In this document: in pieces, positions 1-64,000 of the stretch
Layout of the letters: each line of letters starts with the position of its first letter
Numbering within the stretch: the first letter of the stretch is position 1
NCBI GenBank assembly: GCA_964291285.2
Contig: OZ219785.1
Location: forward strand, 832,001 to 896,000
Direction of reading: 5' to 3'
Length of the DNA: 64,000 nucleotides
DNA from: Alphaproteobacteria bacterium
GTDB lineage: Bacteria > Pseudomonadota > Alphaproteobacteria > Bin95
The notes under the pieces: generated by a model
What the model was told of the DNA's origin: nothing
Seen by the model: the letters and a program-made list of their open reading frames with translations, nothing else
Database searches by the model: none
Program-made: the position numbers and the translations under genes

Positions 1-1806
1 TCGACGGGAGCACGGACGCTCGCCGCGCTGAGAGAGCGCCATGGCGGCGCGGTGGTGGTGGTGGACGAGATGTCGCTGGCGGGCACGGCGCAGGCGCGCG
101 CGCTGCTGCGGATTGCCGAGCGCCTCGATATCGCCCGGCTCGTGCTTGTGGGCGACAGCCGGCAGCTGCGCGGCGTGCAGGCGGGCCAGCCCTTCCGGCA
201 GATGCAGCAGGCGGGCTTGGGCGTCGCGGAGATGGACGAGGTTCGCCGGCAGCAGGACCCGGACCTGCTGGCCGCCGTCCAGGACATGATCGAGGGCGAG
301 CCGGGCGCGGCGCTGGAGCGTCTCGGAGGCAACCTGCGGGAACTGCCGGCCGAGGAGATCGCGGGCATGGCGGCCGCGCTCTGGCTGCGGCTCTCGCCCG
401 GGGCGCGGGCGGGGACGGCGCTGCTGGTTCCGACGCGCGCGCTCAGGGCCGAGGTCGAGGAGGCGGTGCGCGAGGGCCTCGAAGCCGAGGGCGCCCTGCA
501 CGGGTCCTCCATCGGGATCGAAACGCTCGTGCCCCTCAACCTCACGCGCGCGGAGACGGGCGACGTGCGCAACTGGCGCGAGGGCGACATCGCGCTCTTC
601 AACCGCGAGCGGAAGAACTACCGCATCCGCAAGGACGACGCCTGCACGGTGATGGAGGTGGAGGAGGACCGGGTGATCCTTGCCCATCCCGATGGCCGGC
701 CGCGCCACCTGAAGCCCGGCGGCGACCTGCGCTACCGGCTGGACCTGTTCGAGGCGAAGACGCTGCGGATCAGGGAGGGCGAACGGCTGCGCTGGACCCG
801 CAACGACAGGGAGCGCGGCCTCGTCAACGGCGACCGTGTGGAGGTGGCCGCGATAGGAACCGGAGCGCTCCGCATGCGCCTCTCCGACGGGCGGGAGACG
901 CGATTCGCGCTCGACGACCCGCAGCTTCGTCATCTTGCATACGCCTATGCGTCCACCGTGCATGCGGCGCAGGGGCAGACGCACGACCGTGTGGTCGCGG
1001 TGCTGGACACGGGCGCGGGGCCGCTGGTGAACCAGCAGACGCTCTATGTGCAGCTGAGCCGGGCGCGCGAGGAGGCGCTGGTGCTGACCGACAACCGCGA
1101 GCAGCTTGTGGAGACGCTGGAGGCGAACACGGGCGAGCGGCTGACGGCGCTGGAAGCCATCGGCGAGGCGGAGACGATGAAGGCGCCGGCGAAGCGTGCG
1201 GTCTCCGGGGAGGCGGCGTCTGCGTTCCTTGACGGCCTGCGCGCGGAGCGGGAGCGCCGCGCCGAAGCGGCGGCGGCCTTGCGCCGGCTGGCGGAGGCCG
1301 AAGCAGCGCTTGCCGCGGCCCGCGCCCATGCGCAGGAAGCCGGATGCGCCTTCGCCGCCCTGCCGGCGGTCGGGCCCGGCGGCGGTCAGACCCTCCGCGA
1401 CCGCATTGCGGCGGCCGAAATCGTGCAGGAAGCGGCGCATGATGTCTCGGCTGCCGCCCATGCGGTGCTGGAGGCGGCGAAGGCGGCGGACCGCGTCCCG
1501 CCGCTCGACGATGCCGCGATGGAGGCGGCGAAGACGGGTGAGGCGGAGGCCGCGGCGCGCCTTGTGGCATACCGGTCGCTGGAGACGGCCGTGACGGCGG
1601 CGAACAGGGCGTCCGGACGGCTGGCGCCCGCAGGCGCGCTCCGCGACAAGGATATCGACGGGGCTTCGATGCAGCGCCATGGCGCCGCCGCCCGGGAGGC
1701 GGCCGCCGCCTTCGACACCCTCGCGCAAAAGGCGCGGGCAGCGGGCGAGGCGGCGCTGGCCCGGCGCGCGCGGGAGAGGGGCACTACCTGCGGCGGAGTG
1801 CGATAG
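1..1806 (+). CDS. Conjugative relaxase-helicase (TrwC/TraI/TraA-like), helicase part; 5' end outside the window, truncated by the repeat-spacer insertion
   Basis: SF1 helicase motifs VVVDEMSLA, LVLVGDSRQL, YAYASTVHAAQGQT, LYVQLSRAR; frame open from base 1; stops at a TAG (1804-1806) inside spacer 1. Confidence 0.85.
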   Translation, partial: STGARTLAALRERHGGAVVVVDEMSLAGTAQARALLRIAERLDIARLVLVGDSRQLRGVQAGQPFRQMQQAGLGVAEMDEVRRQQDPDLLAAVQDMIEGEPGAALERLGGNLRELPAEEIAGMAAALWLRLSPGARAGTALLVPTRALRAEVEEAVREGLEAEGALHGSSIGIETLVPLNLTRAETGDVRNWREGDIALFNRERKNYRIRKDDACTVMEVEEDRVILAHPDGRPRHLKPGGDLRYRLDLFEAKTLRIREGERLRWTRNDRERGLVNGDRVEVAAIGTGALRMRLSDGRETRFALDDPQLRHLAYAYASTVHAAQGQTHDRVVAVLDTGAGPLVNQQTLYVQLSRAREEALVLTDNREQLVETLEANTGERLTALEAIGEAETMKAPAKRAVSGEAASAFLDGLRAERERRAEAAAALRRLAEAEAALAAARAHAQEAGCAFAALPAVGPGGGQTLRDRIAAAEIVQEAAHDVSAAAHAVLEAAKAADRVPPLDDAAMEAAKTGEAEAAARLVAYRSLETAVTAANRASGRLAPAGALRDKDIDGASMQRHGAAAREAAAAFDTLAQKARAAGEAALARRARERGTTCGGVR

Positions 1807-1963
1807 CGAGGCAGCGCTGGCCCGGCGCGCGCGGGAGAGGGATGTCGAAATCTCCGCAGCCGGGCACGCTCGCCGCGCTGGCCCGGCGCGCGCGGGAGAG
1901 GGAGGCGCCCGTCGTCCAGAAACCCTTCGGTGATCGCGCTGGCCCGGTGCGCGCGGGAGAGGG
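1753..1963 (-). CRISPR. CRISPR-like mini-array inside the relaxase gene: 4 repeats of 28 nt, 3 spacers of 33 nt
   Basis: GCGCTGGCCCGGCGCGCGCGGGAGAGGG at 1753, 1814, 1875, 1936 (last copy has 1 mismatch); three unrelated 33-nt spacers; 61-nt period and core resemble type I-E repeats; no cas genes in the window; strand inferred from the I-E resemblance. Confidence 0.8.
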
Positions 1964-2877
1964 CTTCGGACCTCGGGCTGGCGGCGCTGCACTGGAGCTA
2001 CAGGCTGGCGGGCCACCGGTTCGCGGTGGCGCGGCTGGCCGAGCGGGACATGGCGCTGCCGCACACGGTCGGGGACGTGCGGCGCTGGCAGGACCTGCGC
2101 CGGCGCCAGGCGGACGCGCGGACCGGGGCGGCAGCCGCGGCCGAGGCGGTCGCGCCGGAGAGCGCGGACGCGGCGGCCCGGTGGCGTGAACAGGCGGCGG
2201 ACTACCGCAAGCAGGCCGGCGCGATACGCGGCTCGCTGGCGGAACTGGAGGGGCTGAAGACGCTGGTGCGGACCGCGGAAGCCGCGTCGGACGACGCGGC
2301 GGCATGGAGCGCGGCGGCGGGCGCGGCGGAGACGATCCGGAAAGGCTCCGGCCGGGGTCTGGAGGATGAGGCCGCGCGCGTGCGTGACGAGGAGGCGCGC
2401 CGCCGACAGGAAGGGCGCGAGGCGGCGCGGGCACGTTTCGAGACCCTGAACTCGGAATGGGACGCGTTCGAGAGGGCGGTCAGGGCCGGGGGGCGGGTCG
2501 GCTTTGCGGACAAGCGCAGCCGGCAATATGTCGACCGCGCGCGGCGGCTGGAGGCGGACCCCGATCTCGATGCGGAAGCGAAGGAGACGCTCGCGGCGTT
2601 CCTGCACGAGCACGATGTCGTGCGCCCGAAGGTCGTCCGGCGCTGCCGGGAGCTGTTCGCGCAGTGGAACGCGGTCCGCGCAACGGCAAGGGCCCGCGGC
2701 GTCGGCCGGTTCATCCCTCCGGAGAGCGCGGAGGTCGTTGCGGGGATGCGCAAGCTCGCCGCCGAGAGCCCGGAGCACCTGACGCGCAGACAGAAGGAGA
2801 CATTCGAGACGATCGCCGAGGAATACGTCCTGCATGTCGAGCGGCAGCGGACATGGGTGATGACCATGAGGCCGTGA
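1930..2877 (+). pseudogene. Detached C-terminal helical tail of the relaxase-helicase
   Basis: Same frame as 52..1806; deleting 183 nt (3 x 61) gives continuous ...AALARRARER-ASDLGLAALHW... Confidence 0.75.
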
Positions 2878-3228
2878 GCGAGCGGGCCGGACCCCGGCGG
2901 CGGGCGCTGTTGTCCTCATCGGTCGGACAGCAGGGCGACGGGACGACTGCAACCATGGCCGAAGACCCTGGCAGAAGACGGGGAACGCGTCAGCTTCCGG
3001 GAACGCCGCCTGCCCGCGACGCGAGAGCCGCATGTCCGGCGCTGCAACGGCCATGCAATCCAGGCTCGAAAGCCGCATGATCCACCATGCAATCCGGCAA
3101 TATGCGACACAGTGAATATTGTATATCCATTCCCGATTCAACAATGAAAACAGAATGTTGGTGCCATGACTGAACTATATGATATATCCACAACATCCGT
3201 AACGAAGGCCATATAACCTGCTGTCCGG

Positions 3229-3678
3229 TCATCCTGCGCCGCCCGTTCTCCCGCCACCGGCCCGCATCGCCGCCCGGCGGGCGATGTCGGCAGCGCGCTC
3301 CGGGCCGGTGACCGGCGCCAGCAACGCTTCCATCCCGCTCCTTCGGCCCTCGCGCACCATTTCGTCGAGGCGCGCCTCGAACAGCAGCGCGACGGTCTCG
3401 CGAAGCCCGGTGGGCGCATCGCCGGAAAGGCCCGACAGCGCCGCCGCCGCGCCGAGCACCGCATCGTGCAGGCCGCGTTGCCGCTTTCCGTCCAGCACCA
3501 GCCCATGGCCGGCCTCCCCGGCGCCGATGCCCGTGCGCTTCAGAACCCGGCCCACGATGTATGGCGAGGTCCGCATGCCGGCCCGTTCCGCAAGCTCCCG
3601 CATCCGCGCCCATTGCTGCGGCGTGCAGGAGATCGAATGCGACACCGGGAGCTCTTCGGGAGCCTTCCGCCCCCTCAC
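3229..3678 (-). CDS. Ribbon-helix-helix (MobC/CopG-like) protein
   Basis: SHSISCTPQQWARMRELAERAGMRTSPYIV, a beta-alpha-alpha pattern; GTGA overlap with the upstream gene. Confidence 0.6.
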   Translation of the reverse strand: MRGRKAPEELPVSHSISCTPQQWARMRELAERAGMRTSPYIVGRVLKRTGIGAGEAGHGLVLDGKRQRGLHDAVLGAAAALSGLSGDAPTGLRETVALLFEARLDEMVREGRRSGMEALLAPVTGPERAADIARRAAMRAGGGRTGGAG

Positions 3679-4037
3679 GGCGAACCGTCCCCGAACAGGT
3701 CCGCGCCGCCGCCCGCGGGACGAGAACCGCCGCCGCGCCTGGCACGGCCTTCCTTCCGCTGCCGGAACCGAAGCTCGCTGGCAAGGAATGCGAGCGCCTC
3801 GGCCATCGTCACCCCGCTGCCGGGCAGGGGGCCGGCAAGCCCGTCGCCGAGGGACGCAGGCCGGACCGCGCTGTCGTGCAGGGCGCGCTGCTCGTCGCCC
3901 GTCAGCGCCATCCGGCAGTCCTCGCCCAGCACCTCCCTCAGGATGAAGGCCGAGGTCTTCATCCCCGCTTCCTCCGCCAGCGCCCGGATCGCCCGCCAGT
4001 CCGACTGCGGGCAGGTGATGCAGTATTGCCGGGCCAT
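3675..4037 (-). CDS. Ribbon-helix-helix (MobC/CopG-like) protein
   Basis: MARQYCITCPQSDWRAIRALAEEAGMKTSAFIL; ATG at 4037 just after the upstream stop. Confidence 0.6.
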   Translation of the reverse strand: MARQYCITCPQSDWRAIRALAEEAGMKTSAFILREVLGEDCRMALTGDEQRALHDSAVRPASLGDGLAGPLPGSGVTMAEALAFLASELRFRQRKEGRARRGGGSRPAGGGADLFGDGSP

Positions 4038-4038
4038 C

Positions 4039-4359
4039 TCAGCCCTCCCGCCCGTCGGCCGCCACAGACGCCTCGGCTTCCTCCACCAGCCGCCGCCAGA
4101 CACCGCCCCGGCCCTCGTCCTCGAAGCGCATGCGCTCCGCCAGCACGAGAAGGCGCAGGTCCACCAGCGCGCGGCGCCTCACCGCCAGGGGGAAGTCTTC
4201 CGGGCTCACCGCCGCCGGCTCCTCAGGCGCGAGCCCGCGCGAGACGAGGTACTCCGAGGCCGACAGGTCCGCCCTGCCGGCGCGGCTGCGGACCAGGCAC
4301 CAGTCGCTGTCGGTCGCCATCACCGAGTGCGGCCTCTTCCTGCCGTCATCCCCCGCCAT
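4039..4359 (-). CDS. Ribbon-helix-helix (MobC/CopG-like) protein
   Basis: HSVMATDSDWCLVRSRAGRADLSASEYLV; GGAGAGG upstream of ATG 4359. Confidence 0.55.
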   Translation of the reverse strand: MAGDDGRKRPHSVMATDSDWCLVRSRAGRADLSASEYLVSRGLAPEEPAAVSPEDFPLAVRRRALVDLRLLVLAERMRFEDEGRGGVWRRLVEEAEASVAADGREG

Positions 4360-4449
4360 CACGCCTCTCCCGCCCCGGGACACAGGCATGACCTGTGCCT
4401 CCCGACCGTGAACCACAGAAACGATACATCCGTGCCTATCCGCTTGTTT

Positions 4450-4748
4450 CATACACCCTACTACGACCGCACCGCCGACTACGACGCTCTGATGGTCAAA
4501 CGCAACGCCCCCCGCTGGATCCGAATGCTCCGACGATACGGCTACATCGCACCCGTCAACGCGCCAGAACTCAAGGCCGCCTGAGCCTCCTGAAACACGC
4601 CAGACGGCAACGCGGGACTGCTACGGGCCACATCGGGGAAGTCCACCGCTCGTCTCCGCCGAGCCGATCCCGGCCATACCCGCCAACTCCGCAACACGGC
4701 GTTGGAACCGCTCCGCGCGCCCTTCGGCCGAATCTGTTTCACGGCAAA
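4450..4748 (+). mobile_element. IS110/IS1111-family remnant: transposase C-terminus plus 3' non-coding end
   Basis: Peptide PYYDRTADYDALMVKRNAPRWIRMLRRYGY resembles IS110 C-termini (recalled, not searched); followed by about 160 nt of structured sequence ending TTTCACGGCAAA. Confidence 0.6.
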
Positions 4749-4775
4749 AACACCACAGCGCAACTTTCTGTGTTC

Positions 4776-4804
4776 TTGACGCTCAACGGGCGGAAAGTCA
4801 TACT
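4776..4804 (+). promoter_or_regulatory. Sigma70-type promoter of the ATPase/SNF2 operon
   Basis: TTGACG-17 nt-CATACT, 35 nt upstream of ATG 4840. Confidence 0.6.
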
Positions 4805-4839
4805 ACCCAAGAGAGGGGAATCTTCAGAAGGTTTTCACG

Positions 4840-5634
4840 ATGGCCGGGTTCGAGCAGGCGTTCGATGACGTGGAACAGGCTGCCGAAGCAGCGCGGAAAG
4901 CTGCCGGGCGATTGGCGTCCATTGCAAGCGCGTTGAAAAAGGCTGCGCGGGAAGGCAATGTCGCGGGCATCCGGCGCGGGCCGGACCGACTCGGGAAGGC
5001 GATGGAGGAGGCGCGGCAAGAGGTCGAGCGCGCCGCCGCCAGTTGGCCTTTCTCTGAAACTGAAGAAACCGACTATTTGAAGAACGAATACGCGGCGGAA
5101 TTGCAGGCTGTGTCGGCAGAGAAGGGCCTGAGCCTGTATGAACGCGACGGCCAACTGATATCCCCGCCGTCTATCCTGAGAATCCTCCCCGACAGGCGCT
5201 CCGTTATGCTGGACCGGAAGAGCCGGTCCACGATCCGACCTTCATGGCTCGCGGAGCTTCTGCTTCGTAACCAGGGCAAGTCCAGCGGCTTCACGCCGGC
5301 GCAATTCCTGGAAGCGCTCTATGCCGTTTACGCCGACATAACCGGCCTGTCCTCCTTGATGTCGAAGCAGGGCGGCGGCGTCGTGCCGCTGGCCCGTATC
5401 TACCGGCTGATGACTGCCCTGCCGGGTATCGGCCGCAATTACGACCGGATGGATTTCGGCAGGGACCTGTACATTCTGGATTCGAAAGGACCGCACCGAA
5501 CCAAGAAGGGGGCGGAAGTGTCCTTTTCGTCATCTGGGGGCAAATACCGTCCTCGCGACCTTTTCTATTTCGTCGATCCCAACGGGGTCAGTATAGATTA
5601 TTACGGGATTCGCTTCAGGGAAAATTCCGAATGA
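4840..5634 (+). CDS. Hypothetical protein, first gene of candidate defence operon
   Basis: 264 aa; helical/coiled-coil-like N-terminus; ATGA overlap with next gene; GC lower than core genes. Confidence 0.75.
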   Translation: MAGFEQAFDDVEQAAEAARKAAGRLASIASALKKAAREGNVAGIRRGPDRLGKAMEEARQEVERAAASWPFSETEETDYLKNEYAAELQAVSAEKGLSLYERDGQLISPPSILRILPDRRSVMLDRKSRSTIRPSWLAELLLRNQGKSSGFTPAQFLEALYAVYADITGLSSLMSKQGGGVVPLARIYRLMTALPGIGRNYDRMDFGRDLYILDSKGPHRTKKGAEVSFSSSGGKYRPRDLFYFVDPNGVSIDYYGIRFRENSE

Positions 5635-6596
5635 ACAACATGATTGTCCTCGACGACTGGCTTGAGGCTATCGACCGGGAGTATCTGGCCGACTTCATTG
5701 GCGCAGGTGGCGCGGCTGTCAAATTCGCTGTTGCCGAGGAGAAAGGAAGGCTCGCGCTGTCCGCGGCATTGAAGGCTCGCGGCGAGTCGTCAGGGTATCT
5801 GTTCGTCCGTCTGGATGCAGCTACTTGCCGGGCTCATATGCCGCAAGACCTCTTCTTCGGCGTGGCACGGCAGGTCGATTGGCGGTTTCTGGCTCGTCGC
5901 GCTATCCAGAGCTTTCTGGTTGAAGAAGGTTTCGAGGTCGAGGGAGTCGATGCCCAGGAGCCTCGCATGATCGATTCCATTATCGCCGCAAACAGCTCCG
6001 GGCGTGACTATGTAGGTGGTGTGTTGAGGCCGTATCTTGAAAACCGGATTTTCAGAAACGCCGATCTCTCCAAAGCGTTCCGCATCGCTATGCTGCACCT
6101 CTGCCGGTTTGAGATTCAGGATACCGCAGGGATGGAACGCTATCCGGGGCAGGCTCTTCTGGACTGGTTGACGGGCGAAGACAACAGGATCGGGCAGTTG
6201 CGCGATTTCCAGATCAGGACCCGGATCGACCGGACCACGGCTCGATATTTCCTGGAGTCTGCCTGCCACTGGATACGACAATCCGGCTGTTCCGGTATGA
6301 TTCTCCTCTTGGACAATGCCCGCGTGACCGTGGGACGAAATCCGAGGGACGGCTTGAGATACTACACCAAAGCCATGACGCTGGACCATTACGAAGTGCT
6401 GCGGGAATTTATCGACGACGCAGACCGGCTATCGAGCCTCCTGTTCGTCGTGGCGACTGACTATGGATTCCTTGATGAGTCCTCACGGAGTAGCAGAGGC
6501 TGGATCATCTATTCGGCCTTGCGTACGAGAATCATGGACGATGTTCGAGACAGAAATGTTGTCAATCCGGTTTCCTCTCTGGTCAGAATATCCTGA
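5631..6596 (+). CDS. BrxD/DUF2791-like P-loop protein with degenerate Walker A
   Basis: WLEAIDREYLADFIGAGGAAVKFAV, GCSGMILLLDNA, YEVLREFIDD, YSALRTRI match the family pattern; no GxxGxGK[ST]. Confidence 0.7.
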   Translation: MNNMIVLDDWLEAIDREYLADFIGAGGAAVKFAVAEEKGRLALSAALKARGESSGYLFVRLDAATCRAHMPQDLFFGVARQVDWRFLARRAIQSFLVEEGFEVEGVDAQEPRMIDSIIAANSSGRDYVGGVLRPYLENRIFRNADLSKAFRIAMLHLCRFEIQDTAGMERYPGQALLDWLTGEDNRIGQLRDFQIRTRIDRTTARYFLESACHWIRQSGCSGMILLLDNARVTVGRNPRDGLRYYTKAMTLDHYEVLREFIDDADRLSSLLFVVATDYGFLDESSRSSRGWIIYSALRTRIMDDVRDRNVVNPVSSLVRIS

Positions 6597-6616
6597 ATGA
6601 AGGGTAAGCCATAGCC

Positions 6617-7894
6617 ATGTCTACACAATCGAACGGCGACGCAGCAATTATATCCCGACGGGCGATAGAAGCACTGAGAAGCGGGGTGCCCAACCGGGAT
6701 GCAGTGCGTGAGCTCGGCAGCAGCCAGCCGGAGGCGGAGCGGCAATTCATCGAAATGCTGGAACGAAGCACCGGTTTCGGTCGGCCGCTACCGGCAACGC
6801 GCGGGATGCTGGTTTCGGGAGATTTCGGAGCAGGAAAGTCTCATCTTTTGGCTCATTTCGAGCAGCTTGCTCTATCGAAGAATTTCGTTTCTAGCCGAGT
6901 CGTGATTAGCAAGGAGACCCCTCTATACGATCTAGGAAAAGTGTTTACCTCGGCAGTTGAAAAAGGAAAACTTCCTGGGAGAAATGGTCTATTCATGGAG
7001 GAATTATCCTTGGCGCTGAAGCCCGGAACAGAAAACTACGATCTGTTTTCCGGCGCCATTGCCAAGGCGGCGCTAGATGGCCAGATGAGTATGATATTTC
7101 CCGCGACTCGTATCGTGCACGAGCGGTCTCAAGATCAGGATATAATTGGCGAGATTGAGTCTTTTTGGGCTGGGGACAGAATTGCAGTTGCGAGTGTAAG
7201 GAAAGGGTTGTCGTCGATTGGAGAAGCGCAAAATTATCGTTTTCCTGCGCCGAAGGCTTCCGAGTTGCCTTTGCAACGCTTGCGATTCGCTGCCGAACTC
7301 ATACGCGGAGCGGGATACGCCGGTTGGGTCATTTTTCTGGACGAAATTGAGTTGATCGGCAATTATTCGATATTGCAGCGAGGGCGTTCTTACGCCGAGA
7401 TCGCACACTGGGTGGGGCGCGCGCCGGAAACGGACCGGTCGGGGTTAATCACGGTTGGCGCGGTTACGGGCGATTTTGTGCCGGCGGTTATTGACGCAGA
7501 CGGCAAGCAGGATGGGGACAAGATCGTTCCCCGGCTGCAAGGGAGCGCGCGATATGGAAATCTTGCCGCTTCGGCCGAAGCTGGTATGGAAGTGTTGAGA
7601 CAGGATGTCTTCGCATTGCAGCCCGTCGGGGAGATGGATGTTGAAGCGACGCTGGGGAAGCTGCGCGATATTTATGCCAAGGCGTATAAGTGGCGGCCAC
7701 CCTCGGCTTCGGTGGCATCGGGGACCGCCGGTCACATGAACCAGATGCGCTACAAGGTCAGGTCAGCAATCAACGAATGGGACTTGCTCAGGTTGCGTCC
7801 AGGTTATCGGCCGGAAATCGAAGCACAAGAGTTTCAGCATGACTATGGCGAAGACTCCGATCTGGAAAAGCCGGCTGCGGACAATGTGGAATAA
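6617..7894 (+). CDS. BrxD/DUF2791 family ATP-binding protein
   Basis: RRAIEALRSGVP N-terminus, Walker A GDFGAGKS, Walker B WVIFLDEIE. Confidence 0.85.
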   Translation: MSTQSNGDAAIISRRAIEALRSGVPNRDAVRELGSSQPEAERQFIEMLERSTGFGRPLPATRGMLVSGDFGAGKSHLLAHFEQLALSKNFVSSRVVISKETPLYDLGKVFTSAVEKGKLPGRNGLFMEELSLALKPGTENYDLFSGAIAKAALDGQMSMIFPATRIVHERSQDQDIIGEIESFWAGDRIAVASVRKGLSSIGEAQNYRFPAPKASELPLQRLRFAAELIRGAGYAGWVIFLDEIELIGNYSILQRGRSYAEIAHWVGRAPETDRSGLITVGAVTGDFVPAVIDADGKQDGDKIVPRLQGSARYGNLAASAEAGMEVLRQDVFALQPVGEMDVEATLGKLRDIYAKAYKWRPPSASVASGTAGHMNQMRYKVRSAINEWDLLRLRPGYRPEIEAQEFQHDYGEDSDLEKPAADNVE

Positions 7895-7942
7895 AGGGCG
7901 GCATTAGCCGGCCGGACTCCGGTGGCCATCGGACGGAATGAA

Positions 7943-9889
7943 ATGGCGGCGGAAGCGAGCATTGTTGCGTGGTTGCGGATAGTACCGTTTAGGGATCGCG
8001 ACGGCGTTTGCACAGCCCTTCTGGAGACTTCACCGGAAGGGGAGCTGCTTGGCTTCGGCGTTGCGGGCGGCGGCGAATGGCGCGAAGCCGGCGGACCGGT
8101 CGCGGCGCTCTTTCGGTCTGCGGCGCATTCGCCAGCGCTGGCGGTCGCCCGCGCGGACGAAGTGTCCGCCAGCATGTTGCGGAAAATTCCTCAAATTACA
8201 GCGTTGTTCTGCCTTATCAGCTCGGCGGACGGACGGCCGGGCGCCGCCGTGTCGTGGGCGGGGGTGCCGCCTGCGCCCGCCTCGCCCGCCGGCCGTACCT
8301 TCGCTGCGCTGATGGCCCGACGTGACCCGTTCGAACCTCTGGAGCGCGTGGCGGCGGCGCTCCGCCTGACCTTCGCCGACGCTCAATTTGGACAGGCCGC
8401 CCACATTCCGGGCCTCCACGTGCAGTTTTCGTTGCCAAGGGACGCCGCCCGTTCCGGCAGCGGCATGGGGCAGGACCTAGCCAGCAGGCTTCGCGCCACG
8501 CTGGCCGCGCCTTCGGGGCCACCGCGGGTCGATGCGAACGCACCGCAGAATTGGGCCGGCGAGTTGATGCCGTTTCAGCAGGACGGGGTGCGGGCGCTTC
8601 TGGAGATGGATCGGCTGTTGCTGGCGGATGATATGGGGCTCGGCAAGACCGTGCAGGCCGTCGCCGCGCTCCGCATTCTGGCGGCGCGGGACAAGGTCGG
8701 CCCTGCCCTGGTGGTCGCGCCGGCGAGCGTGCTCGACCAATGGCGGCGGGAACTTGCCAAATGGGCGCCGGAGCTTTCCGCCATCGTCGTGCGCGGTTCG
8801 ATGGACGACCGGACATGGCAATGGCGGGCGCGCAAGGACGTGACGCTGGTCGGCTACGAGACATTGCGTTCGGACGTCGGTCGCATCCCGGCGCTTCGGC
8901 CGCCGGGAGAAGCCTGGAGCGCGGTCGTCGCCGACGAGGCGCAGCGGATCAAGAACCGCAACGACACCAGCCAGGCGGTAAAGAGCCTTGCCAGAACCCG
9001 GTCCTGGGCGCTTACCGGCACGCCCGTCGAGAACCACGAGGACGAGTTGGCGTCCATCATGGAGTTCGTGGACCATCGCAAGGACGCGCCGCCCGCGCGC
9101 TATCATCCCGGCCCCGCCCTGTTGAAGCGCCACCGGGAGTTACAGCTGCGGCGCAGGAAAGGCGATGTTCTGGCGGACCTGCCACCTAAGCTGGAGACGA
9201 AGCTGACGGTCGCCCTGCGCTCCGACCAGAGGCAGAGCTACGATGTCGCGGAGCAGGAAGGAATCGTCTACCTTAGGTCCCTTGGCGCAAATGTTACGGT
9301 CCAGCATATTCTGGAGCTCATTACCCGTCTGAAACAGATATGCAATTTCGACCCGAAGACAGGCTCATCCAGAAAAATGGACGACATAAAGGATAAGTTG
9401 CAGGAAATATCGGCGCGCGGGAACAAGGCCCTTATTTTCTCGCAATATGCCAACGACATATCAGGTGTCGGGGCAGCGGCTAGGCATTTGCAGGAATTCG
9501 ACCCGCTTGCCTTGACAGGCGAGATTCCGGTGGAGGAACGCTTCTCCATTGTTGAGCGGTTCCGAACTTCGGACAGACACAAGGCGATGATTATATCGCT
9601 GCGCGCCGGCGGTGTTGGGCTGAATTTGCAAGAGGCGTCATATGTCTTCCATCTCGACCGCTGGTGGAACCCCGCAGTGGAGCGGCAGGCGGAGGATAGG
9701 GCGCATCGAATCGGTCAGACGGCTAAATTGAGTGTCATAAAGTATATTTGCGCGGATACCATCGAACAACGCATCGACCGGATACTCGACGAAAAGCAGC
9801 AGTTGTTCGACGAGCTTGTCGACGATGTATCGCTCGATTTGTCGATACGGTTGAGTCGCAAGGAATTGCTGGGATTGTTCGGGCTTTAA
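7943..9889 (+). CDS. SNF2-family (SF2) helicase/ATPase with unknown N-terminal domain
   Basis: LLADDMGLGKT, DEAQRIKN, LTGTPVEN, SLRAGGVGLNL, WWNPAVERQAEDRAHRIGQ; start at ATG 7943 or GTG 7922. Confidence 0.92.
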   Translation: MAAEASIVAWLRIVPFRDRDGVCTALLETSPEGELLGFGVAGGGEWREAGGPVAALFRSAAHSPALAVARADEVSASMLRKIPQITALFCLISSADGRPGAAVSWAGVPPAPASPAGRTFAALMARRDPFEPLERVAAALRLTFADAQFGQAAHIPGLHVQFSLPRDAARSGSGMGQDLASRLRATLAAPSGPPRVDANAPQNWAGELMPFQQDGVRALLEMDRLLLADDMGLGKTVQAVAALRILAARDKVGPALVVAPASVLDQWRRELAKWAPELSAIVVRGSMDDRTWQWRARKDVTLVGYETLRSDVGRIPALRPPGEAWSAVVADEAQRIKNRNDTSQAVKSLARTRSWALTGTPVENHEDELASIMEFVDHRKDAPPARYHPGPALLKRHRELQLRRRKGDVLADLPPKLETKLTVALRSDQRQSYDVAEQEGIVYLRSLGANVTVQHILELITRLKQICNFDPKTGSSRKMDDIKDKLQEISARGNKALIFSQYANDISGVGAAARHLQEFDPLALTGEIPVEERFSIVERFRTSDRHKAMIISLRAGGVGLNLQEASYVFHLDRWWNPAVERQAEDRAHRIGQTAKLSVIKYICADTIEQRIDRILDEKQQLFDELVDDVSLDLSIRLSRKELLGLFGL

Positions 9890-10014
9890 ATGGCGCTACG
9901 GGCCGGGGCAGAATTTGCGGCGGACCATGACGCTTCACGGCAAACACACACATTGCCGTCTAACCTCCCCGCCCCGATGCGGCGGGCGGGGGGAACAGCA
10001 GGGGAGGCGGGGCC

Positions 10015-10366
10015 ATGCTTGCAGTCGTGATCCCCACCCTGAATGCCGCCGCCGGACTGCCCCGAGCGCTCGAGTCGCTGGCGCCGTGGCAGGAGCGAAT
10101 CGCGGAGATCGTGGTCGCAGACGGCAGCTCGACCGACGGCACGCAGGCCGTTGCGGAGGCAGGCGGCGCGCGCGCTCTATGACGCGGTCGGCGGCTATCA
10201 CGACATGCCGCTGATGGAGGATGTGGACCTGGTCCGGCGCATCGGCCGGCACCGCCTCGCGGCGCTCGACGCCGAAATCGTCACCTCCACCACCCGCTAC
10301 CGCCGTGACGGCTACTGGCACCGGCCGCTGCGCAATCTCACCTGCCTCTCGCTCTACTTCGCGGGG
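10015..10366 (+). pseudogene. GT2 glycosyltransferase (TIGR04283-like) with internal deletion and frameshift
   Basis: MLAVVIPTLNAA...IVVADGSSTDGT joined out of frame at a GCGCGCGC run to ALYDAVGGYHDMPLMEDVDL...TSTTRY. Confidence 0.75.
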
Positions 10367-10523
10367 CCGGTTTGCGCGAGAGCGCCTGTCTGGCCTGTCG
10401 GATGCGCCGCGCAGCGGGCAGCCGCGGCGTCAAGGCGATGAGAGGGTTCAGGAGGTCCTAGATGCGACGCTGAACCGCCGGCCGGCGAAGGCGACGCACT
10501 GGAGCGTGCGCAGCCTGTCGGAA
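10367..10523 (+). mobile_element. IS630-family transposase fragment (HTH region)
   Basis: RFARERLSGLSDAPRSGQPR...ATHWSVRSLS. Confidence 0.7.
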
Positions 10524-10570
10524 GCCGGACCCGGCCGGTGCGCGCCCTCGAGGCCGAGGGAGACCCCCGC
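10524..10570 (-). repeat. 47-bp copy of the autotransporter 3' end (matches 13728-13774)
   Basis: 45/47 identical; encodes ...SLGLEGAHRPG. Confidence 0.85.
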
Positions 10571-10625
10571 CCCAGGTGGTGCGAATGGCGCGCAACGGCG
10601 CTCTCGATGCGGCAGTCCGGCAGAC

Positions 10626-11432
10626 TCAATTCCTGTTGAAGCCGAATTCCCCGCGCGATTGCAGAACCCGCTTCCAGTGCGTTTCGCGTTCGACAATCAT
10701 GGCGTCGGCAATACGGGCGGTATGGCTTTCCAGAAGCGAAAACCGGAAATGCTTCCGGCAATGGTCCAGGCCGCGATTCCCGAGCAATTGCTTCAGGTCG
10801 GCATTGTTGCCATGTCCGGTCGCGCTGTATTCGCGCCAACGAGACCAGACGCCGCCGTCGCCGTAGGCCGCCCCGACATACAGCCGCCCCGTTCCCGTAT
10901 CGGTGATCAGATAAACGCCCTTTGCGTTCTCCAGGGCGCCGCGCCAATCGGGCCGGTCGTTGCGGATGAGCGATTCGAGCTCGCCGAAACCGATGTCGAT
11001 CCGGTCATGGCCCGGAAAATCGATCCCGGAATACTCCTCCTTGAGAATTTCGCTTACCGTGAACTCGTCTAGGCGTTTCTCGAAATCCACGCGGGTTCCC
11101 CGTTGGCGCCAGGGAGAATGCAGTTTGAGGCGTCCGATGAAGCTGCGGCCCTGTTCGGTCAGGGATACGGCATATCTGTCCGGCAGCCGCTCCACGACTT
11201 CCCACACACCGCCGAACAACCAGATGTCAGGCTCCCGATGGAAATCGATCACCGAGAAGATATACCGGCGGTTGAACTGGTTGGTTTTGGGTCGAAACTC
11301 CTGCCAGCCTTGCCATTCTTCCCGGCTGCGAACGAAAACGTCGAGCGGTTGATCGAGCTGGTTGCAGCGGGCGAAGTGCAGCTTGTAGAGAGCCGGCTCC
11401 CGTATCGGCCAAATGTCGGTGAGATGAATCAC
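10626..11432 (-). CDS. GIY-YIG nuclease family protein, full copy; IS sits between the original ATG and the GTG
   Basis: GVYLITDTGTGRLYVGAAYG...SRW...ERETHWK. Confidence 0.85.
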   Translation of the reverse strand: MIHLTDIWPIREPALYKLHFARCNQLDQPLDVFVRSREEWQGWQEFRPKTNQFNRRYIFSVIDFHREPDIWLFGGVWEVVERLPDRYAVSLTEQGRSFIGRLKLHSPWRQRGTRVDFEKRLDEFTVSEILKEEYSGIDFPGHDRIDIGFGELESLIRNDRPDWRGALENAKGVYLITDTGTGRLYVGAAYGDGGVWSRWREYSATGHGNNADLKQLLGNRGLDHCRKHFRFSLLESHTARIADAMIVERETHWKRVLQSRGEFGFNRN

Positions 11433-13128
11433 CCTAAATCCGGCAGTTGAGGATGGCTTGGCCTTGCCGAATCCCTTGTAGTCTGCGGGTATGAGCGGCT
11501 TTTCAGGGGCCGAAGAGGCTCACCCTTTGGGTGATTATCCTGGCGCTGTGCGGGATGTCGCCCGAGCGTCGGTGAAGGTGGACACCTTCGGCGGCGCGGT
11601 TCATGTGGAATGGGACCCGGACGCGGCGGTAACGCCGCTGGGGCATCTGGCGTTTTTCGCGAAATACCTGAAGGTGAGCGGTCGCTTTGACGCTTTGGTT
11701 GCGGACTGCCCGCTGCGGTACACGAGCCCGAACGCGCCGTCGAAGCGGGATGTCTTGGGTACGGTGCTGCTGTCGGTTCTGGCGGGGCAATCGCGGTATG
11801 CGCACATCACGTCGTTGCGCGGCGACGGAGTGAACCCTGCGCTGTTGGGAATGGACAAGGTTGCGAGCGAGGATTCGGTGCGGCGCGGTCTGGAGCGGAT
11901 CGGTGCGGAGGCCGGCACATCGTGGCTTCAGGGCCATCTGGACGAGGTGGTCCGTCCGCTGCTGAGGGAGCCGTGGGTTCTGGACTGCGACACGACGATC
12001 AAGCCGCTTTACGGTCGTCAGGAGGGGGCGGTTGTGAGCTACAACCCGAAGAAGCCGGGCCGCCCCTCGCATGCCTGCCATGCGTTCCTGATGGCGGGGA
12101 CGCGGCTTGTTCTTGATGTCGAGGTGGCGCCGGGCAACCATCACCATTCGAGGCGCGCGGCGCCGTCCTTGTGGGCGTTGCTCGACCGTCTCGGTCGGGA
12201 TCGCTGGCCGCGTCTGGTGCGGGGCGACAAGGACTGGGGCAGCGAGGCCAACATGGCGTCGTGCGAGGCTGCGGGTCCGGACTATCTGTTCAAGCTGCGC
12301 CTGACGAAGGGGGCGCGCCGGCTTGCCGAGCGTCTGATGGCGCGGGACGGCTGGGAGGATGCGGGCCAGGGCTGGTCGGGGATCGGGGCCGATCTGCGTC
12401 TGCAGGGCTGGAGCCGGACGCGCCGGGTTGTGGTGCTGCGCCGGCGGCTTCCTGCGACGCTGGCGCTGACGCGTGGCGACAAGGCCCGGGGCGAGTTGTT
12501 CTGGACCGGGGCGCAGCCCGGCACCGGGGTATGGGAGTTCGCGGTGCTGGCGACCTCGCTGGACCTGGAGATACGCTCGCTGGCCCAGCTCTACCGCGAC
12601 CGGGCGGACGCGGAGAACGGCTTCAACGAGTTGAAGAACCAGTGGGGCTGGGGCGGCTTCACCACGCGCGACCTGACGCGCTGCCGGCACATGGCCCGGC
12701 TGGTCGCGCTCATCTACAACTGGTGGAGCCTGTTCGTGCGCCTCGCCGACCCCGACCATCACCGCGAGGCGATCACCAGCCGGCCGCTGCTCCTGCACGG
12801 GGTTGCCCGCCAGACCCACCACGCCGGCCAGACCCGGCTGACGGTGACCTCCCATCACGGGCGTCGCAAGACGGTGATGGCGGCGCTGCGCCGGATCGCC
12901 GGCTTCTTCCGGTCGCTGACGCAAACTGCGGAGCAGTTGAGCGCCGGGGATCGCTGGCGCCGCATCCTCGCCGAGGCGCTCAGGAAATACCTCCATGGCC
13001 GCGAACCGGGGCGTCAACCCTGGCTGCCGCCACCCAGGGCCGCGACCGCGTGCTGAAATCCACGCCCAAATCCGACCGTTCACACTACCCCGAGACAGCG
13101 ATCAAGCCTGTCAACTGCCGGATTTAGG
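11433..13128 (+). mobile_element. IS1380-family element, copy 1 (1696 bp)
   Basis: 18-bp terminal inverted repeats CCTAAATCCGGCAGTTGA; flanks ATCAC / ATAAA do not form a TSD. Confidence 0.9.
11491..13056 (+). CDS. IS1380-family DDE transposase
   Basis: VLDCDTT, YNPKKPGRPS, LVRGD, YRDRADAENGFNELK; 521 aa. Confidence 0.9.
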   Translation: MSGFSGAEEAHPLGDYPGAVRDVARASVKVDTFGGAVHVEWDPDAAVTPLGHLAFFAKYLKVSGRFDALVADCPLRYTSPNAPSKRDVLGTVLLSVLAGQSRYAHITSLRGDGVNPALLGMDKVASEDSVRRGLERIGAEAGTSWLQGHLDEVVRPLLREPWVLDCDTTIKPLYGRQEGAVVSYNPKKPGRPSHACHAFLMAGTRLVLDVEVAPGNHHHSRRAAPSLWALLDRLGRDRWPRLVRGDKDWGSEANMASCEAAGPDYLFKLRLTKGARRLAERLMARDGWEDAGQGWSGIGADLRLQGWSRTRRVVVLRRRLPATLALTRGDKARGELFWTGAQPGTGVWEFAVLATSLDLEIRSLAQLYRDRADAENGFNELKNQWGWGGFTTRDLTRCRHMARLVALIYNWWSLFVRLADPDHHREAITSRPLLLHGVARQTHHAGQTRLTVTSHHGRRKTVMAALRRIAGFFRSLTQTAEQLSAGDRWRRILAEALRKYLHGREPGRQPWLPPPRAATAC

Positions 13129-13653
13129 ATAAACGCCCTTTGCGTTCTCCAGGGCGCCGCGCCAATCGGGCCGGTCGTTGCAGATGAGCGATTCGAGCTC
13201 GCCGAAACCGATGTCGATCCGGTCATGGCCCGGAAAATCGATCCCGGAATACTCCTCCTTGAGAATTTCGCTTACCGTGAATTCGTCCAGGCGTTTCTCG
13301 AAATTCACGCGGGTTCCCCGTTGGCGCCAGGGAGAATGCAGTTTGAGGCGTCCGATGAAGCCGCGGCCCTGTTCGGTCAGCGATACGACATATCTGTCCG
13401 GCAGCCGCTCCACGACTTCCCACACACCGCCGAACAACCAGATGTCAGGCTCCCGATGGAAATCGATCACCGAGAAGATATACGGGCGGTTGAAATCGTT
13501 GTTTTTCGGTCGATGCTCCTGCCAGCCTTGCCATTCTTCCCGGCTGCGAACGAAAACGTCGAGCGGTTGGTTGGACTGGTTGCAGCGGGCGAAGTGCAGC
13601 TTGTAGAGAGCCGGCTCCCGTATCGGCCAAATGTCGGTGAGATGAATCACCAT
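13129..13653 (-). pseudogene. GIY-YIG nuclease, second copy, 3'-truncated by the IS at the GVY motif
   Basis: Near-identical to the first ~175 codons of 10626..11432; runs into the IS inverted repeat. Confidence 0.85.
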
Positions 13654-13684
13654 ACGCCCTCAGCCGAGCCGGGCCTGCATTCTC

Positions 13685-16600
13685 CTACCATCGCAGCGCG
13701 CCGCGCAGCATGAGGCTGTCTTCGGGGGCCGGGCCCGGCCGGTGCGCGCCCTCGAGGCCGAGGGAGAGCCCCGCGCCCATGCGGTAGCGCGCGCCGAGCC
13801 GCAGGGTGCGCCCGCCCGTCTCCGCCAGGCTGAGGCCGGCCCAGGGGGTGAGCACCGCCAGCGGTCCCGGACCGGCAAGGCCGAACCCGTGGCCCACCTC
13901 CGCCTCCAGGCGGCTCTCCGCCCCTTCCGGCGCCGTGCTGTCCGCCGCCGCGGGCAGGCCGTGGTCGAACAGCCGGTCCAGGCCGCTCTCCGTGCGCCCG
14001 TGCGCGGGACCGAAGGCGAGGAACGTCCCGCGCCCGTCGGCCCCGGGGTCGAGGCGCACCAGCGCGCTCACGCCCCATTCGTCGCGGTCCGCCTCGTGCG
14101 CCGCCAGAAGCCGCGCGCGCAGCTCCGCCGTCAGACCCGCCGCCGGGTCATGCCAGGTCACGCCCGCCCCGGCCTCGAGGCCCGCCCCTTCGGCAACGTC
14201 GCCGCCGTCATGGCGCACCCCCGCCTCCAGCGCCGGCGTCAGCGTCGCACCGCCCGCCAGCGCGTGCTCGTACGAGCCCTCCAGCAGCAGCCGCAGACGG
14301 GTCGTCCTCGCCGTCAGCCCCGCCAGGCCGTCATCGGACCCCGTGCGCAGGCGCGACGCCGAACCCTCGCCCTTCACCGCAAGGCGCGTCATCCCGCCCG
14401 CCATGAGCTCCGCATCCTCGACCAGGACGCTGCGCCCGCCCGCGGACGCGCTCCACTGCGTCAGGTCCGCACTGCGCGAAGGCGCGCCCTCCTCGGCAAC
14501 CCGCACCTCGCCGGTCCCGTAGCCGAGGCTCGCCCACAGGGTCGAGCCGTCCGGCAGCAACCACGCCGCATAGGGATGCACCGACGTGATCGTCGTCTCG
14601 TGCACGCCCTTCACCCGGCCGCCGGCGGCGCCGGTCGTCCGCGTGTCCAGTTCGCCCCGCGCATGGGAGAGCGCCGCCCCGGCCAGAAGGTCCGGGCGCA
14701 CCCGCAGGTCCGCCCCCAGCTGCGCCGACCACAGGCCGCCGTCCCAGGCGACATCCTTCTCCGAACCCGACAGCGACAGCCACTCGCCCCGGCCCCATAC
14801 CGCCAACGGCGGCGGGGACGCCTCGCCGTCGGCGCCCGCCGCCAGCGTGAAGGACGCCCCGTCCAGTATCTCGCTCAGGGTCGGGCCGGGCTCCTCAGGG
14901 CGCGGCGGCGCGGACCGGGCGGCCCGGGCATACCCGACCGGCGACGACGGCAGGGCGCCGAACCGCAGCGAACTGCCCGGCCTGCCGGACGCCGCCGCCT
15001 CGATCCGACCCGTCACCGCCCCCAGCGTCCGCGACATCGCCGCCGCCGCCACATGCGGCAGCACCGCCGCATTCACCCGGTTCGACCGTGCAACGGACCC
15101 CGGCGCACGGTCGCGCAGCACGCCCGCAGCCGTCGCGTCGCTCCCCACCGCGTAGTCCGCACCGTCGTTCAGCGTGATGCGGTAGGCTTCCGCCCCCTCC
15201 GTATCCGCATCGGCCGCCGTCGGGATCGTCACCACCCCCGTGGTGCGCCCCGCGGCGCCGAATACCGCATCGAACGAACGCGGCCCCGGACCGCCCGGAA
15301 CGTCACCGGCATCGAAGCCGCTGGCATTGCGCGCCGACAGCGTCAGGCTGACCGTCAGGCTGCCCGTCAATGCCCGGTCGGCGGTCACCGTGAGGCGGAT
15401 GTCGTCGCCCTCGGTCACCGCCGCCGGGTCCTGCGCCAGCGTCAGCACCGGCAACAGCGTCGTGTCCGTCACTGTCACCGCCACCGGATCGATGGTCACC
15501 GAACCGTAGCCGCCACCGCTCGCACCATGGGTCAGCGTCGCCGTGTCGTCCACCGTGTCCTCGTCACGGGCCGCGCGCACCGTCACCGTCTGCGCCGTGT
15601 CCCAGTTGGTGGTCGTGAAGGTCAGGCTCGCCGGTTCCACCGTCACGTCCCCCGACGCGCCGCCCACCGTCACCGTGACATCGCCCGAGGGTTCCGTATC
15701 CAGCACCACCGTGTAGGCCGCACTGCTGCCCTCCGACACCCTCAGCGCGGTCGGCGTCACCGTCACGCTTCCGTCTGCGGCGGGGGTCGTGCCGCCGCCT
15801 CCGCCGGACGGCGGCGCCACCGGCGCCACCGGCGTCGCCGTCACCGGCGCATCCGGGCCGGCGCCGTTGCCGGCCCCGTTCACCGCGCGCACCTCGAACT
15901 GGTACGCGGTGCCGTTGGTCAGCCCGCTGACCTCGTGACTGGTGGTACCCGCACCGGAGCCAAGAATGTCCTCCCACTCGCCCCACTCACCGCTGCCGGC
16001 CTTCCGCCGGACTTGCCACTTCGTGATGGTCGGATTGTCCGGGTCGGTCCAGGTCAGCGTTGCCGAAGCGTTGCCCGCCGCGGCGGCAAGGCCGGCCGGC
16101 TTCAACGGCGCCGCATCCTTCTCCGCCACGCGCACCACCACATCGGCAATGCTCACCGAGGCGTAACCGCCGCCAGACGCGCTGTGCGTCAGCGTCACGT
16201 CGGCGTCCGTCACCGTGTCCGTGTCCGTGCCGGCGTTCACCGTCACCGTCTGCGGCTGGTTCCAGTCGGTCCGGGTGAAGGTCAGCGGCGAACCCGTCAC
16301 CGTCACGTCCCCCGACGCGCCGCCCACCGTTATCGTCACATCCGATGTCGGCGGCGTGTTCAGCCGCATCGTGTACGTCCTGCTGCCGCCTTCCGCCACC
16401 GTCAGCGCCGCCGTCGACACCGTCACTCCCGGCGTATCGGCCACCGTCACGTCCACCGTGCCCGCATCCGGGATCGCATCCGCAGAAGCCCCCGTCAGCC
16501 GGAAGGCGTGGTTGATCACCGCCGTGCCGTTCGCCACACCGGTCACCGTCACCGTCCGCGCCGTGTTGTAGTTGGCGGTCGTGAAGGTCAGGCTCGCCGG

Positions 16601-19600
16601 ACTTACCCGCGCCGCCGCCGTGGTGTCGCTCGTGATCCGCAGCGTCCCCGCATACGCCTTCGTCAGCGCCACCGTGTAGGTCGCCGTGGAACCGGGCGCC
16701 ACCGTCACCGGCGTCCCGGTCAGCGTGAGCGCCGCCGTGGTGTCGTCCTTGAAGGTCACCGTACGGATGTTCGACCAGGGACCCTGAAGGTTGCCCGTTC
16801 CCCCGGCGACACCCGCCATGCGATAGCCCGTTGCCCGAACCCGGACCTCGACCGATGCCCCGTCAGGATAGTTCAGCAGAAGCCGATTGCTGCGAGAGCC
16901 CGGGTTCTGTCTGGCACTGGCCTGGTTGAGACTGCGATCCGTCCAGGCGGTTTCGCCCTTCAGCCGGGTCTGCGCTCTCCACCAATGGAACTTGGCCGCG
17001 TCTTTCACATAGTCGTCCGCATCCGACAACTCGTTCGAGCCGCCGGCATGGGTCCAGGTCAGGTCGATCTGCCCGTTCGTCGTCGAGGTCGCCGCCGTCA
17101 GCACCGGGGCCGCCGGATCGGTCTTCGCCGTCACCTCGTCCGACCACACCGACTGCACCCCGGGACTGACCGCGGCAAACAGGCGGAACGTGTAGTCCGT
17201 CCCCTTCGTCAGCCCCGTCACCCGGACGCTCGTCCTGCTTCTGCCCGTGACCGTCGTGGTCGTGTTCCAGCCCCCCGTGCTCTTGTACTGGTAGCCCCAG
17301 CTCGTTATCGGAATGCCCGACAGGCCGCTCCAGCTCAGGGTGACCGAGGCATCGCCTCCTGCCGCCGTCAGGACCGGCTTGGGAACCTTGTTCGTCGGCG
17401 TCGCCTTCACCTGGTCCGACCACACCGACTGCACACCGGGACCGACCGCGGCGAACAGCCGGAACGTGTATTCCGTCCCGATCGTCAGACCCGTCACCGT
17501 GGCGCTCGTCGTGCTGCCGCCGGTGACCGTCCGGGTCCTGATCCAGCTGCCGCCCGCGGGCTTGTACTGATAACCCCAGCTCGCAACCGTCACACCCGAC
17601 AAGGCGCTCCAGCTCAGGGTGACCCTGGCGTAACCCGGTTCGGCGCTCAGCACCGGCTTGGGAACCGCCGCCGACGCCGACGGCGTCGCCTCCACCACCG
17701 CCGACGCGGCGCCGTTGCCGCCGCTGTTCCGCGCCCGGATGCGGAAGCGGTACTCGCTGTCGTTGTCCAGACCCGTCACCGTGTGGGTCGTGGTGTCCGC
17801 GTCCGAACCGGAAATCGCGGTCCAGCTGCCCCAGGCGGCGCTGCCCTTCCTCTGCTGCACCCGATACCTCGTGATCGAATCGTCGTCCGGATCGGTCCAC
17901 GTCAGCTTCACCTGACGGTTGCCCGCCTCCGCCGACAACCCCGTCGGCGCCGCGGGGACGGCGACGGTGGGGGCCGCCGTGGGTGTGGCGGTGACTTCGT
18001 TGGAGTCAGGATCTGCTGTTGACTGGATCATCGCAGGTGGAGGACTCGTAACTCCGCGTGAGACCTTGAAAGTGTATGCGGCGCCGTTTTCCAGACCTGT
18101 CACGGTGTGCGTTCGGACGGTCTTGCCGCCGGGAATCTCCACGCCAAAGCTGTAGCTTCCGCTGCCTTTCTTCTGCGCGTACCGCCAGTGATCAAACGCC
18201 TCCCCATCGTCGTTGGTATAGGTCCAGGACAACGTCACCTGCCCGTCCCCCGTCGCGGCGGTGAGGGTGATGGTCGGCATCGCGGCCGCGAGGGTCGTGC
18301 CGGTGGCTTTTGCGCGGGAGCCTGGAGGGCATGACGCAGTAGGATCGGGATTGACAGGATGCGTCGCTTGAAGAGCGATCTCGTATTCGGTGCCGGCGTC
18401 CAGGCCGGTCAGCGTGTGGCTGGTCGCGGCGGCATCCGAGATGGTGACAGAGCTCGAACTTCCCCCGGTCTTCTTGTAAGACAATTCCCAGCCGTTGCGT
18501 AAGATATCGGTCGGTGCATTCCAGGTGACGGCAAACCCGTCCGAACGCGGCGCAAGGCTCAGGTTCGTCGGTGCTCCCACGCCAGGGCAGCTGTCCGCAG
18601 GCGTCGCCGTCACCCAGCCCGTGGCGGCGCCGTCGCCGGAGGCGTTCACCGCACGGATCATGAAACTGTATTCGGCGGCGTTGTCCAGACCCGTCACCAT
18701 GTGCCTCACGGTGTTCGCGCCCGAACCCGTCATGGTACCCCACGTGGCGCTGGCCTTTGACGGCGTCTTGGCGTAGCGCAGCTTGTAGCCGGTGATCGTG
18801 CCGGCCGGCTTGGTCCACGTCAGCAACACCTGCGCGGGGCCGCCGGGCGTCGCCGTCAGACCCGTCGGCGCGGCGGGCGTCGTGGTCGTGGCCGCCGTTG
18901 GCGTCGCCGTGGCCGCGTTCGAGTACCCTCCCCCACTAGCGAAGACGGAAAAGTTAAGACCGGCACCTTCCGCCCTTGCCACCTGGAAGGTATAGGAGGT
19001 GCCGGCGTTCAACCCTGTGACCGTGTGGGCTCTGATGGTGGCGCCGCCCGGTATATCGATCCAGTCGCCGTAACCTCCTCCGGTGACCCCCTGTCGGTAA
19101 ACCCAATATCCAAATCCAGTGTTGCCGGTACGAGTCCAGGTGAGTGTGACACTGCCGACACCCGCGGTTGCCGTAAGCGCCGGCTTCGCCTGTGCGGGCG
19201 CGGGGTCGGTGATGGTGACGGTGGTGGAGGTCGTGCCCGCCGTGGCGGTGCCGTCCTGGCCCCTCCAGCTCCAGGTGACGGTATGTGTGCCCTTGCCCAG
19301 ATTGACGCAGGGACTGAGGTTGACGCCGCGCCCCTTCGTGATGCCGGCGGGAGCCTGCGTGATCTCGACGCCGAGGCTCGCGTCGGAGAGCACCGAATGC
19401 GCGGTCACGGCCGTCTTGCCCTGACGCGCCTCCAGGTACGTGGTCGCACCCTGCGAGACCGAAAGCAGGTTGTAGCACACCTGCGTCGTCGTCTCGGCGG
19501 TCCTGATGGTGCTGTCCGGTCCGGAGACCAGCGTCGGGGCCGGCACCTGCGGTGTGGCGCTCACCTGGTTGCTTTGACGGAAAGCTGTATTGGCATCAGT

Positions 19601-19924
19601 CTGCGCGTAGACAATGAACTGATAAGCGGTTCCGTTCGTCAGGCCCGTTACCGTGTGGCTTCTGGTGCCGGAGTTGGAAGCTGGAATAACGATGGGTGTC
19701 CCAGCCCAAGTATATGTACCGCCATTGATCTTGTACCCCCAACCGGTTAGCCCGCTGCCGGTATACGTCCAGTTCAGCGTCACCTGCCCGTCCCCCGCTG
19801 TTGCGGTAAGAACGGGGGTCTGCGCCTGCGCAGCCTGCGGCGCAAAGACGGTGGTCAGTGTGATGAGGAAGAGGGCAGCGAGTCCCGCGCTCAGGCGGCG
19901 GGCGGTTCTCCCGGGGGCGCCCAC
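13685..19924 (-). CDS. Large autotransporter adhesin: about 10 fibronectin type III modules, Calx-beta/Ig-like repeats, C-terminal beta-barrel
   Basis: Signal peptide ending AQA-QTP; repeated HTVTGLxNGxxYxFxVRA; barrel ending in W; true start probably 20055 via the poly-C tract. Confidence 0.9.
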   Translation of the reverse strand: MGAPGRTARRLSAGLAALFLITLTTVFAPQAAQAQTPVLTATAGDGQVTLNWTYTGSGLTGWGYKINGGTYTWAGTPIVIPASNSGTRSHTVTGLTNGTAYQFIVYAQTDANTAFRQSNQVSATPQVPAPTLVSGPDSTIRTAETTTQVCYNLLSVSQGATTYLEARQGKTAVTAHSVLSDASLGVEITQAPAGITKGRGVNLSPCVNLGKGTHTVTWSWRGQDGTATAGTTSTTVTITDPAPAQAKPALTATAGVGSVTLTWTRTGNTGFGYWVYRQGVTGGGYGDWIDIPGGATIRAHTVTGLNAGTSYTFQVARAEGAGLNFSVFASGGGYSNAATATPTAATTTTPAAPTGLTATPGGPAQVLLTWTKPAGTITGYKLRYAKTPSKASATWGTMTGSGANTVRHMVTGLDNAAEYSFMIRAVNASGDGAATGWVTATPADSCPGVGAPTNLSLAPRSDGFAVTWNAPTDILRNGWELSYKKTGGSSSSVTISDAAATSHTLTGLDAGTEYEIALQATHPVNPDPTASCPPGSRAKATGTTLAAAMPTITLTAATGDGQVTLSWTYTNDDGEAFDHWRYAQKKGSGSYSFGVEIPGGKTVRTHTVTGLENGAAYTFKVSRGVTSPPPAMIQSTADPDSNEVTATPTAAPTVAVPAAPTGLSAEAGNRQVKLTWTDPDDDSITRYRVQQRKGSAAWGSWTAISGSDADTTTHTVTGLDNDSEYRFRIRARNSGGNGAASAVVEATPSASAAVPKPVLSAEPGYARVTLSWSALSGVTVASWGYQYKPAGGSWIRTRTVTGGSTTSATVTGLTIGTEYTFRLFAAVGPGVQSVWSDQVKATPTNKVPKPVLTAAGGDASVTLSWSGLSGIPITSWGYQYKSTGGWNTTTTVTGRSRTSVRVTGLTKGTDYTFRLFAAVSPGVQSVWSDEVTAKTDPAAPVLTAATSTTNGQIDLTWTHAGGSNELSDADDYVKDAAKFHWWRAQTRLKGETAWTDRSLNQASARQNPGSRSNRLLLNYPDGASVEVRVRATGYRMAGVAGGTGNLQGPWSNIRTVTFKDDTTAALTLTGTPVTVAPGSTATYTVALTKAYAGTLRITSDTTAAARVSPASLTFTTANYNTARTVTVTGVANGTAVINHAFRLTGASADAIPDAGTVDVTVADTPGVTVSTAALTVAEGGSRTYTMRLNTPPTSDVTITVGGASGDVTVTGSPLTFTRTDWNQPQTVTVNAGTDTDTVTDADVTLTHSASGGGYASVSIADVVVRVAEKDAAPLKPAGLAAAAGNASATLTWTDPDNPTITKWQVRRKAGSGEWGEWEDILGSGAGTTSHEVSGLTNGTAYQFEVRAVNGAGNGAGPDAPVTATPVAPVAPPSGGGGGTTPAADGSVTVTPTALRVSEGSSAAYTVVLDTEPSGDVTVTVGGASGDVTVEPASLTFTTTNWDTAQTVTVRAARDEDTVDDTATLTHGASGGGYGSVTIDPVAVTVTDTTLLPVLTLAQDPAAVTEGDDIRLTVTADRALTGSLTVSLTLSARNASGFDAGDVPGGPGPRSFDAVFGAAGRTTGVVTIPTAADADTEGAEAYRITLNDGADYAVGSDATAAGVLRDRAPGSVARSNRVNAAVLPHVAAAAMSRTLGAVTGRIEAAASGRPGSSLRFGALPSSPVGYARAARSAPPRPEEPGPTLSEILDGASFTLAAGADGEASPPPLAVWGRGEWLSLSGSEKDVAWDGGLWSAQLGADLRVRPDLLAGAALSHARGELDTRTTGAAGGRVKGVHETTITSVHPYAAWLLPDGSTLWASLGYGTGEVRVAEEGAPSRSADLTQWSASAGGRSVLVEDAELMAGGMTRLAVKGEGSASRLRTGSDDGLAGLTARTTRLRLLLEGSYEHALAGGATLTPALEAGVRHDGGDVAEGAGLEAGAGVTWHDPAAGLTAELRARLLAAHEADRDEWGVSALVRLDPGADGRGTFLAFGPAHGRTESGLDRLFDHGLPAAADSTAPEGAESRLEAEVGHGFGLAGPGPLAVLTPWAGLSLAETGGRTLRLGARYRMGAGLSLGLEGAHRPGPAPEDSLMLRGALRW

Positions 19925-19952
19925 CGGTTCAGCCCCGCGCCCTGACTCTTGA

Positions 19953-19965
19953 GGGGGGGGGGGGG
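19953..19965 (-). repeat. Homopolymer C13 (coding strand), candidate phase-variation tract
   Basis: 13 consecutive G on + strand between an RBS-preceded ATG (20055) and the autotransporter frame. Confidence 0.75.
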
Positions 19966-20132
19966 TACAACGAGTTCGGGTTCGCGCGCGCGTGAGGCGC
20001 TCCGCCCGAAGAGCCGCAGGTCATGCATCCCGACATCGCCCGGCATCCGCGTCATGGCCCCATCCTCCCGTCCCGAATTCCAAGCCGCCGCGCCTGCACG
20101 GCCGCAGCGAACCCGCCGGTGCAACCCATAAC

Positions 20133-21828
20133 CCTAAATCCGGCAGTTGACGAGCTTGATCGCTGTCTCGGGGTAGTGTGAACGGTCGGATTTGGGCGTG
20201 GATTTCAGCACGTGGTCGCGGCCCTGGGTGGCGGCAGCCAGGGTTGACGCCCCGGTTCGCGGCCATGGAGGTATTTCCTGAGCGCCTCGGCGAGGATGCG
20301 GCGCCAGCGATCCCCGGCGCTCAACTGCTCCGCAGTTTGCGTCAGCGACCGGAAGAAGCCGGCGATCCGGCGCAGCGCCGCCATCACCGTCTTGCGACGC
20401 CCGTGATGGGAGGTCACCGTCAGCCGGGTCTGGCCGGCGTGGTGGGTCTGGCGGGCAACCCCGTGCAGGAGCAGCGGCCGGCTGGTGATCGCCTCGCGGT
20501 GATGGTCGGGGTCGGCGAGGCGCACGAACAGGCTCCACCAGTTGTAGATGAGCGCGACCAGCCGGGCCATGTGCCGGCAGCGCGTCAGGTCGCGCGTGGT
20601 GAAGCCGCCCCAACCCCACTGGTTCTTCAACTCGTCGAAGCCGTTCTCCGCGTCCGCCCGGTCGCGGTAGAGCTGGGCCAGCGAGCGTATCTCCAGGTCC
20701 AGCGAGGTCGCCAGCACCGCGAACTCCCATACCCCGGTGCCGGGCTGCGCCTCGGTCCAGAACAGCTCGCCCTGGGCCTTGTCGCCACGCGTCAGCGCCA
20801 GCGTCGCAGGAAGCCGCCGACGCAGCACCACAACCCGGCGCGTCCGGCTCCAGCCCTGCAGACGCAGATCGGCCCCGATCCCCGACCAGCCCTGGCCCGC
20901 ATCCTCCCAGCCGTCCCGCGCCATCAGCCGCTCGGCAAGCCGGCGCGCCCCCTTCGTCAGGCGCAGCTTGAACAGATAGTCCGGACCCGCAGCCTCGCAC
21001 GACGCCATGTTGGCCTCGCTGCCCCAGTCCTTGTCGCCCCGCACCAGACGCGGCCAGCGATCCCGCCCAAGACGGTCGAGCAACGCCCACAAGGACGGCG
21101 CCGCGCGCCTCGAATGGTGATGGTTGCCCGGCGCCACCTCGACATCCAGAACAAGCCGCGTGCCCGCCATCAGGAACGCATGGCAGGCATGCGAGGGGCG
21201 GCCCGGCTTCTTCGGGTTGTAGCTCACAACCGCTCCCTCCTGACGACCGTAAAGCGCCTTGATCGTCGTGTCGCAGTCCAGAACCCACGGCTCCCTCAGC
21301 AGCGGACGGACCACCTCGTCCAGATGGCCCTGAAGCCACGATGTGCCGACATCCGCACCGATCCGCTCCAGACCGCGCCGCACCGAATCCTCGCTCGCAA
21401 CCTTGTCCATACCCAGCAGCGCAGGGTTCACCCCGTCGCCGCGCAGCGACGTGATGTGCGCATAGCGAGACTGCCCCGCCAGAACCGACAGAAGAACCGT
21501 CCCCAGGACATCCCGCTTCGACGGCGCGTTCGGGCTCGTGTACCGCAGCGGGCAGTCCGCAACCAAAGCGTCAAAGCGACCGCTCACCTTCAGCTATTCC
21601 GCGAAAAACGCCAGATGGCCCAGCGGCGTCACCGCCGCATCAGGGTCCCATTCCACATGAACCGCGCCGCCGAAGGTGTCAACCTTCACGAACGCTCGGG
21701 CGACATCCCGCACAGCGCCAGGATAATCACCCACAGGGTGAGCCTCTTCGGCCCCTGAAAAGCCGCTCATACCCGAAGACTACAAGGGATTCGGCAAGGC
21801 CACGCCATACTCAACTGCCGGATTTAGG
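20133..21828 (-). mobile_element. IS1380-family element, copy 2 (1696 bp, inverted)
   Basis: Same 18-bp inverted repeats; near-identical to copy 1; flanks ATAAC / ATGAC. Confidence 0.9.
20205..21770 (-). pseudogene. IS1380 transposase with premature stop
   Basis: TAC in copy 1 is TAG at 21594-21596. Confidence 0.8.
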
Positions 21829-21854
21829 ATGACACAACATGACATCCCATGACA
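21829..21854. repeat. ATGACA x3, 10-bp period
   Basis: Starts at 21829, 21839, 21849. Confidence 0.8.
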
Positions 21855-21991
21855 TATCCGCATCCTCTCCCGCGCCCCGCTCCCTCGCCGGAGGCGCGCA
21901 TCTGTCCGCAGCGGCTTCGCATTGCGCAGCGCGGCCCGCTTCTCCCGGCCGCATCGGGGCGCAGCAACGGCGCCGCCGTCCCCGCTCCCGC

Positions 21992-24706
21992 TTACGACCC
22001 GCCTTCCCCCACAAAGCCGCTGACGATCCCGCAAGCCTCCGCCAGCCCGACGCGCTCCAGCGCCACGCCTTCGGGGAAGGCGGCGGCGAGGCGGGACGGC
22101 ATCCTCGGGTCTAGGAGCACGAAGACGCCCCTGTCGTCGCGGCGGCGCACCAGGCGGCCGAAGGCCTGCCGGAGCCGGAGGCGGGTGAGCATGTCGTCGT
22201 AGCCGGCGCCGAAATGCGCGCGCCTTGCCTTGTGCAGGATGGTCGGCCTCGGCCAGGGTACGCGGTCGAACGCGATCAGGCGGAGCGCGCGGCCCGGCAC
22301 GTCCACGCCGTCGCGCACCGCGTCCGTGCCGAGCAGGCAGGAATCGGGCTCGGCGCGGAAGATGTCGATCAGCGTCGCGACGTCCATCCGGTCCACATGC
22401 TGGGCGATCAGCGGGATGCCGGCCGCGTCCAGCGGCGCCGCCAGCAGCCCGTGCACGGCGCGCAGCCTCGCCACCGCCGTGAACAGGCCGAGCGCGCCGC
22501 CGCCCGCCGCCAGGAACAGGCCGCGATAAGCCGCCGCCACCTGCGCGGCCGAGTCCCGGCGCACATCAGTCACGACCAGCGCGCGCGTCTGGGCCGGATA
22601 GTCGAAGGGCGAGGGCGCGGCGGCGCGCACGGCGGGGGCGGCAAGGTGCCCGGCCCCGGTGCGTATTTCCGCCGCCTGCCAGGCTTCCTCCGGCTCGCGC
22701 GCATTGTCCCGCAATGTCGCGGAGGTGACGAGCAGGCCGTGGGCGGGTTCCGCCACCTCGGCGGCGAAGGGCGCGGTCGGGTCGATCCAGCGGCGGTGCA
22801 TGCCGACATCGCGCTCGCGGCCCTGCGCGCGCTCCAGCCCGAACCAGTCCACGAACGCCTCCGGCGGCTCGGCGTCGAGCGCCTCCAGCATGGCCGACCA
22901 GGCCGCAAGCTGCATTTCGGCGCGGCGGTGGAGGCTGCGCGCCAGCGCCTCGATGCGGATGCGTTCGCGGCTCTCGAGGTCTTCGGCCTCGTCCGCCAGC
23001 CGGGCCAGCAGCGCGCGGCGCAGCACGGCGAGCGGTTTGCGCAGCGCTTCCAGCGCGCCGCCGAGGGCGCGGGCGGCCTCGACCAGCCCCTCGACCGGCG
23101 GGCGGCACTCGCATTCGATGCCGTAAGCGCCGTTTGCGCGCCCGGCCGCCCGGGCCAGCACTTGCTGGCGGACGATGGCGAGAAAGCGTTCCACCGCCCC
23201 CTGCGGCGCGCCCGCGGCGAGGCGGCCGAGCCAGCCCTCGGCCGGAAGCGCGGTCGCCGCCCGGCCGGCTTCAGCCAGTGCTTGCGCCGCCTCGCCCCCG
23301 TCCGGCACCAGGTCCTCCGCCCGGCGTTTGAGCCCCCTTGCGCGCGAGCCGCCGCCTTCCGCCCCCAGCAGCCAGCGGCGCAGTTCCGCCGTCTCCAGCC
23401 CGGAGAGCTCGGCCGAGAAGGCGCTGTCGGCCGCGTCGAAGAGGTGGTGGCCCTCGTCGAAGACATAGCGGGTCGGCAGCCAGGCATCGTCGAGCCCGCC
23501 CAGCGCCGCCTGCACCATGACGAGCGCATGGTTGGCGATGACGAGGTCCGCGCGCCGCGCCCGCCTGATGCCGCGCTCGATGAAGCAGCGCTGGTAGTGG
23601 CCGCAGGCGGAATAGAGGCATTCGCCCCGCCGGTCGCCGAGCCCGCGTATGCGCGCCGCCCCCTCCAGGTCCGGAAGCCAGGAGGGGAAGTCGCCGCCGG
23701 TCATGTCGCCGTCGCGGGTCGCGTCCGCCCAGCGCGCGGCGAGCGCGAGCGGCACGGTCTCGTTCGGCGTCAGCCGGGCCGTCCGCACGGCTTCCTCGAG
23801 GTTGAGCAGGCAGAGATAGTTCTCGCGGCCCTTGCGCAGCACGACGCGGCGGCGCTTGGCGGCCGGGTCGGGGATCAGCCGGTCGAGCTCGCCGTCGATC
23901 TGGTGCTGGAGGTTGCGGGTGTAGGTCGAGACCCAGACGGGCGCCTCGTTCGCTTCCGCCCAGAGGCTCGCCGGCGCAAGGTAGCCGAGCGTCTTGCCGA
24001 CCCCGGTGCCGGCCTCGGCCACCACCATATGCGGCTCGCCGGCCCGCTCGCGCGGCTGGAAGGCGCCCGTGGCGGCCGAGGCGTAATCCGCCTGGCCGGG
24101 CCGGTCCTCGGCACCGGGCCCCAGCATGTCCGCGAGCCGGCGGCGGGCCTCCTCCGGCTCGACCGGGTGGTTGGAGGGCTGCGGCTCCGGCGCGAATTCG
24201 GCCCAGAGCGGCAGCCGGTCCCAGACGGCGAAACCGGCCCCGCCGGCCGGCCGGCGCTCCGATACGCCCAGCGCCGCCAGCACGAACGGCCCCCAGAGCC
24301 AGCCGGCCTCCGCCGCATCGCTCGCAAGGTCGGCCGCCGCGCCGCCCGGGTCCTCCATGCGGGCGAGCTCGGCGAGCAGCGCCCGCGCCGCGCCGAACAG
24401 CGTCTCCGCGGCGCGCTCCAGGGTCGCGGGGCGGGGCAGGCCGGCAGCGTCGGCGAGGCCGTTCGGCGTCGGCAGGCAGAATTGCGCCGGGCGCACGAAG
24501 GCGAACAGCTCCAGCAGGTCGTAGGTGCGGAAGGGCCGCGCGTCGGCGTCCAGCCGCCGGGAGGTCGCCGGCCCGTGCACCGCCAGCGGCGGCCGGCCGC
24601 GGGCGCGCACCGCCGCCGCCGTGGGCGCAAGCGTCTCGACCGCGCCGTCCGGCTCCAGCCAGACGGCCCGCGCCGGGCTCGCGACCAGGACGGGCGCGCG
24701 CGGCAT
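21992..24706 (-). CDS. dinG: ATP-dependent DNA helicase, DinG/YoaA family
   Basis: AEAGTGVGKT, KGRENYLC, DEGHH, GVDVPG, QAFGRLVR; start 24706 or 24730. Confidence 0.9.
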   Translation of the reverse strand: MPRAPVLVASPARAVWLEPDGAVETLAPTAAAVRARGRPPLAVHGPATSRRLDADARPFRTYDLLELFAFVRPAQFCLPTPNGLADAAGLPRPATLERAAETLFGAARALLAELARMEDPGGAAADLASDAAEAGWLWGPFVLAALGVSERRPAGGAGFAVWDRLPLWAEFAPEPQPSNHPVEPEEARRRLADMLGPGAEDRPGQADYASAATGAFQPRERAGEPHMVVAEAGTGVGKTLGYLAPASLWAEANEAPVWVSTYTRNLQHQIDGELDRLIPDPAAKRRRVVLRKGRENYLCLLNLEEAVRTARLTPNETVPLALAARWADATRDGDMTGGDFPSWLPDLEGAARIRGLGDRRGECLYSACGHYQRCFIERGIRRARRADLVIANHALVMVQAALGGLDDAWLPTRYVFDEGHHLFDAADSAFSAELSGLETAELRRWLLGAEGGGSRARGLKRRAEDLVPDGGEAAQALAEAGRAATALPAEGWLGRLAAGAPQGAVERFLAIVRQQVLARAAGRANGAYGIECECRPPVEGLVEAARALGGALEALRKPLAVLRRALLARLADEAEDLESRERIRIEALARSLHRRAEMQLAAWSAMLEALDAEPPEAFVDWFGLERAQGRERDVGMHRRWIDPTAPFAAEVAEPAHGLLVTSATLRDNAREPEEAWQAAEIRTGAGHLAAPAVRAAAPSPFDYPAQTRALVVTDVRRDSAAQVAAAYRGLFLAAGGGALGLFTAVARLRAVHGLLAAPLDAAGIPLIAQHVDRMDVATLIDIFRAEPDSCLLGTDAVRDGVDVPGRALRLIAFDRVPWPRPTILHKARRAHFGAGYDDMLTRLRLRQAFGRLVRRRDDRGVFVLLDPRMPSRLAAAFPEGVALERVGLAEACGIVSGFVGEGGS

Positions 24707-24859
24707 GACGATGCTTCTCTCCGACGCCATGCCGGGTTTGTAGAGCGGTTCCGCGAAAGAGCGAAACGGGGCCGGCGGCGCAATTCCCTTGCATGCCGGC
24801 CGCCGACGGCGCATCTTCCTCCCCGACAACGGCACTGCGCCAGCGGGGAGAGCCGGCTC

Positions 24860-25123
24860 TTGAGCCCCGAACTCATCGCCATACTGGGCGTCGGCATTGC
24901 GCTCGCCGGCCTGATTCTGCGGCTGAACGCGCGTATCGACCGCGTGGAGAGCAATCTGAACGCGCGCATCGACCGCGTGGAGAGCAGTCTGAACGCGCGC
25001 ATCGACGGCATCCAGGCGGAGTTGCGGGAGGTGCGGGACCGGCTTGCCCGGCTCGAAGGCAAAGTCGATATCCTGCGCGACTACATCATGCGCCGCAACG
25101 ACCCCGCCCCGGCCGCCGAATAA
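24860..25123 (+). CDS. Small membrane-anchored coiled-coil protein with 11-aa repeats
   Basis: TTG start after GGGGAG; hydrophobic N-terminus; [10 protein letters not shown](N/S) repeated from a 33-nt tandem repeat. Confidence 0.7.
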
Positions 25124-25155
25124 CGGACACGCCCTTGTCCGGCACGCGCCCGCCG

Positions 25156-26727
25156 ATGCCCAATAGTGCTGCAAGCTCTGCCCGCGCCTGGCCGTTCGAG
25201 GAAGCGCGCAAGCTGCTGGCGCGGCTCGGCGGCGCCACGCCGGACAAGGGCTATGCGCTGTTCGAGACGGGTTACGGCCCCTCCGGCCTGCCGCATATCG
25301 GCACCTTCGGCGAGGTGGCGCGCACGGCCATGGTGCGCCGCGCCTTCGCCGAGCTCTCCGATCTGCCCACCCGGCTCTTCGCCTTCTCCGACGATATGGA
25401 CGGCCTGCGCCGGGTGCCCGACAATGTGCCGAACGGCGAAGCGCTCGAGGCCCATCTCGGCAAGCCGCTGACCTCGGTGCCCGACCCCTTCGGCACGCAT
25501 GAGAGCTTCGGTGCGCACAACAACGCCCGGCTCCGGGCCTTCCTCGACCGGTTCGGCTTCGACTACGAGTTCGTCAGCGCGACCGAGTGCTACCGTTCCG
25601 GCCGGTTCGACGAGGTGCTGCTCGGCGTGCTGCGGGCCTATGAGAAGGTGATGGAGATCGTGCTGCCGACGCTCGGGCCGGAGCGCCGGGAGACCTACAG
25701 CCCCTTCCTGCCGGTGTGCCCGAAGACGGGTGTCGTGCTGCAGGTGCCCATCCTGCACCGCGACCCGGACGCCGGCACCGTCGTCTATGAAGACGGGAGC
25801 GGCGCGCGGGTCGAACAGCCGGTCACCGGCGGCGGGTGCAAGCTGCAATGGAAGGCCGACTGGGCGATGCGCTGGCGGGCGCTCGACGTGGACTACGAGA
25901 TGGCCGGCAAGGACCTGATCGACTCCGTCCGCCTTTCGGGGCGCATCTGCCGGGCGCTCGGCGGCCGGCCGCCGGAGGGCTTCATCTACGAGCTCTTCCT
26001 CGACGAGCGCGGCGAGAAGATTTCCAAGTCCCGGGGCAACGGCCTCTCCATCGAGGAGTGGCTGACCTACGCGCCGGAGGAGAGCCTGGCGCTCTTCATG
26101 TTCCAGAAGCCGAAGGCGGCGAAGCGGCTCTATTTCGACGTGATCCCGCGCGCGGTGGACGACTACCGCGCCTTCCTCGCCCGCGCCGCGGGCGAGGAAG
26201 AGGAGAAGCGGCTGGAGAACCCCGCCTGGCACATCCATGACGGCGCGCCGCCGCCGCCGGAGGAGGGCATTTCCTTCTCGCTGCTGCTCAACCTGGCGGC
26301 GGCCAGCGACGCGCGGGACAAGGACACGCTCTGGGGCTTCATCTCGCGCTACGACCCGGAGGCCTCGCCCGAGACGCGGCCGCAACTGGACCGGCTGGCG
26401 GATTTCGCCGTCGCCTACTGCTGCGATTTCGTCGCCCCGCAGAAGGTCTGGCGCGACCCGGACGCAAAGGAGGCGGCAGCGCTGGCGGACCTCGCCGACC
26501 GGCTGGCGGCGCTGCCGCGCGATGCCGGCGGGGAGACCGTGCAGGCCGAAGTCTATGCGGTCGGCAAGGCGCACGGCTTCGAACCGCTGCGGACCTGGTT
26601 CGCCGCCCTCTACGAAGTCCTGCTGGGGCGCAAGCAGGGGCCGCGCTTCGGCTCCTTCGCCGTGCTCTACGGCCTGGCGGAGACCGAGGCGATGATCCGG
26701 AGCGCGCTCGCCCGGACCGCCGTGTGA
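25156..26727 (+). CDS. lysS: Lysine--tRNA ligase, class I
   Basis: [42 protein letters not shown]. Confidence 0.95.
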
Positions 26728-26823
26728 GGCCCGTGCCTGCCGGTTGGTGTCGTCGCCGCAGCCCCTGCTGCCGGCATTCCATGAAAAATCTCCGGTGTTT
26801 TCTCTTTTTGTTTCCAAAAGAGC

Positions 26824-26851
26824 TTGACTCTGAGCGATCGCGTAGTATGCT
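26824..26851 (+). promoter_or_regulatory. Sigma70-like promoter
   Basis: TTGACT-16 nt-TATGCT with T-rich upstream tract. Confidence 0.45.
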
Positions 26852-26939
26852 GTCACTACAGGGCAGAGGCATCCGGAGCCGCTTCCCCGGATCCGAAAAA
26901 ATACCCGCAGAACCGACGGGAGAGCGACTGTGTTGTCGG

Positions 26940-29207
<2,268 letters not shown>

Positions 29208-29213
29208 CGCTTG

Positions 29214-29897
29214 TCAGAACGGAACGCCGAGGGCCTCGGAGAGGAAGCGGACGAAGGGGCCGCCGGCGCGAGCGATGCCGGCGAAGCGGTCGAGGAAGTC
29301 CGGTTCGACGGCGTCGGCCTCCGAAACCTCGGCGCGCGCGATGAAGTCCTTGCGCTTCAGGTCCCCGATCAGCGGGTGGCCGGCGTCGTAGCCGCGCGGC
29401 GGACGCTTGAGCGACTCGCCCATCAGCGCGAAGGTCTCGCAGAACGCGCTGCCCGTGGTCCGCCTCCACACCCGGGGCCGGGCGGCGATGGCCTCGCGGA
29501 TCTGCCCGACCGCCTCGCCGCCGGGGCGCCAGATGCCGCAGCCCGCGAAGCAACGGCCCGGCTCCAGATGCAGGTAGAAGCCGGGCGCATGCGCGTCCCT
29601 GCCGGCGGCATGGCGGAAATGCGCGCCGACATTGGTCTTGTAGGGCGTCTTGTCGCGCGCGAATCGGGTGTCGCGGTAGATGCGGAACAGCGAGCCGCCG
29701 TTCGCCCGCGGATCGGCGCGGAAATGCGGGCTGATCTCCGCCAGCGGCTCGCCGAAGGCGGCGATGAAATCCAGCATCGGCTCGCGCACGTCGGCGATGT
29801 AGCGCTCCCGGTTCGCCTCGAACCACGCCCGGTCATTGTTCTCCTTCAGCTCGCGCAGGAAATCGAACAGCGCGGGCGGGATTGCGGGCGCCGCCAC
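29214..29897 (-). CDS. DUF2461 (TIGR02453) family protein
   Basis: FLRELKENNDRAWFEANRERY, FRIYRDTRFARDKTPYK, LKRPPRGY. Confidence 0.9.
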   Translation of the reverse strand: MAAPAIPPALFDFLRELKENNDRAWFEANRERYIADVREPMLDFIAAFGEPLAEISPHFRADPRANGGSLFRIYRDTRFARDKTPYKTNVGAHFRHAAGRDAHAPGFYLHLEPGRCFAGCGIWRPGGEAVGQIREAIAARPRVWRRTTGSAFCETFALMGESLKRPPRGYDAGHPLIGDLKRKDFIARAEVSEADAVEPDFLDRFAGIARAGGPFVRFLSEALGVPF

Positions 29898-29905
29898 CGT
29901 CCCGC

Positions 29906-30826
29906 CTACCCGTCCGCCTTCAGCACGGCGTCGATGGCGGCCTTGTCCACCTCGATCTCCACGCCGGCGCGCTCCTGCTGGAGGATGAGGAAGGCGCGGG
30001 AGTCGCGGTCGCCCCAGCCGCGGCCCAGCGCCTCGCTCATCTCGGCGCGGGTCATGTCGATGAGCCGCATCGGCACGCCCATGTCGCGGCCGAGTTCGGC
30101 GGCGAGCGACACGTCCTTGTGCGCGAGGCGCAGCGCGAAGTCGGGCGGGTCGTAGTCGTTGGGCAGGAAATGGTCCGCCAGGCTGTCGAAGCCGCGCTGG
30201 CGTCCGCGCACCCCCTGCCGGATCGCCTCCCAGAGCGCGAGCGGCTCGACCCCCGCCTTGACGCCGGCGGTGAACATCTCGACGACCGCGGCCTGCATCG
30301 CATAGGCGGAGGCGTTGTGGACGAGCTTGGTGACCGCGCCCGCGCCGAGCGGCCCGACATGGCGCACCTGGTCGCCCATGGCGTCGAGCGGGGCGCGGTT
30401 CGCCTCGAACGCGGCCTTGTCGCCGCCGACCAGCACGGCGAGCTTGCCGGACTGCGCCCCGCGCGGGCCGCCGCTCACCGGCGCGTCGAACAGCTCCGCG
30501 CCGATCTCCGCGAACGCCGGATGCAGGCGGCGGATCAGCACCGGCGAGTTGGTGGTGAGGTCGAACCAGACCTTGCCCCTGGCGAAGCCCGCCAGAAGCT
30601 CCGGCGCAATGGCCTCCACCTCGGGCGGCCCCGGCAGCGAGGTCAGCACCACGTCGGAGGCTTCCGCCACGGCGCGCGGGCTCTCGGCCCATGCCGCGCC
30701 CGCCGCCTCCAGCGCGCTCGCCGCCTGGCGGTTCAGGTCGTGGACGGCCATCTCGAAGCCCGCCCTGCGGATATTGAGCGCCATGGGGCCGCCCATGGTG
30801 CCGAGGCCGATGAATCCGATGCGCAT
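29906..30826 (-). CDS. 3-hydroxyisobutyrate dehydrogenase-family NAD(P)-dependent oxidoreductase
   Basis: IGFIGLGTMGGPMA, DAPVSGG, KLVHN. Confidence 0.9.
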   Translation of the reverse strand: MRIGFIGLGTMGGPMALNIRRAGFEMAVHDLNRQAASALEAAGAAWAESPRAVAEASDVVLTSLPGPPEVEAIAPELLAGFARGKVWFDLTTNSPVLIRRLHPAFAEIGAELFDAPVSGGPRGAQSGKLAVLVGGDKAAFEANRAPLDAMGDQVRHVGPLGAGAVTKLVHNASAYAMQAAVVEMFTAGVKAGVEPLALWEAIRQGVRGRQRGFDSLADHFLPNDYDPPDFALRLAHKDVSLAAELGRDMGVPMRLIDMTRAEMSEALGRGWGDRDSRAFLILQQERAGVEIEVDKAAIDAVLKADG

Positions 30827-30938
30827 GGTTCCCCTCCCGTCCGGCCGCCCTGTCCTCGGTCGCGGCCGCTGCGGCGCAGGATAGCGCCGGCCATCCCGGT
30901 TTCGTAGCCCTGGCCGGCGGCCGCCGGCGCGGGCGGGC

Positions 30939-32330
30939 TCAGATTTCCGCCGGCGGCTCGACGCCCGACGCGCGGAGTTCGGCGGCGAGCGCGGCCTTGA
31001 GGCGGGCCAGCCCGGCCTCGCCCGCCGCCGCATGGGCTTCGCAGCGCGCCACCAGCGCATCCTGCGTGTTGGAGGCGCGCAGCAGCCACCAGCCGTCTCC
31101 GGTGGCGACGCGCACGCCGTCGGTCGCGTTCACGTCCGCCCCGGCCGCGGCAAGCCGCCCGGCGACCTCGCCCGGCACGTCGAATTTGCGGGCCTCCGGG
31201 CAGGGGAAGCGCAGCTCCGGCGTGTTGATCCACACGGGCAGCGAGCGGCGGAATTCCGCCAGCGTCAGGCCGGAGCGCTCCAGCGCCCCCAGCAGCCGGA
31301 GCGCGGCGTAGAGGCCGTCGTCGAAGCCGTACCAGCGGTCGGCGAAGAAGATATGGCCGCTCATCTCGCCGGCGAGCGGCGTCCCGGTCTCGGCCATGCG
31401 GCTCTTGATGAGCGTGTGGCCGGTCTTCCACATTTCGGGCCGGCCGCCGGCCTCGGCGACGGCGTCGAACAGTGCCTGGCTCGCCTTCACGTCGGCGATG
31501 ACGCCCGCGCCCGGCCGCTCGGCAAGCAGGTCGCGGGCGAGCAGGATGAGCAGCTGGTCCGCCCAGAGCACTTCGCCTTCGCCGTCCACCGCGCCCAAGC
31601 GGTCGCCGTCGCCGTCGAGCGCAATGCCGAGGTCCAGCCCTTCGCGGCGCACCAGATCGACGAGCTGGACCAGGTTTTCCGGCACGGTCGGGTCCGGATG
31701 GTGGGCCGGGAAGGTCCCGTCGATTTCCTCGTTCAGCAGGAAATGTTCGCCCGGCAACAGCGTCGTGAGCCGCGCCATGACGCGCCCGGCCGATCCGTTG
31801 CCGGCGTCCCAGCCGACGCGCAGGCCCGGTCCTTCGCCGACCTCCTCCGCCAGCCGCGCGACATAGGCGTCCTCAACCGCCGCCCCGGCGACCGCGCCCC
31901 GCCCCTCAGTGAAGTCGGCGGCGGCGGCGAGCGGCCCGAGCGCCCGGATGCGCGCGCCGAAAAAGGCTTCGCCCGCCACCACCATCTTGAAGCCGTTGTA
32001 ATCGGGCGGGTTGTGCGAGCCGGTGACCATGACGCCCGCGTCGAGGCCCAGATGGTACATGGCGAAATAGAGCATCGGCGTCGGCCCGAGGCCGATGCGG
32101 GTGGCGTCGACGCCCACGGCGGCCAGCCCCTCGACCAGTGCCGCCTCGAGGCCGGGAGAGCTCAGCCGGCCGTCACGGCCCACCGCCGCGCTCCGCAGGC
32201 CGCCCCGCGCCAGCACGGTGCCGAAGGCGCGGCCGAGGGCGTGCGCATCCGCCTCCGACAGGGTCTCGCCGACAATGCCGCGCGCGTCGTATTCCCGGAG
32301 GAAGGTCGGGTGAAAAACATGCCCGGTCAC
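30939..32330 (-). CDS. Phosphomannomutase/phosphoglucomutase
   Basis: REYDARG, TGSHNPPDYNG, DGDGDR, GEMSGH, RASNT. Confidence 0.95.
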   Translation of the reverse strand: MTGHVFHPTFLREYDARGIVGETLSEADAHALGRAFGTVLARGGLRSAAVGRDGRLSSPGLEAALVEGLAAVGVDATRIGLGPTPMLYFAMYHLGLDAGVMVTGSHNPPDYNGFKMVVAGEAFFGARIRALGPLAAAADFTEGRGAVAGAAVEDAYVARLAEEVGEGPGLRVGWDAGNGSAGRVMARLTTLLPGEHFLLNEEIDGTFPAHHPDPTVPENLVQLVDLVRREGLDLGIALDGDGDRLGAVDGEGEVLWADQLLILLARDLLAERPGAGVIADVKASQALFDAVAEAGGRPEMWKTGHTLIKSRMAETGTPLAGEMSGHIFFADRWYGFDDGLYAALRLLGALERSGLTLAEFRRSLPVWINTPELRFPCPEARKFDVPGEVAGRLAAAGADVNATDGVRVATGDGWWLLRASNTQDALVARCEAHAAAGEAGLARLKAALAAELRASGVEPPAEI

Positions 32331-33640
32331 GGCGCCCGCCCCTTGCCGACGCCGCGATAGGAAAAGCCCGCTGCCGCCATTTCGGCGGGCTTGTAGACAT
32401 TGCGCAGGTCCAGAAGCACGGGCGCGGCCATGACTCTGCGAAGGCGCCCCATGTCCACCGCGCGGAACTCGTTCCATTCCGTCACCAGCACGGCGCAATC
32501 GGCGCCCTCGGCGGCGTCATAGACATCGCGGCACCAGGCGACATCCGGCAGCAGCGGCCGGGCGGTCTCCATGGCCTGCGGGTCGTAGGCGCGCACCTTC
32601 GCCCCGGCCGCCTGCAAGGCCGGCACCAGCTCCAGGCTCGGCGCCTCGCGCATATCGTCCGTATTGGGCTTGAAGGCGAGGCCCAGCACCGCGACGGTCC
32701 TGCCCGCCGCATCGCCGCCGAGCGCCTCCAGCACGCGCCCGGCCATCGCGCTCTTGCGGGCGTCGTTGACGGCGGCGGCCGTTTCCACCAGGCGCACCGG
32801 AGCCCCGGCATCGCTGGCCGTCCGGGTCAGCGCCAGCGTGTCCTTCGGGAAGCAGGAGCCGCCATAGCCGGGGCCGGGATGCAGGAATTTGCCGCCGATG
32901 CGCCGGTCGAGCCCCATGCCGCGCGCCACGTCCTGCACGTCCGCGCCCACGCACTCGCAGAGGTCCGCGATCTCGTTGATGAAGGTGATCTTGACCGCGA
33001 GGAAGGCATTGGCGGCGTATTTGGTGAGCTCCGCCGTCTCGCGGTCGGTGAACAGGATCGGCGTCTCGCGCAGGAAGAGCGGGCGGTAGAGCTCCTGCAT
33101 CGCGGCGCGGGCACGGTCGGTCTCGGCCCCGATCACCACCCGGTCGGGGTGCATGAAGTCCTCGATCGCCGCGCCCTCGCGCAGGAATTCCGGGTTGGAG
33201 ACGACATCGATCTCGGCGTCCGGGCGCAGTTCGCCGGCGATCCCGGCGACGCGGGCGCCCGTTCCCACCGGCACCGTCGATTTCGTCACCAGCACGGTGT
33301 AGCCCCGGACCGCCGCCACGACCTCGCGCGCCGCCTCGAGGACGAAGCTGAGATCCGCATGGCCGTCGCCGCGCCGGCTCGGCGTGCCGACGGCGATGAA
33401 CACGATATCCGCCCCGGCAACCGCCGCCGCAAGGTCGGTGGAAAAGGTCAGCCGCCCGGCCTCGACATTGCGCGCCACAAGGCCGTCGAGGCCCGGCTCG
33501 TAGATCGGCATCTCGCCCTGCCGAAGCCTCTCGATCCGCTCCGCGTCCTTGTCCACGCAGACCGCATCCGTGCCGAACTCGGTCAAACAGGCGCCCGTCA
33601 CCAGGCCGACATAGCCCGCGCCCACCATTGCAATGCGCAT
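32327..33640 (-). CDS. ugd: UDP-glucose 6-dehydrogenase
   Basis: GAGYVG, KSTVPVG, NPEFLREG, GYGGSCFPKD. Confidence 0.95.
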   Translation of the reverse strand: MRIAMVGAGYVGLVTGACLTEFGTDAVCVDKDAERIERLRQGEMPIYEPGLDGLVARNVEAGRLTFSTDLAAAVAGADIVFIAVGTPSRRGDGHADLSFVLEAAREVVAAVRGYTVLVTKSTVPVGTGARVAGIAGELRPDAEIDVVSNPEFLREGAAIEDFMHPDRVVIGAETDRARAAMQELYRPLFLRETPILFTDRETAELTKYAANAFLAVKITFINEIADLCECVGADVQDVARGMGLDRRIGGKFLHPGPGYGGSCFPKDTLALTRTASDAGAPVRLVETAAAVNDARKSAMAGRVLEALGGDAAGRTVAVLGLAFKPNTDDMREAPSLELVPALQAAGAKVRAYDPQAMETARPLLPDVAWCRDVYDAAEGADCAVLVTEWNEFRAVDMGRLRRVMAAPVLLDLRNVYKPAEMAAAGFSYRGVGKGRAP

Positions 33641-33680
33641 GTCCCGTCCCCCGCCGCCCTGTCCCGCGCCGGCCCCTGCT

Positions 33681-34550
33681 TCAAGCGAAGCGGGCCAGGA
33701 TTTCCCTTGCCGCCGGCGCGAGCTCGGGCCTTGCGAGCGCGCAGGCGATATTGGCTTCGAGAAAGCCCATCTTGTCGCCGCAGTCGAACCGCCGGCCCTC
33801 GAAGCGCAGGCCGTGGAAGGGCACGGCGCCGACCGTTCGCGCCATGGCGTCGGTCAACTGAATCTCCCCGCCGGCGCCCGTCTCATGCGCGTCTAAAGCC
33901 GTCAGCACCGAGGGATCGAGCACATAGCGCCCGACAATGGCGAGCGTCGAGGGGGCGTCGGCCGGGGCCGGCTTCTCCACAAGGCCCCGGACCGAGGCGA
34001 GCCGTCCGTCATCTTCTACAACGTCCAGCACGCCGTAGCGGCTCGTCTCTTCGCGCGGCACGTCCATGACCGCGACGACATTGCCGCCATGCGCGCGGTG
34101 GACGTCGAGAAGCTGGCCGAGGCAGGGCCGCTCCGAGAGCACGAGGTCGTCCGGCAGGATCACGGCGAAAGGTGCGGCGCCCACGACATGGCGCGCGCAC
34201 CAGACCGCATGGCCGAGGCCGAGCGGCGCCTGCTGGCGGACATGCACGACCGCGCCCGCCGCCGGCACCATCGCGGAAGCGGCGGCGCGCAAGTCCTCCT
34301 TGCCGCCCGCCGCCAGCGCTTCGTCGAGCTCCGCCGCGAGGTCGAAATGGTCCTCCATGGCCGCCTTGCCACGAGAGGTCACAAAGACGAACGTCTCGAT
34401 CCCGGCGGCCCGGGCCTCCTCGACCGCATACTGGATCAGGGGCTTGTCCACCACCGGCAGCATTTCCTTCGGCACGGCCTTGGTGGCCGGCAGGAAGCGC
34501 GTGCCGAGCCCGCCGGCAGGGATGACCGCCGTCTTTACCGGTCGCGTCAT
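33681..34550 (-). CDS. galU: UTP--glucose-1-phosphate uridylyltransferase
   Basis: GGLGTRFLPATKAVPKEM, VEKP, GEIQLTD. Confidence 0.95.
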   Translation of the reverse strand: MTRPVKTAVIPAGGLGTRFLPATKAVPKEMLPVVDKPLIQYAVEEARAAGIETFVFVTSRGKAAMEDHFDLAAELDEALAAGGKEDLRAAASAMVPAAGAVVHVRQQAPLGLGHAVWCARHVVGAAPFAVILPDDLVLSERPCLGQLLDVHRAHGGNVVAVMDVPREETSRYGVLDVVEDDGRLASVRGLVEKPAPADAPSTLAIVGRYVLDPSVLTALDAHETGAGGEIQLTDAMARTVGAVPFHGLRFEGRRFDCGDKMGFLEANIACALARPELAPAAREILARFA

Positions 34551-34612
34551 GGATGAACGCCCCCTTCTTTCCCCGCATGCGCGAGTCCTGCGCCTCAGCT
34601 CGACTTTGTGCA

Positions 34613-35995
34613 TTATGCTGCGAAGCAGAGGGCGTACTGCATCCGCCTTATCTTGTCGGGCGGAATTATGTTTGGTTCCCGGTGTGGCGGGGAGCGCGAT
34701 AAATTGTTTCCAAGCCAGAGTTGGCATCGTATGGCCGCGATTGCATCGGAGAATGTGACGCTGGTTTTCTGGTACCAGGCGGCGGCGTAGGACAGGTGGT
34801 TTGTCGAGAGCACGTCTGTGGCCCAGAGGCAGACGAGGCTGTAGAGCCCGCAGAGGACGGGGGTGGTTCGTGCGATCGCCGCGTGTGACCACTGGCGTTG
34901 TGTTTCGAGCCCGAGATGGGCGCGCAGTTCCTGGAAGGTGACCTCGACCTGCCAGCGCCGCACGAAGGTGGCGATGATCTTGGCCGGCTCCATGTTGGTG
35001 TCGGTGCAGAAGAACGCCTGCGGGTCCCGCTCGCCTTCCGGGTCTCGCACCAGCACCCATCGGATGGCCTTGGGAGGTGTGCCGGGACGATACCAGAGCG
35101 CGGTATCGGAGATGATCTGGAGTGTCTTTTCCTTCGAACTTCCGTACCAGCGCGGAAGCGTGATGCTTGTCCAGCGGGCATCGGGGTCGTCAAGGCGGGT
35201 CTGGAGCTTGGGCGGGGGCGGCCCCTTTTGCCGGGGTCGACCGCGTTTGTTCGGGTCGCGCGGCGGCGGGGGCGCGAAGAGGTTGGCATCGAGCCTCAGC
35301 CTGCTGATGAGGGTTGCGCGCTGTCCGATGCGCCAGGCGAGTTCGTGGGTTCCGAAACTGCTGTCGGCGACGAAGACGATCGCGCGTTGCGGGACCCAGC
35401 GAAGGATTTGAAGCATGCCCTGTCGCGCCCAGTCGGTGAGTTGCTTGTGACGCCGGCCTTGCCTGGCGGCGAAGCGTTCGGACGGGGCCAGGATGGTCAG
35501 GAAGGGCAGGGCCCTGATGCCCGGCGACCAGGGCAGCGGGACAAGCAGCATGAAGCTGAGCCAGCGCAGCCCGCTGGTCTTGACGAAATGGCCATGGCTG
35601 GAACGCACCGGGTCGCGATAGATGCCGCGCGCCTTGATACGCGCGCCCCAGCGGCGCTCGATGGTGTCATCGAGCCCGATGATGATCGGTCCCTGCCCGG
35701 CAAGCCGCGCCACCAGCACGAGCACGAGCCGGCGTGAAAGGTCACGCGGGTCCCAGCGGGCGCGATTGAGAACCTGATGGTAGGACGAGAATGTCTCGCA
35801 CATCGCCCGCCCGGTCACCCGCAGGCAGGCCGACACGGTTCTCTTGCCCGGCGCCAGCAACGCTCCCATGACCAGAACCGCCACCAGCCGCCAGGTCGGG
35901 GATGAGAAGGCGCCTCGAAAGGGCTCCAGCCAGTCGATCAGGAACGGCGGAACCGGATCGCCGATGGCGCTCGAAGGGTCGTCGAAATGTGTCAT
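34613..35995 (-). CDS. IS701-like DDE transposase
   Basis: IGLDDTIERR, VADSSF, FVRRWQVEVTFQE. Confidence 0.88.
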   Translation of the reverse strand: MTHFDDPSSAIGDPVPPFLIDWLEPFRGAFSSPTWRLVAVLVMGALLAPGKRTVSACLRVTGRAMCETFSSYHQVLNRARWDPRDLSRRLVLVLVARLAGQGPIIIGLDDTIERRWGARIKARGIYRDPVRSSHGHFVKTSGLRWLSFMLLVPLPWSPGIRALPFLTILAPSERFAARQGRRHKQLTDWARQGMLQILRWVPQRAIVFVADSSFGTHELAWRIGQRATLISRLRLDANLFAPPPPRDPNKRGRPRQKGPPPPKLQTRLDDPDARWTSITLPRWYGSSKEKTLQIISDTALWYRPGTPPKAIRWVLVRDPEGERDPQAFFCTDTNMEPAKIIATFVRRWQVEVTFQELRAHLGLETQRQWSHAAIARTTPVLCGLYSLVCLWATDVLSTNHLSYAAAWYQKTSVTFSDAIAAIRCQLWLGNNLSRSPPHREPNIIPPDKIRRMQYALCFAA

Positions 35996-36104
35996 GACGA
36001 CCTTCGAATCCAGAAGCATCCGGCATGCAAGGGCGCCCGCATGCGACCGGGTGAATCAGCATCGCTGCAGCGACAGAAGCCATCCAATCCGATATCACTG
36101 CTTC

Positions 36105-36392
36105 ATGGCCGCATCCGACCCCTGTCTGGCGCGCATCGAAGCGTTCAACAAATCCAGGGGCGGGGGCGTGACGGTCACCAGGGTGCGCGGCGGCTACAAT
36201 CTGTATCTCACGGCCACGCAGGCACCGATCGCAAGGCTCCAGCCGAAAGGCTCAGGTGACAAGATGAGGGTGCGCTACTGGTCCTGGCGCCAGTCCTGGC
36301 AGGACGTCGGAGACATGGGGGGCATCGTGCTCCCGCTCGAACAGGCCCTCGACGAAATCGCCAAAAACGAGATCTTCTGGACATGGACGTGA
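36105..36392 (+). CDS. Small passenger protein, possibly DUF3024-like
   Basis: 95 aa inside the IS inverted repeats; PIARL...YW...W...LDEI...IFW pattern. Confidence 0.6.
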   Translation: MAASDPCLARIEAFNKSRGGGVTVTRVRGGYNLYLTATQAPIARLQPKGSGDKMRVRYWSWRQSWQDVGDMGGIVLPLEQALDEIAKNEIFWTWT

Positions 36393-36415
36393 GGTAATTT
36401 TGTACAAAGTCGAGC

Positions 36416-37114
36416 TCAGGACCCGAGCAATATATCCTTCGCCTGGTTTATTTGCGCGGCGAAGAATGTCGAGCCGCCCCGGTCCGGGTGGTATTCCCGC
36501 ATCAGCCGGCGGTGGGCGGCGCGGATTTCGGCCGCGGCCGCCCCGGGGCTGAGGCCGAGCACCCTGTAGGCTTCGTCGCGGCTCATCCCGGCGCCGCCTG
36601 CGGCTGGCGCTTCGTGCGCGGCCCTGTCGCGCCAGTTCTCCGGTCCCTCGCGGTCCAGCCAGCTTTCCAGGAGCTGGGCCGAGCGCGGGTCGTTGCCGGT
36701 GTAGAAGCGCAAGAGGTCGAACAGCTGGCCCTCGGCGAGGTCGGAGAGGCTCGCGCCGGTATGCGGGCCGTCGATCACCCGTCCGTGCATGGCCCCGGAA
36801 TCGTGGTCGAGGCGCATGGAAAGGAAACGGGTCTGGACCTCCGATCCCTTGCCGGGCGTGGGGCCTCTCGCGGTCTTCGCCATGTTGCGCGCGCGCCGCC
36901 ACTGCATGAACAGGCCGAACAGCAGCGGCGCCAGCAGGCCCAGCACGAGGCCGCGCCCGAACACCAGCAGCAGGAGCACGGCCGCACCCATGACCAGTAC
37001 GGCCGCCAGCCTGAGCACGCGCAGGAGCACCCTGGGGTCGGCATTGGCGGCCCAGCGCGCAAGCAGCGGCAGGCAGACCAGCAGCGCCAGGACCAGGACG
37101 ACGACGCCGATCAC
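36416..37114 (-). CDS. Membrane protein with C-terminal DnaJ domain
   Basis: N-terminal TM helices; EAYRVLGL...HPDRGGS...INQAKD. Confidence 0.9.
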   Translation of the reverse strand: MIGVVVLVLALLVCLPLLARWAANADPRVLLRVLRLAAVLVMGAAVLLLLVFGRGLVLGLLAPLLFGLFMQWRRARNMAKTARGPTPGKGSEVQTRFLSMRLDHDSGAMHGRVIDGPHTGASLSDLAEGQLFDLLRFYTGNDPRSAQLLESWLDREGPENWRDRAAHEAPAAGGAGMSRDEAYRVLGLSPGAAAAEIRAAHRRLMREYHPDRGGSTFFAAQINQAKDILLGS

Positions 37115-37824
37115 CGCCGCCGGCTCCTCCCGCCACCCGGCAGGGCCTTCATCTGCCCGGCCAGTTGCTTCGCCGCGCTGCCGGGAAGCGACGTCAGCGC
37201 AGCCCGCCCGCCGGCCGCGAACGCCGCCACGGCCCGCAGCAGCGCGCGCAGCTGCTCGGCGCTCCCGGTGTCGAACCGGCAGCAGGCGCCGCCGGTCAGC
37301 CGGGCGATCTCGTTGAAGCCGCGCGTCGCCAGCGGGTCGCCCCCCTCCTGGAACAGGAAGGCCGGCGTGCCGAGCATGCCGAGCCGGCCGGCCTCATGCG
37401 AAACACGGTCGATATCCTCCTCGAACGCATCGCCCACGAAGACCAGCGCATCGACCTTGCGCTTGTTCGTCTCCTTGGCGGCATGGGCCAGCACGCGGCC
37501 AATCTGCGTCAGGCCGCCATAGCAGCGGATCTGCAGCATCCGTTTCAGCAGGTCGTTGGCATTGCGCACCCACCCGCTCGCCTTGCACTCGCGGAAACCG
37601 CGATAGAAGACGAGCTGCACTTCGAGCCCGCCCAGCGCTGCTGCGGTCTGGAACATCTCGGCCTGGAGGTGGCTCGCGCGGTCCCAGGTCGGTTCGCGGC
37701 TGGCGGTGGCGTCGAGCGCGAAGATCAGCCGCCCGCCGCCTTCCGGGCGCGGCGTCCGGGCCGCCTTTTTGAGGAAGGCGTCGATATCGCCCTCAGGCGA
37801 GAAGCGTGTCGGCGTTCCGGCCAT
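37111..37824 (-). CDS. VWA domain protein
   Basis: LIFALDATASR, TQI, VFVGDAFEE. Confidence 0.85.
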   Translation of the reverse strand: MAGTPTRFSPEGDIDAFLKKAARTPRPEGGGRLIFALDATASREPTWDRASHLQAEMFQTAAALGGLEVQLVFYRGFRECKASGWVRNANDLLKRMLQIRCYGGLTQIGRVLAHAAKETNKRKVDALVFVGDAFEEDIDRVSHEAGRLGMLGTPAFLFQEGGDPLATRGFNEIARLTGGACCRFDTGSAEQLRALLRAVAAFAAGGRAALTSLPGSAAKQLAGQMKALPGGGRSRRR

Positions 37825-37917
37825 AGCTGCGCGGAAACATACACTATCGCGCCGCCCCTGTGTCCCCGCCGCCCTCGGTTCACGGACGGGTTGCTCGATC
37901 CCGATCGGCACCGCCGC

Positions 37918-38517
37918 TCAGAACCACACGGCGGCGACCGACACGACCGTGACGATGGCGAGGACGAGATTGACTGTGAACCATTGTGCGTCCGTCCTGA
38001 GCATGCGTCCGAGCACCGCCCCGCCCAGGCACCAGAGGACCATCGCCCCCATTGCAGCGCAGCCGAAGCTCGCCGCCAGCAGCAGGGCCAGTTCCAGCGA
38101 GCTGCTGGTGAACTCGGCATAGGCGCCCGCCGCCGCCAGCCCCATCATCCAGGCTTTCGGTGCGAGAAACAGGACGGCCAGCCCCGTCACGAATCCCATG
38201 GCCCGTTCTCCGCCCGCATCCTCCGACGCGCGCGGCGCACCGCTTCGGAAGATCCGCCAGGCAAGCCATACGAGATAGCCGGAACCGAGGACCTTGATCG
38301 CGAGTTGCAGCGATGGCGCCGTTTGCAACAGGGCGGAGAGGCCGAAAGCCCCGGCTGCCGTGAGCAACGCGAGGCCTGCGGCGACCCCCGCCGCCAGAGG
38401 CAGGCTTCCGACGAGGCCGTACCGGACCCCGGAGGCTGCCGCCAACAGCGTGCTCGGCCCCGGCGTGATGGTCGTCGCAACGGCCAGCACCACCAGCGAG
38501 ATCAAGAACTCCGGCAT
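37918..38517 (-). CDS. LysE family translocator
   Basis: TPGP, GSGYLVWLAW; hydrophobic. Confidence 0.85.
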   Translation of the reverse strand: MPEFLISLVVLAVATTITPGPSTLLAAASGVRYGLVGSLPLAAGVAAGLALLTAAGAFGLSALLQTAPSLQLAIKVLGSGYLVWLAWRIFRSGAPRASEDAGGERAMGFVTGLAVLFLAPKAWMMGLAAAGAYAEFTSSSLELALLLAASFGCAAMGAMVLWCLGGAVLGRMLRTDAQWFTVNLVLAIVTVVSVAAVWF

Positions 38518-38547
38518 TGATTGTCCGCCTCCCGGAACGGCGCTGTC

Positions 38548-39048
38548 CTATTGCGGATGCCACGCCCGGAGTTCGCCTCGCGGCGCGGGAATGTCCGGGG
38601 CAAGCGCCATGTGGTGGACCCGATCCGCCGGTTCGCCCGCGACCCGGACGCCTGCCGCCGCTGCCGGGCCGAAGCCGAGCGGCGCGTAATAGTCCCGCTC
38701 GCCGAGCAGGAAGACATGGGGCCAGCCGGCGGCGCGCGCCGCATCCAGGGAATGGCGGAGCAGCGCCCGGCCGATCCCCTGCCCGCGAAGCGCCGGCTCA
38801 ACCGCGAGCGGGCCGAGCAGCAGGGCGCAGGCGCCCTTGTCCCCGATCGCGACCGGCGTCTGCTGCACGCTGCCGACCAGGCGTCCGTCCATCCGCGCGG
38901 CAAAGGAAAGCGCCGGGCAGGGCGGGTTGCCGGCGCGGAGGCGGTAGGAGGACTTGTTCCTGCGGTCCCGCCCGAACACAAGGTCGAGCAGCGCTTCCAC
39001 TGCGGGCCGGTCGGCGGATTCAAGCGGAGAAATCTGGAAAGAACGCAT
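38548..39048 (-). CDS. GNAT acetyltransferase (YhbS-like)
   Basis: LLGPLAVEPALRGQGIG, YYAPLGF. Confidence 0.85.
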   Translation of the reverse strand: MRSFQISPLESADRPAVEALLDLVFGRDRRNKSSYRLRAGNPPCPALSFAARMDGRLVGSVQQTPVAIGDKGACALLLGPLAVEPALRGQGIGRALLRHSLDAARAAGWPHVFLLGERDYYAPLGFGPAAAAGVRVAGEPADRVHHMALAPDIPAPRGELRAWHPQ

Positions 39049-39198
39049 GGTCGGAAGGCTCCCGGACGGACAAAGCGGCGGCGATGCCGGCCGGAGCCGT
39101 GTCCGGCCGGTTCAGCCGCGCTTTCGTCGGAGCCAGCGAACCATGGATGCAAGACTAACCCGGATTTCCAGCCCTTGTCACGGCCCGAACGGGACAGG

Positions 39199-39879
39199 TC
39201 ATTCCAGCCAGACGGGGTCCTTCAGGCCGGCGATGAACGCCTTGTGGGCGGCAAGCTCCTCCGCCGTCGGCGCATGGGACCGGGGCGGCCGGAAGGGGCT
39301 GCTCGTCTGTGTCTTCCCCACGGTTTCGGCATTGCCGCCGGCGCCGGCCTGGAAGGCAAGGCCCGGCTGGCGGCCGCCGGTCAGGTGCAGATAGACCTCC
39401 GCCAGCAGGCGGCAATCCACCAGCGCGCCATGCAGAGCGCGAACCGAGAGGTCGATCTCGAACCGCTTGCAGAGCGCATCCAGGCTGTTCGGCGCCCCGG
39501 CGAAGCGGCTGCGCGCCATCTGCAGCGTATCGACCAGCCGCTCCCCGGCGAGCGGCGGCAGGCCGAGCCGGGTGAATTCGGCGTTAAGGAAGCCGGCGTC
39601 GAAGGGCGCGTTGTGGATCACCAGCGGCGCATCGCCGACATATTCCAGAAAGCCTTCCGCGACCTCGGCGAAGCGCGGCTTGTCCCGGAGGAACTCTTCC
39701 GACAGCTCGTGGATGCGGTAGGCTTCCTCCGGCATGTCGCGCTCGGGATTGATATAGCTGTGCCAGTGCGAGCCGGTCGGAACGCGGTTCACGAGCTCCA
39801 GCGCGCCGATTTCCACGACACGATGCCCGTCCGACGGGTCGAGCCCGGTGGTCTCGGTGTCGAGGACGATCTCACGCAT
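39199..39879 (-). CDS. dnaQ: DNA polymerase III epsilon subunit
   Basis: LDTETTG, HNAPFD, HGALVD, LTGGRQ. Confidence 0.95.
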   Translation of the reverse strand: MREIVLDTETTGLDPSDGHRVVEIGALELVNRVPTGSHWHSYINPERDMPEEAYRIHELSEEFLRDKPRFAEVAEGFLEYVGDAPLVIHNAPFDAGFLNAEFTRLGLPPLAGERLVDTLQMARSRFAGAPNSLDALCKRFEIDLSVRALHGALVDCRLLAEVYLHLTGGRQPGLAFQAGAGGNAETVGKTQTSSPFRPPRSHAPTAEELAAHKAFIAGLKDPVWLE

Positions 39880-40540
39880 TCCGCTTTCCTTCCTTGCCGA
39901 ACCGCCGCCGCGCCATACGCGGCGGACATTGCGAATGGCGCCGCCGGCGCAGCATGGCCCTCAGCCGGTCGCGGGTCAGCCGCCGGCCGGCGCCCGTCGG
40001 CACTACTATATCGGCGCGCTTGCGCTTTTCCGCATCTGCCATCTGTTTCGCACGCACGGAGTCGAGCAGCTCCCTTGTGACGCCGGGGCGGGCCAGCACG
40101 CGGGCCGCCTGGATATGCGCCGGCGCAGAGACGACGACGGTCCAGTCGCAGCGCTTCTCGCCGCCCGTTTCGAAGAGCAGCGGCACATCGCGCACCACCG
40201 CCCGCCGGCGCTCGCGCGCAGCCCGGCGCAGGAAGGCGCGTTCGGCCCGCCCGACCAAAGGATGCACGATGCGCTCCAGCCGCCGGAGCGCGTCCGCGTC
40301 TGCGAACACGACGTCCCCGAGCGCGCGCCGGTTGACCGCGCCATCGCTGACCGTGCCCGGAAAGGCCGCTTCGATGGGCGCCACGGCCGCCCCGCCGGCC
40401 GCCATCATGCGATGCACCGCGGCATCGGCGTCGAACACGGGCAGCCCGGCCTCGCGCAGCATGGCGGCGGCGGTGCTCTTGCCCATGCCGATGGAGCCGG
40501 TGAGGCCGAGCACGCGGGGCAGGGTGCGCCGGCGCTTCAC
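39872..40540 (-). CDS. coaE: Dephospho-CoA kinase
   Basis: GLTGSIGMGKST, VHPLV, DVPLLFE. Confidence 0.93.
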   Translation of the reverse strand: MKRRRTLPRVLGLTGSIGMGKSTAAAMLREAGLPVFDADAAVHRMMAAGGAAVAPIEAAFPGTVSDGAVNRRALGDVVFADADALRRLERIVHPLVGRAERAFLRRAARERRRAVVRDVPLLFETGGEKRCDWTVVVSAPAHIQAARVLARPGVTRELLDSVRAKQMADAEKRKRADIVVPTGAGRRLTRDRLRAMLRRRRHSQCPPRMARRRFGKEGKRNA

Positions 40541-41376
40541 AGCCCGGCCAGCACGCTTTCGCGGAGCGCGTCATCCACTTCCGGGTCGGTGCCGAACCAG
40601 GCCGCGAAACCGGGCCGGGCCTGGTGCAGCAGCATGCCGAGCCCGTCCACTGCGGCGAGGCGGCGCCGGCGCGCGACGGCGAGCAGCGGCGTTTCAAGCG
40701 GCACATAGACGATGTCGTTCACCACCGCGTCTTCCGGCAGCGCGTCGAGGGAAATCTCCAGCGGCGGGCTGCCGGTCATGCCGAGGCTTGTGGTGTTGAC
40801 GAGAAGGCCCGCGCCGTCGAGCGCCGCATCCCGCTCCTCCCATGCTATCGCCGTCATCGGCCCGCCGATCTCGTCCACAACCGTTTCGGCCCGCGCGGCC
40901 GTTCGATTGGCGAGCCGCACTTCCGATGCACCGGCATCGACCAGCGCCGCCGCCACCGCGCGCGCCGAGCCGCCCGCGCCGAGCACGACCGCCACGCCCG
41001 GCCGCCAGTCCGGCGCGGAGGCGCGCAGATGCTCCAGGAAGCCGTAGGCGTCCGTATTGCTGCCATGCAACGAGCCGTCCTCGCGCGCCACGACCGTGTT
41101 GACTGCGCCGATGCGCCGGGCGACCGGGTCCGCCTCGTCCACTGCCCGGAGCGCGGTTTCCTTGTGCGGCAGGGTGACATTGGTGCCGGAGAAGCCCAGC
41201 CGCGGCAGCATGCGGATGGCGTCATAGCCGTCTTCGGGACGCACCGAATAGGGGATATAGGCGCCGTCTATGCCGTAGCGCGCGAGCCAGTGGCCGTGGA
41301 TCGCCGGCGAACGCGAATGCGAGACCGGCCAGCCCATGATGCCGGCCACCTTCGCCGCCCCGGTCAGCATGCCCAT
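40537..41376 (-). CDS. aroE: Shikimate dehydrogenase
   Basis: HSRSP, NVTLPHK, NTD, GAGGSA, DIVYVP. Confidence 0.95.
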   Translation of the reverse strand: MGMLTGAAKVAGIMGWPVSHSRSPAIHGHWLARYGIDGAYIPYSVRPEDGYDAIRMLPRLGFSGTNVTLPHKETALRAVDEADPVARRIGAVNTVVAREDGSLHGSNTDAYGFLEHLRASAPDWRPGVAVVLGAGGSARAVAAALVDAGASEVRLANRTAARAETVVDEIGGPMTAIAWEERDAALDGAGLLVNTTSLGMTGSPPLEISLDALPEDAVVNDIVYVPLETPLLAVARRRRLAAVDGLGMLLHQARPGFAAWFGTDPEVDDALRESVLAGL

Positions 41377-41975
41377 GCCGGCACCCCCTCGCCGCGCAGG
41401 AATTTCAGCAGCGGCAGCAGCGGCAGCCCCAGCACGGTGAAGAAGTCTCCCTCCACGCGCTCGAACAATTGCGCCCCCGGCCCTTCCAATTGGTAGGCCC
41501 CGACCGAATCGAGCGCCGCGGGCCCGACGGTTGCCAGATAGGCGTCGATGGCCGCCGGGGTCAGGGACCGCACCGCGAGCCGGGCGCGCTCCGTCCGCTT
41601 CCAGAGAACGACCCCGTCCCTGAGCGCGGCGGCAGCCGTCACCAGTTCGTGTTCGCGCCCCGAGAATGCTGCGAGATGGGCGGCTGCTTCGCCCAGGTCC
41701 CGCGGCTTGTCGAAACGCCGGTTGCCCATGACCAGCAGTTGGTCCGCGCCGAGCACCAGCCGGCCGGGATGCGCTGCCGCGACGGCCGCCGCCTTGGCTT
41801 CCGCCAGCGCCAGCACAAGGGAGTCGTGATCGAGCTTGTCGAACGCCGCTTTCACCGGGTCTTCATCGACGCCGGAGGCGATCTGCTCCACCGGCACCCC
41901 GGCGGAGGCAAGCAGGCGCGCCCGCACCGTGCTGGCCGAAGCCAGGATCGGTGGTTCACCCGGCCGTACTGCCAT
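41364..41975 (-). CDS. maf: Maf family nucleoside triphosphate pyrophosphatase
   Basis: ILASAS..R, GADQ, DKP, VGAYQLEG, LGLPL. Confidence 0.9.
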   Translation of the reverse strand: MAVRPGEPPILASASTVRARLLASAGVPVEQIASGVDEDPVKAAFDKLDHDSLVLALAEAKAAAVAAAHPGRLVLGADQLLVMGNRRFDKPRDLGEAAAHLAAFSGREHELVTAAAALRDGVVLWKRTERARLAVRSLTPAAIDAYLATVGPAALDSVGAYQLEGPGAQLFERVEGDFFTVLGLPLLPLLKFLRGEGVPAWAC

Positions 41976-42786
41976 GGGCGCGCTCTTCCAGCAGGCGGAT
42001 GATGCCGGCCGCCGTTTCCTCGATGGACCGCCTGGTAACGTCGATGGACGGCCAGCCCTTTTCGGAAAAGAGGCGGCGCGAGGCGGCGACTTCGATCCGC
42101 ACCCGGTCGAGGTCCACATAGTTGGTTTCGCGCTGCTCATGCAGTGTGCGCAGACGGTTGCGCCGCACCTGCACCAGCCGGCCTGGATCGACCGTGAGGC
42201 CCACCACCAGCGGGCGCGTCAGTTGCATCACCTGCTCCGGAAGCGGCACTTCCGGCACGAAGGGCACATTCGCCGCCTTGTAGCCGAGATTGGCGAGATA
42301 GATGCAGGTCGGCGTCTTGGAGCTGCGGGAAACGCCGATCACGACAACATCCGCCTCGTCGAGGTCGTCGCTCATCTGGCCGTCGTCATGTACCATGGTA
42401 AACTGCATGGCGTCGATGCGGTCGAAATACCGGTCATCGAGCCTCTGGCGCCGGCCGGGGCGGTGATGGGCCCGCCGGCCGGCCCATTCGCTGATAGCCG
42501 TCACCGGCTCGTCAAGCAGCGAGACGAAGGGCGCGCCGGCCTCACGGCAGGCAACTTCGAGCAGGTGGCGGAGCTGGTCGTTGACAACCGTCGCGAGCAC
42601 CACGCCCGGGGTGGCGCGAATGCCTTCGATCACGCCCAGTAACTGGTCGGTATTGCGGATGAGGACCCAGAAATGCTCCCGGACCGCTATGCCGTCGAAC
42701 TGGCTGACACAGGCCCGGCCGAGCGTGCGCACGGTCTCTCCGGTCGCATCGGAGACCAGATGCAGGTGAACCACCGGATTATCCAC
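41956..42786 (-). CDS. Pyruvate, phosphate/water dikinase regulatory protein (DUF299)
   Basis: VSDATGET, HDDG, GVSRSSKTP, SIEETA; GGAGG RBS. Confidence 0.93.
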   Translation of the reverse strand: MDNPVVHLHLVSDATGETVRTLGRACVSQFDGIAVREHFWVLIRNTDQLLGVIEGIRATPGVVLATVVNDQLRHLLEVACREAGAPFVSLLDEPVTAISEWAGRRAHHRPGRRQRLDDRYFDRIDAMQFTMVHDDGQMSDDLDEADVVVIGVSRSSKTPTCIYLANLGYKAANVPFVPEVPLPEQVMQLTRPLVVGLTVDPGRLVQVRRNRLRTLHEQRETNYVDLDRVRIEVAASRRLFSEKGWPSIDVTRRSIEETAAGIIRLLEERAHGSTAG

Positions 42787-43044
42787 GCAACCTCCGGGGA
42801 AAAGCGGTGCAGAACCGGAGGCCACTGATAACACACCCGACTCTCCCGCCGCGCCCCCAAACCGTCCCCAGCCGGAAAAGGACAACTTCAATCCCGTGGA
42901 TAACGGGAGCAGGCGCATCCCGGTGCAGCTTTCTCGAATGGCACGCAGGGGATAATGCCTGTTTCCACAGCCGGGAGCGGCTATATAGAAAAAACAAGAA
43001 TTCAGAATCTCTTCTATCCGGTTAAGGAAGCGCTGCCGGCCGGT
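42779..43044. other. Probable chromosomal replication origin (oriC)
   Basis: Between divergent DUF299 and hemE, the known alphaproteobacterial position; DnaA-like boxes at 42779, 42895, 42947, 42961; AT-rich tract 42981-43026 with GAATC. Confidence 0.75.
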
Positions 43045-44049
43045 ATGGTCAAACCCCTCCTGAGAGCCCTTGCAGGCGAGACCGTGCGTCCGGCGCCGTT
43101 CTGGCTGATGCGCCAGGCCGGGCGCTACCTGCCGGAATACCGGAAACTGCGCGCCTCGGCGGACAGCTTCCTCGACCTCTGCTTCTCCCCGGCGCTCGCG
43201 GCGGAGATCACGCTGCAGCCGGTGCGCCGCTTCGATACCGATGCCGCGATCCTGTTCTCGGACATCCTGACGATTCCGCATGCGATGGGCCAGGAGGTGC
43301 GTTTCGTGGAAGGAAAGGGGCCTATCCTGGAGCCTCTCGATCCTGCCTCATTGCACCCCGTGGAAGACCGCCTGGATGCTGTTTACGAAGCGATCAGCCT
43401 GACACGAGCAAACCTGCCCGGCCAAACGGCGCTGATCGGCTTTGCAGGCGCGCCCTGGACGATGGCGGCCTATATGGTCGAAGGAGGCTCCAGCCGCGAC
43501 TGGCTCAAGGTCCGGCAGATGGCATCCGGCGACCCGGAGCGTTTCGCGGCGCTGATCGACCGTCTTGTGGACGCCACGGTCGATCATCTGGCGGCGCAGG
43601 CGGCGGCCGGGGCGGAGGCGCTGCAGCTGTTCGACAGCTGGGCGGGGCTGTTACCGCCTTCGGCCATGAGACGCTGGTGCCTGGAGCCGGCGCAGCGGAT
43701 CGCAGCGGCGTTGAGGGAACGCCATCCCTCCGTGCCGCTGATTCTCTTCCCGCGCGGTGCCGGTGTGCTTGCCGCCGAGTTCGCCGGAGTCGGCGATTGC
43801 GTCGGCCTCGACACGAGCACGGACCCGTGCTGGGCGGCGCAGGCCATTCAAGGTGACGCGGCCGTTCAGGGCAATCTCGATCCCATGCTCCTGGTCGTCG
43901 GCGGCGATGCAATGCAACGAGCGGCCCGGGAGATCCTCTCCGAACTCCGCAGTGGCCCGCATATTTTCAATCTCGGCCATGGCGTCCTGCCGATCACGCC
44001 GCCGGAGCATGTCGCCGCCCTGCGGCGGATCGTGCGGGAGACACCGTGA
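43045..44049 (+). CDS. hemE: Uroporphyrinogen decarboxylase
   Basis: WLMRQAGRYLPEY, ILFSDIL, FDSW, FNLGHG. Confidence 0.96.
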   Translation: MVKPLLRALAGETVRPAPFWLMRQAGRYLPEYRKLRASADSFLDLCFSPALAAEITLQPVRRFDTDAAILFSDILTIPHAMGQEVRFVEGKGPILEPLDPASLHPVEDRLDAVYEAISLTRANLPGQTALIGFAGAPWTMAAYMVEGGSSRDWLKVRQMASGDPERFAALIDRLVDATVDHLAAQAAAGAEALQLFDSWAGLLPPSAMRRWCLEPAQRIAAALRERHPSVPLILFPRGAGVLAAEFAGVGDCVGLDTSTDPCWAAQAIQGDAAVQGNLDPMLLVVGGDAMQRAAREILSELRSGPHIFNLGHGVLPITPPEHVAALRRIVRETP

Positions 44050-45062
44050 GCCGGCTGGCCGTCATCCTCTTCAACCTTGGCGGGCCCGACAGCCCGGAAG
44101 CCGTCAAGCCCTTCCTGCGCAACCTGTTTTCCGACCCCGCCATCCTGACGGTCCCGGCTCCCGTCCGCTTTTTTCTGTCGCGCTACATCGCCAGCCGGCG
44201 GGAAACACCGGCGCGCGCGGCCTATGAGCAGCTGGGCGGGGCCTCGCCGTTGCTGGCGCAGACCGAGGAACAGGCCCGGGCGCTTGAAGCCGCACTGGGG
44301 GCGCGGGGACAGGAGGCGCGCTGCTTCATTGCGATGCGCTACTGGCATCCGCACGCGGCGGCGGCGCTTGCGGCGGTTCGCGACTACCGCCCGGACGAAA
44401 TCGTGGCCCTGCCGCTCTATCCGCAGTTCTCGACCACTACTTCGGGGTCGTCGCTCGCCGAATGGCGGAAATTGGCGGGAGCGGATGCTCGGCTGCGGGT
44501 ATTGTGCTGCCATCCGCTGCTGGAGGGACTGGTCGAAGCCTGGGCGGAGCCGCTTGCCGAGGCTGTCCGGCGGGCGCGCGCCGCGGGCCCGGTCCGCGTG
44601 CTGTTCACCGCGCACGGCTTGCCGGAGCGGGTGATTGCGAAGGGGGATCCCTATGCGTGGCAGGTGGAGCGGACGGCCGAAGCGCTCCGCGCTGCTGCCG
44701 AGGCGAGGCTGGGCGAACTCAATGACATCGACTGGCGCGTGACCTGGCAGAGCCGGGCCACGCCGGAAAAATGGCTCGAGCCCGACACGGAGGCGGAGGT
44801 TGAAGCGGGCGCAAGGGAAGGGCTGGCGCTGGTGCTGGCGCCGATCGCGTTCGTCTCCGAACATTCCGAGACGCTGGTGGAGCTCGACATCGAATACCGG
44901 GCCGTGGCGGAGCGGGCCGGTGCCGCAGCCTGGGAGCGCGTGGCGACGCCGCGCACCGCGCCTTCCTATATCGAGGGCCTGGCGGCGCTGGTGCTCGACC
45001 GCCGGCCGCGAAAACGGCTCTGCCCGGTCTCCTGCACCGGCTGCCCGGTCGCCGCCCGATGA
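44046..45062 (+). CDS. hemH: Ferrochelatase
   Basis: NLGGP, MRYWHP, LYPQFS, HGLP, SEHSETLVELD. Confidence 0.95.
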   Translation: MSRLAVILFNLGGPDSPEAVKPFLRNLFSDPAILTVPAPVRFFLSRYIASRRETPARAAYEQLGGASPLLAQTEEQARALEAALGARGQEARCFIAMRYWHPHAAAALAAVRDYRPDEIVALPLYPQFSTTTSGSSLAEWRKLAGADARLRVLCCHPLLEGLVEAWAEPLAEAVRRARAAGPVRVLFTAHGLPERVIAKGDPYAWQVERTAEALRAAAEARLGELNDIDWRVTWQSRATPEKWLEPDTEAEVEAGAREGLALVLAPIAFVSEHSETLVELDIEYRAVAERAGAAAWERVATPRTAPSYIEGLAALVLDRRPRKRLCPVSCTGCPVAAR

Positions 45063-45505
45063 CCTGGCTCTTCGCGCTCTATCCCTGGATCAAGGCGCTG
45101 CATATCGCGGCCATCGTCTTCTGGATGGCCGGGATGCTCTATCTGCCGCGCCTCTTCATCTACCACCTGGAGACTAAACCCGGCGCCGCCGACAGCGAGC
45201 GTTTCAAGCGAATGGAGCGGCGCCTGCTCAGGGTCATCATCAACCCGGCGATGATCGCGGCCTTCCTGTTCGGCGGGCTCCTGCTCTGGGTCTCGCCGAA
45301 CATGGACTGGGCCGCCGGCTGGCTCTGGGGCAAGCTCGCCGCCGTCGCCGTCATGGCATGGCTGCACCACCTCTTCGCGCGCTGGCGCAAGCATCTCGAC
45401 GAAGACGGCAGAAGCCTTTCCGCGCGTCGCTGCCGCCTCGCCAACGAAGCCCCGGCGCTGCTGACCCTCGCCATCGTCATCCTGGTCGTCGTCAAGCCGT
45501 TCTGA
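45059..45505 (+). CDS. hemJ: Protoporphyrinogen oxidase HemJ
   Basis: WIKALH, WMAGMLYLPRLFIYH, MERRL, VVKPF. Confidence 0.92.
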   Translation: MTWLFALYPWIKALHIAAIVFWMAGMLYLPRLFIYHLETKPGAADSERFKRMERRLLRVIINPAMIAAFLFGGLLLWVSPNMDWAAGWLWGKLAAVAVMAWLHHLFARWRKHLDEDGRSLSARRCRLANEAPALLTLAIVILVVVKPF

Positions 45506-45548
45506 ATGCGAAAATTGGCGGTAGTATGGACGTGCAGGAGGGAGCCGC

Positions 45549-46994
45549 ATGGCCGTTGACGAACCGCGTTTCCTGATCGTGGCGATGGACGGGCTCCGGC
45601 CCGACATGATCTCGGAGGAGGCCTGCCCGGCAGTGGCGCGCTTCATGGGCGAGGGCTGCGTGTGGCCGAACGCGCGGACGGTGTTCCCGAGCGAGACCCG
45701 CGTCGTCACGCCGACCGTGGCCACGGGCGCCTGGCCCGCCCGGCACGGGCAGATCGCCAACACCTTCCCGACGCCCGGCAACGGGCCGCTCATCAACACC
45801 GCGCCGGTCGAGGGCCTGCTGGCGGCGGTGGAGCATTTCGGCGATGCGCTGGTCGCCGCGCCGTCGCTGGGGGACCGGCTGGCGGCCGCGGACAGGCGCT
45901 ATGTCGTCGTCTCGTCCGGCACGGCCGGCAATGCGTATTGCCTCAATCCCCGCGCGCGGGGGCGCAACCAGGCGACCTTCTCGGTGCAGGGGCCGGAGAT
46001 CAGCACGCCGGCGGCCGACCATGCGGGGATCGAGGAGCGGCTGGGGCCCGTGCCGGCGCAGGCGATGCCGAACAATGCGCGATGCCGCTACGCGACGCGC
46101 GTGCTCCTGGAGGAGATGTTTCCCCGGCACGACCCCCATGTCGCCGTGGTCTGGTATTCCGAGCCCGACATCGCCATGCACTATGCCGGCATCGGTTCGG
46201 ATGCCTGCCGGGAGGCGCTCGCCTGCGTGGACGCGGAATTCGCGCAGGTCCTCGCCGCGCTCGAAGCGAGGCCCGACGCCGCGCGCTGGAATGTCATCCT
46301 GCTCTCCGACCACGGACAGGTGACGATCCGCGAGAAGATCGACGTGGCCGCGGAAATGCGCGCTGCGGGCTTCCGCGCCGGGCCGCGGCTCGATGCCGAC
46401 ACCGACTATGCGGTCGTCTCGTCCTCCTGCGGCAATGTCGTGAGCCGCGACGGCCGGGTCGCGAAGCTGGCGGACTGGATGCGCGAGCAGCCCTGGGCGG
46501 GGCTGCTGTTCGCGCGCGGCGTCAACGAGGTGGAGGGCCATGTCGCCGGCAGCTTCTCGCTCGGGCTGGTGGGGCTCGACCATGAGCGCACGCCGCATCT
46601 GGTCTATACGCTCGGCCAGGACGACGGCGACAACCGCTGGGGCTTCGCCGGCGGCGCGCTTGCCGGCATGGACGACTCGCCGCCGCCGGAGTTCGGCGGC
46701 ATCCACGGCGGCCTGCACCCGAAGGAGCTGTCCTGCCTGCTGGCGGCGCGGGGGCCGCACTTTCCCGCAGCCGCCGCGGCCGAGGCAGCGGTCGGGCCCA
46801 TAGACATCGCGCCGACCGTGCTGGAGGCCTTCGGCATCGCGCCGGCGGAAACGGTCGCCGGCGGGCCGCTGGTGCGCCCGGGCATCCCGAAGCGCCGGGC
46901 GTTCGAGACCGGCGCGGGCAGCTATGCGGCGCGTATCGACATGCTGGAAATCGGCGGCCGGCGCTATCTGGACTCGGGCCGGCGGGCGAGCTGA
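45549..46994 (+). CDS. Alkaline phosphatase superfamily (nucleotide pyrophosphatase/phosphodiesterase-like) protein
   Basis: DGLRPD, FPSET, EPD..MH, SDHG, HGG. Confidence 0.85.
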   Translation: MAVDEPRFLIVAMDGLRPDMISEEACPAVARFMGEGCVWPNARTVFPSETRVVTPTVATGAWPARHGQIANTFPTPGNGPLINTAPVEGLLAAVEHFGDALVAAPSLGDRLAAADRRYVVVSSGTAGNAYCLNPRARGRNQATFSVQGPEISTPAADHAGIEERLGPVPAQAMPNNARCRYATRVLLEEMFPRHDPHVAVVWYSEPDIAMHYAGIGSDACREALACVDAEFAQVLAALEARPDAARWNVILLSDHGQVTIREKIDVAAEMRAAGFRAGPRLDADTDYAVVSSSCGNVVSRDGRVAKLADWMREQPWAGLLFARGVNEVEGHVAGSFSLGLVGLDHERTPHLVYTLGQDDGDNRWGFAGGALAGMDDSPPPEFGGIHGGLHPKELSCLLAARGPHFPAAAAAEAAVGPIDIAPTVLEAFGIAPAETVAGGPLVRPGIPKRRAFETGAGSYAARIDMLEIGGRRYLDSGRRAS

Positions 46995-47806
46995 GCCTCG
47001 CGGCGGACGATGTAGAAGGTGGACGCGAAGATCACCGCGCCGCCCGCCAGCGCCCAGACCGAGGGCGTCTCGTCGAAGACCGCCATGGCGACCAGCACCA
47101 TCATCGGCAGCCGGGTGAACTCCCAGGGCATCACCACGGTCAGGTCGGCGAGCGCGAGCGCGCGGACGAACGCCACATGCCCGAGCGAGGCGACCCCGGC
47201 GAGCGCGAACAGCCACAACCAGGTCTCCGCGCCGGGCCACCGCCAGACGAACAGCGCCGGCGGGAGCGACAGCGCCGCGATGATGGCCGAGGCGAGGAAG
47301 ACGATGCGCTCCACCGGCTCGCGATGCGCCAGCCGCTTGATGACGAGCGTCGACGCGGCGATCATCACGGCATTGGCGAAAGCGAGGCCGGCGCCCGCAC
47401 CCAGGCCCGAGAAATCCGGGCGCAGCACCAGCATGGCGCCGAGGAAGCCGACCACGATGGCGGTCCAGCGCCGCGCGCGCACGGTCTCGCCCAGCACCAG
47501 CGCCGCGCCGGCCGTCGCGAAGAGCGGCATGGTGAAGGAGAGCGCGGTGACATCGGCGAGCGGCATGACGATGACCGCCCAGAAGCCGCAGATCATGCCC
47601 ACGGTGCCGAACGCGCCACGCATCGCGTAGAGGTGCCACGGGAAGCCCGGCCGCCGGAGCGCCGAGAGGTCCAGCCGGCGGAAGAACGGGGCCATGAAGG
47701 CCAGTACCAGCAGGTTGCGGAAGAAGACGATCTGGAACGGGTGCAGCTCGGTCGAGGCGAAGCGGATGCACACGCTCATGCCAGTGAACGCGGCCATCGC
47801 CGCCAT
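46964..47806 (-). CDS. DMT/EamA family transporter
   Basis: Ten-TM pattern; IVFFR, LGETV..RRW, VLRP. Confidence 0.85.
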   Translation of the reverse strand: MAAMAAFTGMSVCIRFASTELHPFQIVFFRNLLVLAFMAPFFRRLDLSALRRPGFPWHLYAMRGAFGTVGMICGFWAVIVMPLADVTALSFTMPLFATAGAALVLGETVRARRWTAIVVGFLGAMLVLRPDFSGLGAGAGLAFANAVMIAASTLVIKRLAHREPVERIVFLASAIIAALSLPPALFVWRWPGAETWLWLFALAGVASLGHVAFVRALALADLTVVMPWEFTRLPMMVLVAMAVFDETPSVWALAGGAVIFASTFYIVRREAQLARRPESR

Positions 47807-47856
47807 GGCAAGAATGCCGGCCTTCGCAAGGGCCGGCAGGCGGTTCCAGGCCGGGA

Positions 47857-48468
47857 TCAGCCGAATAGCGGGGACTCGTCCTCGACGGGCTCAGGGTCGA
47901 GCTGGGGCCGCTCCGCGGCCTCGAGCGCCTCGCGCTCCTCGGGCGGCAGCTTGGCGCGCGCCTTGGCCGTTTCCTCGGCAAGGTCGATATAGGTGCAGAG
48001 GCCGAGATCGACCGGGTGCTGCGGGCGGATATTGCTGGTGTTCCAGTGCGTGCGCTCGCGCACGGCGGTGATCGTGTTCTTGGTCGTGCCGATCAGCTTG
48101 CCGATCTGCGCGTCCGAGAGTTCGGCCCGGTTGCGGAGCAGCCAGGCGATTCCGTCCGGCTTGTCCTGCCGCTTGGAGACGGGCGTGTAGCGCGGACCGC
48201 TGCTTCGCGCCGTGGCGCGCGGCGAGTCGCGCCTGGCCATGACGAGCCTCTCATCGGGCAGGGCTTCGCAGCGGGCGATTTCCTCGCGGGTGAGTTCATC
48301 ATGCGTGATCGGGTCGCGGCCGTTGATACCGGCGCCGATATCGCCGTCCGCCAGCGCTTGCACTTCCAGCATGTGAAGGCCGCAAAACGCGCCGATCTGC
48401 TCGAAGGTGAGGCGCGTGTTGTCGATCAGCCAGACCGCGGTCGCCTTCGGCATAAGGGGCATGTCCAT
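47857..48468 (-). CDS. trcR: Cell cycle regulator TrcR (DUF1013)
   Basis: PLMPKATAVWLIDNT, YTPVSKRQDKPD, THWN. Confidence 0.9.
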   Translation of the reverse strand: MDMPLMPKATAVWLIDNTRLTFEQIGAFCGLHMLEVQALADGDIGAGINGRDPITHDELTREEIARCEALPDERLVMARRDSPRATARSSGPRYTPVSKRQDKPDGIAWLLRNRAELSDAQIGKLIGTTKNTITAVRERTHWNTSNIRPQHPVDLGLCTYIDLAEETAKARAKLPPEEREALEAAERPQLDPEPVEDESPLFG

Positions 48469-48520
48469 GGGAGAGGCGCTTTCGGTTTCAGGAAAGTATT
48501 GCCGCCAGATTTAGGATGTT

Positions 48521-49393
48521 TCACTTCGGTTGCAAAGGCCGGGACGGCATGAGCGGGCCGGGAGCGTCCTCGTCGAACTGCGGAAGATCGTCGGTAATCC
48601 GATGCCAGGGGGCCATGGAGGCTGTGTGGATATGCCGGTCCACATTCCGCCCCGGATCGTCGTCCAGCGCCGCCATCGGCGTGACGGCAAGGCCGCGCTC
48701 CTGAGAGCGCCGGGGAACGCCGGAGCCGCAGTTTCGGCAGAAGGAGACGGCGAAATGCCGGGCTTCCGGCAGTTTCCATTCGGCCGCGAGTTCCTCGCCC
48801 CGGACAAAGCGCAGCCCGTCGATCGAGGTGAAGCCGTTGGTGGCATGGGCCGCTGCGCGCGCTCTCCGGCAGCGCGAGCAGTGACAGTTGTGGACACGCC
48901 CGAAGGGCTCCAGCACCTCCCAGACGATCCCGCCGCAAAGGCAGCTTCCGGCAAGCCCCTCCACGCCCTCCGGCCGGGCGCGCGGGATTTCCGGCAGCCC
49001 CTTGTTCGGCGGCCAGCCGTCGAAGCGGATGAGGTCGTCGTCGATCCTGTTCCAGGGCGGCGCCGAGGCGGCGAAGATATGGGCGTTCGGGCGCTTTTCG
49101 GGATCGTCCGCGAAGAGGCCCGCCGGCACGAACCAGCCGCCGGCCGGCGAGCGCCCCGGCAGCGAGGAGCCGCAGGTGCCGCAGAAGGAGCGGCGGAAAC
49201 CGGGCGAGGATTCGTAATGCCGGACCGCTTCCTCGCCGGCCGTCCACCGGAAGGCTTCCTCCCGGACCCGCGCCATGGTGGCAAAGGCGGCGCCGTGATG
49301 CTTGCGGCACATCGAGCAATGGCAGTGGGAGAGGTCGCGCACCGCGTCCACGGCGAAGCGCACGGTCCCGCAAAGACAGCGTCCCTCGATCAT
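48521..49393 (-). CDS. Tandem GFA (Mss4-like) domain protein
   Basis: Two CLCG...CHCSxCR...FCxxCG units. Confidence 0.88.
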   Translation of the reverse strand: MIEGRCLCGTVRFAVDAVRDLSHCHCSMCRKHHGAAFATMARVREEAFRWTAGEEAVRHYESSPGFRRSFCGTCGSSLPGRSPAGGWFVPAGLFADDPEKRPNAHIFAASAPPWNRIDDDLIRFDGWPPNKGLPEIPRARPEGVEGLAGSCLCGGIVWEVLEPFGRVHNCHCSRCRRARAAAHATNGFTSIDGLRFVRGEELAAEWKLPEARHFAVSFCRNCGSGVPRRSQERGLAVTPMAALDDDPGRNVDRHIHTASMAPWHRITDDLPQFDEDAPGPLMPSRPLQPK

Positions 49394-49455
49394 GTCGGTC
49401 CTCCCGGCGGAATGGCGGTGAGCATAGCGTAAACGGGGCCGGGCGGGATTACTCC

Positions 49456-49477
49456 TTGCCAATATTTGCCAATTGGC
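49456..49477 (+). promoter_or_regulatory. Candidate parDE operator
   Basis: TTGCCAAT direct repeat plus GCCAATTGGC palindrome just upstream of parD. Confidence 0.45.
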
Positions 49478-49491
49478 GTTAGCATTGAGCC

Positions 49492-49731
49492 ATGACAACG
49501 ATGAACATATCGCTTCCGGACACCATGAAGGCGTTTGTGGACGATCAGGTCGGCGCGCGCGGCTACAGCAGTTCGAGCGAATATGTCCGCGAGTTGATCC
49601 GCAGGGAACAGGACCGCCAGAACCTGCGCAACATGCTCCTCGAAGGAGCGGCATCGCCGCTGGCGGTTACGGCCGATGCGGATTACTTCGACGGGGTGCG
49701 TCAGCGGATTCGCCAAGCGGCCCAAAAGTGA
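49492..49731 (+). CDS. parD: ParD-family antitoxin
   Basis: MNISLPD...GYSSSSEYVRELIR. Confidence 0.88.
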   Translation: MTTMNISLPDTMKAFVDDQVGARGYSSSSEYVRELIRREQDRQNLRNMLLEGAASPLAVTADADYFDGVRQRIRQAAQK

Positions 49732-50057
49732 GCACCCGGCCGGTCGTCCTGCGAGGGCGGGCGCGGCGCGATTTCGACAATGCTGTGGAGCACTATCTGG
49801 AAGAGGCGGGGCCTGTGCTCGCGGAGGATTTCACAGACGCAGTGGAGGAAACACTGCGCCATGTTGGCGAATCGCCGGCGACTGGCTCTCCTCGTTACGC
49901 CCGCGAACTCGATATTCCCGGCTTGCGCTTCAGAATGACGGGAAAGTTTCCGTATCTCGTGCCTTACGTCGAAAAAGATTCGGTTGTCGAAGTCTGGCGT
50001 ATCCTGCATGGCTCACGGGAAATTCCGACGCGGATGCGGGAACCGGGCGAAGACTGA
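49728..50057 (+). CDS. parE: RelE/ParE-family toxin
   Basis: GTGA overlap; ARRD, PATGS, FPYLV.Y, RILHGSR. Confidence 0.85.
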   Translation: MSTRPVVLRGRARRDFDNAVEHYLEEAGPVLAEDFTDAVEETLRHVGESPATGSPRYARELDIPGLRFRMTGKFPYLVPYVEKDSVVEVWRILHGSREIPTRMREPGED

Positions 50058-50106
50058 CCCGCAGTTCCCGCCGTGCGCCGGGTGAGTGCGGCAGAAAGGC
50101 GAAAGC

Positions 50107-51537
50107 ATGAGCAGCAAAACCACCGTCATCCGCAATGCGGCCTGGATCGCGGCCTGGGACGGCCGCGGGCACCGCTATCTGCGGGACGGGGACGTCGCCT
50201 TTGCGGGGGACAGCATCATTCAGGTGGGCGGCCGCTACGAAGGCGCGGCCGACCGGGTCGTGGACGGTTCGCGCCGCTTCGCCATGCCGGGCCTCGTCAA
50301 CCTGCATTCGCACCCCCACACCGAACCCGCCTACAAGGGGGTCCGCGAGGACCACGGCGTGCCCGAGATGTACGACACCGGGCTCTATGAGCGCATGTGC
50401 GCCTTCGTCCTGGACGCGGACGGCCGCCGCGCGGGAATGGAGATGGCCTATGCTGAGCTGCTGCTCTCCGGCGTCACCACCCTGGTCGATCTCTCGGGGC
50501 CGGTGGAGGGGTGGCTCGAATGCGCGGGCCGGAGCGGTCTTCGCTGTTACATCGGCCCCTATTTCGCCGACGCCCGCTGGTCGCTGCGGGACCGGCACCG
50601 GCTCCGCTTCGACTGGGACGAAGCTGCGGGGCGCCGCGCCTTCGAAGCGGCCGTTGGCGTCATCGAGGAAGCCGAGCGGCACCCGGGCGGGCGGCTGCGC
50701 GGCATCGTCTTTCCCGGACAGATCGAGACCTGCACGGAATCGACCTTGCGCGATGCAGCCGCCTTCGCGCGCGAGACGGGACGTCCGCTCACCACCCACA
50801 TTTCGCAGTCCAAGGTGGAATTCCACGAGATCGTCCGCCGGCACGGCAGGACGCCGCTCGAATATGCCGCCGATATCGGCTTTCTCGGCCCCGACGCCAT
50901 CCTCGGCCACGCCATATTCATCGATGAGCATCCGGACATACGCTGGCGCGGCAATGCCGACCTCGGCCGCCTCGCCGAGTCCGGGGCGTCGGTGGCGCAC
51001 TGTCCCTCGCCCTTCGCCCGCTACGGCCAGGCGATGGACCATTTCGGGCGCTACCGGGCGCGCGGGGTCAATGTCGGGCTCGGCACCGACGTCGCCCCGC
51101 ACAATCTCGCCGAGGAGATGCGGCTTGCCATCCTGCTGGCCCGGGTGATGGCGGGCGACTACCGCGCGGTGGATACATGCGAGATGTTCCGCGCCGCCAC
51201 GGTCGGCGGGGCGGACGCGCTCGGGCGCGGCGACCTCGGCAGGCTCGCGCCCGGCGCGAAGGCGGACATCGTGCTGCTCGACCTCGACCATCCCGCCATG
51301 CGCCCGGCGCGCGACCCGCTGCGCACCTTCGTGTTCGAGGCCGCGGACCGGGCCGTCCGCGAGGTCTTCGTGGACGGCCGGCCCGTGGTCGAGAACGGCC
51401 GGCCGCTCCATCTCGACCCGGAGGGCGCCGCGGCGCAGCTCGAAGAGTCGCAGGCGCGGATGCTGGCGGAGGCGCCCGCGCGCGACTTCCTGGGCCGCGC
51501 GGGCGACGAGATCGCGCCCCATTCGCTCCCCCTCTGA
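50107..51537 (+). CDS. Amidohydrolase (chlorohydrolase/deaminase-like)
   Basis: PGLVNLHSH, TTHISQ, LGHA, GLGTD, GAKAD. Confidence 0.88.
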   Translation: MSSKTTVIRNAAWIAAWDGRGHRYLRDGDVAFAGDSIIQVGGRYEGAADRVVDGSRRFAMPGLVNLHSHPHTEPAYKGVREDHGVPEMYDTGLYERMCAFVLDADGRRAGMEMAYAELLLSGVTTLVDLSGPVEGWLECAGRSGLRCYIGPYFADARWSLRDRHRLRFDWDEAAGRRAFEAAVGVIEEAERHPGGRLRGIVFPGQIETCTESTLRDAAAFARETGRPLTTHISQSKVEFHEIVRRHGRTPLEYAADIGFLGPDAILGHAIFIDEHPDIRWRGNADLGRLAESGASVAHCPSPFARYGQAMDHFGRYRARGVNVGLGTDVAPHNLAEEMRLAILLARVMAGDYRAVDTCEMFRAATVGGADALGRGDLGRLAPGAKADIVLLDLDHPAMRPARDPLRTFVFEAADRAVREVFVDGRPVVENGRPLHLDPEGAAAQLEESQARMLAEAPARDFLGRAGDEIAPHSLPL

Positions 51538-51560
51538 CCCCTCGCAGCAGGACCGCCGCC

Positions 51561-52805
51561 ATGCCGACCCAGCTTCCCAACCTCTCCATCGACGCCGAAC
51601 GCCTCCGAGCGGCGCTCGACCGCTCCTCGGAGATCGGCGCCGGCCCCAAAGGCGGGTTGCGCCGGCTCGCGCTTTCGGACAGCGACGGGGAGATGCGCGA
51701 CCAATTCGTCGAGTGGTGCAAGGCCATCGGCTGCGGGGTGACGGTCGATGAAGCGGGCAGCATCTTCGCCCGGCGCGCAGGCCGGGAGGACGGCCTGCCG
51801 CCGGTCGTCATCGGCAGCCACCTCGACACCCAGGCGGCCGGCGGGCGCTTCGACGGCGTGCTGGGGGTGCTCGCCGGGCTGGAGGTCCTGCGCACGCTCG
51901 ACGACAACGGCATCGTGACGAAGCGGCCTGTCGAGGTCGTCAACTGGACCAACGAGGAGGGCGTGCGCTTTGCCCCGCCCATGGCGGCTTCGCGGGTCTT
52001 CGCAAGCCTCGCGACCGTCGAGTGGCTGCACGACCTGACCGACGACGACGGCATCCGTTACGGAGACGAGCTCCGGCGGATCGGCTATCTGGGCGACGCG
52101 CCGGTTGGCGGACGCGAGCTCGATTCCTATTTCGAGCTGCATATCGAGCAGGACTCGCTGCTGGAGGAAGCGGGCGTGTCGGTCGGCGTGGTGACCGGCG
52201 GCTATTACAGCCACGCGCTCAACTGTGTCTTCCGCGGCGAGTGCGCCCATACCGGGCCGACCGAGATGAAAAAACGCCGGAACGCGATGATGGGCGCGGC
52301 CTATTTCCTCGCCGCCGTCAACGACATCGGCTGGGACTACGAACCCGTCGGCCGCACTTCGGCTTCGCGCATGCAGATCTGGCCGAACCGTTTCGGCATC
52401 CTGCCGGAATATGCCGAGGTCACCGTCGATATGCGCCACACGGACCGCGCGGTCACCGACGAGATGGTGGAGAAGACGCGCGCGGCGCTGGACCGGGCGG
52501 CGGAAAGGGCGCAGGTCGAGGCCGAAATCACCGCCGAATGGACCTTCGGCGACGAGGCGTTCGACCCCGAATGCACCGGCCTCGTGCGCCGGGCGGCCGA
52601 GGCGCGCGGCACCTCCTGCATGGACATGCGCAGCATCGCCGGCCACGACGCCTATTACATCTCGCGCATCGCCCCCACGGCGCTCATATTCAGCCCCTGT
52701 ATCGGCGGCATCACCCACAATGAGGCCGAAGACATCCCCTGGGAGCCGACGGTCGAGGCGGTCACCGTGCTGCTCGACGCCGTCCTCGCCCGGGCGGACC
52801 GGTAG
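51561..52805 (+). CDS. Zn-dependent N-carbamoyl-amino-acid amidohydrolase (M20)
   Basis: GSHLDTQ, GRFDG, NEEG, ELHIEQ, AGHDA, HNEAE. Confidence 0.92.
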   Translation: MPTQLPNLSIDAERLRAALDRSSEIGAGPKGGLRRLALSDSDGEMRDQFVEWCKAIGCGVTVDEAGSIFARRAGREDGLPPVVIGSHLDTQAAGGRFDGVLGVLAGLEVLRTLDDNGIVTKRPVEVVNWTNEEGVRFAPPMAASRVFASLATVEWLHDLTDDDGIRYGDELRRIGYLGDAPVGGRELDSYFELHIEQDSLLEEAGVSVGVVTGGYYSHALNCVFRGECAHTGPTEMKKRRNAMMGAAYFLAAVNDIGWDYEPVGRTSASRMQIWPNRFGILPEYAEVTVDMRHTDRAVTDEMVEKTRAALDRAAERAQVEAEITAEWTFGDEAFDPECTGLVRRAAEARGTSCMDMRSIAGHDAYYISRIAPTALIFSPCIGGITHNEAEDIPWEPTVEAVTVLLDAVLARADR

Positions 52806-52816
52806 GACGCGCGGGC

Positions 52817-53221
52817 CTACAGGTAGTTCGAGACCTCGACGAGATTGCCGTCCGGGTCGCGGAAATAGACCGAGCGGATGGGGCCGAGCGCGCCGCTGCG
52901 CTCCGAGGGCGGGGTCTCGATCCCGACGCCGCAGGCTTCCAGATGCGCGACGACCTCCTCCAGCGGCGTATCCGTTATGAGGCAGAAATCCTCGCCGCCG
53001 CAGCGCGGGTCGCGCGCCCGGTACCAGTCGGTGTCGTCGGGGTGGAGGTTGATCTTGTGCTGTCCGAAGCGGAGCGCCTTGCGCACGATCCCGTCCTGGC
53101 CGATGCCGTCGCGCCCGAAGGTAATGACCTCCATGCCGAGCGCCCTGGCGTAGAACTCGCACGTGGCCTCGACATCCTTCACCCGCATCACGAAATGGTC
53201 GAGCCGGTCGATCCTGAACAT
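52817..53221 (-). CDS. VOC family protein
   Basis: LDHFV, KINLH, SVYFRDPDGNLVE. Confidence 0.9.
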   Translation of the reverse strand: MFRIDRLDHFVMRVKDVEATCEFYARALGMEVITFGRDGIGQDGIVRKALRFGQHKINLHPDDTDWYRARDPRCGGEDFCLITDTPLEEVVAHLEACGVGIETPPSERSGALGPIRSVYFRDPDGNLVEVSNYL

Positions 53222-53244
53222 GCCTGCCTCCCGTGTTCGGCGCG

Positions 53245-54879
53245 CTATCCCGGATTGCTTTCGAACCCGTCCAGCCGGTCGCGCTCGGCGAGGCCGGGAT
53301 CGCGTTCCTCTGCCGGGCCGTAGCCGCCCCCGCCGCCGGTGCGGACGATGAGCCGGTCGCCGCGGCCGAGCGGGAATTGCTGCTTCGAGCGGAGCGGAAT
53401 TCGCTGGCCGCCGCGCTCGACGAGGGTTTCCGCCTTCGCCCCGGGGCCGCCGCCGAACAGGCCCTGCGCGGCGAAGCGGAAGCGGTCCCCGTAGGTCGCA
53501 AAGGTCACGCCCTCGTCAAGGATGCGGTAGATGCGCTGGAAGCCCATGCCGCCGCGCTGGCGCCCGCCGCCGCCCGAGGCCGCGCGCAGGCTGTAGTCCT
53601 CGACGCGGAAGAACGGATAGTCGCTCTCCATCGCCTCGATCGGGATGTTCGAGCAGTTGGACAGCATCGAGTCCACTGCATCGCAGCCGTCATTGCCGGG
53701 GCCCGCCCCGTAGCCGCCGCCGAAGATCTCCAGATAGATGTTGTAGCCGCCGTCATGCTTGTGGCTGATGCAGCTCACCGTCGTCGTGTCGAAACCGGGC
53801 GCAATCACCTTCTCCGGCACGGCGCCGGCAAGCGCGTTCATCACCGCGTTCACCACCCGGTAGCTCGGCAGCAGGCGGGCGCGCACCGGCGCCGGCGGGC
53901 GCGGATTGACGAGGCAGCCATAGGGGGCGGTGACCGCAATGGCGCGTTCCGCGCCCTCATTGAACGGGATGTCGGGGTCCGTCAGCACCGCCTTGATGCA
54001 GGCGATGGCCGAGGAGACGGTGGAGGCGAAGGGGCTGTTCATGTTGGTGGCGACCTGCGGGGCGGTGCCCTCGAAATCGACCGCGATCGAATCCCCGTCG
54101 ATGGTGAGCGTCGCGCGGACCGGCACCGGGTCCTCGCCCCGGCCGTCATCGTCGAGCCATGCCTCGCCCCGGTAGCTGCCGTCGGGCGCGGCCGCAATCG
54201 CGGCCCGGACGCGCCGCTCGGAGTAGTCCAGCATTTCGTCCATCGCCGCGAACACCGTGTCCCGCCCGAACTTGCGGCATAGGCCCTTGAGCCGTTCGCC
54301 GCCAACGGCATTGGCGGCGAACTGCGCGTTGATGTCACCGATGGTGGCCTCCGGCATGCGCACATTGGCGCGCACCAGCCGCTCGAACGGGCCGCCGTTC
54401 CAGTCCCGCTCGACCGAATAGCGGCTCGGCGGCAGGGTGATGCCCTCCTCATGGACGTCGCCGGCATCCGGGTTGAGGCCGGGCGCGCCGCCGCCGAGGT
54501 CTATGTGGTGGACGACCGTCGCCGTGACGCCGACCAGCGCGCCCTGCAGGAAGATCGGCGAGAACAGGAAGATGTCCGGCAGGTGCTGCCCGCCGGAATA
54601 GGGGTCGTTGTTGACGAGGAAATCCCCCTCCCGGAGCGTCTCCAGCGGGTGGTGCTCCAGGCAGGCGCGGAAGGTGTGCGTGACGGAGCCGAGCTGGATC
54701 GGGATGAGGTCGGCCTGGGCCACGACCCGCCCCTTGCGGTCGAGAATGGCGGCCGAGCAGTCCTGGGCTTCGCGCACCACCGGGGAATGGGCCGAGCGGA
54801 TGAGCTTGATCCCCATCTCGTCGGCGGCCGCGATCAGCGCCTGGGTGATGACGGCCTGATCGACCGGCGAAACCTTCAT
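53245..54879 (-). CDS. Hydantoinase B/oxoprolinase family protein
   Basis: SPVVREAQDCS, NDPYSGGQHLPD, SGGGGRQRGG, TGGGGGYG. Confidence 0.92.
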   Translation of the reverse strand: MKVSPVDQAVITQALIAAADEMGIKLIRSAHSPVVREAQDCSAAILDRKGRVVAQADLIPIQLGSVTHTFRACLEHHPLETLREGDFLVNNDPYSGGQHLPDIFLFSPIFLQGALVGVTATVVHHIDLGGGAPGLNPDAGDVHEEGITLPPSRYSVERDWNGGPFERLVRANVRMPEATIGDINAQFAANAVGGERLKGLCRKFGRDTVFAAMDEMLDYSERRVRAAIAAAPDGSYRGEAWLDDDGRGEDPVPVRATLTIDGDSIAVDFEGTAPQVATNMNSPFASTVSSAIACIKAVLTDPDIPFNEGAERAIAVTAPYGCLVNPRPPAPVRARLLPSYRVVNAVMNALAGAVPEKVIAPGFDTTTVSCISHKHDGGYNIYLEIFGGGYGAGPGNDGCDAVDSMLSNCSNIPIEAMESDYPFFRVEDYSLRAASGGGGRQRGGMGFQRIYRILDEGVTFATYGDRFRFAAQGLFGGGPGAKAETLVERGGQRIPLRSKQQFPLGRGDRLIVRTGGGGGYGPAEERDPGLAERDRLDGFESNPG

Positions 54880-56897
54880 GGCCCTGCCCCTTTCCTCAGG
54901 ATCGCATTGCCGTCCCCGTCAGCCGCGGCCGTCCAGCCCGGCGGCGCGTAGATCGTCGCGCTGCCGTCGTCGATCAGCAACGGCCCCGCCACGGCGTCCG
55001 GGCCGAGGTCCGCGCGGGCGAGCAGCCCGGCCTCGAGCGCCTTGCCGCGTTCGGTTAGCGCCGTGCTGCGGGGCGCGGCCCGGCCGTTCGCCGGCGCCCG
55101 GCCCATGGACGGCATGGGCGGCGTCGGCGCCCGGACGCCCACGCGAAAGGACACCACCTCGACCGGGTCGCCGGGCGGTTTCGCGAATTCGAACACCCGC
55201 CGGTGCGCCTCGGCGAACAGCCGGGCAAGCTCCTCCGCCTGCAAGCGGTTGAGGTCCATGCCGGAGAGCGAAACCGGGACCTCGAAAGCCTGGCCCAGAT
55301 AGCGCATCTCCAGCACCCGGTCGAAATCCGCCGCCGCCTCGATCCCGAGTCCGGCCAGATAATCCCGCGCTTCGGCCTGCAGCGCTTCCACCGTATCGCG
55401 GACGGCGCCCATGCTGGCCTCCGAGACCGCAAGCCGCCGGGTCCGGGTCCGGTAATGCACATGGTCCGAAAGCAGCAGACCGGACGCGGAGAGCACGCCG
55501 GCATTGGGCGGCACGACGACGGTCCCGATGGCGAGGTCTTCGGCCACTCTTGCCGCATGCAGCGGACCCGCGCCGCCATAGGGCACCAGCACATAGTCGC
55601 GCGGGTCGCGTCCGCGTTCGGTGGAGACCCGCTGGATGGCGCGCACGATGCTGACTTCGGCGAGGCGGACCACGCTGTCGGCGATTTCCTCCAGGGGCAG
55701 CCCGAAGCGGGCGGCCAGCGGCTCCAGCACCCGGCAGGCCGCCTCGCGGTCCACCGCCATGCGCCCGCCGAGGAAAGCATCCGCCCGGAGCGTGCCGCGC
55801 ACCAGATGGGCGTCCGTCACCGTCGGCCGGTCGCCGCCCCGCCCGTAGCAGGCCGGCCCCGGCGCGGCGCCGGCGGAACTCGGGCCGACGCGCAGCAGGC
55901 CGCCGTCATCGACCCAGGCCAGCGAGCCGCCGCCGGCCCCGACCGAAACGATGTCGATGACCGGCGTCTTCACCGGCAGGCCGTCGATCCGGGTCATGGA
56001 GGCAAGCTCGGGCCGGCCGTCGGCGATCAGCGCCACATCGGTGCTGGTGCCGCCCATGTCGAGCGTGATCAGGTCTCGGAAGCCCGCGCGGGCAACGCTG
56101 CGCACCGCGCCGACCGCGCCCGCCGCGGGGCCGGAGAACAGTGCCGAGATGGCGTTGCGCTCCATGGCTTCGGCCGGCATCCGCCCGCCATTGGACTGCA
56201 TGATCGAGAACCGCCCGGTGAAACCCCGCCCGGCGAGCGCGGCGGAAAACCGGCTGACATATCCCGCCATGACCGGCTGCACATAGGCCGCGAGCGCAGC
56301 GGTCGAGGCGCGCTCATACTCGCGGAATTCCCGCGTGACGTCGCTCGAGCAGGTGACCGGCAACGCCGGCGCCGCCTCGCGGACGATCGCCGCCACCGCT
56401 CGCTCGTGGTCGGGATTGGCGTAGGCATGCAGGAAACAGAGCGCGGCTGCTTCGTATCCGCCCTCCGCCAGCGCCTGCCGGACGAGGCGGGCAGTGGCGG
56501 CGCGGTCCGGCGCCTTGAGCACCCTGCCGTCGGCGGCGATGCGCTCGTCGATCTCGAAGATGTCGCGCCGCGCCACGACCGGCTCGGGCTTGCGGTAGCG
56601 GAGGTCGTAGATCGCCTCCTTGTCGTGGCGCTGGAGCAGCAGAAGGTCGCGCGTGCCCTTCGTCACGAACAGGCAGACCGCGGCGCCCTTGCGTTCGAGC
56701 ACGGCATTGGTCGCCACGGTCGAGCCGTGGACGAGTTCCTCGATCCCGGCCGGGTCGAGGCCGGCGGCGTCGAGCGCGTGCATGGCGCCAAGATCGGGGC
56801 TGGCCGGCGTGCTCGGCACCTTCGCCGTCAGCACGGTCCCGCCCTCGACCGCCACCAGGTCGGTAAAGGTCCCGCCTACTTCAATGCCGACGCGCAT
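54876..56897 (-). CDS. Hydantoinase A/oxoprolinase family protein
   Basis: GGTFTD, HGSTVATN, SGPAAG, DMGGTSTD, GAGGGS, GGAGPLH. Confidence 0.92.
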   Translation of the reverse strand: MRVGIEVGGTFTDLVAVEGGTVLTAKVPSTPASPDLGAMHALDAAGLDPAGIEELVHGSTVATNAVLERKGAAVCLFVTKGTRDLLLLQRHDKEAIYDLRYRKPEPVVARRDIFEIDERIAADGRVLKAPDRAATARLVRQALAEGGYEAAALCFLHAYANPDHERAVAAIVREAAPALPVTCSSDVTREFREYERASTAALAAYVQPVMAGYVSRFSAALAGRGFTGRFSIMQSNGGRMPAEAMERNAISALFSGPAAGAVGAVRSVARAGFRDLITLDMGGTSTDVALIADGRPELASMTRIDGLPVKTPVIDIVSVGAGGGSLAWVDDGGLLRVGPSSAGAAPGPACYGRGGDRPTVTDAHLVRGTLRADAFLGGRMAVDREAACRVLEPLAARFGLPLEEIADSVVRLAEVSIVRAIQRVSTERGRDPRDYVLVPYGGAGPLHAARVAEDLAIGTVVVPPNAGVLSASGLLLSDHVHYRTRTRRLAVSEASMGAVRDTVEALQAEARDYLAGLGIEAAADFDRVLEMRYLGQAFEVPVSLSGMDLNRLQAEELARLFAEAHRRVFEFAKPPGDPVEVVSFRVGVRAPTPPMPSMGRAPANGRAAPRSTALTERGKALEAGLLARADLGPDAVAGPLLIDDGSATIYAPPGWTAAADGDGNAILRKGAGP

Positions 56898-56972
56898 GCC
56901 CGCTCCCGCTCCCCGACAGCCCCCAGCGGCGTGCTAGAGTGCATCCGCGCACACGGGAATGGAAGGCAGGGA

Positions 56973-57107
56973 GTGAAGGCGCCGCGCTTCTCCTACGTCC
57001 GGCCGGAAAGCCGCGAGTTCCTGTCGGGCAATTCCTGCCGCTGCACCGGCTGTCACGCCATTGTCGATACCATTGAGGCGGTCATGGGGGAGCGCGTCCG
57101 TGGCTGA
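56973..57107 (+). pseudogene. Deletion scar fusing the FAD-subunit N-terminus (CoxM-like) to the 2Fe-2S-subunit C-terminus (CoxS-like)
   Basis: VKAPRFSYVRPES joined in frame to REFLSGNSCRCTGCHAIV. Confidence 0.8.
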
Positions 57108-59457
57108 CCGGCCCGAAGCCGTCGGGCGGCCCCTGCCGCGCAGCGGCGCGAGGCGGCTTGCCGCCGGCCGCGGCAAATATGCCGGCGACCTCCTATTCCC
57201 CGGCCTGCTCCACCTCGTCTTCGTCAGAAGCCCCTATGCGCATGCCCGGATCGCGAAGATCGACCCGGCGCCGGCGCTCGCCGCCGTGCCGGGTGCAAGG
57301 GTGTTCACCGGGGCCGACATTGCCCGGGTCTGCACGCCCTGGCAGGGGAAAATGGACCATCTGCCGACGCTGGTCTCGCCGCCGCAGCATGCCGTCGCGG
57401 TGGACCGCGCGGTCTGGCAGGGCGAGCCCGTCGCCGCGGTCGTCGCCGCCAGCCGCGCGCGCGCCGAGGACGCCGCGGCTGCCGTCGCTGTCGAGTGGGA
57501 GCCGCTGGCGCCGGCAGCGGTCCGCGACCGCACGCTGGACGAGGGTGCCGCGCCGGCCCATCCCGAGCTCGGCGGCAATCTCGCTTATGCCGCCGCGGTC
57601 CGGGCCGGCGACCCGGAGGCCGCGCTTGCCGGGGCGGCGCATGTCGTGGAGGGCCGCTTCTCCTTCGCGCGGCATACCGGCGTGCCGCTCGAACCGAGGA
57701 CGGTGATTGCCGACTACGACCCGGGCGAGGGCCGGCTCACCGTCCATGGCAGCCACCAGGCGCCCTGGCACCAGCAGGACACGCTGTCGCGCCATCTCGG
57801 CATCCCCGAACACCTCGTCCGCGTGGTGACGCCCGATATCGGCGGCGGGTTCGGCATCAAGCTGCACATCTATGGCGAGGAGATTGCGGTCTCGGCCGTC
57901 AGCAGGATCCTCGGCCGGCCGGTCAAATATGCCGCCGACCGCCTGGAATCCTTCGTCAGCGACATCCAGGCCCGCGACCAGAGGGTGGAGGCGCGGCTGG
58001 GCGTGGATGCGGACGGCGTCATCCGGGGGCTCACCGTGGACGCGCTCTCCTCCTTCGGCGCCTATGCCTCCTACGGCCGCGCGCCGGTGAATGAAGGCAT
58101 GATGACGATTTCGATGGCCGGCGGCCCCTACGCCAACGGGCACTATGAGGGCCGGCTGCGCATCGCCTTCCAGAACAAGCCGCCGTCCGGCATGTACCGC
58201 GCGGTCGGCCAGCCGATCGCCTGCGCGGTGACCGAGCAGCTTCTCGACCGGGCGGCGCACGCCGCCGGCATCGACCCGGTGGAGATGCGCCGGCGCAACT
58301 ACTGGGCCGGGGACGCCTTTCCGCTGAGGACGCCCGGCGGCATCGCCATGGACCGGCTGAGCCTCCGGCAATGCCTCGACAGGCTGGTCTCCATGATGGG
58401 CTATGACACGCTCCGGGCTGAGCAGGCGGCGCTGCGCCGGAACGGGGTCCATCGCGGCATCGGGGTCGCGACCTTCCTCGAAATGACCGCCATCGGCGCG
58501 GAGCGCTACGGCCCGGCGGGGGCCCGCATCAGCACCCAGGACGGCGCGACGGTGCGGCTGGAGCCGTCCGGCAGGGTGCGCTGCGTCACCTCCGTCATCG
58601 AGATCGGGCAGGGAACCCTGAGCGCGCTCGCACAGATCGTCGCCGACCGCCTGGGCGTGGCGCCGGAGGATGTCGGCGTGGTGGGCGGGGACACGGCGCT
58701 CGCCCCCTATGGCGGCGGCGCCTGGGCCTCGCGCGGGCTGACCATAGGCGGCGAGGCCGCCTGGCGCGCGGCGGAGGGCCTGCGCGGGAACATCCTCGAA
58801 CTCGCCGGCTCGATCCTCCAGGCCGATCCCGCCGGGCTCGACCTTGCCGGCGGCGCGGTCTGCGACCGGGCGACGCGAGAGGCCCGGATCACGCTCGCCG
58901 AAATCGGGCGCATCGGCCATTTCCGCCAGGACACCCTGCCGCCGGGCGTGCAGCCGGAACTCGCCGTCACCCGCCACTATGCGCCCGACGACGTGCCCTT
59001 CGCGCTCGCCAACGGCGTGCAGGGCTCGTCGCTGGAGGTCGATGCACAGACCGGCGGGGTGCGGCTGCTCGGCCACTGGGTGGTCGAGGATTGCGGGCGG
59101 ATCGTCAACCCGCTCCTGGTCGAGGAGCAGATCAGGGGCGGCGTCGTGCAGGGCATCGGCGGGGCGCTGTTCGAGGAATGCCGCTACGACGAGCACGGCC
59201 AGTTGCAGAACGGCAGCCTTGCCGATTACCTGGTTCCGATGGCGGCGGAGCTGCCGGACATCCATGTCGGCCATGTCGAGACCCCGCTCAGGGGCACCGC
59301 GCTCGGCGCCAAGGGGGCGGGCGAGGCCGGGACGGTCGGCGCGCCGGCGGCCGTCCTGCTCGCGGTGAACGACGCGCTCAGGCCGCTCGGCGCGCAGGTC
59401 TCGAGCCTGCCGATCACGCCCGAGGCCGTGCTCAACGCCATCGCGGCGGCGGCCTGA
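57100..59457 (+). CDS. Xanthine dehydrogenase-family molybdopterin-binding subunit
   Basis: VRSPYAHA, GGGFG.K, YRAVGQP, IGQG, QIRGG, KGAGE. Confidence 0.92.
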   Translation: MADRPEAVGRPLPRSGARRLAAGRGKYAGDLLFPGLLHLVFVRSPYAHARIAKIDPAPALAAVPGARVFTGADIARVCTPWQGKMDHLPTLVSPPQHAVAVDRAVWQGEPVAAVVAASRARAEDAAAAVAVEWEPLAPAAVRDRTLDEGAAPAHPELGGNLAYAAAVRAGDPEAALAGAAHVVEGRFSFARHTGVPLEPRTVIADYDPGEGRLTVHGSHQAPWHQQDTLSRHLGIPEHLVRVVTPDIGGGFGIKLHIYGEEIAVSAVSRILGRPVKYAADRLESFVSDIQARDQRVEARLGVDADGVIRGLTVDALSSFGAYASYGRAPVNEGMMTISMAGGPYANGHYEGRLRIAFQNKPPSGMYRAVGQPIACAVTEQLLDRAAHAAGIDPVEMRRRNYWAGDAFPLRTPGGIAMDRLSLRQCLDRLVSMMGYDTLRAEQAALRRNGVHRGIGVATFLEMTAIGAERYGPAGARISTQDGATVRLEPSGRVRCVTSVIEIGQGTLSALAQIVADRLGVAPEDVGVVGGDTALAPYGGGAWASRGLTIGGEAAWRAAEGLRGNILELAGSILQADPAGLDLAGGAVCDRATREARITLAEIGRIGHFRQDTLPPGVQPELAVTRHYAPDDVPFALANGVQGSSLEVDAQTGGVRLLGHWVVEDCGRIVNPLLVEEQIRGGVVQGIGGALFEECRYDEHGQLQNGSLADYLVPMAAELPDIHVGHVETPLRGTALGAKGAGEAGTVGAPAAVLLAVNDALRPLGAQVSSLPITPEAVLNAIAAAA

Positions 59458-59477
59458 GGGGCCGGCGGGGCAACCGG

Positions 59478-60470
59478 GTGGCGGAAGAAGCGCGCAGGTC
59501 CGTCCGCTTCCTTTCCGGGGCCGACCTTGACGGCCTCGGCCTCGGCATGGGCGAACTGGTGGACATTCTGGAGGAGGCGTTCCGGGCGAAGGCGGCGGGC
59601 GGGGCGGCGATGCCGCCCAAAATCTTCTTCCACCGGGACGGGCCGCGCTTCTACAGCGCGATGGTCTCGGCCAGCCCCGCGCTCGGCTATGCCGGCTGCA
59701 AGTGGCAGAGCGGCGACCCGGACAACCCGGCCGGGGGCCTGCCCTACATACAGGGCCTCTACATCCTCACCGAGGACGCCACGGGGCGCATGTGCGCGGT
59801 GATGGACGCGGAGTGGATCACCGGGCGGCGCACGGCCGCCGCCTCCGCGCTGGTCGTCCGGCATCTGGCGAAGGCGGGCGCCCGCACCCTCGGCATTCTC
59901 GGCTGCGGCCTGCAGGCGCGGGCGCATCTGGAAGCCGTCCACGCCGTCCGGCCCGGGTTCGACCGCTGCCTGTGCTACGACATCCACCCGGAACGCCAGC
60001 AGCGCTTCGTCGCGGAGATGAGGGGACGGTTCGGCTTCGCGTCCGTCGAGGGGACGGACGGGCCCGAAGGGGTCGCGCGCCGCGCGGATGTGCTGGTCAC
60101 CGGCGGGCCGATCGAGAAGGACCGCAGGCCCGTCATCCGGCCGGACTGGATCGGGGCCGGCGCGCTGGTCGTCACCATCGACTATGACAGCTATGTCACG
60201 GACGAGGCGATCCGGGCGATGGACCTGCTGCTGACCGACGATTTCGCCCAGATCGAGGACGCGCGGCTGCATGAGGGGAAGTTCCCGGCGGTGGACCGCG
60301 TGGATGCGACACTCGCGGAGCTGGTGGCGCATGGCAGGGGCGCCAGAACCTCCGATACGCAGCGGATTCTGGCCTTCAATCTCGGCATTGCGCTCGAGGA
60401 CCTGGCGACGGCCGTCGAGCTCCTGAAACGGGCCGAGCGGAGCGGCGCCGGGACGGTGCTGCCCCTGTAG
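59478..60470 (+). CDS. Ornithine cyclodeaminase/mu-crystallin family protein
   Basis: ITGRRTAAAS, GCGLQA, GIALED. Confidence 0.88.
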   Translation: MAEEARRSVRFLSGADLDGLGLGMGELVDILEEAFRAKAAGGAAMPPKIFFHRDGPRFYSAMVSASPALGYAGCKWQSGDPDNPAGGLPYIQGLYILTEDATGRMCAVMDAEWITGRRTAAASALVVRHLAKAGARTLGILGCGLQARAHLEAVHAVRPGFDRCLCYDIHPERQQRFVAEMRGRFGFASVEGTDGPEGVARRADVLVTGGPIEKDRRPVIRPDWIGAGALVVTIDYDSYVTDEAIRAMDLLLTDDFAQIEDARLHEGKFPAVDRVDATLAELVAHGRGARTSDTQRILAFNLGIALEDLATAVELLKRAERSGAGTVLPL

Positions 60471-60478
60471 CCGCCGTG

Positions 60479-61474
60479 TCAGGGCACGAGCAGGATCTTG
60501 CCGATATGCGCGCTCGACTCCATCAGCCGATGGGCCTCCGCGGCCTGCGTGAGCGGGAAGCGGGCATGGGTTACGGCGCGGAACGCGCCCGAGGCGAAGC
60601 GCGGCCAGGCATAGTCCGCGACCTCCTTGCAGATTTGCCCCTTCTCCTCGACGGAGCGCGGCCTCAGCATCGAGCCGGTCACGATCAGGTGCTTGCGCTG
60701 GACGAGGCCGAAATTCACCTCCGCCTCCGAGCCCCGCATGAAGGCCACGAAGCAGAGCCGCCCGCCATGGTTCAGCAATTCGAGCTGGCGCGGGATGTAG
60801 TCGCCGCCCACCATGTCGAGGATGACGTCGGCGCCGCCCGCCGCCTCGCGCGCGGCCGCCACGAAATCCTCCTCGCGGTAGTTGATCGCCCGGTCGGCGC
60901 CGAGCGCCTCGCAGGCCGCGACCTTCTCCGCGCTGCCGGCGGTCGCGAGCACGGTGCAGCCCCAGGCCTTGGCGAGCTGGATCGCGGTCGTGCCGATGCC
61001 GCTGGAGCCGCCCTGCACCAGGAAGGTCTCGCCGGGCCGGAGCGCGCAGGTCTGGAAGACATTGGCCCAGACGGTGGCGTAGGTCTCCGGCAGGCCGGCC
61101 GCATCGACCAGGTCCACGCCGTCGGGCACCGCCATGCACTGCGCGGCCGGCACGGCGGTGTATTCGCAGTAGCCGTCGCCGGACAAGAGCGCGCAGACCG
61201 GCTCGCCCACCGCCCGGCCCTCGACGCCCGCGCCGAGGGCGGCCACGGTGCCGGAGCATTCGAGGCCGATGATGTCGGAGGCGCCGGGCGGCAGCGGGTA
61301 GCTGCCGGCGCGCTGCATGCAGTCGGCGCGGTTGATGCCGGCGGCCGCGATGCGGATCAGCACCTCGCCGGGGCCGGGCGTCGGCACCGGGCGGCGTCCG
61401 GGCACCAGCGCCTCCGGGCCTCCGGGCACCGGGGTTTCCATAACGGTCATTTCGGCGGGCAATGCGTTGGCCAT
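60479..61474 (-). CDS. NAD(P)H-quinone oxidoreductase (PIG3-like)
   Basis: GINRAD, GLECSG, GGSSGIG, HIGKI. Confidence 0.9.
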   Translation of the reverse strand: MANALPAEMTVMETPVPGGPEALVPGRRPVPTPGPGEVLIRIAAAGINRADCMQRAGSYPLPPGASDIIGLECSGTVAALGAGVEGRAVGEPVCALLSGDGYCEYTAVPAAQCMAVPDGVDLVDAAGLPETYATVWANVFQTCALRPGETFLVQGGSSGIGTTAIQLAKAWGCTVLATAGSAEKVAACEALGADRAINYREEDFVAAAREAAGGADVILDMVGGDYIPRQLELLNHGGRLCFVAFMRGSEAEVNFGLVQRKHLIVTGSMLRPRSVEEKGQICKEVADYAWPRFASGAFRAVTHARFPLTQAAEAHRLMESSAHIGKILLVP

Positions 61475-61531
61475 CTCGGTCCATTCCGGGTAAAGGGCAG
61501 GGCCCGCGACATTCGCAAGCGGAGGCCCGCC

Positions 61532-61717
61532 ATGCAAGACGAAGACGAGAAACCCCGCCCGCCGGACTACACGCTCGGCGACGACCTCGCCCGGCTCTCG
61601 GTCGGCGACCTGGAGGAGCTCGCCGCCCGGCTCCGCGCCGAGGCCGACCGCGTCGACGAGGAGCGCGAGCGGAAAAAAGGCGCCATCGGCGGGGCGGCCG
61701 CCCTGTTCAGGAACTGA
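61532..61717 (+). CDS. DUF1192 family protein
   Basis: LGDDLARLSVGDLEE...AAALF. Confidence 0.8.
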   Translation: MQDEDEKPRPPDYTLGDDLARLSVGDLEELAARLRAEADRVDEERERKKGAIGGAAALFRN

Positions 61718-61797
61718 GCCGCAGCGTTGTTCAAGAAGCCAACCGGACATGCTAACATCCCTTGCAAGCCTGTACCGGAGCGGAGGAGCCGAGGGCT

Positions 61798-61998
61798 GTG
61801 AGAATCAAGGTCGATCCCGATCTCTGCGAGGGCCACAACCGCTGTTATGCGCTGGCGCCGGACCTGTTCGAGGTCGATGACTACGGGCTCTCCCGGGCGC
61901 AGAACGAAGGCATCGTGCCGCCGGGCCGGGAGGACGAGGCCCGGCTCGCTATCGACAATTGTCCCGAATTCGCGATTTCGGTCGTCGAAGAGGACTGA
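61798..61998 (+). CDS. 3Fe-4S ferredoxin (P450 partner)
   Basis: CEGHNRC...APDLF...CPE. Confidence 0.9.
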   Translation: MRIKVDPDLCEGHNRCYALAPDLFEVDDYGLSRAQNEGIVPPGREDEARLAIDNCPEFAISVVEED

Positions 61999-62013
61999 AG
62001 GGGGGACAGGCTG

Positions 62014-63249
62014 ATGACCGACGCGCCGGAAAGCTGCCCGGTCCACGACTGGGCGTCCGACTACGACATTTTCGACCCCGGCTATGTGCGCGACCCGGCG
62101 CCGGTCTGGGACGAGCTGCGCGAACGCTGCCCGATTGCGCACACGGAGCGCTGGGGCGGCTCCTGGATGCCGACCCGCTACGAGGACCTGCAGGCGCTCG
62201 TCAAGATGGTGCCGACGCTCTCCTCGCGCTCGGCGGTGGTGGTGCCGCCCTCGCCGGAGCTGCGCGAGGTGCTGGTGGCGGAGGCGAAGAAATACGGCAG
62301 CGAGAACCCGCCGATCACCGCCGACCCGCCCGAGCACCAGCCCTTCCGGCGGCTGATCCTGCCCTTCTTCTCGCCGCGCGCGGTGGAGGGGCACCTCCCC
62401 TATACGCAGGACCTCTGCAACAGCCTGATCGACGGGTTCGCGGACAGGGGCCGGGCCGACGCCGCGGCCGACTACGCCCAGCAGATCACGCCGCGCGTCA
62501 TCGCGCATGTGCTCGGCATCGACCCGGCGCGCGCCGGCGATTTCGTCGAGTGGGTGCGCGGCATCCTGGAGCTCGGCCAGACGCAGCCGGAAATGCGCAT
62601 CAAATATCGCGGCATCATCCGCGACTTCTTCCAGGAGATGGTGACCGAGCGGCGCAAGCATCCCCGCGGCGACGCGATCTCGACCCTGATCGAGGCCGAG
62701 GTCGAGGGCGAGAAGCTCGACGACTACAAGGTCGTCGGCGTTTGCTTCCTGCTGCTGGTGGCGGGCATCGACACCACCTGGAGCTCGATCTCCGCCTCGC
62801 TGCTGCATTTCGCGACCCACCCGGAGGACCAGGCGCGGCTCCGCGCCGAGCCGGAGCTGCTGCAGACGGCGGTGGAGGAGATGCTGCGCTTCTATTCGCC
62901 GGTCACCATGGGCCGCAAGGTGATGGAGCCGGTGGCGTTCGGCGGCGTCGAGATGAAGCCCGGCGACAAGGTGCTGCTCAACTTCCCCGGCGCCAACCGC
63001 GACCCGGCGGCGTTCGAGAAGCCCGACGAGGTGATCCTCGACCGCAAGCGCAACCGCCACATGGCGTTCGGCCTCGGCATCCACCGCTGCGCCGGCTCCA
63101 ACCTCGCGCGCATGGAGATGCAGGTGGCGCTGCGCACATGGTTCGAGCGCATCGGCCCCTTCGAGCTCGAGGACCCGGACGCGGTCACCTGGGCCGGCGG
63201 GCAGGTGCGGGGCCCGCGCACGGTGCCGGTCCGCTTCGCCGCCGCCTGA
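62014..63249 (+). CDS. Cytochrome P450
   Basis: AGIDTT, EEMLR, FGLGIHRCAG. Confidence 0.95.
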   Translation: MTDAPESCPVHDWASDYDIFDPGYVRDPAPVWDELRERCPIAHTERWGGSWMPTRYEDLQALVKMVPTLSSRSAVVVPPSPELREVLVAEAKKYGSENPPITADPPEHQPFRRLILPFFSPRAVEGHLPYTQDLCNSLIDGFADRGRADAAADYAQQITPRVIAHVLGIDPARAGDFVEWVRGILELGQTQPEMRIKYRGIIRDFFQEMVTERRKHPRGDAISTLIEAEVEGEKLDDYKVVGVCFLLLVAGIDTTWSSISASLLHFATHPEDQARLRAEPELLQTAVEEMLRFYSPVTMGRKVMEPVAFGGVEMKPGDKVLLNFPGANRDPAAFEKPDEVILDRKRNRHMAFGLGIHRCAGSNLARMEMQVALRTWFERIGPFELEDPDAVTWAGGQVRGPRTVPVRFAAA

Positions 63250-63281
63250 GGCGGGCGCAGGGCCCGCGGGAGGGAACGCCC

Positions 63282-64000
63282 ATGACCGACAGTCCGGAAC
63301 GCTGCCCGGTCGAGGACTGGGCCAGCGACTACGACATTTTCGACCCCGGCTATGTGCGCGACCCGGCGCCGGTGTGGAAGGAGCTTCGCGGGCGCTGCCC
63401 GATCGCGCACACCGAGCGCTGGGGCGGCTCCTGGCTGCCGACCCGCTACGAGCACCTGCAGCAGATGGTGAAGATGGTGCCGGCGCTCTCCTCCGCCTCG
63501 CCGCTGGTGGTGCCGCCCTCGCCGGAGATGCTGGAGATCCTGGAGGCGGAGACGGAGAAGCACGGCGAGACCAGCCGCACCCCGCCGATCACCTCCGACC
63601 CGCCGCGCCACCGGCCCTACCGGCGCCTCATCATGCCGCTGTTCAGCCCGCATGCGGTGGAGGGTTACATCCCCTACACGCGCACCCTCTGCAACCGGCT
63701 GATCGACGGCTTCGTCGCCGGGGGCCGGGCCGATGCGGCGGCGGACTATGCGGAGCAGATCACCCCGCGCGTCATCGCGCATATCCTCGGCATCGACCCG
63801 GCGCGCGCCGAGGAGTTCGTCGGCTGGGTGCGCGGCGTGCTGGAGATCGGGCTGACCGAGCCGGAGGAGATGGTGCGCTGCCGGACCGCCATCCGCAGCT
63901 TCTTCCAGGAGATGGTGACCGAGCGGCGCCGGAACCCCTGCGGCGACGCCATCTCCCTGCTGATCGACTCGGAGGCCGAGGGCGAGAAGCTGACCGACTA
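63282..64000 (+). CDS. Cytochrome P450, tandem paralog, runs off the window end
   Basis: Highly similar to the 5' part of 62014..63249. Confidence 0.9.
   Translation, partial: MTDSPERCPVEDWASDYDIFDPGYVRDPAPVWKELRGRCPIAHTERWGGSWLPTRYEHLQQMVKMVPALSSASPLVVPPSPEMLEILEAETEKHGETSRTPPITSDPPRHRPYRRLIMPLFSPHAVEGYIPYTRTLCNRLIDGFVAGGRADAAADYAEQITPRVIAHILGIDPARAEEFVGWVRGVLEIGLTEPEEMVRCRTAIRSFFQEMVTERRRNPCGDAISLLIDSEAEGEKLTD

Follow-up and report, generated by a model that had tools for sequence, protein, structure and literature searches.

A conjugative relaxase gene carries, at positions 1753-1963 of the window (the whole 64,000-nt stretch of DNA that was analyzed), a CRISPR-like block, here denoted site A, that very probably arose when the type I-E Cas1-Cas2 of this bacterium integrated spacers off target three times; the same enzyme very probably also acted once each at two further sites of the genome, B and C. 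Off-target integration as such is already known, and this case is a very clear natural example of it. How new CRISPR arrays begin is an open question, and the laboratory case rests on over-expressed E. coli Cas1-Cas2. The genome analyzed here offers three independent natural events, with alleles from before and after integration, beside a native array and an integrase that shares about 70% identity with that of E. coli.

A repeat-spacer block inside a relaxase gene

Site A consists of four copies of a 28-nt unit, GCGCTGGCCCGGCGCGCGCGGGAGAGGG, and three intervening inserts of 33 nt each, with start-to-start spacings between the units of 61, 61, and 61 nt. The initial annotation had described four 28-nt units and three unrelated 33-nt spacers with a 61-nt period, and the arrangement was recovered exactly. 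The features of the window that are relevant here are as follows.

1-1806, + strand: TrwC/TraA-type conjugative relaxase-helicase, 5'-truncated helicase part (AAA_30 from profile position 70, and UvrD_C_2)
533-560: empty single unit CCCTCAACCTCACGCGCGCGGAGACGGG, duplicated around a 33-nt spacer in the C4 paralogue (site B)
1753-1780: neo-repeat copy 1, the original coding unit (ALARRARER), identical to the one unit of the C4 paralogue
1781-1813: spacer A1, 33 nt, containing a TAG stop codon at 1804-1806; last base A
1814-1841: neo-repeat copy 2, 28/28 identity to copy 1
1842-1874: spacer A2, 33 nt; last base C
1875-1902: neo-repeat copy 3, 28/28 identity to copy 1
1903-1935: spacer A3, 33 nt; last base C
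1936-1963: neo-repeat copy 4, with C>T at 1948 (ALARRARER to ALARCARER)
1930-2877, + strand: remaining C-terminal part of this relaxase gene, in the frame shared with 1-1806

The bases immediately flanking the unit vary between the copies, so that the boundaries are exactly 28 and 33 nt. Translated in the relaxase frame, the unit reads ALARRARER, which bears out its description as ordinary coding sequence. The helicase part, where homology to the C4 copy starts at window position 10, extends to the stop inside spacer A1; this TAG codon is the only in-frame stop within the block, as had been claimed. Copy 4 is in frame again, and the C-terminal remainder aligns to C4 345628-347154 with 97.9% identity. 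According to the initial annotation, removal of 183 nt rejoins the two relaxase open reading frames. Its contention that the array truncates the relaxase holds with respect to the in-frame stop, but the copy on C1 is also broken by a rearrangement, with the TrwC and N-terminal part lying inverted about 7 kb away, and the array is accordingly not the sole lesion in this copy.

The three spacers are mutually unrelated, with longest common words of 4-7 nt, and share words of at most 7-8 nt with the 2x300 nt of flanking sequence; 300 random comparisons of a 33-mer with 600 nt most often gave a longest common word of 8 nt. Hence none of the spacers is a diverged copy of another spacer or of flanking sequence.

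The empty, single-unit allele was sought among relaxase homologues and is found both in the C4 paralogue, from which the 183-nt block is missing with one unit left, and in 9/9 aligned homologues from nine same-genus genomes, where the site is likewise single-copy. Hence the 211 nt are not retained in homologues as conserved coding repeats. Relaxase homologues among genome contigs comprised five MAG loci, with all matches uninterrupted and no further arrays, and a near search of window positions 1-2900 against plasmids yielded no match.

Sequencing runs support both the assembly and the existence of alleles with different numbers of spacers. In the public run X1, a 228-nt contig covers positions 1751-1978, and hence the array, with 0 differences; this run may be the source data of the assembly, so that its support is not independent. 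In run X2, which has the same organism label and comes from a different sample, a 1067-nt contig joins position 1765 to 1949, skipping 183 nt, and thus presents the empty site. Contigs of run X3 end at the repeat borders, and one of 60 nt leaves the repeat and goes on for 26 letters that do not resemble spacer A1, a loose end that may represent either another spacer or a rearrangement. Run X6 contained short, unlike fragments only.

The native type I-E system and two further sites

The native type I-E array of this genome (C3:1389287-1393638) consists of 28 repeats with an exact 61-nt spacing, and 26/26 of its whole spacers are 33 nt long in the 28+33 convention. Its leader is adjoined by cas1e (TIGR03638, 359 bits; cut-off 216) and cas2e (TIGR01873, 103 bits). 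Cas1e can be aligned over its full length with E. coli Cas1 (PDB 5vvk; E 6e-133), and the IEG, HTGKP, and YDxAD motifs are kept in the alignment. Judging from these sequences, the cognate Cas1-Cas2 is apparently intact, and the genome was found to possess, as the initial annotation proposed to check, the type I-E adaptation genes together with an array of the same geometry. The interference genes do not form a complete Cascade with Cas3 at this locus: cse1 is in two pieces, split by an IS, with profile positions 303-449 on C3 beside a transposase and positions 1-319 on C2 beside an ISAs1 transposase, and cas3 is located apart, at C2:453701. Because cse1 is split, Cascade is probably dead. The second CRISPR system of the genome is type II (Cas9 at C1:152903), with 36-nt repeats and a period of 65-66, and therefore does not fit the 28+33 sites.

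A scan of the whole genome looked for 28-nt windows that recur at a fixed period between 55 and 74 nt with at least 26/28 matching, and was followed by a filtered scan at a threshold loosened to 22/28. In both scans, even at 22/28, the matches at period 61 were limited to the native array and sites A, B, and C. In the filtered scan, the control periods 56-60 and 63-64 produced 0-7 matches each. Site B is one 28+33 event elsewhere in the relaxase gene of the C4 paralogue and is the only lesion seen in this otherwise full-length TrwC relaxase. Site C is one 28+33 event on C3, within a 2-hydroxyacid dehydrogenase gene of the chromosome. The insert is 33 nt long in all five cases (A1-A3, B, and C); the target duplication is exactly 28 nt at sites A and C, and at site B, where the two copies share 30 nt and the boundary is hence ambiguous by 2 nt, it is 28 nt in the best register. 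Empty alleles exist for these sites, too. At site B, the C1 paralogue and 8/8 homologue loci that cover it have a single copy, as do, at site C, 11/11 same-genus genomes that have the gene, among the 12 searched, with the two query pieces overlapping by 26-28 nt in every subject.

The sequence is GC-rich and locally repetitive, and the genome is extremely rich in IS, a setting in which slippage or tandem duplication of coding sequence, an assembly error, or a transposon of unknown type that duplicates 28 bp of its target might be suspected. We consider such a non-CRISPR origin highly improbable: the inserts are unique and have no relation to the flanks, and slippage cannot yield such inserts; three distinct sites share the exact native 28+33 geometry, and no other period shows it; and a short-read-derived contig spans the array.

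Integration by Cas1-Cas2 would proceed as follows. The enzyme would attack a 28-bp stretch of ordinary coding sequence whose center mimics the stem of the native repeat, make staggered cuts 28 bp apart, and insert a 33-nt prespacer; repair of the gaps would then duplicate the 28 bp. Every new copy would again be a target, which would yield the four units and three spacers of site A, and the same enzyme would have acted once at site B, in the TrwC relaxase paralogue on C4, and once at site C, in the dehydrogenase gene on C3. The geometry, the empty alleles, and the resident enzyme support the suggestion of the initial annotation that the host Cas1-Cas2 founded an array by three integrations in a mobile-element gene. 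The role of the resident Cas1-Cas2 as catalyst and the placement of the events within this lineage are both inferred.

Target units and the origin of the spacers

Compared in register to the native 28-mer, the unit of site A is identical at 14/28 positions and those of sites B and C at 15/28 each, that is, the neo-repeats are 50-54% identical to the native repeat. Among the 28-mers of the genome (both strands), 0.91% reach at least 14/28 and 0.28% at least 15. Positions C8, C9, C13, C15, G16, G18, G20, and G21 are common to all three units and the native repeat; they make up the hairpin stem of the latter, with the core CC...C.CG.G.GG. More than 100,000 genome 28-mers equal the units of A, B, and C in their likeness to the native repeat, so that likeness alone cannot account for the choice of these sites. 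The core being palindromic, orientation relative to the native repeat is ambiguous, with tied scores for A (14 vs 14) and C (15 vs 15). Thus, the proposal that the core of site A sits in the register of type I-E repeats stands as a partial in-register match (14/28), with its orientation left ambiguous.

The native leader contains an IHF-like motif about 20 nt from the repeat. A scan with the consensus core detected none within 150 nt of A, B, or C. In PMC9456107, IHF-like motifs are stated to have favored off-target integration in E. coli, and sites A, B, and C, with no such motif nearby, differ from the off-target sites described there.

Native spacers end in C in 25/26 cases (C3 + strand). 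The last base is also C in A2 and A3, in agreement with what had been claimed for spacers 2 and 3, as well as in B and, on the flipped strand, in the spacer of site C; A1 ends in A. Given the tied orientation of A and C, this 4/5 count of the PAM-derived base partly depends on the strand chosen.

The spacers were searched for protospacers and an adjacent PAM, as the initial annotation had recommended, and none was found in the genome itself, phages, plasmids, or 36 family genomes. To their own genome, the five spacers matched partially at best, over no more than 22 nt. Among phages (50,697 records), the whole-array query obtained two weak matches, confined to the repeat part, and no protospacer; among plasmids (72,556 records), it matched 110 records with short GC-rich partials, and a whole spacer was covered in 0/22 of those listed. 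Searches of the 36 family genomes with A, B, and C returned repeat-unit or compositional matches only and no protospacer. With no protospacer for any of the five spacers, their foreign origin and an AAG-type PAM are unproven. One candidate, a 33/37 match between the junction of A2 and repeat 3 and a luciferase-like monooxygenase gene (G007, G014), was discarded because about 0.3 such matches are expected by chance, as estimated at this GC content. Compared to their own genome, the 26 native spacers have no self-target over their full length, nor any in the relaxase element, and primed acquisition against the resident element accordingly receives no support.

The lack of a protospacer that would tie the events to the history of this cell also bears on the question of where the integrations occurred. 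Those at A and B, both inside a mobile-element gene, might have been made by another 28/33 type I-E Cas1-Cas2 while the conjugative element was in an earlier host, and have arrived with the element; the relaxase copies on C1 and C4 differ by 2-3.5%, and site A alleles vary among samples of one organism label, as would be compatible with such a history. We nevertheless regard an earlier host as improbable. Site C, with the same signature, lies in a chromosomal gene and is empty in 11/11 same-genus genomes, one of them 95-98% identical, which implies that an enzyme of this geometry acted in this lineage, and the units of A, B, and C all match the native repeat of this genome in register. Integration by the resident Cas1-Cas2 thus remains the preferred explanation.

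Prospective function and relation to known systems

The native repeat RNA folds into a 7-bp stem with a tetraloop at -15 kcal/mol (z -3.7), and 0/200 shuffled sequences fold as well. The site A repeat RNA reaches -7.6 or -10.4 kcal/mol, and shuffles are at least as stable in 176/200 or 171/200 cases; the A and B repeats fold no better than shuffles on either strand. The C(+) repeat reaches -19 kcal/mol in a different geometry, and 25/200 shuffles are equally stable. Folding of the neo-repeat RNAs against shuffles thus detected no Cas6e-type hairpin. No leader-like flank was found at the neo sites either, the flanks being GC-rich coding sequence. With no such hairpin, no leader, and a split cse1, the neo sites are probably integration scars or proto-arrays, most likely inert, rather than working arrays.

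Mini-arrays on mobile elements are known, and site A sits in a gene of a conjugative element. The initial annotation accordingly entertained an element-borne decoy or mini-array, that is, a functional array that would guide the host Cascade or soak up Cas proteins. The evidence leaves this alternative unsupported, and we assign it a minimal probability: the repeat is a piece of ordinary coding sequence, present in a single copy in 9/9 homologues, its RNA has no Cas6e-type hairpin, there is no leader-like flank, Cascade, with its split cse1, is probably dead, and the same type of event is found in a chromosomal metabolic gene.

In the off-target integration reading that we favor, the neo sites resemble the native type I-E array in the period of 61, the 28-nt duplication, the 33-nt insert, and the prevalence of inserts ending in C on the equivalent strand. 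The 7-bp stem with its tetraloop, the AT-richer leader with an IHF-like motif, and the adjacent cas genes are features of the native array only.

Nivala, Shipman and Church, in Nat Microbiol in 2018, reportedly obtained neo-CRISPR loci in E. coli with over-expressed type I-E Cas1-Cas2. The sites analyzed here share with those loci the spacer-sized insert, the duplication of repeat length, a repeat-like non-CRISPR target, the formation of an array by repeated events, and the type I-E enzyme. Unlike the E. coli loci, they are natural events at three sites in one genome, with empty alleles at each site in the paralogue, in relatives, or in both. This off-target integration study is cited in 10.1101/148544, PMC7054753, PMC6698737, PMC9456107, and PMC11788318, and 10.1101/148544 calls the natural evidence for off-target arrays 'circumstantial' and limits it to two other species. 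Among the matches listed in the literature on neo-CRISPR and related topics, none describes an off-target array that formed naturally within a relaxase gene.

Most isolated, or orphan, arrays have repeats identical to those adjacent to cas genes. Shmakov et al. (2020, CRISPR J) reportedly proposed that isolated arrays arise de novo through off-target acquisition. The route proposed here is the same, namely, integration into repeat-like sequence away from cas genes, but the repeats are 50-54% identical to the native one and are plain coding sequence, and they disrupt the genes in which they lie. The study of isolated arrays is cited in PMC13142298.

With natural events, a native array, and an E. 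coli-like integrase at hand, the choice of targets that have the CC...C.CG.G.GG core, no leader, and no IHF-like motif becomes directly testable. The sites also illustrate a cost of adaptation, with a relaxase gene broken twice and a dehydrogenase gene once, and indicate that an adaptation module can leave marks once the interference module has decayed. A stronger proposition, that off-target integration in this lineage is recurrent, possibly ongoing, and non-random, appears rather doubtful to us at this point. If it were true, a Cas1-Cas2 that outlives a broken Cascade would be an insertional mutagen with a preference for disabling conjugative-element genes, independently of interference, and would also seed new arrays out of coding DNA. 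The observations that bear on it are that 2/3 target sites fall in one TrwC relaxase gene, in its two paralogues, which account for about 0.14% of the genome in total, and that site A occurs in sister samples in several states: with three spacers, empty, and possibly with a different insert.

Four units and three inserts in a relaxase gene

The unit GCGCTGGCCCGGCGCGCGCGGGAGAGGG occurs four times in the window, starting at 1753, 1814, 1875 and 1936, with one C>T change in copy 4 (at 1948); three 33-nt inserts (A1, A2 and A3) lie between the copies, giving a period of exactly 61 nt over the block 1753-1963, here called site A. The boundaries of 28 and 33 nt follow from the nucleotides directly flanking the unit, which are unlike between copies. 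The longest word common to any two inserts is 4-7 nt, and that shared by an insert and its own flanks 7-8 nt, the level for random 33-mers from this genome, confirming the four units and three unrelated spacers described in the initial annotation and setting aside diverged copies of each other or of the flanks. The final 8 nt of A1 (1806-1813) agree at 7/8 positions with the 8 nt preceding copy 1 (1745-1752), so that a repeat search returns a 36-nt family; this likeness is probably due to chance (~1e-3 for a single comparison, of which several are possible). The interrupted gene is as follows.

Window 1-1806 and 1930-2877, single reading frame: helicase and C-terminal portions of a conjugative relaxase-helicase of TrwC/TraA type, assigned from AAA_30 and UvrD_C_2.

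AAA_30 begins at profile position 70, UvrD_C_2 is found, and the TraI and TraA models fall under the cut-off. Translated in the frame of this gene, the unit encodes ALARRARER; within the block that frame meets a single stop, TAG at 1804-1806, located in the first spacer as originally proposed, and is restored in copy 4.

A paralogue on contig C4 (96.5-98% identity) carries the 28 nt of site A once and continues directly into the sequence found after copy 4 in the window, and BLAST aligns this single unit to copy 1 as well as to copy 4. A search of 40 relatives with window 1300-2400 gave some match in 22, and nine strongly matching loci, from nine same-genus genomes, were aligned; all nine are empty, with one unit and without the 183 nt, and their units differ from that of site A at several positions. 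Natural single-unit alleles thus bear out the proposal that removal of 183 nt rejoins the relaxase. The idea that the array truncated the gene stands only in part: A1 does carry a stop, but it is not the sole lesion. The C4 relaxase has a complete N-terminus (TrwC at residues 29-307, AAA_30 whole), whereas homology of the window copy, on contig C1, starts at window 10, and the corresponding N-terminal 1.6 kb lies inverted ~7 kb upstream amid IS-like repeats; the C1 gene has therefore been broken by rearrangement in addition to the array.

The resident type I-E system

A fixed-period scan of the entire 6.1-Mb genome recovered a native array and two further sites, B and C. The CRISPR loci of the genome are these.

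C3:1389287-1393638: native type I-E array, 28 repeats spaced at exactly 61 nt.
C3:1389287-1398664, C2:453701-454954 and C2:533987-534994: scattered type I-E locus, each cse1 piece adjoining an ISAs1-type transposase.
C1:152903-157945: type II CRISPR-Cas with Cas9 (1055-aa open frame), Cas1 at 156065 and 36-nt repeats of period 65-66 nt.

The native array, interrupted once by an IS66 element, runs from a degenerate terminal repeat on the left to an AT-richer leader on the right; an additional copy of the degenerate repeat lies at C3:1388490. Counted as 28+33, each of the 26 whole spacers measures 33 nt, and 25/26 end in C on the C3 array strand, that is, G in the transcribed sense; in the type I-E system of E. 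coli, the G at that spacer end derives from the PAM. The type I-E cas1 and cas2 genes presupposed by the initial annotation are thus present, beside an array of the same geometry. The leader is adjoined by cas2e, cas1e, cas6e, cas5e, cas7e and cse2. Cas1e, with 359 bits on TIGR03638, aligns over its full length with the Cas1 of E. coli seen in integration-complex structures and retains the motifs containing the catalytic residues. The cse1 gene is split, its C-terminal third lying on C3 by a DDE transposase and its first ~319 profile positions on C2 by an ISAs1 transposase, and cas3 is away from the array, on C2, ~80 kb from the N-terminal piece. From this layout, the adaptation module looks intact and the interference module broken and scattered. 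The type II system was considered as a source of 28+33 events and rejected, as its geometry does not fit.

Sites B and C and the choice of targets

Two single-insert events accompany site A.

Site B, C4:344347-344435 (220-308 in locus L004): CCCTCAACCTCACGCGCGCGGAGACGGG duplicated around a 33-nt insert, within the stretch of the C4 relaxase gene that encodes AAA_30.
Site C, C3:1772442-1772530 (1443-1531 in locus L007): GCCTGCCCCTCGCGCGCGCGGCGGGCGG duplicated around a 33-nt insert.

The window (533-560) has one copy of the site B unit, as do 8/8 homologue loci that span the site, the ninth falling short. A 708-aa frame upstream and a 709-aa frame downstream are offset by +1, as predicted for a 61-nt insertion, and the insertion is accordingly the sole lesion seen in an otherwise full-length C4 TrwC relaxase-helicase gene. 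Site C cuts a chromosomal glyoxylate/hydroxypyruvate-reductase-type 2-hydroxyacid dehydrogenase gene into two frames; its flanks abut, with a 26-28-nt overlap (one unit), in 11/11 same-genus genomes having the gene (12 searched), one of these genomes being 95-98% identical. At period 61, with the threshold lowered to 22/28 and simple filters, only the native array and sites A, B and C were recovered; control periods of 56-60 and 63-64 gave 0-7 matches.

The I-E array of matching 28+33 geometry, the empty alleles and sites B and C together make it very likely that, as first suggested, off-target Cas1-Cas2 integration founded site A as a neo-CRISPR locus. In-register identity to the native 28-mer is 14/28 for A and 15/28 for B and C, values of at least 14 and at least 15 being reached by 0.91% and 0.28% of all genome 28-mers on both strands. 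All three units have a (CG)n centre and carry native positions C8, C9, C13, C15, G16, G18, G20 and G21, the stem of the native hairpin. The claimed registration of the unit core with the I-E repeat therefore holds at the stem positions, but the likeness is partial and the strand is tied for A; the palindromic core leaves orientation tied for A and C, and B fits better in the native-strand sense (15 vs 12). Under those orientations the expected terminal C is present in A2, A3, B and C but not in A1; the PAM-derived base proposed for spacers 2 and 3 is suggestive only. A post hoc core of shared positions occurs 1068 times in the genome, with a several-fold higher density in the Ala/Arg-rich relaxase gene, and this enrichment partly accounts for two integrations there. 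An IHF-like core motif (288 genome occurrences) lies ~20 nt from the repeat in the native leader and none within 150 nt of A, B or C, so these integrations look independent of the leader and of the IHF motif.

Nature of the products and variation among samples

Native repeat RNA folds into a 7-bp stem with a tetraloop (-15 kcal/mol; 0/200 shuffles equally good). The A and B units, on either strand, fold no better than shuffles, and the C(+) unit has a strong fold of a shape unlike the native repeat. As such a hairpin and a leader are missing and cse1 is split, we infer from sequence that the three sites are integration scars or proto-arrays rather than working arrays. The spacers, of host-like GC (64-82%), gave no protospacers in the genome itself, in phage and plasmid collections or in 36 family genomes; native spacers have no full self-target in their own genome. 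In related genomes G007 (L051 1501-1537) and G014 (L052), the 5' end of a gene for a luciferase-like monooxygenase agrees with the A2/repeat 3 junction (window 1856-1892) at 33/37 positions, a protospacer lead for A2 that was judged compositional.

Public sequencing runs were checked on Logan contigs. Run X1 yields a 228-nt contig over 1751-1978 with 0 differences, and also flanks with C4 alleles; the assembly may have been made from this run. Run X2, from another sample with the same organism label, has a 1067-nt contig joining 1765 to 1949 without the 183 nt, leaves the spacers uncovered and shows an allele pattern matching neither C1 nor C4. Contigs of run X3 break off at the edges of the repeat, and one of 60 nt exits the repeat (window 1751-1784) into 26 letters unlike A1, which could be a different insert at site A in another sample. 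These runs hint at polymorphism of site A among samples.

Nivala et al. in 2018 reportedly described off-target integration founding neo-CRISPR loci in E. coli, alongside putative natural examples from two further species, and Shmakov et al. in 2020 are said to have listed it among three ways in which isolated arrays arise. The process itself is already known, and the present case adds one more instance. It is unusual in its three independent natural sites in a single genome, each with empty alleles, the growth of site A to three spacers on a repeat just 50% like the native one, the hits on both paralogues of one relaxase gene, the apparently orphaned adaptation module and the hint of differences between samples. 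Off-target integration or isolated-array origin is also treated in citing papers (10.1101/148544, PMC7054753, PMC6698737, PMC9456107, PMC11788318, PMC13142298).

The genome has a very heavy IS and repeat load, with dozens of near-identical 1.3-1.8 kb copies (for example at C1:60421, C1:801135, C3:404704 and C5:393100) and multi-copy elements with 7-nt tandem runs, (AGGCGCG)n. Directly upstream of the C4 relaxase gene, a 1218-aa frame (L008 181-3837, minus strand; C4:338181-341837) has a SIR2_2 domain and may be a defence gene of the element. Downstream of the window relaxase, three neighbouring small minus-strand frames (3229-4452; 149, 142 and 137 aa) resemble one another in a central motif (SPYIVGRVL, SAFILREVL, SEYLVSRGL) and have the look of tandemly arranged paralogues encoding a small DNA-binding protein.
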